Shown here: positions 1 to 64,000 of the stretch, in pieces | How the letters are laid out: each line of letters opens with the position of its first letter | Position numbering within the stretch: the stretch's first letter is position 1 | NCBI RefSeq assembly: GCF_000143415.4 | Contig: NW_003314316.1 | Coordinates: 260,120 to 324,119 of the forward strand | Origin: Selaginella moellendorffii | Taxonomy: Eukaryota; Plantae; Lycopodiophyta | Reading direction: 5' to 3' | Length of the DNA: 64,000 bases | The notes under the pieces: model-generated | Told to the model about the DNA's origin: nothing | Database searches by the model: none | The model's input: the letters and a program-made list of their open reading frames with translations, nothing else | Position numbers and translations under genes: made by a program

Positions 1-3000
1 GACTTAAGGAGGTAGTAGTTGTTTTTTTGTATTATACACATGGGTTCACTCCACTAGATCCTGTATAGCCATTTCTCAAAATTATGTATTAAAGGTAAAC
101 AAGGTTGCAATCCAATGTTATTTATAGTGATTCTTATATTTCATTTGGAAGTGCATACAATTAGTTATTGTGGTGGATCTAATCCCTCAAGAGGTAAGAA
201 AGGTTCAAGAATGGAGCTCACTTAGAGGTGATCAACATGAATTATTCAGTCTAAACTGAAAAACTAGTTGTTCCAGTCTATATTGTGAATGCTTTTGATT
301 CCATCTCTCTTGCCAAGGTGATTAAGATTTTTTAATCATAATAGTTAATCTAGACCATCCAAACTAGACAGTTGAATTAGTATATAAATTAGAATATGCT
401 CAAAGCCCCAACTTACTAGCATTGAATTGAGTGACCTTCCAAAAATTTGGAATTCAAGAACTTACATTTGGTATTAGAGAGGTTTTGGATTTGACTCAAT
501 TAATTCTTCATCCTGGATAATCTTGATATTAGAGAGATTTAAATATGGGATGTGTGCTTTATGTTCCTACAAAATTCTAGAGTTCATTGGATTCTAGATG
601 GATAGATGATATTTTCTCATTTAAAAATATTGTTAAAATAAAATAATAATTATATTATATATTTAGATATTTTGTCTTTTATTTATTACTCTCAAAAGCT
701 CTACATCCATTATTAGAAAAAATAATTTTTATTTAAAAAACTCCTGTCAAAAATGAGCTTTTATTTGCAAACTTATATATTTTAAAAACTATAATACATT
801 TAAATATTTGTTATATATTATTTATGAATTAGCATTTTATAACAATGTTATACATAATCTTTGAAGGTAAACTAAGACAAAGACACATTATAAAATTTGA
901 TAAGAAAACTAAAATAGAATTATAAATAAAACTTGAGGATATATTGATTAAGGATTAAGCCTTTGTTTATATACAAAACTAAATAGATCAGATTCAATTT
1001 TAATTGAACAGTTTATATATTATAATAGTATAGTTAGTGTATTACTATATAAACAACTAAAAAGAATGACTTAAAAGATGATCCATGGGGTTTAAATATA
1101 AAGGGAAAGGGCCTATGAATAAGATTACATTTTTTTCCAATTGGTCAGATACTTAGAGTTTTATTTATTAAACTTTTATTACAATTGTTTTTAATGTAAA
1201 AATGTCAATTTTTCATTAAATAAACTCAAGAGTGCAATTATAGATTATAAATTTAAAAATATCCATTTAGTAAGTCACATAATGTGTATAGACTATGTGT
1301 TGTAACTTGAATGTATATGAATATCATTTATTATTTTTGAACATATAAACCATTAGAAAGAAAATAAAAAATAAACATAGTTATTAGAAACTGCCATTGT
1401 TTCATATTAAATATCAATAAATATTTATGTAAACAATGTTTCTGGGAGGAAACCAAGAAGAAACCATTCCAAAAGAGTGGCAGTATTTGTGTTTCCTAGT
1501 TCAAAATGTCCCTGAAGTTTGGCTTTCCATTGGTGATAGAAGACGGCCAAGGTAAAGAAACCAGAGTGAAAATGCTTCAGTTTTTTCTCGGAATCGAACC
1601 CTAATTCCCCATTAACCAAATTCAAAGGCCTGACCTAACTTAAACATGGCTTACTTATAACACAATATATTATACTATATAATGAGTAAAGTTAAATAAT
1701 TGAAAGGTGATGGATGATAATTCTATGACTTAGTGGCACAGGCTAAGTACATGATTGAACCCCTCTTCTCAGCCAAGATTGAAGATATTTTAAGCCCTAG
1801 TTAATGGAGACAGAAAAATAATATAGGGAAATATTTATTATTCTAAAACTTAGGTCTTTACATTTTATAGTGTAAGATTTATATATGTATATTTGTGTGT
1901 GTATATGTGTATAATACTATTCTAATTATAATAATAAATGGTCCATTTGAGTATATAATTAGAGGTTTTTACCCCAATTAATATACTATCTCGAGGGGAG
2001 GTACTAACATTTGACATTGTGCTTTTTGTTCTGGATTCCTTTGTTCCCAGGTTTCCTACTATATATCTATTCTTCCTTTTTGATTTTCTTATTCTTGATT
2101 GAGGAGTGTCCTTGGAGGCTTTAGAGTTCTTCTCATTGGGCAACACTGTTTCTCCTCTTGTGTCATTTTAAGGTAAAGTTTTTAGACATGTTGTGGAGTG
2201 TGATTGTGTTAGTGTTGCTCTAGTCCTTAATATAATACTATCTTCAACTGCTGTGGGATGTCATTAAGCAGCTTCCTTTATTCCTGGTATCTTACCATCT
2301 GTTGCTAATGTAGAATGTGATCTTGACATCAACTAGATTATGCAATGGTTCTTTCGGTCACATTTAATCCTCTCTTAATCATAAAGCTCTAAATCCCAAC
2401 ATTGTGTGGGGAAGAGAGCAAAAGATCAATGTACATGAACTATGTAAAATCTCAAACTAGCTCTTGAATATATGTTTGCTGCTTGTCTAAAAGAAAGGCA
2501 ATATCTATATGCACATGCTCTCCAATGTTTGTGGAAGAGATACCAAGATCAAAATGGCCTGGATTGCTAATGTTAGTGCTGCTCACAAGACTAAAAGTCC
2601 TTCAAAGCATAACTTTTTTTTTTGTTTGCTTAAACAAATCTGTAAGTGGATATACCTAAAATATGCTTGTATATTCTACAATATACTACCATCTAATAGT
2701 TGATATTCAATAAGATTAATCTTGTGTTTATAATTATAAACTTCCAATTGATCAATTAAATTAATAAATAGAAATAACATTATTATTAAACAAACTAAAC
2801 GTTGCACAGCAAATTATTATGTATTCTTGGATGTGTTAAATAATAATTCCAAAAAATATTTTTTCATTGAGAATATCTAAAAACATCATACCAGAAGTAT
2901 TGATTTGTTCTTTATATGCTGTAAGTATATTGTAGGATATTTTGAAATCCATTCTTCTAGCTGGTGAAGATGATAATAGCAACAGATATACCCACTAAGT

Positions 3001-3295
3001 TTCGTGATTTTACAAAACTACATAATCGAAAATCTATTTTATTTTGGGATGTGGGGTGACACCACTACAATCTCTGATGTTTGCAGCGTAGGTTCCCGGT
3101 GGTTCTTCAGCGCAACAAATGAGATCACAAACTTCAGTCGGCCGTCTGGCGTTCCAAATTCTCCAAATATGCAAACAGTGAAGGTAGAAAAAGGAAAAAA
3201 ATCTCACCTTTGGATGGCCAGTAAAAAAGAAGGGGTTGCTTTTGCCATCTCCCTCTGATAAAATTCAAGACCATAATTATATAAATGCTTCACCT

Positions 3296-4450
3296 TTAGC
3301 AAGACCATCTGGCCATCCCATATGGCTCGACGGTGAAGCTGGGAATGAATGCGCAACTGGCTTCAATGTCCACAGTCGTCAAGGACGTGTGATTGTAGTG
3401 AGCCGACGAGTGCCATGTTGAATCCTTGAGGTTGTATGCAACCGGAGCATACCCGTACGAGGACTTACACAACTCTGTGAAAACGATAATTGTGCTCCCA
3501 ACAAGCAGCGTCGAGGTATATAGCAACATCTCTCTCGGCTTCCAATTCTTGCCATACAGCTCCCCATACCGCTTGCTTGACAAAAGCTTCGCTTTTCCTT
3601 CTCGACAGTCCAGCTCCCAGATAACCACACACCCACAAGAATGCGTGACGAAGAAAATCCTGTCTTTCCACCTCCAAACTCCACAATGGGCAGTGTCGTT
3701 GGCATACTCCTTGTAGATGTAACCATTGTTGAAAGTTGGCTCACCAACGAAGTGCTTGTGACAAGACCAGGCCATGGAATCGGGATTGTAGGCCATGAGA
3801 AAGTATGGCGGGTAATCCAGGCCCGCGCTTCCAATCACGGCGCCATCGATCTTGGTATTTGCGCCGTCGTGCTCACCGATGAAGGGCACTGCCGACTTCC
3901 AAACCCGCGACTCGGAATCATACTGGCGCGCGTGATAGATCACTTCGTCGTCGTCACCATATTTATCGTAGATGAGAACCAGCTTGTAGGAACCTTTGGA
4001 CGGATCAACCTGAAGATGTATCCTTTCCATGGTGTCGAGCGGACGAGAAGGGATATCGATTGGAGGCAGCCGTCTCCATTTGTTTGTCAGTGGATTTCCC
4101 ACCACCAAATTCCACGCTGTGCCAGGCGCACGCCCCTCTTCTGGTAGCAATCCGCAAACCAGGCCGTGTGAAGAAGAAACTCCCATCGAGAAACATCCAC
4201 GAGGCCCTGGATTCAATCCGGTAGATCTTCTTGCGCCGCTGCCCGGGTACCATACTTCTGTGTGGAAGCCGTCCTTTTGCTTGGCGCGCAAGACACAACA
4301 GACCTCGTCCCTTCCCTTCCATTGCTGGGCGAATTCCTGGGAAGCAATGGCGCTGTGCCAGGATCTACAAACGCATCGCAGCCTCCCCAGATCGTCAAGA
4401 TCCACGCCCGCAAAGATCCGGAGCAAGAGATCTCGCGGTAGCCGCTCCAT
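3296..4450 (-). CDS. Intronless F-box protein with kelch/FBA-like C-terminal domain
   Basis: 384-aa ORF starting with an F-box (LPRDLLLRIFAGVDLDDLGRLRCVCRSW), followed by SSHGLVC...VVGNPLTNKWRRLP, typical of plant F-box proteins. Confidence 0.9.
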   Translation of the reverse strand: MERLPRDLLLRIFAGVDLDDLGRLRCVCRSWHSAIASQEFAQQWKGRDEVCCVLRAKQKDGFHTEVWYPGSGARRSTGLNPGPRGCFSMGVSSSHGLVCGLLPEEGRAPGTAWNLVVGNPLTNKWRRLPPIDIPSRPLDTMERIHLQVDPSKGSYKLVLIYDKYGDDDEVIYHARQYDSESRVWKSAVPFIGEHDGANTKIDGAVIGSAGLDYPPYFLMAYNPDSMAWSCHKHFVGEPTFNNGYIYKEYANDTAHCGVWRWKDRIFFVTHSCGCVVIWELDCREGKAKLLSSKRYGELYGKNWKPREMLLYTSTLLVGSTIIVFTELCKSSYGYAPVAYNLKDSTWHSSAHYNHTSLTTVDIEASCAFIPSFTVEPYGMARWSC

Positions 4451-4543
4451 TCTGCCCTGATCCAGAGAGAAAATCCCAATTTTTATGCTTCTTCTCCTTC
4501 CCTTTCAGTTGCCCTAAAAGGAATGGCGAGACCTTTATAAAAA

Positions 4544-6062
4544 TCACACTTTTGTGTTCTTGACGATGTGCTGACAATGTCGTAGCAGGCAATCGCGCGC
4601 TTGTGAATTGCCATATCCAACTTCTGCTAGACAGAGGCCGTGAGCAGGCGCTGGAGGAGCCGACGCTCGCCTGTCCGTTTCTTCCATGAGAGCTACCAAG
4701 GCGTCGTCGTTTGCCCCGGCGAAGGCTTCCTTGATCGCCGTGGACACTAAAACTCGCACCATCTATCAAACAAGCTACGTTAGAATGGAAGCGATGGAAA
4801 AAGATTTTCGTCGAGACAAACCTTTCTTAGAAACCTGTCCGCGACGAGCTCCACAACCATGACATTTTCCTGGGGAAAGCATCATCAAAACCAGTTTTTT
4901 CGAGCAAAACACGAGCAAACCTCGTTGGGAACTGGTAGCTTGGCGAGAGCAGCTCGAGCGTGGTAGAGTGTGCACACCGTAGCAGGCCCGCTGTTAGACA
5001 AAACAATAATTTCCTTTCTTAGCAGAGCTCTCGCAGCTTTTGTTTCCAAGGTTACCTGCTTCTGGCGATCTTTGTGTCGCGAGCGAAGATTGCGTATGAC
5101 AAGCTGTGGCCTTCGAGACCTCGCAACAGCGTTGCCACTTTAGAAACATCAATCTCGTCCCTGCTGCGAAGCGGAAAAATGTAAATGTAGCGTCTCCACT
5201 TTGCAGAAAAAATGGGATGGAAGTCGCGGTCTACCTGCATAACATTTCTCATTTAGCAAACACAGCTCTTCAAGATAGAACTCACCTCGGACGCTGACAC
5301 CGCTCGCAGGATTGTTGGCATGGCGGAGTTGACAGCAGATTTCACGTCTTCCTCTTTGCATTCTCTCATCCATGTATCTACAAACAGGATTTGGGAGAGA
5401 ACAACTTAGAAAACTCTGGCGGACTGGAGTGAATTACCTTACAGAAGGAGCAAACTTGTCCACAAGCGTGAACACCTTTGTCAGTCCTCCCCGCGACTGA
5501 AACTAGAGCTTCTTTGATCTTTCCCTGTTTCTCCAGATTACTTGCTCTCTTTCCATCGACAAACCTCCCAAGTTGCTTCTCAAGAACACTGGAAATCTCT
5601 CCTTAAGCAAGCAAGCAGTGAAGAAGGGAAAACGAAAAATTCCACCTTTGGACAGTCAGGAAACCCGGTTGCTTTTGCCATCCTGCGAAAGCTGTGCCGC
5701 TGTAAGAAAGAACAATCTTAAATGTCCTCCTTTCCCACCTTCCTCCTCTCTCTTTGGAACGATCGACTATGGGAAGCGACTTATCCTCATCTTGCTGCTT
5801 GGTTTCCAAGCAGCGATCTTCAAATTTCTCCTGGAAATCCCTCTTAAATCTATCAAGATCCAGAAAAAAATGCTCACATTGTGCTCGATCCTCAGATCGC
5901 GAAGCCCGATCTGGCCATTCACAACGAGCTGATAGAACTTGAGCACGGAATCCCACGGCCGCTGCTCAAAGAACTCGTGGCAATCCCTGGAGCGACAAAA
6001 ATTCTCATTCCAGCCCGACGCAGATAGCGCGCTTACCTCGCAGACCATCGTCGCTCCGCCAT
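4544..6062 (-). CDS. tRNA pseudouridine synthase, TruA/Pus1 family (multi-exon)
   Basis: Exon motifs TFKIVLSYSGTAFAGWQKQPG, catalytic AGRTDKGVHA (~5465-5495), DFHPIFSAKWRRYIYIFP, RRMVRVLV, APAHGLCL; GT-AG introns; ATG at 6062. Confidence 0.88.
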
Positions 6063-6107
6063 AGCTCTAGGAATTAGGGTTCTTTAAAAAAGTGGCTCAC
6101 ATGGCAA

Positions 6108-6209
6108 TTACGCAAACACGTAGCAAGAACGAGCATACGTGGCAGATGACAAGGCGATTACGAAGCAAACACGTCAGCAAAAACGACCATACGTGGCAGC
6201 TGACAAGGA
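6108..6209. repeat. Imperfect two-copy ~50-bp tandem repeat with ACGTGGC (ABRE/G-box-like) cores
   Basis: gcaaacacgt..gcaa.aacga.catacgtggcag.tgacaagg occurs twice between the RPL19 stop and the TruA start. Confidence 0.6.
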
Positions 6210-6235
6210 CTCTTTTGCTCTTGCATACAGGCAAA

Positions 6236-6924
6236 TTACTTTTGGGCCAAGCGTTCTTCCCGGCGAGCGATTTTCCTCTCGCGGGTGGCCTTGTTCTTGG
6301 CGCGCCTGGCCTCGAATTGATCCGTCAGGGTCTTCTCGCGGGCCTTCTCAGCCTTGAATTTGTGGATGTTCTCCATGAGCACGCGCTTGTTCTTGAAAAC
6401 ATTGCCCTTCACCTTCATGTACATGCTGTGGTACATATGCTTGTCGATCTTCTTCGCGTCGCGGTACTTGCGAAGGAGACGACGAAGAACTCGCATTCTT
6501 CGCAGCCAGACGATCTTGGATGGAAGCCGAGCTTCGCGAGTGCCGTGCCTCTTACCTGATCGGAGCAAAACCAGCAAAACCAGAGCGATCAATCGAGGGA
6601 AATCGAGCAAAAACGAGGAAGAACTTAGCATACCTTTGCCCGAGTGGCGACCCTTCCTCTTGGCCTCGAGCTCGCGGCGGGCGCGCGCGCGAGAGTGGAT
6701 TTTCTGGGGCTTTTTTATCACCAAGCCATCCTTGACGAGCTTCCGGATGTTCTGCCCTGATTGAGCGTAACGATCAAACACGAGATAACACCCATCTTTC
6801 ACTTGTTCTTACTGGAATTCGCCATGGAGATCTCGTTCACTTCATTGGGATCGAGCCACACCTTGTTCTTGCCGCACTTGAGGACCGCAGCCGCCAGGCG
6901 CTTCTGGAGAGTGAGCGCCACCAT
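6236..6924 (-). CDS. RPL19: 60S ribosomal protein L19 (eL19)
   Basis: [28 protein letters not shown]...[10 protein letters not shown]...GTREARLP...[15 protein letters not shown]; two short introns; the 3' end could extend through a further intron. Confidence 0.95.
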
Positions 6925-6958
6925 CGCTGCGAAGACCCTACTCGACCCTAAACTACGG

Positions 6959-7128
6959 AAACCCTAAACCATACATTCTTTATGCGCTAGATTCCCCCTT
7001 GTACGACGGTTGTCAATTTATGACCACGTGACCCAAAAGCTAATGTATGGAGCAAACCTGACCGACGACGAGCATTCCCCTGTTCAAAATCGCAGCGCAT
7101 TTGGAGAGAGCTAGTTAGGGTTTAGGGT
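6959..7128. promoter_or_regulatory. Telo-boxes in the divergent RPL19/NDR promoter
   Basis: aaaccctaaa at ~6959 and tagggtttagggt at ~7116; telo-boxes are established elements of plant translation-related promoters. Confidence 0.55.
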
Positions 7129-7259
7129 AAGGCGCAAGGGATGGAAGCTGCCGCCGCGGGGTGAATCGCGAGGAAATCTCCAGCAGCTTTGCTACTGCTG
7201 CCCTGCTGCTATTGTTGGTACTGTTCTTGGTGTTGGATCTGTCGTCGCGGCAGCGAGAA

Positions 7260-9710
<2,451 letters not shown>

Positions 9711-11885
9711 CTGTATAGAGCCCTTTCGTTTACTGGGATCCATAGGTACGGTACTCAGGTGAGGATCTATAGGAAGAAGGTAAAAAACAGGGACAAGAGA
9801 GAAAGAGAACAGGAAGGGGGGATCTTTTCCTCTCAAGTTATAGCTCGCCAGGCAGCAAAGGGAAAGGGAAGAAGTGACATAAAAAGTAATAGCTAGCTAT
9901 AGCTAGAATGGCAGCTCGGGCCTTGGGCTATGCAGTGCGCGGTACCGTCTTCGTCTTCCACCACTCAATCCGTCAGCGGCACCAATAAAGCCTTTGGTTG
10001 GCACAATTACCGCAGCGATCCACAAGAAGAAGGAAAAGACTTCCAGCTTTGTATAAACTGTGGAAGCTCACAGGGACGTCAGTGGCGGAGCACTGGATCT
10101 GGAGCACAGGACAGGGAAGCGTAAAGTTTTGTGTAGCAGCGGCAACAACGAGATCGATCATCGATCAATCAATCAAGAACTAGAAGATCAAAGAGGACAG
10201 TGGGGTCAATTTGGACAGCTGCTACTACTGCTGCGTGCTGCTGCGATGATCCTACTTTTTTGGCTGCTACCACTTTTCTTTCGCGACCAACAAGCACGGC
10301 TTTTCGGACAGACTCTGTGGAGAAGAGCTGGCGTCATGGTGTGACGAGATTCATTGTAGTATGATATTTTTTTCTCTCTTATCTTCCTCTTGGGATTTCT
10401 AAAACTGTCAAGCGAGATGGCGCGAAGATTCAAATTCAAATTCAAAACGATGCCGAATATGCCGTTCACACGTGGCGGGCATCGGACGGTGTTGCCCTCG
10501 CATTCAGCGCCAAAACACTCTTCATTAAAAAAGAGCGACGTTTTCGTTGTCAAGAACCCTAGCGAGCGAGCGATCGGTGATGGCGCGATGGAGCGAATCA
10601 GGGGCGGGCGAGGCGCTGGCGCAGCAGCTGCCGCGACGTCGCCATCGATTCTTTGTCGGCGCCATGTGGTAAATAGCTCTTTTGGCCGATTTTTCAAGCT
10701 GCCGCGCTGCCGCGCTGCTGCAAGCCTGATTTCCTGCCTTTGTCGTCTCTGATCGCCTCTGATCGCCTCTCCATCGCGTCTGATCGCATCGCATTTAAGA
10801 GATTTCTTTGTTTGCACGCCCCTGGAAGCCTTAAGCCTTAAGCTCTTCCCTCTCCTCCCTTTTACATCACAGGTCGCGCATGCAGTACGACGATAATTTG
10901 GCATCTTTCTTGTAAAAAGCCATAGCTTCGATCGGTCTGTTCCTGTTTGTCTGATGGATCTGGTGCGCTCTGGCATCGCCCTCTCTCTGTGCTGCCAGTT
11001 TTCACATAGCTATGTGACTTATGTTGCCTGCAAGGAAATATTCTAACTTCTAAGCTGATGATCCTGATCACCTCTTTGCGGTACACTAGCGCCCCCAGTA
11101 GTCCAATCATCCTTGCTAGCGATTCGCACGGATCATAATTCTCGCCTTGCACTTCTCCCTTTATTGCTGCCTGAGTGAGAGCCAACTTGGTAGCTCTCTC
11201 TAACCATACCTTTTCCAGAGCCAAGGAAAAGTAGTTTGTTCTAGTTGGACTGGGCTTCTGTCTGGCCGGCTGGCTGGAACTGGTTCCTTTCTTCTATCCT
11301 TTAAGCTCTCGTTTCGCACCGTTTGGTTCTTTTGTCTAGCTCCTCATTTCTGAAAAAAAGATCGTATATTTCCTCCATCGTGTCTGAATGGGACGTGAAA
11401 CAGTGTAGTCGATAGAAGAAGAGATGGAAAAAAGTACATCTTGGTTTCATGGTCCCCGCACTCGCCATTAGTGGTGATGGCTTGCTGTTGAAACTACAGA
11501 AGGACTGACTTGATTCGAAGCTTGTGTATGTTTTAAATTCCTCTGGTGCCAGGACGTTTCTTTTCTCTAAATGTGATAGGCAGATCAAGACGTTCTTCTC
11601 GACTCCAATTTAGCCGATCCAGTTCCTTGCAAGTTGCAAGCATATATGATGCTTTCTCACTATAGAGTTTTCTCTTACGGGACGGCCCAACCTGCAAGAC
11701 TGCTCCAGTTGTGAGTATATATAGGTGTATCTTTTTCTGCGAGAACGATTTTTAATCCCTTCACAATTGTGCAGCGGAAAATTCCGAAAGACGAGAGGAA
11801 TGTGTCAACTATATTCCCAGAAAACCAGATGTCAAGCGTGCTGCCGCGGCTCAGCTGGTGAGGGAGGGGATCGCCATGTTTAGAC

Positions 11886-13307
11886 ATGAGTGATGAACGG
11901 AGACAACTGGAACGTACAGTTGAATCTTCATCAAAGGCACACGAATCTGAGAGCAGCAAGACGAGGAAACCCCAAGGAGGAGGACAGGGACGAGGAGAAG
12001 GAGGAGAAGAAGAAGCCGAGCAATTGGAAACAGCCAAGACATCGTCACTGCGAGTCCGATCGACAAGAACATCGCCAAGTCAAACGACGAAAGCACGGAC
12101 AACCAAGTCTGGTGGAAAGGATCGGCACAGTAAAGTCAATACAGCTAGAGGCCCGAGGGACAGGCGAGTGAGGCTGTCCGTTTCTACGGCAATCCAGTTC
12201 TACGACATCCAGGATAGGCTCGGCTATGATCAGCCCAGCAAGGCTATAGAGTGGCTCCTCAAGAAAGCAAAGCCGGCTATCGACGAGCTCAACCAGCTCC
12301 CACCGGCTCCGCTCTCAATTGGACGTGCAAGCTCGATAACCCCATCCAAGGACGAGAATTCTCAATCCACAAGTCAAGCGCAGGCTGGTTTCACTTCCAC
12401 TACCGCTGCCGCCGCTGGAGAAACTTTCAATCCGTATCACTTCCAGCCAGAGCAATCGTCTTCCGCTTTAGCAGCACGGCAGGAGAGTCATGCGTGGAAG
12501 CTCGAACAATTTCGCCATGCTCACGACTCGAGAGAAGATTCCAGGCTGAAGGCACGGGAACGAAAGCCGAGCTCGAGTAGCGCGCACGCAACGGAAGAAT
12601 CACATCACCAACATCAGCACCACGAACAACTTACTTCTTTCCTTCATCAAAGCACCGTGTTTGACACGACGCCATCGTACACCTACAACAACAGCACTAG
12701 CAGCAGCAGCAGCAGCAGCAACATCATCAACACTCCAATGCGCTCGTCCTTCACGCAGCTTCTCCAGTCGCCACTCCCCAACCCGCTGCAAAGCTTCATC
12801 CAGAGCTCGTCGCATCATCAGCTCCTTCAGAACCAGTTCCTCAACACGCTGCAGGGGCTCTATCTCCCGGCTCCATCTCTAGGCCCGCTTCATCACTCGT
12901 TCCAGCAAGAGATCGCCGAGGCTGCCGCAACATCACAGCTGGGAGGAGGAACAGGTTCACTCCATTCTTTTCACCATCATAACTCTCCTCTTGTCCAGGT
13001 TCCAAGCGGCAGTCACGGCTCTCTCGTAAACCAGCAGTGGCCATCGCCGGGAGTGATGAATCCACTCCAAGTTTCATATGGTCGGGGCAGCTTGCTCTCC
13101 AGTCTCACTACTTCGGCAGCTTTCACCTCCGACATCGTCTCCTCCCGGCAACGCAAACAAGTCGACATGGACTATAGCCTCTCCTCGAGGCCGGCCATGG
13201 CTTCGTCTCCTCGAGTTTATAGTTTGGTACCAGCGCGGATTCAAGGCCTGGACGATGACGACGACATGGATCAACAACAACGACGGCAGTCACAAACCGA
13301 GAACTGA
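11886..13307 (+). CDS. Class II (CIN-like) TCP transcription factor
   Basis: TCP domain [48 protein letters not shown]; short R-domain-like [11 protein letters not shown]; S/Q/H-rich C-terminus; intronless 473-aa ORF. Confidence 0.95.
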
Positions 13308-13776
13308 ATCAAGAAAAATGGGGGAAAACGAGAGATAAGTGATTCCTTTTTTTTTCGATTCGCTTGGTTCTGTTTTTTCTGGGGAAATGTGCTTCCCCTG
13401 TTTACAGGAAGATTATAAAAACTCGAGAAAAAAGAACGAAAAAAAGAATAGAGAAAGAGTTCCACTAGTTTGTCCTTCCAGGACAAAAGCGAAGAGAAGA
13501 AAAAAGCTCACCGTGTCATTGATTGGGGGAGAGAGACAAAGATGTACAAAGTGAGACAAGGTGTACGGAGGCAATAAAAAAGAAAGAAAGAGGGGTTCTA
13601 TGTACGGCCTTCTCTTCGAAGAGATCTCTAAGAGAAAGGAGGAAACGAGGAAACCAGGGAGAGACAAGGAAAAGAAAAATGGAGAACGAACAACAAAACT
13701 GGCGCAACCATTCCGTTCTCTAGGTTCTTTCTTCTTCGCTTCAGTCTCTTTTTTCTTTTTTTTTCGGTGAAGGAGG

Positions 13777-16376
<2,600 letters not shown>

Positions 16377-17121
16377 TCTTTCCCGATCGACACCTGGGCT
16401 AGCTAAAGACCTGTTCTTCCCAATCCCTGATATTTAGCCTTACTTTGACTAGATCGATCGCTCCCAAGAACGCCAGAGCAATGGGGATCGTTCCCCGGCA
16501 GCCACGCCGATACATTTGCAATCCCCTACTGGATCGCCACAGTATCGGCAATCCGACAATTCGTTGCCGCCATAGCCTGCCTCCCGCACAACGAAATTTC
16601 CCACAGATCGGGCGGCGCCAAGACGAGACCGACACGCTAGAATGCCGGCACGATCGCCCTCAGCTCCACCGCGCACAGCGCTCCAAAACGCGTTCCCCCG
16701 TACACATCACTGCCCGGAATGCGTGCCACTGGAATCCGCGAGCGCAATCCAATGCTACAGTGCCGATCGAGCGATCGCCGGCGAAGAGGAAGGAAAGAAT
16801 CGAGAAACCCTAGCTCTAGGACGCCGCGCCAGGGGAGGCCTTGACGCTCCAACAAAAGAGAAGCAACGAAGAATACGTGGTGTTTTACCGGGTTTGCGTT
16901 CGTACGGACGAGCGTACCAGCGTGGCAGCATCGCGGCCGTCGGTGCTGCCACCCACGTACCGCGTGACGCCGGCAATGAAGGAGCATTTACGTGGTAGAG
17001 CTGCCGTCGATCAGCGCGATCCAGCGGCGGCAATTGGTCCAAGTGTTACGAATTTTCTTGGTGTTTAGAAATCGCTTTGGATTATATTTCTCGATATTTA
17101 CACTTAGGTGTTCCCAATCCC

Positions 17122-18952
17122 ATGGAGAAATCTTTGCGGCGCAAGTTCTTGTGGATTGTCTCATTGTTTCTACTGATTTTACTTTGGATCGGCTACCCAA
17201 GTGATAGATGCGTGCTCAATTTCTCCACTGGGGCGGTCAACTTTAGCAAAACGCATCAAGAAAGAGTGAGATTTCAGGTGGATCTTTGGAGCGAGACCTT
17301 GCATGGAGTGATGAACAAGAGCACCAATCTAGATCTCGATTCACTCTCTTATGCTCCTCACATCCAAGATTGCAAAAGGTCTGGGCAATTGCATGCTAAG
17401 TTAGATGGTCGTGGAGAGAATGGGAAATGGCCCCCTTGGAGCCTGTCCCAGGGATCAAACCTTGATAGCAGCGAGGTGGAGATTATAATGGATCAAATGT
17501 TCTACATCAACAAAACAGTTCCCAGTCTCAATATTCCTTGGGTATATAAATCTATTGATTTGTTCTTAAAATGATATAACTTTGGAACTTTCTTTTTCCT
17601 AGATTCTTGGTGGTGATGAGGAGAATCTCCCATTGACAAGGCTTGTCCAGCATGATTTGTGGCTGAATCAACACCCCAAAGATTGCAGCAACGCAAGGTT
17701 TCTTATGGCGGACTGGTTTAGCGAGAAAGCACCCAACTCCATCGGCGTTGGCTCGGAGCTTGTGTACCTCTCGGCTATGTTCTCGATGGCTGTCATGCAA
17801 AAGAGGGTCTTGGTGACCAAGGCGTATCACGGTGCAAATCACTCGGGATGTTTGGGTATAATATCATTTCATCTTGAGGTTGAGAATCTTGTTTGTGATC
17901 TTATAGGATTCGATCATACAAGATGGTCTTGTTATTTCGTTCCTGAGGCTTCGAGTGAATGCATTGCCCGGGCTTTGGAGCTTTCTTCGCGAAAGGAATC
18001 TTGGGATCAAGGCCTTCTTATAGATTTTGATTATAATCATGGATGGTTTGTTCCAAGGTTCGTAGTATTTTAAAGTCGCTTCTACAATGTTTTCCTCTTT
18101 CCTGCTGTGAAGGTTGTGGGGCGAGCCTTGGAAAAGAATCCAACCATCTGTGGAACTCAATGGGATTCTCATGCAAGATGTTAATGGTAACAACGAAAGA
18201 AGGTGGTGGAGGGCTCAGGTTTACTAACAACTTAAAATTTCATTAATTTATACTAAAAGTATGTTTCAGGTGTTTCGATATCTCATGCGTTTCCCGAGCG
18301 AGTATCTTTGCAATCTACTAAACGTAGCCCGGAATGAGGCATTTGGAGAGGCAGCAGCAAGATTGATACTAAAGAATTATCCACAAGGCAATTGGAACTC
18401 TAACAATCATAGCTCTCATAGTGAGAGTCCCATGGAAGCAAATGTTTGGAGCAGCTATGGACCATGGATTCCACGGCCTTTAGTGAGCATTCACGTGAGG
18501 CAAGGAGATAAAAACATCGATATGGAAGTCCACCCCTTTAAAGACTACATGAAACTCGCCACCAGGCTGCGTAAGAAATTCCCACATATAACTGGTGTGT
18601 GGCTTTCAACAGAAATGCAGGTAAAAAGTCCCTATCGGATTTTTTTTTTTTCATTTTGTTTTTCTAGAGTGTAATTGACGAAAGCAGGGAGTATGAAGGA
18701 TGGAACTTTTTCTTCACAGATATAAAGAGACAAGTTGGAGGAATACGCATGGCCGAGTACATGGCTTCACTGGGAAAGAGGAAAAATTTTGAGAATAGTT
18801 ATGTCAATCTCTTGATGGCTGCTGACTGTGATTTCTTTGTGGGGGTTTTGGGGTCAACTTGGAGCTATGCCATTGACTGCTTGAGGATGACCAGCGGAAA
18901 AGTCAAGGCTGGCTTCCTCACGGTCAACCCCGTAAATATGTTTCTGCGCTAA
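17122..18952 (+). CDS. Alpha-1,6-fucosyltransferase-like glycosyltransferase (GT23/FUT8/NodZ-like plant family), copy 1
   Basis: Type II TM anchor; PLTRLVQHDLWLNQHPKDC; RPLVSIHVRQGDK (GDP-Fuc-binding HVRxGDK motif); WLSTEMQ; DCDFFVGVLGSTW. Confidence 0.8.
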
Positions 18953-19218
18953 TTCAAAGAAGAAAACCAAGAGAAAAAACAATCCCACTCACAAGAGCTT
19001 CTTCAATAGGGCTAGCCCAGGGATGATTACTGGGAAAGTTGTTCGCTTCCAATCCTGTGTGAGAGAGGCTGTCAGGAGAAAAGTTCGCCAGCTATGATCT
19101 TGCTACAGCAGCTATGATAGTTCGCCAGTTCTCGATTGCCATAGCAAGATCAATAACCAAAGCTCAAAAATATAAAGCATAAACTTAGTTATAGAATATT
19201 AACACTAGGAAAGCCATC

Positions 19219-19785
19219 CTGTTCCTGGATAGCTTCCATCCTGTGAACAGTCTCCTCAACATTCTTATTGATTTGTGACTGTTAGTGACTATACTGGCCC
19301 TGGTGTGTGGAGCAAAAGAAGACGTCTGGGTGCGTCTTGCGTGCCATTTCCATGGTGGATCGATGATTAAAACTCGCTTGAGGCCGCAAGCGCACTGTGC
19401 ATGTCTAGCTGCGATGACTGCATTGCCAAAAACGCAGAATCCCATGGGGCCTGCCGGGACTGCGTGGTGGCCTGAAGGTCGGATCAAAGCAAATCCAACT
19501 GGGGGCCTTGGACCACACACACTCATCTGGAAAAGAACGAAGAAAAAACATTCTCAGGAAGGAGTTATGCAAAAGAGCCTTTGGATTAGTAGGGAAGTCG
19601 ACCACCACTGCAAGCACGGATTCTTCGTATGTCTTTCAAGCATTGTTAAAAGCTTGTAGGAAGTATAAGGGAACTTGAAACTGTTTGCAAATACTGTGGA
19701 AGTCTACTAAGTGGGACCACTTCTTTCAATGAAGATGAGACTACGGCCTTTGCCATGGCCAATATGCACACAACACCACATCAAT
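19219..19785 (-). pseudogene. Inverted, frameshifted partial copy of the HDA14-like gene
   Basis: [28 protein letters not shown] matches ~40040-40635 including introns; DFDVHHGNG region broken by deletions. Confidence 0.85.
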
Positions 19786-19942
19786 ATATGTCAATTCTAA
19801 ACCATTCATTTATCTACAATATAAATATCTATAATAATAAGGAGTTGTTAAACTTTTTGGGCTGTCAAATTGACTGTAGGGTAATCTGGTAAATATCACT
19901 TTTTTACTGTAATGAGTGTGTGACACGGCCCAAGTTGGGGGA

Positions 19943-20169
19943 NNNNNNNNNNNNNNNNNNNNNNNNNNNNNNNNNNNNNNNNNNNNNNNNNNNNNNNNNN
20001 NNNNNNNNNNNNNNNNNNNNNNNNNNNNNNNNNNNNNNNNNNNNNNNNNNNNNNNNNNNNNNNNNNNNNNNNNNNNNNNNNNNNNNNNNNNNNNNNNNNN
20101 NNNNNNNNNNNNNNNNNNNNNNNNNNNNNNNNNNNNNNNNNNNNNNNNNNNNNNNNNNNNNNNNNNNNN
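19943..20169. other. Assembly gap (N run)
   Basis: Run of n characters. Confidence 1.
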
Positions 20170-22809
20170 CTGAGATCCCTAGACCTCGTCGAGGACGGGC
20201 TCCTCCTTCTCTGCTCTTCCAGCCAGGGAAGTTTTCTTTACCACAAATCCTCCTTAACACCAAAGTTTCACTCACTCCATGTTTCTCTTTTTTACTACTG
20301 CTCCTTAGCCTTGAAGTAAGAAGAGGCAGCATGCCAAAGATGGAGGCCCAAAAGTTTGTGCCGCTGCTCATATCAAAAGCCAATTGGGAAGCTTGAGTGT
20401 CAGTGAGGTAGCAAGCTGGATACTTGTTTGTATCCCCCACCCCCCCCTTGGGGAATAAACACTTTAGGCTTTTACCCCTTGATTTGTATTAGTATTTGAA
20501 TTTAGACTTGGTTTCAGTCTTAGCTTTGGTTCTCAATCTCGAACCCAATTTTAGTCTCCATCTCGTACTCCATCCTGGACTCTTTCTTGAACTCCATCTA
20601 AAACTCAGTTTTGGGTATATAGAGCTTGGCTCATATATATATTGTGTCTAGGGTCTTATCCATCCCATTTTTCGCAAAAGTTATTGCTTAGGCCAGATTA
20701 GCAATGGAGCACCATGGCTGGTGCTTATAGAACTAAAGAGCTTGCTTGGATCTCTTATACACTGCATAGGAATTTTCTGTTCATCTTTGTAGCACGCCCC
20801 AGCTAGGAATAGGTAAGATCTTTATGTTCTTATAGAGGAAATTTAATTTTTAGGTTCTACACTAGGTTTTAACATGTGAGAAGCTGGCTCTCGCAGTGAT
20901 AGCCATACTGCCATGGTAGAGTAACTACAATTGAAGGCATTTGTTTTACAGGTAATGGATGACTTTCAACTCTTGATTTTGTGCATATGCCTTTTGGTTG
21001 GTTGTGAGATTGATGTTGTCTAGCTATAGTCACTAGAGTAGATGACTACAATTCTCTTATATAAAACACTAATGGTTAAAAAGAAGCCACTTAGGGACAT
21101 TGAGGATTGCCTTTGCTAGTAACTAAATTTGGGTGTTTTATATGTTTCTTCAACTATGTGTCCTTTATATGATGCCAATAGCAACACATTCTAAGCATGG
21201 TGAGGTGCTAGGCTTCTTTTGAAAGATTTTCCCCATAAAACTCTTGGTTAATGTATTTGTCTTTTGGCTCAAATTTGAAGTTTTTCAAGGACTTCACTTT
21301 GCCAACCCACCAACATTTTCTAATCTATAATAATGAGGAATTGCCAAACTTTTATGCCCTCAGATCCAACCAATGGCAGTTACCCTTCCAACTGTCGGAT
21401 GGAAAGGTAATAGTCAAAAGGTTATTTCTTTAACCATGTCTTTCCTAAAATATTTTGATAAAGTTTTGTCCGGGCAATTAGCTATCTGACACAACTTGCA
21501 TGCCCTTTGGGTATTGTGAGAGAAAAGGTAAATTTGACTGTGCATGCATATCAAATTGGGAAATTGGTGCTTGCTCCCTCAATTTCAATTGCATAGAGCT
21601 CTTGATTTAGGTATTGCTCCATAGATTTTTTAATGAACTCATTTGAATTTAGGTATATAGATATGTTGGCTCTGTGAAGAGAGTGCTTAACAAAACTGGT
21701 GATCACATGCATATGTTAATCTCCATAAGAACTTAAAATCAATGTTAGAACTACTAGGTATTGCTTGGTAGTGGGACAGTAAATAAAATTGGTAACTCCA
21801 GCCAAAATAATATCCAGTCTTAAGTGAGCTGGGGTGTGTTGCTATTGCACTTGCTTTTCCCAATTGCCTCACATTTAGCTAAATCCATGAATAACAACAC
21901 CATATTTTCTCAAGAGGACCTGCTATGACACAATTTTGTATCACTTCAGTGAGGGAGAAAGATTCCCAAGTCTAAACAATATGTGTGTACTTCTTCTGGG
22001 CTAAACTCTTTTACTTCTCCAACTTGAACTCAATGTTCAATTTGCAATTATGCAAGTATGCAATTTGAAAGTATGCCTTGGCTTTGCAAAGTATTGAGAG
22101 GCATATATCACCAGGTCACTAGTTGCTTCTAACTATTGACACTAGCATATGTATTTATACTTATAATAACCTTGAATGTGCTAATGAAGAAACTAATTTA
22201 GACCTTGAACATGCAAAAATTACTTCAAACCTTGAGGATACTAATACAAATATAGAATATGCTAATGAAGCGCATACAAATATAGACCTTGAAAATGCAT
22301 GAAACAAATAAAATTGCATATATAATACATTTATTTAATATTGAAAATATGTCATTTATAATGATGTATTGTGGTTTATTACATTTTGAAAATGAATCAA
22401 ACTCAATGTGAAAAAGGTTTGCCTTCCCTAACTTTCACCTTTAGCTCATATGATTTCTAATGAAAATTATAGACTCGAACTTTAAAATTAACATAAGAAA
22501 TTTTAATAGCGCTTTGACTTTAATAGGTGTTAATGTTGATAATTTAAATAATAAAGGCTCATATTGCTTTAAAATACATAGTCAATCCATTTCACAAAAA
22601 TTGTGGTCCTAATTTATCATATAATTAGATCACTTAAACCTCTAGAAAATGACATGAAATTTGCCAGCCACCCAGCATTAGCAGGGCAATTTTTAGCATT
22701 TGATGAAGGAGGATTATCAAAACTTACTTAAGCTCTCCACCATCTTTGGTGATTTGCATGATAATATGTCATGAACTTGCCCTTTACCCCCATAGTTGGT
22801 CACATTGCG

Positions 22810-23806
22810 TCCCAAGAACGCCAGAGAAATGAGATCATTCGCCAGCCATGCTACATTTGCAATCCCCTACTCAGTATCAGCAATCCGACAATTTGCTGCT
22901 GCCATAGTCTGCCTCACACACAACGAAATTTAGCACAGATCGGGTGGTGCCAAGACGAAACCAACACGCAGGAATGCCAGCAATCTCCCTCAGCTCCACC
23001 GTGCACAGCGCTCCAATGCTACAGTGCCGATGGAGCGATCGCTGGCCAATTGGAAGGAAAGAATTGGGAAACCCAGGCCTTGATGCTCCAACAGAAGAGA
23101 AGCAACGAAGAATACCTGGTGGTTTGTGATCGTATGAACGAGCATACTAGCATTGCAACATCGTGGCCGTATCTGTGACTCGGGCAATGAAGGAGCATTT
23201 ATGTGGTAGAGCTGCCGTCAGCGGCAATCAGTCCAAGAATCGCTTTGGATTAAATTTCTTGTTTACACTCCCAATCCCATGGAGAAATCTTTGTGGCGCA
23301 AGCTCTTGTGGATTGTCTCATTGTTTCTACTGAATTTTATTTGACTACCCAATTGATATATGTGTCTCCACTTGTTTTTGCCTAGGCAATCAGAGGTATT
23401 CTCAAAGGCTGTAATCAAGGTGGCTGCAAGCTTTGTGGAGGAAGGCTATGGAGATAGTTACTGATCACCGTTGTTTTCTCTTTTTTTGTTTCTAAAAGGT
23501 AAATTGAAGGTGGTGGAAAATGCGGACTTGTATCCAGCTGTATGAGATGAGTGGCTGTGCCGTTGGCAGCTTGAACAAGGACGCATTGACCGACGGCAGT
23601 AAAATTGTGTCAGGAGATGTTCTCATTGGTTTGCCATCGACAGGGCTTCACTCCAATGGCTTCTCTAAGGCTCGTAGGTTTGCACTCGACAGAAGAGTGG
23701 GACTTTTGATGGATCTTTAGAGCGAGACCTTGCATGGAGTGATGAACAAGAGCATAGATAAAAGATTTTGCAAAAGGTCCGGGCAATTGCATGCCAAGTT
23801 GGATGG
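22810..23806 (+). pseudogene. Mosaic pseudogene: copy of the NDR2/FUT1 intergenic region and FUT 5' end, with an inserted PurM fragment
   Basis: 22810-~23370 resembles 16462-~17230; ~23375-23689 resembles 31895-32218; ~23690-23806 resembles ~17258-17410; multiple indels and stops. Confidence 0.85.
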
Positions 23807-24889
23807 CCCACTATTTGGTTCTACTGCCATTGCTTAGTTGTGCTGGTGCTTGGTGGCTCTGTTATTGCTGTAGGATACCGAACTTGATACAGTGAATCCA
23901 TTGATGTGTGTGTTAAATGTAAATTGGTGTATTTATCTATGTTGTATATGGTATATAATTTGAACATGCTTTAAAAGTTGGCCACTTGGTGATATGAATA
24001 TTTAGGATGAAAGTATATTGACCATTTAAGATGCTGAAAGATTTAATGAAATATTTAGAGACATGTAAACACTATATACTTAAATCAAATCACAAAAATT
24101 ATAGGACTATTCATGGAAAAATATATTTTGAGTTTTATGATTAACTATGTTTATTTTTTGAAAAAATCCAAAACATTCTACATATTTGATGAAGAAACAA
24201 AGTAATGTTTTCATTTAAAACCATATAAGACACTATAAATACACTATTAACTATTAAAAAAACATTAGAAAACTTTTTAAAACTTTATACAACAAAATAA
24301 TATTCCAAACTAGTTTGTCATGTAGTTAAATTTCTCCAGACTGCCAGATACAAGCCCTAACCCTAAGCTGGCAATGCCATTTATGAGCGCGATCGCCGCC
24401 GTCGGTTTGTCCACCGCTAGATATACACACGCAAGCCCCACTTTCCCACATCTGTATACATAACTTGTGATGTGTGTGCCAACCATTGCTGCCTTGCTAA
24501 ACCATGGTTGCCATTGCCATCCTTGCTGTGGTTGCTACTCCCCACCCTCCTGTGCCTTGCTGTGGTAGCTGTGGCCTCTCCTGTGCCATGGTCCTTGCTG
24601 ATGCTGATCCAATTATGCCATGGCTCAAAACATGGCAAATTGCTTGGGTTCAGGACCAAAAGTGGTAAGTAGCTCTAAAAAAAACTGGTAGAGATTCTTT
24701 TGGACCTAACTACATGCGAAGATGATGATTTAGTAGATACCAAACATGTTCACCATTAAATTCCTCACGTTCTATGACCACATGGAACGTAATTAAAGTA
24801 GCCTGTAAAATACCAAAATCATTTACTTAGAAATGTAAAAAAGACGAGGCCGTCCGATCTATATTAATCACTTAGGTGAAGTTCATCCC

Positions 24890-26733
24890 ATGGAGAAATC
24901 TTTGTGGTGCAAGTTCTTGTGGACTACCGCACTGTTTCTACTGATTTTTCTTTGGATCGGCTACCCAAGTGATAGATGCGTGCTCAATTTCGCGGTCAAC
25001 TTTAGCAAAACGCATCAAGAAAGAGTGAGAGATGTGGTGGATCTTTGGAGCGAGACCCTGTATGGAGTGATGAACAAGAGCGTCAATCTAGATCTCGATT
25101 CACTCTCTTATGCTCCTCACATCCAAGATTGCAAAAGGTCTGGTGAATTGCATGCTAAGTTGGATGGTCGTGGAGAGAATGGCAAATGGCCCCCTTGGAG
25201 CTTGTCGCAGGGATCAAGTGTTGATAGTGGAGGGGTGGAGATTATAATGGATCAAATGTTCTACATCAACAAAACAGTTCCCAGTCTCAACATTCCTTGG
25301 GTATATAAATCTATTGATTGTTCTAACTTTAAAACTTTCTTGTTCCTAGATTCTTGGTGGTGATGACGAGAATCTCCCCTTGACAAGGCTTGTCCAGCAT
25401 GATTTGTGGCTGAATCAACACCCCAAAGATTGCAGCAATGCAAGGTTTCTCATGGCAGACTGGTTTAGCCAGCAAACACCCACCTCCATCGGCGTTGGCT
25501 CGGAGCTTGTATATCTCTCGGCTATGTTCTCGATGGCTGTCATGCAAAAGAGGGTGTTGGTGACCAAGGCATATCACGGGGCAAATCACTCGGGATGTTT
25601 GGGTAATAATACTTTTTCTCTCTTGAGGTTTAGAATCTTTTTAAATTCTTATCATATAGGATTGGATCGTGCGAGATGGTCTTGCTATTTCCTTCCTGAG
25701 GCTTCGAGTGAATGTATTGCCCGGGCTTTGGAGCTTTCCTCGCAAAAGGAACCTTGGGATCAAGGCCTTCTTGTAAATTTTGATTATAATCACGGGTGGA
25801 CTGTCCCAAGGTTCGTAGCAGAGTTGATATAATCGAAATCACAGCGTCTTCCTCTTTCCTGCTGTGAAGGTTGTGGGGTGAGCCTTGGAAAAGAATCGAA
25901 CCATCAGTGGAACTCGATGGGGTTCTTATGGCAGATGTCAATGGTAACAACGAAAGAAGGTGGTGGAGAGCTCAGGTTTATTAGATTTAATTAACTCCTC
26001 ATTAGTTTATACTAATAAGTGTGTTTCAGGTGTTCCGATATCTCATGCGTTTCCCGAGCGAGTATCTTTGCAATCTACTAAACGTAGCCCGGAATGAGGC
26101 ATTTGGAGAGGCAGCAGCAAGATTGATACTAAAGAATTACCCACAAGGCAATTGGAACTCTAACAATCATAGCTCTCATAGTGAGAGTCCCATGGAAGCA
26201 AATGTTTGGAGCAGCTATGGACCATGGATTCCACGGCCTTTAGTGAGCATTCACGTGAGACAAGGAGATAAAAACATCGATATGGAAGTCCATCCCTTTA
26301 AAGACTACATGAAGCTCGCCATGAGGCTGCGCAAGAAATTCCCACACATAAATTGTGTGTGGCTTTCAACAGAAATGCAGGTAACAAATGGTTTATTTCT
26401 TTCTCAGATACTTATTTATATTGTTTTTCTTTCTCATTTATATTTTGCTAGAATGTAATTGATGAAAGCAAGGAGTATGAAGGATGGAATTTTTTCTTCA
26501 CCGATATAAAGAGACAGGTTGGAGCAACAAGCATGGCCGAGTACATGGCTTCACTGGGAAAGAGGAAAAATTTTGAGAATAGTTATGTCAATCTCTTGAT
26601 GGCTGCTGACTGTGATTTCTTTGTGGGGGTTTTGGGGTCAACTTGGAGCTATGCCATTGACTGCTTGAGGATGACCAGCGGAAAAGTCAAGGCTGGCTTC
26701 CTCACAGTCAACCCCGTGAATTACTTACTGTGA
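24890..26733 (+). CDS. Alpha-1,6-fucosyltransferase-like glycosyltransferase, copy 2
   Basis: Near-identical to copy 1 in exons and exon structure (SIHVRQGDK, DCDFFVGVLGSTW); shares the 3' flank. Confidence 0.8.
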
Positions 26734-26927
26734 TAACTTTATTTGTCACTTGAAAGAAGAAAAACCAGGAGAAAAATCAGCCCCGCTCACAAGAGCTTCT
26801 TCAATAGCGCTGGGAGCCAAGGCATGATCAGTGGAAAAGTTCTGGTCGATTTCTTCGCTTCCAATCCTGTGTGATGCACAGAGAGAGAGAGCTTCTCAGC
26901 ATAAAAATTCGAAGTTTTTCTAAGTTC

Positions 26928-29383
26928 TTACCTCTGATCAGTGTCCATTGATAGATTCACCATTGTTGAACTTGAATCTGGAAGATCTGGAGGCTGCAGC
27001 GAGTCTCGCCTTTGTTGTGGGTGCAGAGGAGATGCAGCTATGCCCCTTTCATTCAGCAAGCTTCTGAAGAATTCAAGCCTGGGAGCAGCATTTTCAGGAC
27101 CCAAACTTGTGACTTTGGATGGGCTCCAAAGCCTCTCTAAACCAAAAAAACAAAAAAACAAAAAGCATAATAATCAGACAAGAACAAGATAGAAAACATG
27201 TAGAGAAAGCTTGCCTGCAGCTGCTGCTGCTCTTGGCCATATTTTTTGCTGGATATTGCTTGCATCAACTTGTTCACCCCACATACAAACTTCGCCTCCA
27301 ATAATAAGCTCCTGTTCAATTTCGCTGGTGACGTTGTCGAATGGCTCCTTGGAGTAAAACTTCTCCCATGGTATCTCAATATGATCCAAATACCACGAAG
27401 ATTGCTCGCTGACTATGCACTTGAGGCCCGACTCGACAACATCGGGAGCGATTTGAGGTCCCCACCTGATTATAGGATGTTCTTCAAAGGTGAGAGGAAA
27501 TGTGTCAAAGAAGTATTTACCAGTTGTGGACAATTGTCTTCCTTGACAAACTTTGTCCAAATTTTTCAAATGGTTCTTGCCTGTAAAAGGACCACGAGAT
27601 AATGCGATCGAAGATCAAAAGCATGTTACCAGTTGACGGGAACATAACCATGTTTCATGGCCAGCTTTTGGACTTGGAGTACAAAAAACTCGTACGCTTC
27701 TGCTGCTGTAAAATTATGCTCTACAAGCCTGATTTTCAAAGAGTTGATAAACTATAAACTTCAAGTAGCATACCAGTTATTTGTGGGCCTCGCAATTTGC
27801 CAGCAGCCTGTTTAACACCATATAAGAAAAAAACTAAAAACTTGAGGATGGTTTTTGCTTACTTGTGTCGACTTCGTCTCCGCCGATATGCAAAAGCTCG
27901 AATGGAAAAACCTTTGAAAGATCTATATAATCTCGAGTTTACAAGGATTGCAATCCATAATCAAAGAAGATCATACCAGAAAATATGCCATCTATCACCT
28001 CAAAGGTGAACTCTTTGCTGATATCCAATGGTGTTGTGCAGCTTTCAGAAGGCCATAGCTCAGGATATCCAACTCCCCTACGCTAGAAAAATCATAAAAA
28101 CGAATGATAACTTTAATCTGGAGAGAGAACAAGCTTACCATGAGCGAGCGTGTCCAGGAACATCAATCTCTGGCATGACATGCACACCTCTCAATCGAGC
28201 ATACCTGTCAAATGCACAGATTGATCGTTTTCTTTTTGAAAGTATGGCTTACTCGACTATTGCTTTTGCATCATCGAGGTTGTAGCGCTGAGTGATTGAG
28301 AAGGAGCCTTTCCAAAGCTCTGGAAAAGATGGAATCTCCAAAGGGAAGGATTCCTCGTCGACAACATGCCAGTGCAAAACATTCTGGAAAGGAAGAAAAG
28401 AAGAGCTCAGATTTGATCGATAGAACTCAAACTCACGAGCTTCGCATAGGCCATGGAGTCGATCACATTCTCGATCGTCTTTAGTGGTAAGTAGTGTCGA
28501 GCAGTATCTGGTAAGAGAAAAAGAATGAATTTACGTCAAGAACAACAAGACAACCACAGAAAAACTGAAACTTTACCAATCAGAAGCCCTCTATAAAAAA
28601 ATCTGGGCTCATCGAGAATGTCCCACGGACAGTCCTGTACAAGAATCTCTCTCGCGAGAACATCGTAGCTGCAAATCTGGCTAAAGGTCTAGAAAAAAAA
28701 GGAGACAAATGAATAGAGCCATCCCACACACATTTTTTTTGGTCTTACCTCGAGTCCTCGAAGAGCTCCATAAACAGTTCTTGCCTTGAATGAATGGAAC
28801 GCAAGAAAATCAGGCGATAAGCCTCACGATCTTTCCTTACCTGGAGCAATGCCGCCTTGGAATTGAGAGGATCAGGGATTTGGAGGCGGTAGGATTCATC
28901 CACGCCAAGATGGAGCTGCCGAAAAACTCATTACAAACACCCTAGGCAAATAGTAAAGTCACTCACGCTTTGGTTGAACGACTTAAGATCGATGCAAAGT
29001 TCGTCAAGAACAAACTTCTCTGGATCAATCTTTGCTGGAGTTTTCAGCTTTCGCTGCCTGAGAATCAGTGAGGTATAGCGATCAATTCCTGCTTGCAAGA
29101 CTTCCAGATTTTCCCCAGCCGCTGATGAAAAACTTATAGAAAATTGCCTGGACAGTGTCATCAAAATAGAGCCTTGGGAGAGATTTCTTGGAGCTGGCCA
29201 GATGAGAACGCTAGTGTTGCTGCTGCGATCATCCCAATTTGTCAAAGTGATTGAAGAGGCAACATGCCAGAAAGAAGACTTGCTCCTTTTGCTCCAGTAA
29301 GTGTTGGTGACAATGGATGAGAGTATGAGAGCTAAAATTCCTATCACAAAAATCTTCCTCAATCTTTTGCTGCTCCACAACAT
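26928..29383 (-). CDS. Beta-N-acetylhexosaminidase (GH20), copy 1
   Basis: N-terminal TM anchor; IWPAPRN; RGLLIDTARHY; HWHVVDEESFP; PEIDVPGHARSW; catalytic LHIGGDEV; GGEVCMWGE; WPRAAAAAERLWS. Confidence 0.93.
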
Positions 29384-29964
29384 TGTCGCGTTTTTGTGGT
29401 ACTTGTGTTCCTGCCAAACTTAAAGGTTGAGTGCTCGTTTGGAAAAGTCCATCAAGAAGATTCCTTTTTAGTGATATGCTTCGTTGACAATGTTACATTG
29501 AGATTATTAAATTGAAGGCTGGCTATTGCTGACACTTTGGCAAACATTTATATACATAATAATCAGTTTATTAAAAAAACTTGTGTTTGTAACAGTTTAG
29601 TCTTAATCTTAATTCAAACAACAGCAATCTTCCTTTGATCAAAATCGCAGTTGAAGAATCCATCTTTCTTGAGAACGCAGTGCCTGGGCTCATAGATCTC
29701 TCCAAGAGCTCTTCACTGATGCCACGCATTGCGCAAAAGGCTGCCAAATCGGCAACATGCAAACGTGAATAAATTCTTTCGTCACCAAGTGGTAGAAATA
29801 AACCTCGCTGGAGCTGCGAGTGCTTCCGTGAGATCGAGAAGAGCACTGGATCTCTCTCATGAGACGAAAATTCGGCTTCTTGTGATTTCTTGTTTCGCGG
29901 TATATAGTTCAAGGGTTCCATTTCAAGAGCTAGATCAAAAATTGAGAGAAGAGAGTATCCAGCG

Positions 29965-31255
29965 ATGGCGGCACAGCTCTCTTGCATCGCCTACATTGCG
30001 CGTCCCAGGATCTTGGCAACAGGAGGCGATGCGTGGCGTCTACAATCCGTCGCAGCTTGTCCGAGCATTCCCGGAGTTTCACTCTTGGACGCCGGCGATG
30101 GCTCCTCCTTTCTCGTCACTCGCGCTGTCGGCACCACCTCCAAGCTCCTCGTCGCGCGGGAGATGAGAAACTTGGAGGTCATTGGCTACGATCTTGTAAG
30201 TTTCTTTCTTTCGCGCTTTCTTTAGATCCCTCCGGATCGAGGCGATCAAGATCTTTTCTCTCATCTTCCAAACGATTCTTGGATCCAGGTTGCGAGCGCT
30301 CTCAACGGTCTCGTCGCGAGTGGAGCAAAGCCGAGCTTCTTTTCCCACACCGATGCTTTGGGCGACAACGAACGCGAGATGGATGAGCTTCTCTCCGGGG
30401 TCACAAGCGCATGCATCGCCGGGAATTGCCCCATCAACCGCGGAAGTGGAGTAATCTTCAAGAACTTCGCTGCTCTAGAATGATCATCTCTAACACGACT
30501 AAATGTTTCACAGAAGAAAACTCCGCGCGGAGTTCTTGCCGGCATGGCCTTGGGCGAAGTTCGCAAGGAGCTCTTGCTGGATGGACGTGGGATCCAAGAC
30601 GGGGACTGGCTCATCGGCCTCGAGACCCAAGCGCTCCACTCCCAGAAGTTTGGAAGCGTCCTCAGGTGATAAAACTCTCGCTCGATCAATGGACTTTTGT
30701 TCTTGACACTGAGAATCTCCTGCATCGATCGATCAGCCTCGCAAAGGAGCATGGACGACTCAAGAGCGTCGGCAAGGCCATCCTCACTCTACCTCGCATT
30801 TACGTATCCACTGTAAGTTAGAACACTCTAAGAAACGTTAAAAGATCTTACTTGGATCATCTATCTAGGTGCTTGATCTGATCGCCAAGAAGAAAATCAA
30901 GGCTGCCGCTCACTTCTCCTCCGCGGGGATCACGGATGCCATCGCCAAACTTCTGGGACCTCGCGAGTTTGGCGCGAGCATACGAAGGCTCGGCTCCTGG
31001 CCACTCCCGCCAGTGCTCGTGTGGATCAAAGAGGTAGAGTTTCTCGAGTCATAGTTTGATCTGATCGTTTGCTCCAAGCAGGCCGGGGATTTGAGCGACG
31101 AAGAAATGCTGGCAGCCTTCAACGTGGGACTGGAAATGGTGCTCGTTTGCGACAGTGCTCGCGGCTATGAAGTCCTGGATCTCGTTCGCGGCGCTCATCA
31201 CATTGGCAGTGTGATCGCTGGCAGTGGAATCATCATAGACAAGCTGCTCAACTAG
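29965..31255 (+). CDS. Highly divergent stand-alone PurM/AIR-synthetase-like protein (probable pseudoenzyme)
   Basis: Spliced frame is open and aligns to the PurM fold (IGYDL|VASALNGLVASGAKP, DGDWLIGL..ALHS, PRIYV, W.LPPV..WIKE|AG, AFNVGLEMVLV); catalytic motifs replaced. Confidence 0.75.
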
Positions 31256-31341
31256 AGCTCTCTTCCGATATCGATTCCACACTCGATATAAAGAAGTTTT
31301 TTGAAGAAGTTTTTGGGGTTTTAGCACACTAGCTAGGGTTT

Positions 31342-34200
31342 ATGCGAAGCATGGAGAGCTTCCAGTCGATCGCGTCGCTCCCGCCGCTTGCCCGCGTTGA
31401 TCCTTCCGCTGGATTCAGCCGCCGCAAGGAATGGCGCCTCCCAGCGCTCACGTACAAAGACGCCGGGGTCGACATTGACGCTGGATCGGAGCTCGTCCGG
31501 AGGATCGCGGCCAAGGCGCCGGGGATTGGAGGATTTGGGGGATTATACTCTGTTGGTATGTTCTTTGTGGCATTTCCTTGTGATGGAATGATTTTCTTGG
31601 GACAATCTAGGTGAGGATTCTTATGAGGTTGTCGGGACGGATGGAGTTGGGACAAAGCTCAAGCTTGCGTTTGAGATGAATGCTCACGACACGATTGGCA
31701 TCGACTTGGTACGTAGATTTCTTTAGAGTTTTTGGGAGCTTTGAACAGCTTTCGTTTCCAGGTTGCCATGAATGTGAACGATATTGTCACCACTGGAGCA
31801 AGGCCGATGTATTTCCTGGACCAGTTCTCCACTGGTCATTTAGACACGGAGATCGCAGAAAAGGTACGAGTGATCGATGTCATTCATTGATTTATTTTTG
31901 CGTAGGCGATCAGAGGTATTCTCGAAGGCTGCAATCAAGGTGGCTGCAAGCTTTCTGGAGGAAAGGTACGAAGATAGTTACTGATCACCGATTCTTTTCT
32001 CTTTCCTTGTTTCTAAAAGGTAAATTGAAGGTGGTGGAAAATGCGGGCTTGTATCCAGATGGAGTGCTGTACGAGATGAGTGGCTGTGCCGTCGGCAGCT
32101 TGAACAAGAACGCATTGATCGACGGCAGTAAAATTGTGTCAGGAGATGTTCTCGTCGGTTTGCCGTCGACGGGGCTTCACTCCAATGGCTACTCTCTGGC
32201 TCGCAGGTTTGCACTCGATTTTCCGCTCACCAATAAGACTGTCAAATTTTTTCTCTTTTGGTTTTCCGTTTAGAATACTAAGCATGTCAAATTTGTCTCT
32301 GAAAGACCAGCTTCCGGGAGCAGATGTAACCATTGGAGAGGCTTTGATTGTTCCAACAAAAATTTATGTCAAGCAGGTACGAGAAGAATGTGGTAATGCT
32401 CGTTTTTAATCTTTTGTTTTCTTCTTTTGCCACTGTGTAGGTTCTGGACATAATTTCTAAAGTTGAAGTGAAGGGCATGGCTCATATTACCGGAGGGGGA
32501 CTGACTGACAACTTACCAAGGATTTTTCCTGCTGGTCTTGGCGCAAAGATCAGAATGGGTTCCTGGCATGTTCCCCAAATATTTAACTGGCTCAAGGACG
32601 TAAGCGATGAGTTTATAAAGCTAATCTCTGCAGCATGACGTTTTGTTTTTAAAGGCTGGCAATGTGGAAGAAGAAGAAATGCTTCGCACGTTCAACATGG
32701 GAATAGGAATGGTTCTCGTGGTGGAGCCTCGTGTTGCGGATAAAATTCTTGAAGAATACGCACCGTCTTATCTTATTGGAACGGTTATCCAAGGAAAAGG
32801 CGTGGTGTATGACCGTTTGAGCACTGCCTCGTCTGATCCATGCAAAGGCCCTGGAGTCACTAATGAGGGTGTCGCAACTCTCGACGCTGATTCGCAACAG
32901 GAGCTTCTGCAAAGACTTGCAGGACAGCCTCCGCGTCTCTTCCCGATTGGTAAATAATCTTCTGTTATTTACACTGACCTCTAGTTTTCATCTGGTAGGC
33001 GATGAATTCTCAGTTAGCAGAGCCGAACGAGTCGATGAGAAATTGCAGTTGGCTCTCGAGATGCAAGTTCACAACACTATTGGCATCGATCTGGTAGTGT
33101 TTGTTCTGGATTCCGCGTTTACACGATTAATTCAAGTTTCTTGGCAGGTTGCGGTAAACGTTAATAGTATTGTGACTACTGGGGCAACTCCCTTGAGTTT
33201 TGTGGACTATTTCTCCACCAGCCATTTAGACGTGGACGTAGCAGAACAGGTTGAACAAGTTTTGCTTGTTAAAACTACTGGAAAATCGAATGCTTTGCTG
33301 ACTGTTCAGGTTATCGAGGGAGTTGTTCAAGGCTGTATTCAGGCGGAGTGCGGCTTGCGAGGAGGGGAAGTACGTCAGCTGTTTCTGACTTGCGAATGGC
33401 GAGCTAAATCTCTTTTACAGACGGCAGAAATGCAAGGCTTTCACGCCGAGGGAGAGTACATGCTCAATGCCTACGCATCCGGTAGAGTAAAGCAGAGTGC
33501 TCTAATCGACGGCAGCACCATCGCAGCCGGAGATATCCTGCTCGGGCTGCTCTCCAGTGGCATTCACTCGCATGGATTTTCTATGGTTGACAGGTAAGGA
33601 CAAGCTCTCATATCTTTATAAGCTCTAATTCTCTTTTGTTGGTTAGCATCTTGAAGAATGCGAATGCATCTTTGAAGGGCAAGCTCCCGGGCTCTGAAGT
33701 CACGATCGGAGAAAGCTTGCTCATGCCAACCAAGATTTATGTGAAGCAGGTTCAGAGAAAGCCTCTGGCTCTTCTTCAGTTCTCATTAGGAAAGAATAAC
33801 TAACGTTTTTCTCATTTTGCAGGTGCTGGAAATGATCTCTTGCAGCGGAGTGAAGGGAATTTCCGACGTTACGGAAGGCGGACTCACTGGCAGCATACAA
33901 AAAATTCTACCATCGGGATTGGGGGCGACTGTCAGAACGAGTTCATGGGAAGTTCCTCGCATATTCAAGTGGCTGCAAGAGGTACACTCCAATGGGTTTT
34001 GCTTTGCTTTCCCTTGATGCTTGCCGCCTCTGGAGCAGGCGGGAAGCATGGAACCGGAGAAAGCTTTCGGAACCTTTAACATGGGAGTAGGCATGGTTTT
34101 GGTGCTGGATCCCTGCGCCGTAAAGAAAATCCTTTCCACAAACAAGGAGTGCGTTGTCATGGGCGAAATCGTGCAGGGCGCCCGAGTGGTGTACGAATAA
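31342..34200 (+). CDS. PUR5: Phosphoribosylformylglycinamidine cyclo-ligase (AIR synthetase) with two tandem PurM domains in one chain
   Basis: Transit-like N-terminus; domain A has [41 protein letters not shown]; no stop after GKGVVYD; linker leads into domain B (IGIDL|VAVNVNS, GGE|TAEM, HSHG, TFNMG); stop at 34198-34200. Confidence 0.88.
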
Positions 34201-34847
34201 TAATAGGTAAGCTTGATACATTTCACTCCGGAGCTGACAAAGTTTCACCTCTCACATCCGCCAGGGACCTGTGCTGTGATCTTGTCTCTCACCTCTGCAT
34301 AGATCTCTCCGCAATCCAACTCGTTAAACCAGAGGCAAGGAAAGAGATTCGTGATCGGCGTGTGCTTCCTGATGATCACAGAGTTTTCAGGAACGTCACT
34401 CACCAGGAGGAGCGGTTGTACGGGACGCGACTATTGCGGTGGCTCTCCTCTAATGATCGCGTCAAGTTCATGGCCATCTTGTCAATTTCTTCAAAATCTG
34501 GATGAGATCAACCATTAGTTGCACCTTCCCGTCGATCCAGATCGAGAACTTTGGAACGAGCCTGTCACGATTGTCCTGGAGCATACATGGAGATCCTCCA
34601 CACTCCCATGTCCCCGTCTTCCTCCATGTATCGCTTTCAAGGTTGGCTTATTGCGAAGCAAACGATCTTGTCGTACAATGATTCCTTTGAGATTCCGTGT
34701 GCACGCAAGAAATAAAAACTGGTCTCTACCTAAAATCTAGCGGTAAACAGGAAAGATTATGGTAGAGTTAGGTAAACACAATAGGTGTTGGTCACTCATG
34801 AATGATTATCCAGTCATTTAATCAAAATTGATTGTTTGAACAGATAT

Positions 34848-37240
34848 TCATAGTGTTGAGTGTGGAGAATCTGGAGGCTTGGACGAGCCTTCTTCTTTTG
34901 ATTTCACTGGAGAAGCAGCTATTCCTCTTTCATTCAGCAGGCTTCTGAAAAATTCAAGCCTAGGAGCAGCATTTTTGGGACCCAGACCTGTGACATTAGA
35001 TGGGCTCCAAAGCCTCTCTGACCAAAATAAAAATTGTTAGCCAAGAAAAATATATCAAGCAAATAGAGTGAAGCTAGCTTGCCTGCCGCCGCTGCTGCCC
35101 TTGGCCATATTCTTTGTTGGATATTGGCTGCATCAACTTTCTCACCCCACATACAAACCTCACCTCCAATAATCAACTGCTGTTCTTTGTGGCTGGCAAT
35201 GTTATCATATGGTTCCTTTGAATAAAACTCCTCCCATGGTATATCAATGTGATCCAGGTACCATGAAAATTGCTCGCTAACTATACTCTTGAGGCCCGAG
35301 CTGACAGTGTTGGGAGGAATTTGAGTGCCCCACCTGAATAGCCATTTGAACAATCTGAGTTAGAGAGACAACCCCTTTTGATAAGTTACCAGTTGTGAAC
35401 AATTGTTTTCCTTGACAAACTTGGTCCAAATTTTTCAAATGGTTCTTGCCTAGAGAGAGCAAAAATTAATGGAATCCGACATGGCTAATCTCCTTACCAG
35501 TTGACAGGAAGGTACCCATGCTTCAAGGCCAGTTTTTGCACTTGAAGCACAAAAAACTCGTAGCCCTGTGAAGGTGTTAAATTGTGCTTTCTCAGCCTGC
35601 TTCAGACAGTTGGATGTTTAGTAAAACCGAATCTAACGTACCAGTCATTTACAGGTTCTGTGATTTCCCAGCATCCTGTTAGCAGAAAATAAGCTGACAA
35701 TCACCAAGAAAATTTGCTGCTTACTAGTGTTAACTTCGTCTCCTCCTATATGAAGCAGCTCAAATGGAAACACCTTTGAGAGATCTAGGCAGCATAGAGT
35801 TGACACAAGGATTTTGATTCAATATAAAACATGCTCATACCGGAAAAAATGCCATCTATCACCTCAAAAGTGAAATTCTTACTGATGTCCAGAGGTGTTT
35901 TGCAGTTTTGAGAGGGCCATAGCGCAGGATATCCAACTCCCCTAAACGCAAGTAAATCTATTAATTTACAATGAAGGCAGAAGAAGTTTACCATGAGCGA
36001 GCGTGGCCTGGGACATCAATCTCTGGCATGACATGTATACCTCGCAATCGAGCATACCTGTATAAGAATAAAAGCATAGGATATTTGTGCTCTCTTTGAA
36101 AGTATAGCTATAGCTTACTTGACTATAGCTTTTGCATCATCGAGGTTGTAGCGCTGAGAGATAGAGTAGGAGCCTTTCCAAAGCTCTGGAAACGATGGAA
36201 TCTCCAAAGGGAAGGACTCCTCGTCCACAACATGCCAGTGCAAGACATTCTGGAGGCAAAGAAGTTAGAAAGGGGCTCGGCTCATATATAAGGGATAGAG
36301 AAATTGGAACTCACAAGCTTCGCGTAGGCCATGGAGTCGATCACATTCTCTATCGTCTTTAATGGCAAGTAGTGTCGAGCAGTATCTGGTAAGCGAGTGA
36401 AAAATAATTAGAAGCCGTTGCCTGTTCTAAAGAAAAAAAGTTCTCACCAATCAAAAGGCCTCGATATGAAAATCTAGGCTCGTCAAAAATGTTCCATGGG
36501 CAGCCTTGCAAAAGCACAGCTCTTTCGACAGCATCATAAGTGCAAATCTGGCTAAAAGTCTATAAAAAATGCAAATAGTTTAGCAAATCCAAAACTTTTG
36601 TTTCAAGCCTACCTCGAGTCCTCGTAGGGCCCCATAGACAGTTCTTGCCTTGGATGAGCATAGAAAGGAGGTGAATCAGCGCTCAACTTCAAAGATTTTG
36701 CTTACCTGGAGCAATACTACCCTTGAATTTGAAGGGTCGGGGACTTGGAGGCGGTACGATTCATCTACACCAAGATAGAGCTGCCAAAATACAGAAAGAG
36801 AACCTAGAAAAATAAGTTATAATTTTTGTCTCTCTCACGCTTTGGTTGAATGACTTGAGCTCGATACGAAGTTCGTCCAAAACAAAATCTGGTGGATTCT
36901 TTTTCGCTGGAATCCTTAGCTTTCTCTGCTTGAGAATCAATACCGTGTAGCGATCAATCCCTGCTTGCAAGACTTTTAAAGTTCTGGGAGGAGTTATGGC
37001 AAACTTTGTGGACAGTCTCATGGAAATCGATCCCTTGGAGACGTTTTTGGGGGCTGGCCATATGAAAACTCCTGTGCTGTTGTGATCATCCCAGTTCACC
37101 AAAGACCTTGAAGGGCCAACATGCCAGAAAGAATCACCACTACTCTTACTCCACAAAATGTTAGTGATTATTATGAATAAAAGCACAAGAGCTATAACCC
37201 CAAGCACAAAAATCTTCCTCAGTCCGTTGCTCCCAAACAT
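34848..37240 (-). CDS. Beta-N-acetylhexosaminidase (GH20), copy 2
   Basis: Paralog of 26928-29383 with the same exon structure; LHIGGDEV; GGEVCMWGE; ERLWS. Confidence 0.93.
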
Positions 37241-37593
37241 AGTTTCGGAGTAAGGTAAGCTTGACTGACATTCAAACTCATCTTAAGCTTTCTAGTCTGT
37301 GCCCTTGGATGGAGGAGATCGGACGGCCCTAGATTTACAAGAAAGCGATTTTGGAGTTTTCACTTGTACAGACTGTAAAAATGAGTATTTTACGTTACAT
37401 GTGGCGCACGCACTTGGTATAATCAGACAGCTATTCTTCTTTACTGTTGTTTTGTTGCTAGAAGAACGAGAAATCTAGTGTTCAGCACGTTCGTGAATTT
37501 ACTTCCACAAAAAAATCTCCATCATGGTCGCATTAGTCAACTGTACTATAGGATCATGATCTCTGTTAGGTGCTCGTCTAATTTCTCAAAAGG

Positions 37594-39466
37594 ATGAAAA
37601 GAAATCTCCAGTGTCCGAAGGATTCCCTGAAATGGCTCCTGTTTTGGATCTTGTCCTTGAACTTGGTTGTTTTGATTAGTTTCAGAATGAACTGGATGAA
37701 ACAGGATCGCCAAGAGGCTAGTGTAACACCAACACCCGCACCAAGATCAATTAATTCCTCGACCTCGGCTGCGTCGAGCAGAGTAAAACTCCTGGTCGAT
37801 CTGTGGAGCAGAGATCTGCAGTCGAGAGTGAGCGGTGCAACTCCTCCCGAGGTGACGATCAATGCACCGCACATCCAGGATTGCAAGCGATGCAGCGAGG
37901 AGACTGCAGCGTTTGATCGCAGGAAGGATCCATCCTGGAAGGGATTTTACCAGCAAAAAGAGGAGCTTGACAGGAATCCAGAGACAAGCATCAGCACCGT
38001 TCCATGGGTAAGTTCTCTTGTAAGGTTCTTCTCAGATCGGGTAGTCTTTCTCGTTTTCTTGGTTTTCTCAGTAGCCTTTTGCTGCTCTTGGACAGGTCAT
38101 TAGCGGTGATGACGATAATCTCCCGTTAACGCGACGCGTCCAGCGTGATATTTGGTTGCACCAACACCCGAAAAACTGTACCGATGCGAGATTTCTTCTC
38201 GCACTTTGGCACCACGACGAGACGCGCGACTCGGTAGGAGCTGGATCCGACATGGTGTCAATGGCCGGAATGCTTGGAGCTGCGCTAATACAAGGCCGGG
38301 TTTTCATTACCAAGGATTACCACGGTGCCAGGCACAAAGGATGCACAGGTTTCAAAACTCTTTTATATCTCGGGCTGATGTTTTCAAAGTGTTAAAATAA
38401 TGCCAGGATCCAATCACGCTCGCTGGTCGTGCTATTTTGTTCCCGAGGCTTCTGAGGAGTGCATGGAAAGGGCATTGCGGCTTATTGACCAAAAACAGGC
38501 CTGGGACGAGGGAATTATCAAAGAGTTTAGTGGCGATCAATGGAATGGTGATATTCCAAGGTGAGAAAAAAGAGTTTTTTTCATACAGTAACTTAGTATT
38601 ATCTGGTTTTTAGTTTTTGGGGAGAGCCTTGGAAAGCAATGCGACCAACTGTGGGCGTAAAAGACAAGCTCATGACAAATTACCACGCAAATCATCGAAG
38701 GTGGTGGAGAGCTCAGGCAAGTTTCTTATTCATCAAATGGTAAGCTAATGATCTAGAATTAACGTATACAGGCACTTCGCTATCTCACACGATTTCCAAG
38801 TGAGTATCTGTGCAATCTTTTAAACAATGAACGACATAGGGCCTTTGGGGAAGAAGTTGCAAAACTGGTGCTTAAAACCCTTGGCACTGAATGGCCGCAT
38901 GCAAGAAATGAGAGTAAGCGTAATCCCAGTAATCCCATGGAAGAACATGTGTGGAGTGACTATGGACCTTGGATGCCGCGGCCTCTGTTAAGCATTCATG
39001 TAAGACAGGGTGACAAAGCCAGCGAGATGAGAGTAGTCTCTTTTGACGAATACATGAATCTCGCCAATGTCCTCCGGAAGAGATTCCCACACGTAAGAAA
39101 TGTGTGGCTTTCCACGGAAATGCAGGTAAGAAAGCCATTGACGAAGATTTGAAATCACAAAGCTTTTGCATGGTTTAGAACGTCGTGGATGAATCCAAGG
39201 AGTACAAAGGCTGGAAGTTTTATTACAGTGATGTTCCAAGGCAAGTTGGAACGATCAGGATGGCGGAGTATATGGCGTTGCTTGGAGACAAGCAAGCGTT
39301 CGACACGGCCTTTATAAACTTGGTCATGGCGGCCGAGTGTGATTTCTTTGTGGGAGTGTTGGGCTCGACTTGGAGCTATATAATTGACGACTTGAGGATG
39401 ACCAGCGGCAAACTTAAGGCTGGCTTCCTCAGTGTTAACTCTATCAATGGCCTACTTCGAAAATAA
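37594..39466 (+). CDS. Alpha-1,6-fucosyltransferase-like glycosyltransferase, copy 3 (more diverged)
   Basis: TM anchor; PLTRRVQRDIWLHQHP; RPLLSIHVRQGDK; WLSTEMQ; ECDFFVGVLGSTW; GC-AG intron near 38717. Confidence 0.8.
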
Positions 39467-39529
39467 AACTTTTTCTTTAACATACAATAGTTCCAAGTGA
39501 AAGATATCTTGAAACATTTTAGGTTGGGC

Positions 39530-41153
39530 ATGTCGAGTGAGTGGGGCATGGTTTCTTGCGCGTCCCGAGTCCTCGCAGGATCGAGTTTACGTTCTTGTCA
39601 CAAGGCCGCGGCGTTTGCAGCAACTGTGAGTGAAGATTCACGTATCTTGTACTGCTCAGCTCCTGCTCGTGGCCACAATCAAGTGAGTAATAAGTTCTAG
39701 TTCGACGGATTTCCTGTTTTCACGAATATGGATCTGATTTCCAGGATGGTCATCCGGAGAGCAATGCCAGAGTTCCTGCGATCCTACGCGAGTTGGATCG
39801 AGCTCAGCTTACTCCTGAGGTAAGAAAACATAGTAGATATACTTGTACAACATTTTTCACTCTTTGGCTTGAAATATTTTTTCCCTATAGAAGCGTGGAA
39901 AGGAGATTTCTCGGCTGACAAACTTTATGCCTGCCTCCAAGCAAGATGTTGCCGCAGTGCACTCCATTTCCTATGTCCATGGCCTGGAAAAGATAAGCTT
40001 CTTATACTTCTAGTCTGGGGCGATGAAAAAAATGTTGATATGGTGTTGTGTGCATACAGGCAATGGGGAAAGCCGCTGCGGATGGTCTCATCTTCATTGA
40101 AGGAAGTGGTCCAACTTACGCTACTTCCACGGTATGCTTCAATCCTTGAAAAGGAGTTCTACAAGCTTTTAACAATGCCTGAAAGACGTACGAAGAATCC
40201 ATGCTCGCAGCGGGTGGAAGCTTAGCTCTGGTCGACTCCCTGGTAATCCAAAGGCTCTTATAGAGCTTCGGATGCTTTTTCTCTTCGTTGTTTTGTGTTT
40301 GTAATTCTTTACTTTTTCCAGATGAGTGTGGCTGGTCCAAGGCCCCCAATTGGATTTGCTTTGATCCGACCTCCAGGCCACCACGCAGTCCCGGCAGGCC
40401 CCATGGGATTCTGCGTTTTCGGCAATGTGGCCATCGCAGCTAGGCACGCACAGCGCGCTCACGGCCTCAAGAGAGTTTTTATCATCGACTTTGATGTCCA
40501 CCATGGCAATGGCACCCAGGACGCTTTCTACGACGACCCGGACGTCTTCTTCTGCTCTACACACCAGGCAAGTTGAATCACAAATCAGTAAGAATGCTGA
40601 CAGAGTTCACAGGATGGAAGCTATCCAGGAACAGGGAAAATGCGTCAGGTTGGCACAAGGGATGGCGAAGGAACCACGTTAAATCTGCCATTACCAGGTG
40701 GTTCTGGGCATGCAGCCATGCTTACTGCTCTCGAAGAAGTCATCGTTCCAAGCTGCCTCAAGTTTAAGCCCGATATTCTACTCGTTTCTGCCGGGTAAAA
40801 AACCTCTTGCTGTGACTTTTTCTCATTTGCAAATGTGTGTTTCATGTAGATATGACGCTCATGTTTTGGACCCTTTGGCCAGCCTTCAGTTCACCACTGC
40901 AACTTACTACCATTTGGCATCGACGATCAAGCAGCTTGCACGGGAGGTTTGCAACGGGAGGTGCGTTTTCTTTCTGGAAGGTGGCTACAACCTGGACGCT
41001 CTGTCGCTCAGTGTTGCTGACACATTTCGTGGCTTGCTGGATGACGAGGAGAGTCGCGCAAAACTGACGGATGATCCGGCTGTTTTGTATGAGGAGCCTC
41101 TTGTGCGAGTGAGGCGGGCAATTACCGAGATTAAGGCCATACATTCTCTATAA
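39530..41153 (+). CDS. HDA14: RPD3/HDA1-family class II deacetylase, HDA14-like
   Basis: [52 protein letters not shown]; short transit-like N-terminus; one non-canonical donor at 39993. Confidence 0.85.
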
Positions 41154-41276
41154 TAAATTTTTGATACACCTAAAACCCACCTAAAAATGATACACCCACA
41201 CAGAATCTTGGAAAAAAGAGGTTCGCCATTTATTTTTATATAGTGGTTAAGTAGCTATGGATGCCTACAGTTTGTA

Positions 41277-42865
41277 ATGTCTGTTAAAGGAATTCTCTTT
41301 GTAGCTGCCTTGACAAGTCTTTTGCTCCCTTTGATGCTTACTCGTGATCTAATTTTTCCATCCCAGCTTAAAGGTCTTCCAACAAGCTCATCGGTCCTGT
41401 ATTCATCCTCAGAAGTGATACTCCAGCGTGTATCCGAAAATGGAACGAAAGAATGCCACAACATTACCACAAGAGCTGCTTACTTCTTTGGGCTTCCTAT
41501 GCCGGGAAATGAAGGACCAATTACCATGTCCACTGGAGTCGTCCACAAGTTTTGGATTGTTTCATATGCAGCAGATGGAAGGAGGAGGTGCAGAGGAGGA
41601 GACTTCTATGAGACTGATCTCTCAGGTAAGTTCCATCTATTCTCAAAACATTATTTGATTCTTCATACTACATAGGCCACAAATGGAAGTCACGACCACC
41701 TATAACAGATTATGGGAATGGCTCTTACCTTGTGGAACTCAAAGTGGATAAAGGATTTGAAGGAAACTACACGCTCAAGGCCATTCTCTTGTATTCCAAT
41801 TTTCATGGAATGGATAAGAATCCAGAACCATGGGCTCTGGAAACACAGGTGTTCCAACTGCAGATCCACTTCGTGAACAACAAAATTCAAAGGCCTTCGC
41901 CTCTTCCTCTTTGTACCAGCAAAAGCCTAAAGTCGGCAAAGACATGGCTAGGCAAATGGACAAGAATGAAGTTCGACGAGTCTTGCAAGCTCGATGAAGA
42001 AGGGCGCTACCGATGCCTGCCAGACGACGAGCAGTGTGATGACAGCCAGTGTAGTGGAGCACTAGAGAGATTGGAAAGCAACGGATGGGTCTACTCAGCA
42101 CATTGTAAGTTTCGGATATGGAGCTTCAGCGATGCATGGAAGTGCCTGGACGGGAAGAAGCTGTTCTTCTGGGGTGACTCCAACCACAGGGACACAGTTC
42201 GAAACCTTGTCAACTTTGTCCTCGGCCATAACATTGAAATCCCGCTCATGACGCGCACATTTACACTCAACGTCACCAATCCCTCCAATCCTAAGCAGCA
42301 AGTGCGACTGTTTCAGGTGTTCAATGGGCATTCTGACTCACAGAAAAACTATATGGGCCTTAAATCACTTTCCGTAAAAGAGTACCGTGAGCTTGTCAAG
42401 GAGGAATTCTTTCGTGGAGGTCAACCAGATGCGGTGATACTAAACTCAGGCCTTCACGATGGACACGCCTGGAAACGCACTCAGGACTTTGCCATAGCTG
42501 CGGAGATTGCTTCATACTTCTGGTGGTCGCTCCTGGGAGGTGATGGGTGCAAAGCACGCATTGTCATTCGTAACACAATTGCCACGGCTGGTCATGCGAG
42601 GGCCAGTCCCTCAAATCCCCAAAAGATGGCAGCTTTCAACTCCATCTTAAGTGACGAGTTTGGGAGACGGCTAAAATCTCTGGAGAATCTCATGTTTGTG
42701 GATAACTTTGATATGACGTTTCCCTGGCATTACAACCATGACTGCAGTGACGGCACTCATTATGGGGTTGAGCCTTCTTTGTCACCATGGATGGATCGTG
42801 TTGGGCACTTCAACTTTGTGGACTTGATGCTTGTGCATGTTCTGCTGACTGGAATTTGCTTGTAA
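41277..42865 (+). CDS. Secreted/Golgi SGNH PC-esterase/NXPE-like protein (putative O-acyltransferase or esterase) with Ig/filamin-like N-domain
   Basis: Signal anchor; RRCRGGDFYE; DYGNGSYLV; FWGDSNHRD (GDS); NSGLHD; DGTHY (DxxH); one intron ~41626-41675. Confidence 0.78.
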
Positions 42866-43012
42866 TAGTGAGCCCGAGAGTTATGTAATCACCTCTCTGA
42901 ATCTACACATATGATTTGCAAAACTAAATCAACAAACAAAATTAAGATTTGACTTTAAAGAAGTTTGAAAGCACGATAGCCTATATATATCCCAGCTCCT
43001 TTTGATGTTTTA

Positions 43013-43847
43013 CTACAGCTCCATTGTCTGATTTCCGCAGGACCTGCGGTGTGGGACAAGACTAATCCGGATGGAGTCGTTCTTCGGCACGGACTCCGCG
43101 AGGTGCTTCCTTCGAGCTCGGCGGCAGCAGCCAAGAGCTGGAAGGAAACGGCACGGCGATGCATGGCTCCTTCCGAGGCCATGGAAGGATATACAGCCAG
43201 CAGCGCTGCTTTCCTCTACATGGTGCTCATCAACAGGGTGCTGCTCATCGCGACGAAGTAGAACATCGACACGCTCTTCTGTGAGCATAGGGTCTAATTG
43301 CTAATCGTCATTTCTCATTTAGAAGCTTGAGCACTTCTTCGATTTGGCGTGCCTTTTCTAAGATTTTCTTGCTGTATGAGTGGTAACTGTGTGGCACTCC
43401 TATATAGCACTTGATTCTCTTTGGTTTTCTTACAGCGAGTGAAATCCAAGGTGTTCAGCCTTGTATACCAAAAGTGAAAGTCGAGACGAGGGTGATCATC
43501 TCGTTGCTGATTCCCTGGTCGAAGACGACGAAGACGAGTAACATGCAGCTGCTGCAGGATTTGTGCGGATCCTTGGGATCTGGCGCGCACCTCGCGTGCA
43601 GGGCCTCGTACTCGAGGATCTTCTTATGGAGGGGCTGTGAAGCGCGGAAGCTGGGAAACTTGTGTCGAGTGTATGAAGTGTATTCGGCCCTGCTCCTGCA
43701 CGAATCGTCGTTTACGTTGGCGCGAGAATAGTACCCCAGGCTCGATGATTGCGTCTTCGTCTTGGGCGAGTTCCGTGATAGCAGCAGCAATGCAGTGGTG
43801 GTGAAGACGAGCGTCAAAAAAAGTAAGGGCCTATAACTCTTTGTCAT
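43013..43847 (-). pseudogene. Internally deleted GT37 (xyloglucan fucosyltransferase-like) pseudogene
   Basis: TM anchor, SCRSR, ILEYEALHARCAP, GISNEMITLVS (compare GLGNRILTLAS), then a stop; frameshifted C-terminal remnants (EPC, LVPHRRSC). Confidence 0.65.
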
Positions 43848-44113
43848 CGTATAGATAGATGACAAAGAGTAAAACTATTACTTGGGCAGCTAACTGTTTT
43901 TCTCCAGAATGAATGGAGTTGATACATAGAATGAGCACCGAACTCTTGAAGAAAAATTATCAACCAGGAATATAAGTTGATTACCAATCGCCACCCACCA
44001 CACTAAACTCCAATGAAGAATACTTTGATTTTAGGCTACCTTTAACTCTAGATTTAGGGCTGATTCAAAACTAGCAGTTTAAAACAATTTGCCTTTAATT
44101 TTCATTTTCCCAA

Positions 44114-46796
44114 TCATACTTCCACTCTTTGGGCTTGCGGCTTGCGGCCGGACACTTTCATGATTGGAGGCAGTTGCGGCGAGATGAGAGATTTCACGAG
44201 CTGTGATCCATCTCTACCAAACGAATTCACACACCTTCGCCCGAAACAAGAGGAGTTTTTAGTTTCGATTTCCAGCGAGAGAACGAGGAACACTAACCTT
44301 GAGTAGTAGTCACTGCACTGGACGTAAAGGCCCGGACTGTTCTTCCGCGCTTCTTGGAGCTCCCTGTGCTCTTCCGGTCCTAGATTTGTATTCATCGCAG
44401 CAGTGCTCTCGATGCACGCACCGTCGAATCGCATGTTGTCTTCTTCGAGATTTGCCTGACAAGTAATAGGAGAGTTTTAGAATAAAGGAAAGTTTGCACT
44501 AGCCCACCTGTTTGCCTCTCGACACGAAGCTTGTAGCCCTTTGGAACATGCTCGATCCAGCCCGACGTAAGAAACCATTGGGAGGTGGTTTTGATGCGTT
44601 CTGCAAGGAAGGACTTAAGGAAAACCAGTTCAGAAAATAGAGCTCAATATGAACCTCATCGGTTCGTCGACTTAGATCAGGCTCGGAGATGCTGCGAGCA
44701 GGAACTTTGCTGGCGCTCGTTTGATCTTCTACTGATGGTATGGCTGTGGACGAATTGTACCTTGTTATTTTCGGAGTGGGGATAGAGCTCATTACATAGC
44801 CGAATGTATTCGAGAGAATGCGCCCGGCAAATTGGGTGTATGTTCTCTTTCCATCCTACACACGACGGTTTAGACAGAGTTCAGCCGGCATCAAAATAAG
44901 CACCCGTAAGTTCTGTACAAGGCGACTTTCCAAGTCCATCGCAATCGACTCGAGGCCGGGATCCTTGTTCATTTGCTTGAGTGCTTTGAGAAAAGCTCTA
45001 GTATACCTGAAGATAAGCATGACTTACGTGAGCTTTTGCTCCTAAGTTATGCACTACCTCAAAGCTTCTTCCGTTTGTCCAGCCTCTGCGAGCATAGTTG
45101 CATACACTATTTTGTACGGTTGGAAGCACACTAGTGTAAATTGGGGATTTCCTTTCGTTTTCACGTATTCGTATAGCTCCGTCCTCTGCATCAAGCATTT
45201 CGTTTAGTATTCCTATGCGACAATAAGAAGAGACCTTGAACGCCAACGGTGTGAAAAATGTTCTCGGGTACTTCCAATGGTCTGCGCCGATCAGACGAAT
45301 CCTTCCGTCACTGAAAAATGCTTCGGGATTTTGGTCGACCAAAAGATAGCACAAATGCGCCGCCGCCACCTGCGAGAAATATACTAATACCAAAATATTC
45401 ATACAAACATAAACCAAACCTGTTCTTTCTGACCCCATAATGCGTCGCCCAGTCGAGTGATCGCGTCATCGTTCCCAGACGTCCGGTTTGTGGCCATTAG
45501 AGCAAGATGCTCATGCCAATGGTCAAGAATGCCGCTTCCCTGCTCAACTCGCAATTAAGTAAGCAAGGATTTTCCATAAATACACAGCATTACTTGATTG
45601 CCGTTCTCTGCAAATACATCCGCCGACTGGCCGCTCATAAGCAAGCTGAAAGTTCGTAATGGACCTGGAGACAGTTGATGATGTGCCATTTTTGAGATGG
45701 TATCAGAATAACACTGCAATTATTAAAATTCAAAGCCGATTTGATAATGAAGCACGAACTGTTTATTCTCACCTTGTCCCCTAGCTGAGACGCAAGAACA
45801 AGAGCTAGTCCCCACGATTGGCCGTCTTGTGCGCACTGTAGGGCCTGCTGAGTTTTTCCTGAGAGTAGAAGTCCTTTGACTTTTATCGAAGTTGCCTGAA
45901 AGCTGACATGTTAGCTGCCAGCGTAACAGGTAAACAACTGACCTGCAAGCTTTCGCTGTTCGGCATTTGCCGCAAGCAATGTTGTTCCGTGGCACCAGAC
46001 GAACTTGCGGTAAGAATTGCCTGGCCGACGGCTGCCTCTGGTCCAGTCCCCTAGACAAGTTTACACCATTGGTGAGAAGAAATAAGATACAAAAAGTTTT
46101 CTCACCTCTGATGGAGTACCAACAGCAGATCGTAGCTTCCCATGGTGCTCGAAGGCGATTTTAAGAACTTCCCACAACAATGGAAGCGCTTCGAAATTCC
46201 TGCTATCGGCCTCTTCACGTGCACAGTTGGAGATGCGCTCGTCAATCCACTTGAAGAGCTCATTCTTCGATCCGTTTTGTAAGCCTGCATGGAAGTCCAA
46301 ACCAGGTGCTGAATTGGAAAGACTCTGCAGTTTGTGGACTTCGATCTTGCTCGAGCTCCTTTGCTGATCGTGGAAAGGCTGTCAAATTGGAAAGAATAAC
46401 AATTAACTCTTCTTCAAGGCAAAGTGATGGTAGACGAACTTTACGTACCTGTGAAGAAGGCTTTATCACGGCCATCGTTCCGCCAAAACCGAATGCCACG
46501 ACCACGTGTGGCGGCCTTCCAGCGGAGGACCGACTCGAACTCCAGGCCATCTGATGCGTATGGTAAGCCGGATCCTCGGAAACTTGAGGCTGCGAGTAGT
46601 GGCGATCATAGCTATACCCATTTTCTTGGTTCATTCCTCCGAAATTCCACGAGAAATTTCCCTGGACCGGATGCTGAGCCTCGAATCCATAGGAATTTCC
46701 ATTGCCTGGCACATCCGCTTGCCAATTGTGATTGGAATACTGTGAATCGACGAAGCTGTGATGCACGTATCCGGATTGCGGAGCTACAGCATACAT
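44114..46796 (-). CDS. Sec16-like COPII scaffold protein (compact)
   Basis: GRPPHVVVAFGFGG, ELFKWIDERI...LLWEVLKIAFEHHGKLRS, AAHLCYLL, LIGADHWKYPRTF; start and end approximate. Confidence 0.75.
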
Positions 46797-47304
46797 CCTG
46801 CTCGATCCAGCAACTCACATTCTTTCGGAACGCCGGATTTCCGCATCCAGCACCAAGATCCGAGCTAGCCGGGAGGAAACAAGGCGACGCAGCGCAAATG
46901 TGCGTCCGCCGAGCCAACAAATCGAAGAACCCTAGACGATCGCCACCAAGAGAGAGGGCGCTTGGAGCAAACTTCTTCAAGGCGCCGGGACTAGGGAGCT
47001 AGCTAGGCTTGACGGAATAAACCCAGCCGTGAGGTGGTACATTCTGCTAGCCGCGACGGACGCACAGCTGGCTTCCATGTGAGCGCCAGCTGTGCGGCGC
47101 GGTGCGGCGCCGCAGACATCTGACCGTTGGATGCCCTCCTTGAACGAACGAACGAACGACCCAACGCCCACGCATTGATTCCGCGAATCTTTTGGTTTGT
47201 TTTTCTTTCGCATTCACAACGACTGGTGTGCGTTCAATTCCCACCAATCATGACAGCGAAGAAACACCACACACGGTTTGTGAAAAAGAGAAAAACCATT
47301 GGCT

Positions 47305-47380
47305 CTTGGATTTAGGGTTTTTGGGCGGATTAGGGCTTTAGCCAGATTAGGGCAACTCTAGCCGCCAAGAACCCTAGGCG
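47305..47380. promoter_or_regulatory. Cluster of telo-box-like motifs upstream of RPS24
   Basis: ttagggtttt, ttagggc (x2) and aaccctag just upstream of the ATG. Confidence 0.55.
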
Positions 47381-47397
47381 AGCGAGGAGGGAGGGCG

Positions 47398-48078
47398 ATG
47401 GCGGACCGCAACTACACTGTGCGCACGCGCAAGTTCATGACAAATCGCCTCCTCCTGCGCAGGCAGTTTGTAAGTCTTGCTTCTGGCGCTCAGATTTTTC
47501 GAGGCGCCGCGGTGCTGATTTGATTTCGCCTCGGTTGTGTAGGTCGTGGAAGTTCTTCATCCGGGGAGGCCCAATGTTTCCAAGGTGGGTCTTTTAGCTC
47601 GCTGAGACGAAGAGAATGTGTGTGAAACTGGATTGGACAGGCTGAGCTCCGGGAGAAGCTCTCAAAGGTTTACGATGTCCGTGATCCCCAGGCGGTGTTT
47701 GTCTTTGGGATGAGAACCAAGTTTGGCGGCGGCAAGTCCTCTGGATTCGGTCTCATCTACGACTCGGTCGAGGCTGCAAAGAAATTCGAGCCAAAATACC
47801 GTCTCGTCAGGGTGAGCTTAGTTCTTTTGATTCTCGGCGCCTTCGCAAACAACAGATTTCTCACCTTGGTTTCGTTTTCTGTTCCAGAACGGACTTGCCA
47901 CCAGAGAGCAAAAATCGAGGAAGCAGCTCAAGGAGCGGAAGAACAGAGCGAAGAAGATCCGCGGAGTGAAGAAGGTCCGTCTTTTTTTCTAATCCATGAG
48001 TGAGCTCTCTTTGATCGGTTTGCTTGCTCTCAGGCCAAGGCTTCCGGAGAGGCCCAAAAGGCAGGAAAGAAGAAGTGA
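47398..48078 (+). CDS. RPS24: 40S ribosomal protein S24 (eS24), 5 exons
   Basis: [51 protein letters not shown]. Confidence 0.96.
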
Positions 48079-48340
48079 TGTGATTTTCTGGTAACATCCC
48101 GGTTTTTGCATACTTGGTTGGATATATAGCTAACATTTTGAATCAAAAACCTTTTCTTTGAAAAACGATATACTTCTGGATGAGGAACAAGAGTTAACTA
48201 AGTTGCATTGATTTAACTGTAAACTCGAGTGGTTATGTTTAGTTTCGTGGTTAGGAGATAAATATTGTGTTTTAAACGGTCAAGAGATTTAGAGTTAAAA
48301 GGAAACCAAAGTTTATAGCATACAACCTTATAAATAATTT

Positions 48341-49997
<1,657 letters not shown>

Positions 49998-50240
49998 GAT
50001 CTTGACCAGATCCACTTGCCAATCCGCAAGAACACGACACGGATCGGCCGATCGTTCGAACACGCCGCCTTAAATCCCGCGCGGCTGAGCAGGCAGCAGT
50101 GAATGCACATCGCGCTGAAAAGATTGGAGCAGCGCGTCGGGAGAAGAGATGGATTGAAAGACAAAAGCCCTAGAGGTGTTTTCCCGCGCTCTAGGAAAGT
50201 TCTTTCGATAAACATACTAATAACCTTTCATTAACGTTAA

Positions 50241-50282
50241 CATGGGGGCTTTGCCCGCGCAGGTTCGAATCCTGCCGTTCAC
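50241..50282 (+). pseudogene. 3' half of a tRNA-Ser gene (variable arm, T-arm, acceptor strand)
   Basis: catg.gggctttgcccgcgcaggttcgaatcctgccgttcac matches the 3' half of the plant tRNA-Ser(AGA) sequence as recalled; no D-arm or anticodon upstream. Confidence 0.75.
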
Positions 50283-51127
50283 TAAAAGCTTCTTATGCTT
50301 ATTAATGAAAGTGGTTAATTAGATAGGCAAACACGTTCCAATGAGAACTAGGCAGTGGTGGCTGTCTGGACAATCACTGTCTTTAGAGCACTGTGCAGTA
50401 ACCCCAAGGAGCTTTCTAGTGACAATGTCATTCTTGCCTGAAAGTTTTGTTAGAAAAACTTATGGTTAGAGATTTAAATTTTTATTTACCTATTGCAAGG
50501 GCCATTGAAACCATTAAAGAGATGAACAAAAGTTGCAAAACTATTGTTGAGAGCTGAATCTTTGCCATTGTGTTGTGTGAATTGTGGCATCCAATAGCCT
50601 AGCTTTTATACTCCCAGGAATGAATATTATATAATTGTTCTGAACAATTAAAATTAGTGATGGTGTGGATCATGCAGTCTGACTTTTCTGAATACTCTAG
50701 AACTCATCCTCGACAACATATATCATATATTAGTAGTCAAAACCTTACCTTATTGGTTTCATTAATGCGGACGTGCCGGACCCGAAGTTGGTTCAAATCT
50801 TCTTTATTAGCTTAAAACATGTGTTAAACAACAAAACTGCGTGCATTTCCATTTCAGTCTCTTCAACTTTTTGAGTTCAACATGTGGCCAGGGGGATGGA
50901 CCTCTTACAATGTTCTGAATATACTGTGGTGCCAACTTGGAACTGAAATTCCCCCTTTTACAGCTATAGCTAAGTGCACTCCAACACCATAGACAATTTC
51001 TATATATCTATCAGGTCTTGCAGTGCTTATCCAGAAGCAAGTAGAAAAAGTACATTGACGGTATGAATTATTATCATTTTTTCCAACGCATATACGGATC
51101 CCAGGCGGAATCTTAAGAATCATGGGA

Positions 51128-53042
51128 TCATGATCCCCTCAAGTTGTTTCCAGCCGCGGTGGAAGCAAAGTACGCCAGTGCACCAACCAGACCGGAGTTT
51201 GCATATGTCGAAGGCTCGGCTTGCGAGAAATCATCACGATTGTCCGAAAAATTGTCGGATCCGTCGGGACCCCCGATCACAGCACCGATTAGAATGTTTG
51301 GATTGGGATTGGAGCTGTGAAGCCAATTAAAACCCCCAGAACAAGATATGTGTTCTTCCTGCGTACGGATCGAGGGCAGCGAAGAGGCCCGGTGGTGAAC
51401 TCGCTGTGGAAACTTTGTACCAAACCCAACCATGTAAGACATGCCCCTGGGATTGCTACCCAGAATGTAGTCCACCTAGAAAACACCAACATCAAAAAGA
51501 AAAGGTGGCAAGCTATACATGCTCTAAATGCATTGTCTACTTACCTGTTGCTTTGCAAACGAGATAAGCTGGCCGGGCTTAAAACCGTTGTTTCCCCCAC
51601 ACGAAACGCTCTGACCCGCTTGAGCCAGGTACCGCCCGTACGTTATGAGAAGGAACGCATTGCTTGTGACATACTGGAGGTTGTTTGAGCCACCGTGGTA
51701 GAAAAGTCCCCCTGATCAGAAAAGATTCCCGGGGAATAATCAATGTGGGAATCGAGAGGAATCTTTTTAGTACCTGGCGTGATGGTGGCCCTCCCAGGCA
51801 TCGCAGAGCACACGAAGTCGTCGGCACGAGACTTGTAAGCGCGAACTACGTTGAAGTCGCTACCAGTGGTGGCGAGAATAAACTGTCCAAGGTCACGGGA
51901 AAGAGATGATTGATCCGACGGTTGGTTATAGTTAGGACCAGTCAACGAGAGAGAGTGGTAAATTCTGGTTTTTTTTACCTTGGAGAGTAAAACGTCAACA
52001 CCAGCGTACTTGTTGTCCCAGCTTAGAGTGTTGTATGAACTCCCGGGGCCGCCGAGCTCGTCCCCGTGTTGGGAAATGTAATCGAGGTAGCGCTTGTCGC
52101 TCGAGGCCCGGAAGATCCACCCCGCGCCCCACAAGAGCTCATCTCTATATCCTGAGTAGCTCGTGTAGAATGGGCTCACAGCTCCTCCAAGAACATCGCT
52201 ATAGCTTCCTCGGTACTTATCAGCAAACGCAAAGATCTATATCACGATCAAAGAGAAGCCAAGTTAGAGCAAAGTCCACCTATCCAAACGATGAAAGTCT
52301 GGGTGCTCGATCGATCACTTACTTGCTTGGAAGTGGCGAGGAGCCTCTGGGAGTAGGAAGAATCGGTGGCGGCGAAGACGATGGAGGCGGCGGCGAGGGC
52401 GGCGGCGGTCTCTCCCGCGACGTCGGAGCCGGGCTTGGATGGATTGACTTGGTAGCAAGTTCTCGGCGTGTCCATGTCCTCGGGGCGCTCCCAGCACTGG
52501 TGGTCGGCGTTTGGATCCCCGACTTGAACCCAGAGGGTGGATGGCGGGACAAAGGCGGAGAGGAGGTAGTCGGTCCCCCAGCGAATGGCGGCGCGGGCGT
52601 TGTCCAGCTCCGCCGCGCGCCCGAGCTCCGCCTCGAATTCCACCACGCTCCACGACAGCAGCGTGATCGTGAACGCCATCGGGAAGCCAAACTTGACGTT
52701 GTCGCCTGAATCGTAGTAGCCTCCCGTGAGATTCACCTGAGCAGCAGCGAAAATCGATCGACTAGAAAGGTAAACCACAAGAAAAACATTTCAAACGAGC
52801 AAAAGATTCTAAGGTACATTCGCTGTTCTTCCATCGCTCATCCCCGAGTTTGCGCGCCATTTGATCCTCTGGCTCGTCGGCAGCTTGCCCGATCGCATCC
52901 CCTCGTAGAAGAGGATGGATTTGGCGAGCGCGTCGCGGTAATCCAGCGATTGGAGCGCCTGCGCCTGGATTTCCACCCGCATTGCCGTGAAAAGAACAAA
53001 ACCAAAGATGAAAATGAGAGAAGAGGAAGAACTCGCTGCCAT
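51128..53042 (-). CDS. Secreted endo-1,4-beta-glucanase, GH9 (class B, no CBM seen)
   Basis: Signal peptide; [15 protein letters not shown]; [21 protein letters not shown]; [12 protein letters not shown]; DELLWGA; HHRASS; D.R.DFSQAEP.TY.N. Confidence 0.94.
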
Positions 53043-53637
53043 GATCGAGTGGATTTGTGCGAGGAACAAACAAGAACACGAGGTTTTATAGCGGGGGGAA
53101 ATTTTTTTGTTAGGTCTTAACAGTTTTAACGGGCTCCGTTAAAAAAGAATTTCTACCGTGGTCCCCACCGTGCGGTACCCGAGGGCGGGAACGGTGGATC
53201 ATGTGACCAACGTTACGGGACCACTTTGGATCGTCGCGCAGGGAAGAACTAGGCGATGGATCTTAGAAACTCTTTTCTTCTCCACGGAACAGTGTTCTTA
53301 TTTACACGTAAAGAAAACTCCGAAGACTCTGGCTTAAAAGGACAAAGCCGGAGTGTTCCAGTTTCTAGATCTCCTTGTCTTGTTTAAGACAATTTCTCGC
53401 GAGCACCGTTCTTGTAACAGGCACGCGAGGAAAAGCCCGAGGCGAGTAAAGTCACTGGGCCATGAATGATGAATTTTATTCCTGGTGAAATGCGAGTGTA
53501 CCACGAGCCTTGTCTCCTGCATCACATGATATGCTTTTCCCAGTTTGTAGGAAGAAACAAGCAAGAACTCCAAGAGAAAATGGTGTGAAGTACCTTCAAG
53601 CTATCAGATCGTATTTTTCTATTCTTCTTCGCCTTTA

Positions 53638-54795
53638 TCAGAAGGACTGGGTCTTTCCAAACACGAACACTCCTCCACTGCCGATTGCCCGGCCGAGAAG
53701 CATGTCGTTGTCCAGGTACGTGAGATAGTAGAGAAGTCCAAGAGACCTGGAAAAACTAAGATGAACAAGGGATTCTAGCGAGTTTAAGAGTACCTTCTTT
53801 CGTTGGAGGGTCTTCTTCCGCGCAATGGAACTCTAACGTCCAGAGAGTTTATAGCTTGGAGGATCTGTAAAGGGAGTGGTTTGTTTGCTTTTTAATGTGG
53901 TTGCAATTGCGAGCGAGCGAGCATTACCTGGAGATTTAGAAACGTTCGTGGCAGAACGGCTGGAGCGAGCAAGGCTTGGAGCTCTTCACTTATCAGAACC
54001 TCCCCGAGTCTAGCCTGTTAGTTCGTAGTTCGTGTGAAAGATTTAAAGAGACACTGAGGCGAGAGTTACTGGACCTCTTTAAACTCCAATTGTATCGTCC
54101 GAGCACTCACAACCGAGAAGCCAGCCGTAACAAACAACGTCGCCCCTTCTCCATCCTACAAGAATTAAAAAACACAGCAAGAAAGAAACATTAGAAAGGA
54201 AAAGCTTACAAACAAACCCTTTGGTACCTGCAATAAGCCAGGGATGCTCCACCTTACAACGTTCACGACTTGTCCGCCATCGAAGCGTCCCTTGCACTCA
54301 AACTTTTGATAAATCTGTCCAGCCTAGATCGCACAGCATCCTGATTAAAAAAACCTGGAAAGAAATCCATCCAAAGTCACCTTGAAAAATGGAAACTCTC
54401 CAGCTTGCAAGATGGAAAGAACATCTGAAGCAGAAGTGTATTGCAGCAGCCAAGTTCCATCCAGCTTGTCAAGATCCAGGGCAGTCCCCGCATCAAAACT
54501 TTCGACTTCCACCTTTCTTCACAAACAAGAGAGAATTTTTTGTCCAGGCGCGAAATAAAAATGTAACGCTGCTACCATACCATTGACTCCTCGAGAAGCG
54601 CGCGCTGGTCTTGGCTCGCTCGAGATCCCCTGCTCGTGTCAATCACGGCCTTGAGCAAGCTCATCTTCGCCTTGTGGAGATCTCTCGTTCTCTCCTGGAA
54701 ACTCCAAAATTCTACTCAATCCAATCGATCCGAGAACGAACCTGATGAGATTGGAGAGCCGCCGAGGCTCTCGAGCAGGAGGAGAGCCGCGCCAT
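53638..54795 (-). CDS. Plastid-lipid-associated protein/fibrillin (FBN8-like)
   Basis: Short exons missed by the ORF track: LLKAVIDTSRG, LDGTWLLQYTSASDV, GQIYQKFECKGRFDGG, EGATLFVTA, LAPAVLPRTFLNLQ, YLTYLDNDMLLGRAIGSGGVFVF. Confidence 0.88.
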
Positions 54796-55699
54796 CGCCG
54801 GGGCGCCGCGAGATACCGGCATTCTCACCGCTCCCAAGAAGAGAGAAGAATCCATGCCCTATAATATCTAAGCTTGGAGGATGTGTGAAAAATCTCCATT
54901 TATTGCACGAATAAAAGAAACAAATCGATCGCTGGCTCTCAATCGATAAAATCTACCGATTGGATTGGATCAGTAGTGTGGGTTAGGAGTGACTTTGTAA
55001 AAGACCTCGTTCTTGAAGGTTTTCAGGTAGGCACCACTGAGCTTGGCCATACTCTATTGACCAAGGTAACTAGATTCCTTGCTTTTAGCAAGAAGCTTTG
55101 GTTATTGGGAGATAGGTTCTTGAATTGGCAGTGAGGTTGACAGATATGATTGTGGGTATTAAAATTTATTTATCAATGAGTCTTTTGAATGTTTTTCTTT
55201 TACTGCTATAATAGTAAGAAATTAATATTGTTAAACCTTTTATCAGTCTTCACCCAAAAAATTGATAAATTAGTTATCACATATGCATTTAAACTGGAAG
55301 GACACTAAGAAGATAAATCCTAAATTGTTATTAGTCTAACATACTTGATATGGTGTTATTAGTTTATATTTATTAATGCTAGAAGCCCTTGTAATATTGA
55401 GTTTGGTCCTTTAATACTTGCTATATGATAACTTACTGTATCTGCCAAAACACCTTTAATTCCTCATGTATTGATTTTATTTGGTTCCATTGGCTATTCA
55501 TTGAAAGTGTTTAGATTTGCTAGTTGAGTATATCTATGTAATGTAAAGATTATTCTAAACATGATGGTATTTTTTTCACATCTAGATTCACATCTAGATT
55601 CACAATCTAGCATTATTCCATATTTAATAAGTTTTTGTAATTATCTTAAAGACTAACTCTTGGGAGTGAAGTGAAAGCCTAAAGCATGCATTCCCTAAG

Positions 55700-56850
55700 A
55701 TGGGGGGTTAGGGGGGGGGGGGGGGATGTCAAAATGTATAATAGTGATAATGGGTAGGTTGGACATGACTGACAAACCTAAAGTATAGTATGTGTGCTTG
55801 TTTTTATTTTGTATTTGACTTAGGTTAGGCCTAAACTCAAAATTATACTATTTGGTGAAGTACCCATATATTTGTATTAGGGCACTGGTATGCTAAAATA
55901 ATGCCAAAACTCTAGTTTCTTTTTGCATGTTAGTTTTGGCATTGGGATGTTAAAAGCTCTAAAACTATTCTAACATTGCTATATGCTCTTGTCCTTTCAC
56001 TCTTTGGGTTATATGTTCGAGAGTTGTTTCATACTCTTATCCTTTCACTCCCTGGGCTAGCTCAAGAGTTGTTTTATGTTTTGATTTTCTATGCTCCTTA
56101 GGAGTTTAACTCCATATTTTCATTTAGTGGCCCAAGGCCCTAAAATTTGGATTCCCCACTTAGGGCAAAAGCCCTAGCTGCCATAATAAATCACTATAGG
56201 GTAAAAAGTGAAAACTATATTGTAAACCACAAATTTTTCTTTTTCAATTTGCTAGCTTACTTTGTTTATCCGATCAACACTGCTTTACCCTTAATTAAAT
56301 TCTCTTGCCAAGGTTCCTGCCTATTGCACCAGCTTTTATTTGGTCCTACTTAGTTTCAATTCCTTACTACACAAGCAACAGAGTGTTACCTATCCATCCA
56401 TAGATTCCCAAATCTCTCCCAATACCTTTCCCCGGGTTAGACTAGACTTAAGGTTCAGCTACACTCCTTACAAACACAAGTAGCCAAGCACACCAAACCT
56501 CCAGGTTCCTAACATCTTTTGGTATAACAAGACTTAATCATGGGACCCTCTAAATCCCAAGCCTTAGGTGTAACACTTACTTCAAGACACTGGGGGGAAA
56601 CACCGTGGCTTAACAGCCTAGTATAGGTACCTCTACTCCCCCACTACCATACCGAAGGGAAGGCCCAAGCCCTTAAGAAGGGGCATGGACCAATGAGCTG
56701 TAAGGTACTCAAATGGGGCACCACTTCACATGAGTTGAAAGAATTGTAGTCGGTTTCCTTTCTGGGAGTGGAAGTTGCTTGTGAACATTTCCTTGGGTGG
56801 CCCTACAAACATTACCAGAGTCCATGCTCACTCCCACCCAAAGCTCATAA
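55700..56850. mobile_element. LTR-retrotransposon debris (PPT followed by TG at 55727; LTR-like fragments)
   Basis: G-rich polypurine tract followed by TGTC; an ~90-bp segment at ~56255-56345 recurs at ~58327-58416. Confidence 0.45.
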
Positions 56851-58188
56851 TGTAGCACATGTGATCATGGGATGAAATTTAGATATATTGTCACTGTGGA
56901 TCTTTGGAACCTTAGGGGATAAATGGGGATAAAATAGCCACTAAAGGCTCTCTCATTAAGCAATTGCCCCTTTTCCAGTTGGTTTAAGGGGGGAAAGATA
57001 GGGTGTATTACAATTGGTATTGAAGCAAATAGCACGGGTTTGATTCTCATTGATTAGTGGCTACTTAAAAATATAATATACCCTTGAGCAAGGTATATTT
57101 CTATCCATAAATTTGAAATCATATGTATTAGGCATCCATGCGTACATCCTTCCTTTTGTGTGGAGTATCCACGGACAAAAGTATCCACCGAGGGACTGTA
57201 GTATGGGTGGATGACTAGTTGCCTCACAAGGTATCCACCGTGGGACTGCAGTATGGGTGGATGACTAGTTGCCTCACATGGAATAACTAGTTTACACAAT
57301 GGAAGGATTAGTAGATTCTGTGCGAAAATGGAGGTATTGGTTCCCCTTGGCTCAATAGGGGTTGTTAATCAATAATCAATGAGGATATTGACATCTCTGA
57401 AGAGGGGGTAAGTGTAGCACATGTGATCATGGGATGAGATTTAGATATACTGTTACTGTAGATCCTTGAAACCTTGGGGGATAAATGGGGATAAAATAAC
57501 CATTAAGGACTCTCTCATCAAACAATTGCCCTTTTTCCAGTTGGCTTAAGAGGAGAGAGATAGTTTAGCACATGTGATCATGGGATGAGATTTGGATATA
57601 TTGTCACTGTGGATCCTTGGAACCTTAGGGGATAAATGGGGATAAAATAACTACTAAGGGTTCTCTCATCAAACAATTGCCCCTTTTTCAGTTGGCTTAA
57701 GGGGAGAGAGATAAGGTGTGTTATAATTGGTATCGGAGGAAATGGCACGGGTTTGATTCCCATTGATTAGTGGCTACTTAAAAATATAATATACCCTTAA
57801 GTAAGGTATATTCCTACCTCTAAATTTGAAATCATAAGTATTGGACATTCATACGTATGTCCTTCCTCTTGTGTGGTGTATCCACGAACGAAAGTATCCA
57901 CCGTGGGACTGCGGTATAGGTGGATGACTAGTTGCCTCACATGGAATAGTTGGTTTACACAATGAAAGGATTGGTAGATTGAGTGCGGAAATGGAGGTGC
58001 TAGTTCCCCTTGGCTCAGTAGGGGTTGTTAGTCAATAGTCAATGAGGACATTAACATCTCTGAAGGGGGGGTGAATGTAACACATAAATGGGGGATAAAT
58101 GGGGATAAAATAGCCACTAAAGGCTCTTTTATCAAGAAATTGCCCCTTTTCTAGTTGGCTTAAGAGGAGAGAGATAAGGTGCGTTACA
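56851..58188 (+). mobile_element. Tandem-array TRIM (LTR-int-LTR-LTR-int-LTR)
   Basis: ~160-bp TG...CA LTRs at 56851, 57413, ~57564 and 58076; PBS TGGTAT(C) after LTRs 1 and 3; PPT GAAG(A/G)GGGGG before LTRs 2 and 4; non-coding ~350-400-bp internal region. Confidence 0.85.
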
Positions 58189-61121
58189 GATAGGTGTGTT
58201 ACACCTAAGCCCCAATCTCAACCTCAAGTCAGTTTGTTAAGTCAATTTGGAAGCACCACTAAAGAGTTCCTTCAAGACTAGTTCCTAGACCTCACTATCC
58301 CTATTATATTTTGGAACCCCTTATAACTTACTTTGTCTATCCGACCAATACTGCCTTACCCTTAGTTAAATTCCCTTACCAAGGTTCTTGCCTATTGTAC
58401 TAGCTCCTATTTGGTCACCCATGCTAATTAGCTTACCTTTGGCACACTTTCGGGTCCTAATATATAATATTGCTCAATTTTTCAAATAGATTCTTTAATT
58501 AAGTACATAGAGTTCTACCTTGCAAAAATTCCTCCACTAGATCCCGCACGTTCACTAGATTTTCCTTTAGTTCCCATGTTACTTCATAGTGTGGAAATCC
58601 TTTCCACTTCACATGGAATTCCCTCACGTCGTGTCCTTGTCACTTACTCTTGTACGCATTAAAGATAGCTTTGACTTCGTATTCCTCTTCCCCTTAGATA
58701 ACTTTAGGTGAATGTTTTACTTAATCTTTGCAAAGTGGATCATCAAAGTATGGCTTAAGTAAGTTCACATAGAACATAGGGTGCATCCTCCCCATCTCTC
58801 AAGGAAGTTGGAGGCAGTAAACCACCTTACTGATTTGTGCCTCAATCTTGTAAGGCCCTGTGAACCTGTTTAAGGGACTCAAGATTAGTTCATTTCCAGG
58901 AATATATGCATTTTTACCTTTGGGTAAGCTTTCAACTGATCCCATTTGGTAGCCTTAGGATCTTGGTGTTCAGCCACACCTTCTCCCCAAGTTGGAACTC
59001 TACATCCTTCTGGTTCTTATACTTGGTTTGACTTTATTGAGCCTGTTCCAAGGAATCCCTCACTAGATTCCAAATGTTAAGTCTTTTCACCGTGAATGCC
59101 TCCACTGCGAGTAACTTTCCATAATACTCGGCCACACCAAGTTCTATAGGACTTTCAATAGCTCACCTATTGATGACTTCATATAGACTCACTTTGATAC
59201 TCAAGTGTGGTGAGTTGTTATACCACATTTCTGCAAGTCCCAAATGACTTACCTAATTTGTCTGGTCTCCAAAGACATAACATCACAAATAATCCTCTAA
59301 CTATTTATTCACCCTTTCTGTTTGTTCATCTGTCAAAAAATGTTAGTGCCATCACACTTGACTTAATACCCAATACCTGTCTGTGGGTGATAGATTGTGC
59401 TGAATTTTAACTTGGTGCGATACTGTTCCAGGAGAGTTTTCCAGAACCTACTAGTGAAGATCTTATCTTGATCTGAGATAATCTCTTCTGGCCTTCTCCA
59501 CACTCGAACCACTTATTCGAAGAAAAGCTTTCCCACACCTTTCGCATTCACTTCCATTATGGTGGGTATGAAATGTGCCATCTTAAAAAATTAGTCCACT
59601 ACCACAAATATTGCATCAAACCCTCACTTGGGGGGAGTCCTGTGATGAAGTCCATCGTAAGACATTTCCACAGACGATCTGGAATTGGGATACTTGTAAT
59701 AAGCCCCCGTTAGCCTTAGTCACAACTTTGATCTACTGACATGTTAAATATGTCTTTACATAGTCTTGGACATCCTTAGCCATATCTAACCAGTGATACT
59801 TCCTTTTAAGTAAACCCATCATCTTGGGCACTTCACTGTATCCCGCAAAAGGTCCATTATGACATTCTTCTAAAGTTACCTTCCTTAATTCCCCTTTTGG
59901 AACATACACCCTTGCTTGTTTATAATATATAAGTCTATTGCGTTCTACATAGCCTGTTTTCTTTTCTATTGGCAGCTCACCTCTTTTGTGAGCTTCCTGC
60001 ACCTTTTGGTTCCTGAGCAACACTTCTTGTGATAGACCATCATTTTTATATGCCATTTGCACATCATCCCAAAAAGTTGTTGTCATGTTAGATATCACTA
60101 ACTTCAAGCTCGCTTTTTGACTTAGAGCATCTACCACAATATTGTTCTTCCCAGGTTTACAGAATTTCACAATCAAACTCGGCTAAAGCATTGGCCCACC
60201 GACGTTGTTTCCCTCTTATGTCGGGTTGTGATAATAAGTGTTTCGTTGCCACATTATCCATGTAAACTTTGAAATGTCTCCCAAGGTAATTTTGCCACTC
60301 TTTGAGCACCTTGACCATTGCAAACAATTCCTTCTCGTGGGTATGCCATTTTCATTGAGCCTTGTCCAACTTCTTTAAAAAGAACACTACTGGATGGTTG
60401 TCTTGTTTCAAAACTGCACCCAACACAAAGTTTGAAGCATCTATTTCTACCTCAAAGTTTTTACCAAAGTTTGGTAATGCCAACATGGGAGCCTTCTTCA
60501 ACTTCCTTTTTAGGTGGACAAATGCCACCTCACATTCTACTGTCCATACCATCTTCCCTTTTCCCGTTTGGTCTGTTAAATGTAGGACTACTCTCAAATA
60601 GTGTTTGATAAACTTTCAATAGTAGTTGTATAGCCCCAAGAATGCCCTTACATGTACATTCGATGGTCATTCCCATTCCTGGATCGCTTGGACCTTCTTA
60701 GGGTTCACTTTGAGCCCGTCCTTGCCCACTACATGCCTGATAAATTTTACCTCTTGTTGAGCAAAGTCACATTTGCTTTCTTTAGCATATAGTTAGTATT
60801 CCCTTAGTTTCTCAAACACCTTCATCAAGTGTTTGGCATGCTCCTCTAGCGTCTCACTATAGATCAAGATGTCGTCAATGTAGACGACCACAAAATGATC
60901 TAAGTAGGGTACAAAAATGTGGTTTATCAGCACCGAGAATGTTGCTAGTGCATTGCACAGCCCAAAGGGCATCACGAAAAACTCAAAGCTTCCATACTTT
61001 GTCTAACAGGTTGTCTTCTTGACATCTTCCTTTGCTACTCTAATTTGGTAGTATCCTGACTTTAGATCGATCCTCGAGAAGTATTTCACATTTCCCAACC
61101 TATTGAACAGATCTTCAATCC

Positions 61122-61701
61122 TGTAAGCTCCTGAATTTGGACTTCCTGGGAGGTCACCCAGCCTAGTACTATTTAAACCCAGGGACGCTTAACCCTAAAT
61201 ATCCTAAGACCCTTAACCAATTGGAAAAAGAAGTGCACTCTTGTTCATGGGCCTTTTCCCTCTATATTTGAACTTCATGGATCGTCTCTTGAGTCGTTCC
61301 TTTTGGTTGCTTATAATCCACCACACTTCTCTGCAAGTTCACGCCCTCGTGAACAGAAGCTAAGAGCCGCAACTCTCCCGAGAGCCCCACTCTCTTGACA
61401 GCCTACCCCTCGGGAGCAAATTGGACTAGCTAGATGTCAATCAACATGTGGTGTGATTCCCCTAGCTAACCAACAAAGTCGGACATGAGACCCCCTCTGA
61501 TACCAAATGTAAGCTCTTGAATTTAGACTTCTCGAAAGGTCACCCAGCTTAATACTATTCAAACCCAAGGATGTTTAACCCCAAATATCCCAAGATCTTT
61601 AACCAATTGGAAAAGGGGGTGCACTCTTATTTATGGGCCCTTTCCCTTTATATTTGAACCCTATGGATCGTTTTTCGAGTCATTCCTTATGGTTACTTAC
61701 A
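61122..61701 (-). mobile_element. Cassandra-type TRIM with 5S-rRNA-derived LTRs, nested in the Gypsy RT
   Basis: 194-bp LTRs at 61122-61315 and 61508-61701; 5-bp TSD AATCC; Met PBS TGGTATCAGAG; PPT; LTR contains GTTAAGCGT..TGGG..AGTACTAGG.TGGGTGACCTCC..GGAAGTCC. Confidence 0.9.
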
Positions 61702-63667
61702 AATCCTTGGTAAAGGGTATTTGTTCTTCTTTGTATACTTGTTGAGCAACCGGTAGTCTATGCACATGCGTATAGATCCATCTTTCTTTTTCACGACTTG
61801 CTAAACCTAACATACCTTTTTTCCACCAACTCCTCAAGTTGGCATTTGAGCTCCTCGAGTTCCTTTTCGTTCAATCGATAAGGGGGACAAACCACCACCT
61901 TAGCACCCTCGACCAACTTGATCTTATGTTTTATCTTATGTTTAGGGGGTAATCCCGCCGATAGCTCCTCCGGCATGGTATTTTGGAATTAGTCTAACAC
62001 CCACTGAATCACTAAAGGTATTTCTTTTGTTCCCATCTTTTTGTTACTTATTATCGAGAGTAAGCATAAAAATGTTGTCTTGGTTCCTTTAGTGAGTTGT
62101 CCTCTCGTGGACACTAAGTTCAAGCAAAAGTCTTTAGCCTTACAATGCCCTAGCTTTAGAACCTAGGCTTCCACCCTGAATCGTTTTTCTCGGGCATTCA
62201 CCAATACCACAAGGTTCCTACCTTATCCATGTAGGGCTATCACAAACTGATTAAACTAATCCATGTCGAAGATTATGTTAAATCCCACCATGTCCAATAC
62301 AATGAAATCCAGATCTACTTTCCATGTCCCTACTTTGACTCTTGTTTGTCGAAGTACCTCATCGGTGCTTTGGCTACCTTGAACAAACTCTATAATCCTT
62401 AGCTACTACACCATTAGTCCAGATTGTTGGACTATGTCTATAGCCACAAAATTATCTGAAACACCTATGTCAATAAGGATCTTAATAAAGCTACTTCTAA
62501 GCTTCTCTCAAAGGGCTAGTAGATGTTGCGAACGACTCTCTACCAAAGTTGTTCGTGTAATGAGTAACTTTGAGTTAGGGACTAGATCACAAACCTCAGT
62601 TTAAATTTCACCTGACTTAATGACTATATTGGCTTTGGCCTTCTTTGGGTAGGGACATTCCTTTGAAAAGTGTCCCGCTTCACCACAGTTGAAGTATATA
62701 TTGTTTCCCATGCTACTAATAGACTTGACCTTCTTATTCGTGACTTTGTCCACGGATAAAAAACTCTTCTTGAATTTCCCTTTACCATATGTCCCCTTGG
62801 TTTGGCCCCTTTGCTAAATGTAGACCCTTACCCCATTGTGTTCCCCTTTTGCAGGTTATCATTGAAATGCATCTTGATAGCTACATCTAACACTTCCTTG
62901 TAGTTGGTTAGGTTCCAATGCATCACTTCATCATGAGCCTAGGTTTACAAGCTTGATATAAAGGCATGGAACACATCCATATCACCTATATCTATGACAA
63001 GTATCCTCTTTGCTATAAACGCATTCACATACTCTTGAATGGTTTTGGTTTGCTTCAACTTACTTAGCTTATCCCTTAGGTGCAGAGTAGCATTCAAAGG
63101 AATGTAGGTTGTGAAGATCCTCACCTTCATCATTTCCCAAGTGGCCACCAGTCCTTCGTTAACCTCTATTGTTCTCCACCAAAACTTAGCATTATTTGCC
63201 AAGTATGGTTTACATATGGGACCTTCTCCGAGCTCGGTAACCGCTCTATATCATAAAATTAGTCTTCCACCACTTTATAGTCATTCACTCCCTTGAAGAT
63301 TGGTGGGGGCTTTGATTTATACTTGGGAACTGTTTGAAAGACTGATTCCATTTCGGTTTGTTCGACCTTGTTTGGTTCCACCTTAGTCCCCGCTGAAGGG
63401 TCTACACTTTCTGCATTGCCAACATCTATAGTTTTTTGCTTTTTCTTCTGCTTCTTGTCACGCTTTAGCTTGCTTACGAGAGTCTCAAACAGAGTATTGG
63501 TCTATACCAATTATCCTTTTAGAACATTTAATCGAGCTTTGGATAACCAAACCTCACCACTAAACTTCTGTTTGGAAGTTTCCTCACTAGAGTCCTCCTC
63601 ATGCATCATCCCTAGCCTCTTGTTCGATTGGAGGCTCCAACTCTAGAGGTCTAAACCACGATCTGTA

Positions 63668-63931
63668 TTAGTATTCGGACTCGGTCTCGGACTTGATTTC
63701 AGACTCGATCTTAGACTCAACCTCAAACTCGATCTCGGACCCGACCTCGAACTCTATCTCAGACTTGATCTTGGACTCGGTCTCGGACCCGATCTCGGAT
63801 TTTGGTCTTAGTCTTGAACTTGGTCTCGGAGTTAGCCTTGAACTCGATCTTGACTCGGTTTCAAATTCGGTTTTAGAGTCGGTCTTGGACTTGATTTTGG
63901 ACTCAGTCTCATCTGATGAACTCTTTCTCAT
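63668..63931 (-). repeat. Imperfect 12/24-bp tandem repeat upstream of gag (SETESKIK-like when translated)
   Basis: Repeated gactcggtctcgga/cttgatc units. Confidence 0.6.
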
Positions 63932-64000
63932 TTTGGTCGTGCTTTCGAGGATCCTTTAGCCTTTGACACCTCAGGGAGTTAGTTCCTTACACATATGCGT

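What the first reader, a model, noticed from the sequence alone, without database searches (positions are those of the whole stretch)
31342..34200. Single-chain PurM-PurM with complementary loss of active-site motifs (intramolecular pseudo-dimer)
Seen: two full PurM domains in one frame with identical intron positions. Domain A keeps [24 protein letters not shown] and HITGGG, but has FLDQ (for LDY) and GGKVVEN (for GGETAEM). Domain B has lost all of the first set ([20 protein letters not shown]) but keeps VDY and GGETAEM. Established: PurM is a homodimer with nucleotide sites at the subunit interface; internal PurM duplications are known in large PurL and in dipteran trifunctional GART, whereas typical plant PUR5 has one domain. 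Inference: the DY and GGETAE strands act in trans, so A+B reconstitute exactly one active site and the second has decayed. This would be a convergent, plant-lineage origin of the fused asymmetric architecture and a natural map of cis versus trans residues.
Basis: partly seen in the sequence, partly recalled or inferred. Interest (0 to 1): 0.88.

Follow-up and report, generated by a model that had tools for sequence, protein, structure and literature searches.

The report
Fused double AIR synthetase in spikemoss
A spikemoss gene encodes two copies of the purine enzyme AIR synthetase joined in one chain, each copy having lost the catalytic pieces that the other keeps, so together they can probably form only one working site; spiders and an insect-like group reached the same split independently.

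Summary
Window 31342-34200 (+) is a 15-exon GT-AG gene. Its 686-aa product is identical to Selaginella moellendorffii XP_002982756.2.

- **Transcript.** Stranded RNA-seq shows all 14 introns spliced. This includes the 49-nt intron that removes the stop near 32955, so A and B are one transcript and one reading frame.
- **Motifs.** A keeps TDGVGTK, ND, HSNG and HITGGG but has LDQ and GGKVVEN. B keeps VDY and GGETAEM and has lost the rest.
- **Origin.** A and B carry the seven intron positions of the canonical spikemoss PUR5 and branch beside it.
- **Fold.** An AlphaFold model (pTM 0.82) overlays both halves of single-chain PurL as one rigid body.
- **Convergence.** The same motif split recurs in spider GART and an insect-like clade. 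That supports one composite site built from A's cleft plus B's DY and GGETAEM strands.

Caveats:
- A canonical PUR5 with every motif exists elsewhere in this genome.
- B evolves nearly neutrally between the two haplotypes (pN/pS 0.61, against 0.03 for A), although it was constrained over the long term.
- A published residue assignment disagrees in part, and catalysis is untested.
- No orthologue was found in another species.
- The first-stage scan noted the same fused gene on another piece of this genome, which is the second haplotype.

Verdict: a new variant of a known kind.

The parts
31342..34200 (+). Coding region of the fused PurM-PurM gene: 15 exons, 686 aa, with the stop TAA at 34198-34200 followed by TAA and TAG. 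Exons: 31342-31555, 31611-31708, 31762-31863, 31906-31965, 32031-32206, 32274-32376, 32441-32599, 32655-32949, 32999-33093, 33148-33249, 33310-33369, 33421-33593, 33647-33749, 33823-33981, 34039-34200.
   Evidence: Model. It is identical to XP_002982756.2. All introns appear as RNA joints.
31342..31452 (+). N-terminal presequence, aa 1-37. It is shorter than the roughly 66-aa presequence of the canonical PUR5, and its targeting is unknown.
   Evidence: The transcript 5' end lies near 31333.
31453..32810 (+). PurM domain A, aa 38-356. It keeps the G1 loop (31522-31542), GTDGVGTK (31634-31657), ND in Dx4GAxP (31774-31806), HSNG (32178-32189) and HITGGG (32483-32500). It has FLDQ (31813-31824) and GGKVVEN (31957-32042, split by intron 4).
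   Evidence: It scores 530 bits against a plant PurM profile. pN/pS is 0.03 between haplotypes.
32811..32942 (+). Linker, aa 357-400. It consists of read-through past the former end of A plus the decayed first-exon remnant of B, with no ATG and the G1 loop deleted.
   Evidence: pLDDT is below 50 for residues 360-381. pN/pS is 0.68.
32950..32998 (+). Junction intron (49 nt, GT..AG, phase 1), homologous to intron 1 of PUR5. It contains the in-frame stop that older gene models used.
   Evidence: The joint is seen in 4+4 raw RNA reads and in contigs of two runs. The old 401-aa models end in PIGK.
32943..34197 (+). PurM domain B, aa 401-686. It keeps FVDY (33199-33210) and GGETAEM (33361-33432, split by an intron). 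It has SRAERVDEK (33016-33042), NS in place of ND (33160-33192), HSHG (33565-33576) and DVTEGG (33865-33882).
   Evidence: It scores 404 bits against the plant profile. pN/pS is 0.61. Stop-free survival under neutral evolution has p about 0.001.
34207..34264 (+). 3'UTR intron (58 nt), immediately after the triple stop.
   Evidence: Joint 34204>34263 (cut +2), seen in reads of X20 and X21 and in a contig of X5.
29965..31255 (+). Copy Z, a third tandem PurM-like unit. It has 6 exons and an intact 319-aa ORF in this haplotype. It is 35% identical to A, has lost every catalytic motif, and keeps 5 of the 7 PUR5 introns.
   Evidence: RNA depth is zero in four runs. There is a 2-nt gap in the other haplotype and pN/pS is 0.59. 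The other haplotype is annotated as a 330-aa AIRS_C product.
23386..23681 (+). Frameshifted pseudogene fragment of an A-type copy (exons 4-5, 81-90% amino-acid identity to A). It already carries the GG(R)/VVEN change.

Best explanation
This is an expressed Selaginella moellendorffii paralogue of plastid-type AIR synthetase (PUR5/PurM).

How it arose (shown): two tandem gene copies fused. The stop of the first copy and the start of the second were lost. The remnant of the second copy's first exon now serves as a linker, and it still splices at the ancestral intron-1 site.

How it most likely works (inferred): the two halves fold on each other like the two subunits of a PurM homodimer. Single-chain PurL has the same arrangement.

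In PurM each of the two symmetric sites is composite. One subunit gives its interdomain cleft, which carries the TDGVGTK G2 loop, the Asp of Dx4GAxP, HSN and HITGGG. The partner gives two interface strands, LDY and GGETAEM. Domain A keeps the first set and has lost the second. Domain B keeps the second set and has lost the first.

The chain should therefore have one complete site, A's cleft plus B's strands, and one dead site. The tether would also keep the defective A and B halves from pairing with, and inactivating, subunits of the canonical enzyme.

Shown: the gene structure, the single transcript, the motif pattern, the origin, the strong constraint on A, and the recurrence of the same split elsewhere. 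Inferred: the packing (a prediction), the cis/trans roles, and that the composite site still makes AIR.
For: - **Transcript and protein.** All 14 introns are seen as joints in stranded raw reads. The model equals XP_002982756.2.
- **Origin.** The seven intron positions and phases are shared by A, B and the canonical gene. A and B share derived residues at sites that are invariant in plants, for example S138N, S145T, A157S, V247I and F304L in P0164 numbering.
- **Fold.** The AlphaFold2 model has pLDDT 81 and pTM 0.82. It overlays single-chain PurL across both halves: 2hs3 at Z 22.8, 459 residues, rmsd 4.2 A, model residues 69-679; 3viu with 482 residues; 9nal with 503 residues.
- **Recurring motif split.**
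  - In Trichonephila GART P0025, copy 1 keeps GGETAEM only. Copy 2 keeps TDG, ND, HSN and HIT and has LEA and GAEINE.
  - In P0137, copy 1 keeps ND, LDY and GGETAEM. Copy 2 keeps TDG, ND, HSN and HIT and has LSY and no GGE.
  - In P0024 and P0038, copy 1 has lost TDG and HSN, and copy 2 has DGK or DGQ.
  - The spider pair and the Selaginella pair are each other's sisters, so those duplications are independent.
  - Under this partition every one of these chains keeps exactly one full site. Under the alternative partition none does.
- **Constraint.** A has 1 nonsynonymous and 9 synonymous differences between haplotypes, pN/pS 0.03. B is constrained over the long term: dS is above 2 and dN is 0.35, and 286 codons carry no stop, p about 0.001 under neutral simulation.
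- **Literature.** PMC2978367 puts G2, the sulfate site, His620 and His680 around one pocket and shows the active-site cavity at the dimer interface. PMC8449271 puts the ND Asp and the HIT His on one monomer and DY and GGE on the other. PMC13013826 describes the pseudo-twofold PurL domain with one active and one vestigial site.
Against: - No enzyme assay exists, and I had no coordinates with which to measure distances between motifs.
- PMC8449271 assigns the TDGVGTK Asp48 and the HSN Asn175 to the same monomer as DY and GGE. If that is right, the A+B site is incomplete.
- Between the two haplotypes B has 8 nonsynonymous and 4 synonymous changes, pN/pS 0.61. This is not distinguishable from neutral (p 0.49), and it includes D595N at the former HITGGG His position.
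- A canonical PUR5 with every motif exists in the genome (P0164), so nothing forces this paralogue to be active.
- Both A and B are accelerated: branch lengths 1.2 and 2.1-2.4, against 0.3 for the canonical enzyme.
- No orthologue was found in any other species.
- Across all 151 plant-invariant columns, losses in A and B are not complementary: 14 are lost in both against 9.2 expected. Only the catalytic motifs are complementary.
- The G1 loop is kept in the first copy of the chain in all three degenerate lineages, whatever its motif class.
Confidence: 0.6

Rival explanations
1. The fused protein is a catalytically dead or repurposed paralogue, for example a pseudoenzyme, a regulator, a binder of a purine intermediate, or an enzyme with an altered substrate. 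The complementary motif pattern would then be a leftover from an earlier stage. The canonical PUR5 makes all the AIR.
For: - A canonical PUR5 with all motifs is present.
- Both halves are accelerated.
- B is near neutral between haplotypes.
- B has lost the G1 loop.
- If the residue assignment in PMC8449271 holds, no complete site remains.
- The gene was found only in S. moellendorffii.
Against: - A is under very strong purifying selection with every cleft motif intact, pN/pS 0.03.
- B retains exactly GGETAEM and DY while losing motifs that are at least as conserved.
- The same split occurs in animal GART proteins, which look like the main AIRS of those animals. This was not checked here.
Confidence: 0.22
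2. Domain B is a translated, slowly decaying passenger. Domain A works with another partner, either the canonical PUR5 subunit, which would supply DY and GGETAEM in trans, or another A.
For: - The contrast in pN/pS between B (0.61) and A (0.03) is significant, Fisher p 0.011.
- The linker is disordered in the model.
- A lacks only what a canonical partner could give.
Against: - B's reading frame and all seven of its introns are intact in both haplotypes, although dS to A is above 2.
- Stop-free survival under neutral evolution has p about 0.001.
- The model packs A on B with pTM 0.82.
- An A:A pair would lack Glu and Tyr in both sites.
Confidence: 0.12
3. The fusion is an assembly or annotation artefact, and A and B are two separate genes or a gene plus a pseudogene.
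For: Older gene models (EFJ16001.1 and EFJ07950.1, 401 aa) stop inside the junction intron.
Against: - Eight raw RNA-seq reads and two transcript contigs splice exon 8 to exon 9.
- Read depth is even across A and B, and no internal transcript start or end was reported.
- The B part has no start codon in its first-exon remnant.
- The same structure is present in both haplotypes.
Confidence: 0.02

Closest known systems
Canonical plant PUR5 / bacterial PurM (AIR synthetase, EC 6.3.3.1), e.g. S. moellendorffii SELMODRAFT_92321 and E. coli PurM 1CLI
   Same: - Each half has the AIRS plus AIRS_C fold.
- Domain A overlays E. coli PurM at Z 39 and rmsd 1.6 A over 320 residues.
- The intron positions are the same as in the spikemoss PUR5.
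- Identity to the canonical enzyme is 66% for A and 52% for B.
   Different: - There are two domains in one chain instead of a homodimer.
- Neither domain has the full motif set.
- B lacks the Asp of Dx4GAxP.
- The N-terminal presequence is shorter.
PurL / FGAM synthetase synthase domain (PurM superfamily; single-chain pseudo-dimer with one active site and one auxiliary ADP site)
   Same: - It is an internal duplication of a PurM-type unit with pseudo-twofold symmetry in which only one site is catalytic (PMC13013826).
- The model overlays 459-503 residues of PurL across both halves.
   Different: - PurL is ancient and universal, only 13-16% identical, catalyses a different reaction and carries extra domains.
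- Here the duplication is lineage-specific and still recognisably PUR5, with the same introns.
Tandem AIRS domains in animal trifunctional GART. They are known in Diptera from my own recollection of the older literature. Here they were seen in a lepidopteran (CAH2048229.1), a spider (Trichonephila PRD27040.1) and unnamed Logan assemblies.
   Same: - Two AIRS units sit in one chain.
- In the spider and in the P0137/P0024/P0038 clade the same motif classes are lost in complementary fashion.
   Different: - The animal proteins carry GARS and GARTfase domains and the Selaginella protein does not, so the NCBI name 'trifunctional ... adenosine-3' is a misnomer.
- In the animals the DY/GGETAEM-type copy comes first, and here it comes second.
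- In the lepidopteran, P0010, P0154 and the chytrid P0181 both copies are intact.
Other enzymes with interface sites that became asymmetric after duplication: class III adenylyl cyclase C1/C2 pairs, and ABC transporters with one degenerate nucleotide site (from general knowledge, not tested here)
   Same: Composite sites are built from two subunits. After duplication, complementary losses leave one consensus site and one degenerate site.
   Different: The folds and the chemistry are unrelated. The comparison is only an analogy of evolutionary logic.

Membership tests
PurM / AIR synthetase family | N-terminal AIRS (PF00586) plus C-terminal AIRS_C (PF02769) domains | tested here: met
   Both halves meet this. 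Exon pieces hit AIRS and AIRS_C. The precomputed architecture of the haplotype-2 product is AIRS, AIRS_C, AIRS, AIRS_C.
PurM / AIR synthetase family | Closest solved structures and sequences are AIR synthetases | tested here: met
   The N-terminal half of B hits 1CLI at E 5.5e-18. The model against 9jzw and 1cli gives Z 39 and rmsd 1.6 A. Both units lie inside the plant PurM clade with support 96/99.
PurM superfamily | Signature Dx4GAxP with the metal/ATP-binding Asp | tested here: not met
   A meets it ([10 protein letters not shown]). B does not ([10 protein letters not shown], Asp to Ser). The chain as a whole therefore has one signature, not two.
PurM / AIR synthetase family | Complete catalytic motif set (G2 TDGVGTK, ND, LDY, GGETAEM, HSN, HITGGG) within one polypeptide domain | tested here: not met
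   Neither A nor B has the full set, and together they have each motif exactly once. The canonical P0164 has all of them.
PurM / AIR synthetase family | Converts FGAM and ATP to AIR | not testable with these tools
   This needs an enzyme assay or purM complementation.
Single-chain PurM-type pseudo-dimer (PurL-like architecture) | Two PurM-type units of one chain packed through their N-domain sheets with pseudo-twofold symmetry | tested here: met
   This is met at the level of a prediction only. pTM is 0.82. Rigid-body overlay on PurL covers both halves: 459 residues of 2hs3, 482 of 3viu and 503 of 9nal.
Single-chain PurM-type pseudo-dimer (PurL-like architecture) | One catalytic and one degenerate site formed by residues of both halves | tested here: inconclusive
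   The motif pattern and its recurrence in three lineages fit this. No coordinates were available, and PMC8449271 assigns two residues differently.
Trifunctional GART (the name NCBI gives this protein) | GARS (PurD) and GAR transformylase (PF00551) domains flanking AIRS | tested here: not met
   The precomputed Pfam list for P0001 has only PF00586 and PF02769. The 686 aa are fully accounted for by the presequence, A, the linker and B.

The most novel reading that the evidence does not exclude
Tandem fusion of AIR synthetase followed by complementary loss of the same two motif classes has happened at least three times independently: in a lycophyte, in a spider and in an insect-like clade. Together these proteins would be a replicated natural complementation experiment. 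It defines which PurM residues act in their own subunit's site (G2 TDGVGTK, ND, HSN, HITGGG) and which act in the partner's site (DY, GGETAEM). That would correct a published assignment. It would also show, in a young and still traceable case, the route by which single-chain PurL arose from a PurM-like homodimer.
Probability: 0.45. Interest if true: 0.72.

Novelty: new variant of a known kind. Interest (0 to 1): 0.62.

Why it matters
PurM-superfamily enzymes (PurM, PurL, ThiL, SelD, HypE) bind ATP at a subunit interface. For PurM itself the division of labour between the two subunits rests on a few ligand complexes and on modelling.

A young, intron-for-intron traceable fusion whose halves have lost complementary motif sets gives a direct genetic reading of which residues work across the interface. 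The same split in spider and insect-like GART proteins makes that reading more than an anecdote.

It is also a living intermediate for the accepted but unobserved step from a PurM-like homodimer to the asymmetric single-chain PurL.

For the plant itself the importance is probably modest. A canonical PUR5 is present, the fused gene has so far been seen in one species only, and its second half is under weak constraint.

A practical point: the NCBI product name 'trifunctional purine biosynthetic protein adenosine-3' is wrong for this protein.

Tried and rejected
1. **Is the upstream copy Z part of the same transcript?** Its stop lies only 86 nt before A's ATG. I rejected this because RNA depth is zero over 29900-31222 and a transcript contig starts at 31333 directly after adapter sequence.
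2. **Are losses complementary across all conserved positions?** I tested the 151 plant-invariant columns. They are not: 14 are lost in both halves against 9.2 expected. The complementarity claim is therefore limited to the catalytic motifs.
3. **Are there orthologues in other species?**
   - The representative search with B found only the protein itself below 1e-30.
   - Two word-index searches gave canonical plant PurM at no more than 54% identity as the next hits.
   - This absence is weak evidence. Transcript contigs that plainly hold the gene are not in its protein cluster, so the collection is incomplete.
4. **Primary structural literature.** The T. thermophilus PurM paper (doi 10.1093/jb/mvv107) is not held. 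No paper was found for the 2025-26 Pyrococcus/E. coli PurM entries.
5. **Prior descriptions.** Searches for a Selaginella PurM fusion or for degenerate tandem AIRS found nothing relevant.
6. **Deep branching order of A, B and Z.** It is unresolved in the careful trees. Z has a branch length of 10 and was left out of the second tree.
7. **Measuring motif-to-motif distances.** This was not possible, because neither model nor PDB coordinates are exposed to the tools.

Full report
**What is there**

Reading 30800-34800 and listing ORFs showed PurM-like exon pieces in one orientation. I assembled a 15-exon model with GT..AG at every intron. Introns are 42-73 nt, and the CDS runs 31342-34200, 2061 nt, 686 aa.

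A search of 1.84 billion representative proteins with a stop-free stretch of domain B returned one strong hit, P0001 (E 1.1e-78, 686 aa). P0001 is identical to my model at every residue.

P0001 is XP_002982756.2 of Selaginella moellendorffii, which NCBI names 'trifunctional purine biosynthetic protein adenosine-3'. Its 90% cluster also holds the other haplotype's product, XP_002990906.2 (686 aa), and two older 401-aa models that stop in the junction intron.

A and B are 49% identical over 328 residues, and B lacks six residues of the glycine-rich G1 loop.

**One transcript**

I laid two stranded raw RNA-seq runs and two sets of transcript contigs on 29900-34300.
- All 14 introns appear as GT..AG joints.
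- The junction intron 32950-32998 is seen in 4+4 raw reads and in contigs.
- One 1684-nt contig runs from 31333 (preceded by adapter) to 33591, which is from A's first exon into B.
- All pairs have the first mate on the minus strand, as expected for a + strand RNA in a standard stranded library.
- Depth is similar over A and B, and no internal starts or ends were flagged.
- A further 58-nt intron (34207-34264) lies in the 3'UTR just after three consecutive stop codons.

**Surroundings**

Directly upstream lies a third PurM-like unit, Z (29965-31255). It is an intact 319-aa ORF of six exons, 35% identical to A, with every catalytic motif gone.
- It has no RNA depth in any of the four runs.
- It shows a 2-nt gap in the other haplotype and pN/pS 0.59.
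- I take it for a silent, probably dying copy, and it is not part of the A-B transcript.

A frameshifted fragment of an A-type copy lies at 23386-23681. GH20 hexosaminidase-like genes flank the array as diverged direct repeats about 7.87 kb apart. The second haplotype has the same order of genes.

**Origin**

The genome has a canonical single-domain PUR5, P0164 (SELMODRAFT_92321, 389 aa), on another scaffold, with all motifs and a longer presequence.

Its seven introns lie at exactly the positions and phases seen in A and again in B. Exon lengths are 95/102/60/173/112/159/162 in the canonical gene and 95/102/60/173/103/159/162 in B. A and B are therefore DNA-level duplicates of a PUR5-type gene.

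The trees agree with this:
- A, B and Z fall inside the plant PurM clade (96/99).
- Branch lengths are 0.3 for the canonical enzyme, 1.1-1.2 for A, 2.1-2.4 for B and 10 for Z.
- A and B are sisters (71/86 in the careful tree). In the unit tree the grouping (canonical,(A,B)) has SH-aLRT 87/88.
- They share derived residues at sites that are invariant in plants.
- Synonymous divergence among A, B and the canonical gene is saturated (dS above 2), so the duplications are old.

No B-type or fused orthologue turned up elsewhere. The collection is demonstrably incomplete for this very gene, so that absence is weak.

**Selection**

Between the two S. moellendorffii haplotypes:

| Region | Synonymous changes | Nonsynonymous changes | pN/pS |
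|---|---|---|---|
| A | 9 | 1 | 0.03 |
| Linker | 2 | 4 | 0.68 |
| B | 4 | 8 | 0.61 |

- The A-B contrast is significant (Fisher p 0.011), and B alone cannot be told from neutral (p 0.49).
- One B polymorphism, D595N, sits at the former HITGGG histidine.
- None of the B polymorphisms touches FVDY or GGETAEM.
- Over the long term B was constrained. Its dN to the canonical enzyme is 0.35 against saturated dS.
- In 1000 neutral simulations to the observed protein divergence, only 0.1% stayed free of stops. That figure ignores indels and splice-site loss.

**Does it fold as a pseudo-dimer?**

I ran AlphaFold2 on an alignment of 13 tandem AIRS proteins. It gave mean pLDDT 81 and pTM 0.82. The low-confidence parts were the presequence, the G1 loop and linker residues 360-381. 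A pTM that high for 686 residues means the relative placement of the halves is predicted with confidence.
- Foldseek finds PurM chains covering one half (TMq 0.45, TMt about 0.9) and PurL chains covering more (TMq up to 0.57).
- Rigid-body realignment puts both halves on single-chain PurL. T. maritima 2hs3 gives Z 22.8, 459 residues, rmsd 4.2 A, model residues 69-679. T. thermophilus 3viu gives 482 residues, and human FGAMS 9nal gives 503.
- PurL's synthase domain is the textbook pseudo-twofold PurM-type duplication with one catalytic and one vestigial nucleotide site (PMC13013826).

This is a prediction and not a structure.

**Do the retained motifs make one site?**

I could not measure distances, so I used two other lines of evidence.

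*Literature.*
- For human AIRS, the G2 loop (GVGTK), the conserved sulfate, His620 and His680 lie around one pocket between the two domains of a monomer. The active-site cavity is drawn at the dimer interface, with Dx4GAxP as the ATP/Mg motif (PMC2978367).
- For C. neoformans AIRS, one site is listed by analogy with the T. thermophilus complexes. Asp77 (ND), His231 (HITGGG) and Gly46 come from monomer A. Asp90/Tyr91 (DY) and Gly123/Glu124 (GGE) come from monomer B. Asp48/Val50 (TDGV) and Asn175 (HSN) are also assigned to monomer B (PMC8449271).

*Natural replicates.* The representative search also returned other proteins with two AIRS units in one chain.
- Both units are intact in a lepidopteran GART, in P0010, P0154 and P0163, and in a chytrid protein.
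- In three sets the units are degenerate, always along the same line:
  - Spider P0025: copy 1 keeps GGETAEM. Copy 2 keeps TDG, ND, HSN and HIT and has LEA and GAEINE.
  - P0137/P0277: copy 1 keeps ND, LDY and GGETAEM. Copy 2 keeps TDG, ND, HSN and HIT and has LSY and no GGE.
  - P0024/P0038: copy 1 has lost TDG and HSN, and copy 2 has DGK or DGQ.
- The unit tree shows that the spider pair, the chytrid pair and the Selaginella pair are each internal sisters. The insect-like proteins share one older duplication.
- That gives at least three independent degenerations with the same partition.
- With {TDG, ND, HSN, HIT} acting in cis and {DY, GGE} in trans, each chain keeps exactly one full site. 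With the partition listed in PMC8449271, none of them keeps any.

**What does not fit**
- The N-terminal YKDxGVD segment and G1 loop are retained in the first copy of the chain in all three degenerate lineages. In Selaginella that is the cleft-type domain, and in the animals it is the strand-type domain. G1 therefore cannot be assigned from these data, and its role in the single site is open.
- Across all plant-invariant columns, losses in A and B overlap more than chance would give.
- Together with B's near-neutral recent evolution and the presence of a canonical PUR5, this leaves real room for a dead or repurposed protein.

**Verdict**

The best reading is an expressed, lineage-specific, single-chain PurM pseudo-heterodimer with one composite site (confidence about 0.6). 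The main rival is a catalytically dead or repurposed paralogue (about 0.2).

It is a new variant of a known kind. Its nearest relatives in kind are PurL's internal duplication and the tandem AIRS units of animal GART. The protein itself is in the public databases, under a misleading name. I found no description of the architecture or of the complementary decay in the literature available to me.

The first-stage scan also noted the same thing on another piece of this genome (s1-421932). This is the second haplotype that I examined as L001.

Noticed in passing
window 29965-31255 (+): A third tandem PurM-like gene, Z, lies just upstream. It has six exons and an intact 319-aa ORF with all catalytic motifs lost. 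No RNA was seen in four runs, and the other haplotype has a 2-nt gap. That haplotype is annotated as a 330-aa AIRS_C protein. It is probably a silent or dying copy.
   Followed up: partly
window 23386-23681 (+): A frameshifted fragment of an A-type PurM copy (exons 4-5 with their intron, 81-90% amino-acid identity to A). It already carries the VVEN change, so it was copied after A had diverged.
   Followed up: partly
window 27012-29371 and 34893-37231 (- strand genes); also 26188-26736 vs 38933-39463: Diverged direct repeats (74-95% identity) spaced about 7.87 kb apart are two GH20 hexosaminidase-like genes flanking the PurM array. A second repeat pair spaced about 12.7 kb apart matches the FUT8_N_cat-like genes annotated on the other haplotype. 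The locus has been duplicated repeatedly.
   Followed up: partly
window 34207-34264 (+): A 58-nt spliced intron lies in the 3'UTR six bases after the stop codon, which is followed by two more in-frame stops (TAA TAA TAG).
   Followed up: no
P0025 (Trichonephila GART), P0137/P0277, P0024, P0038 (Logan assemblies): Animal GART proteins with two AIRS units show the same complementary loss of motif classes as the spikemoss protein. The spider protein also has about 290 extra residues with a second GARTfase-like stretch between its two AIRS units.
   Followed up: partly
P0041 (Tribonema gayanum) and P0042: Stramenopile proteins carry an N-terminal sugar-kinase-like region followed by two AIRS units with a mixed, partly degenerate motif pattern (NN, DGETSEM, LQY, DTETSEL). 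This pattern does not sort cleanly into the two classes.
   Followed up: no
P0001 / XP_002982756.2: The NCBI product name 'trifunctional purine biosynthetic protein adenosine-3' is a misnomer. The protein has no GARS or GARTfase domain. The other haplotype's identical-length product is named phosphoribosylformylglycinamidine cyclo-ligase.
   Followed up: yes
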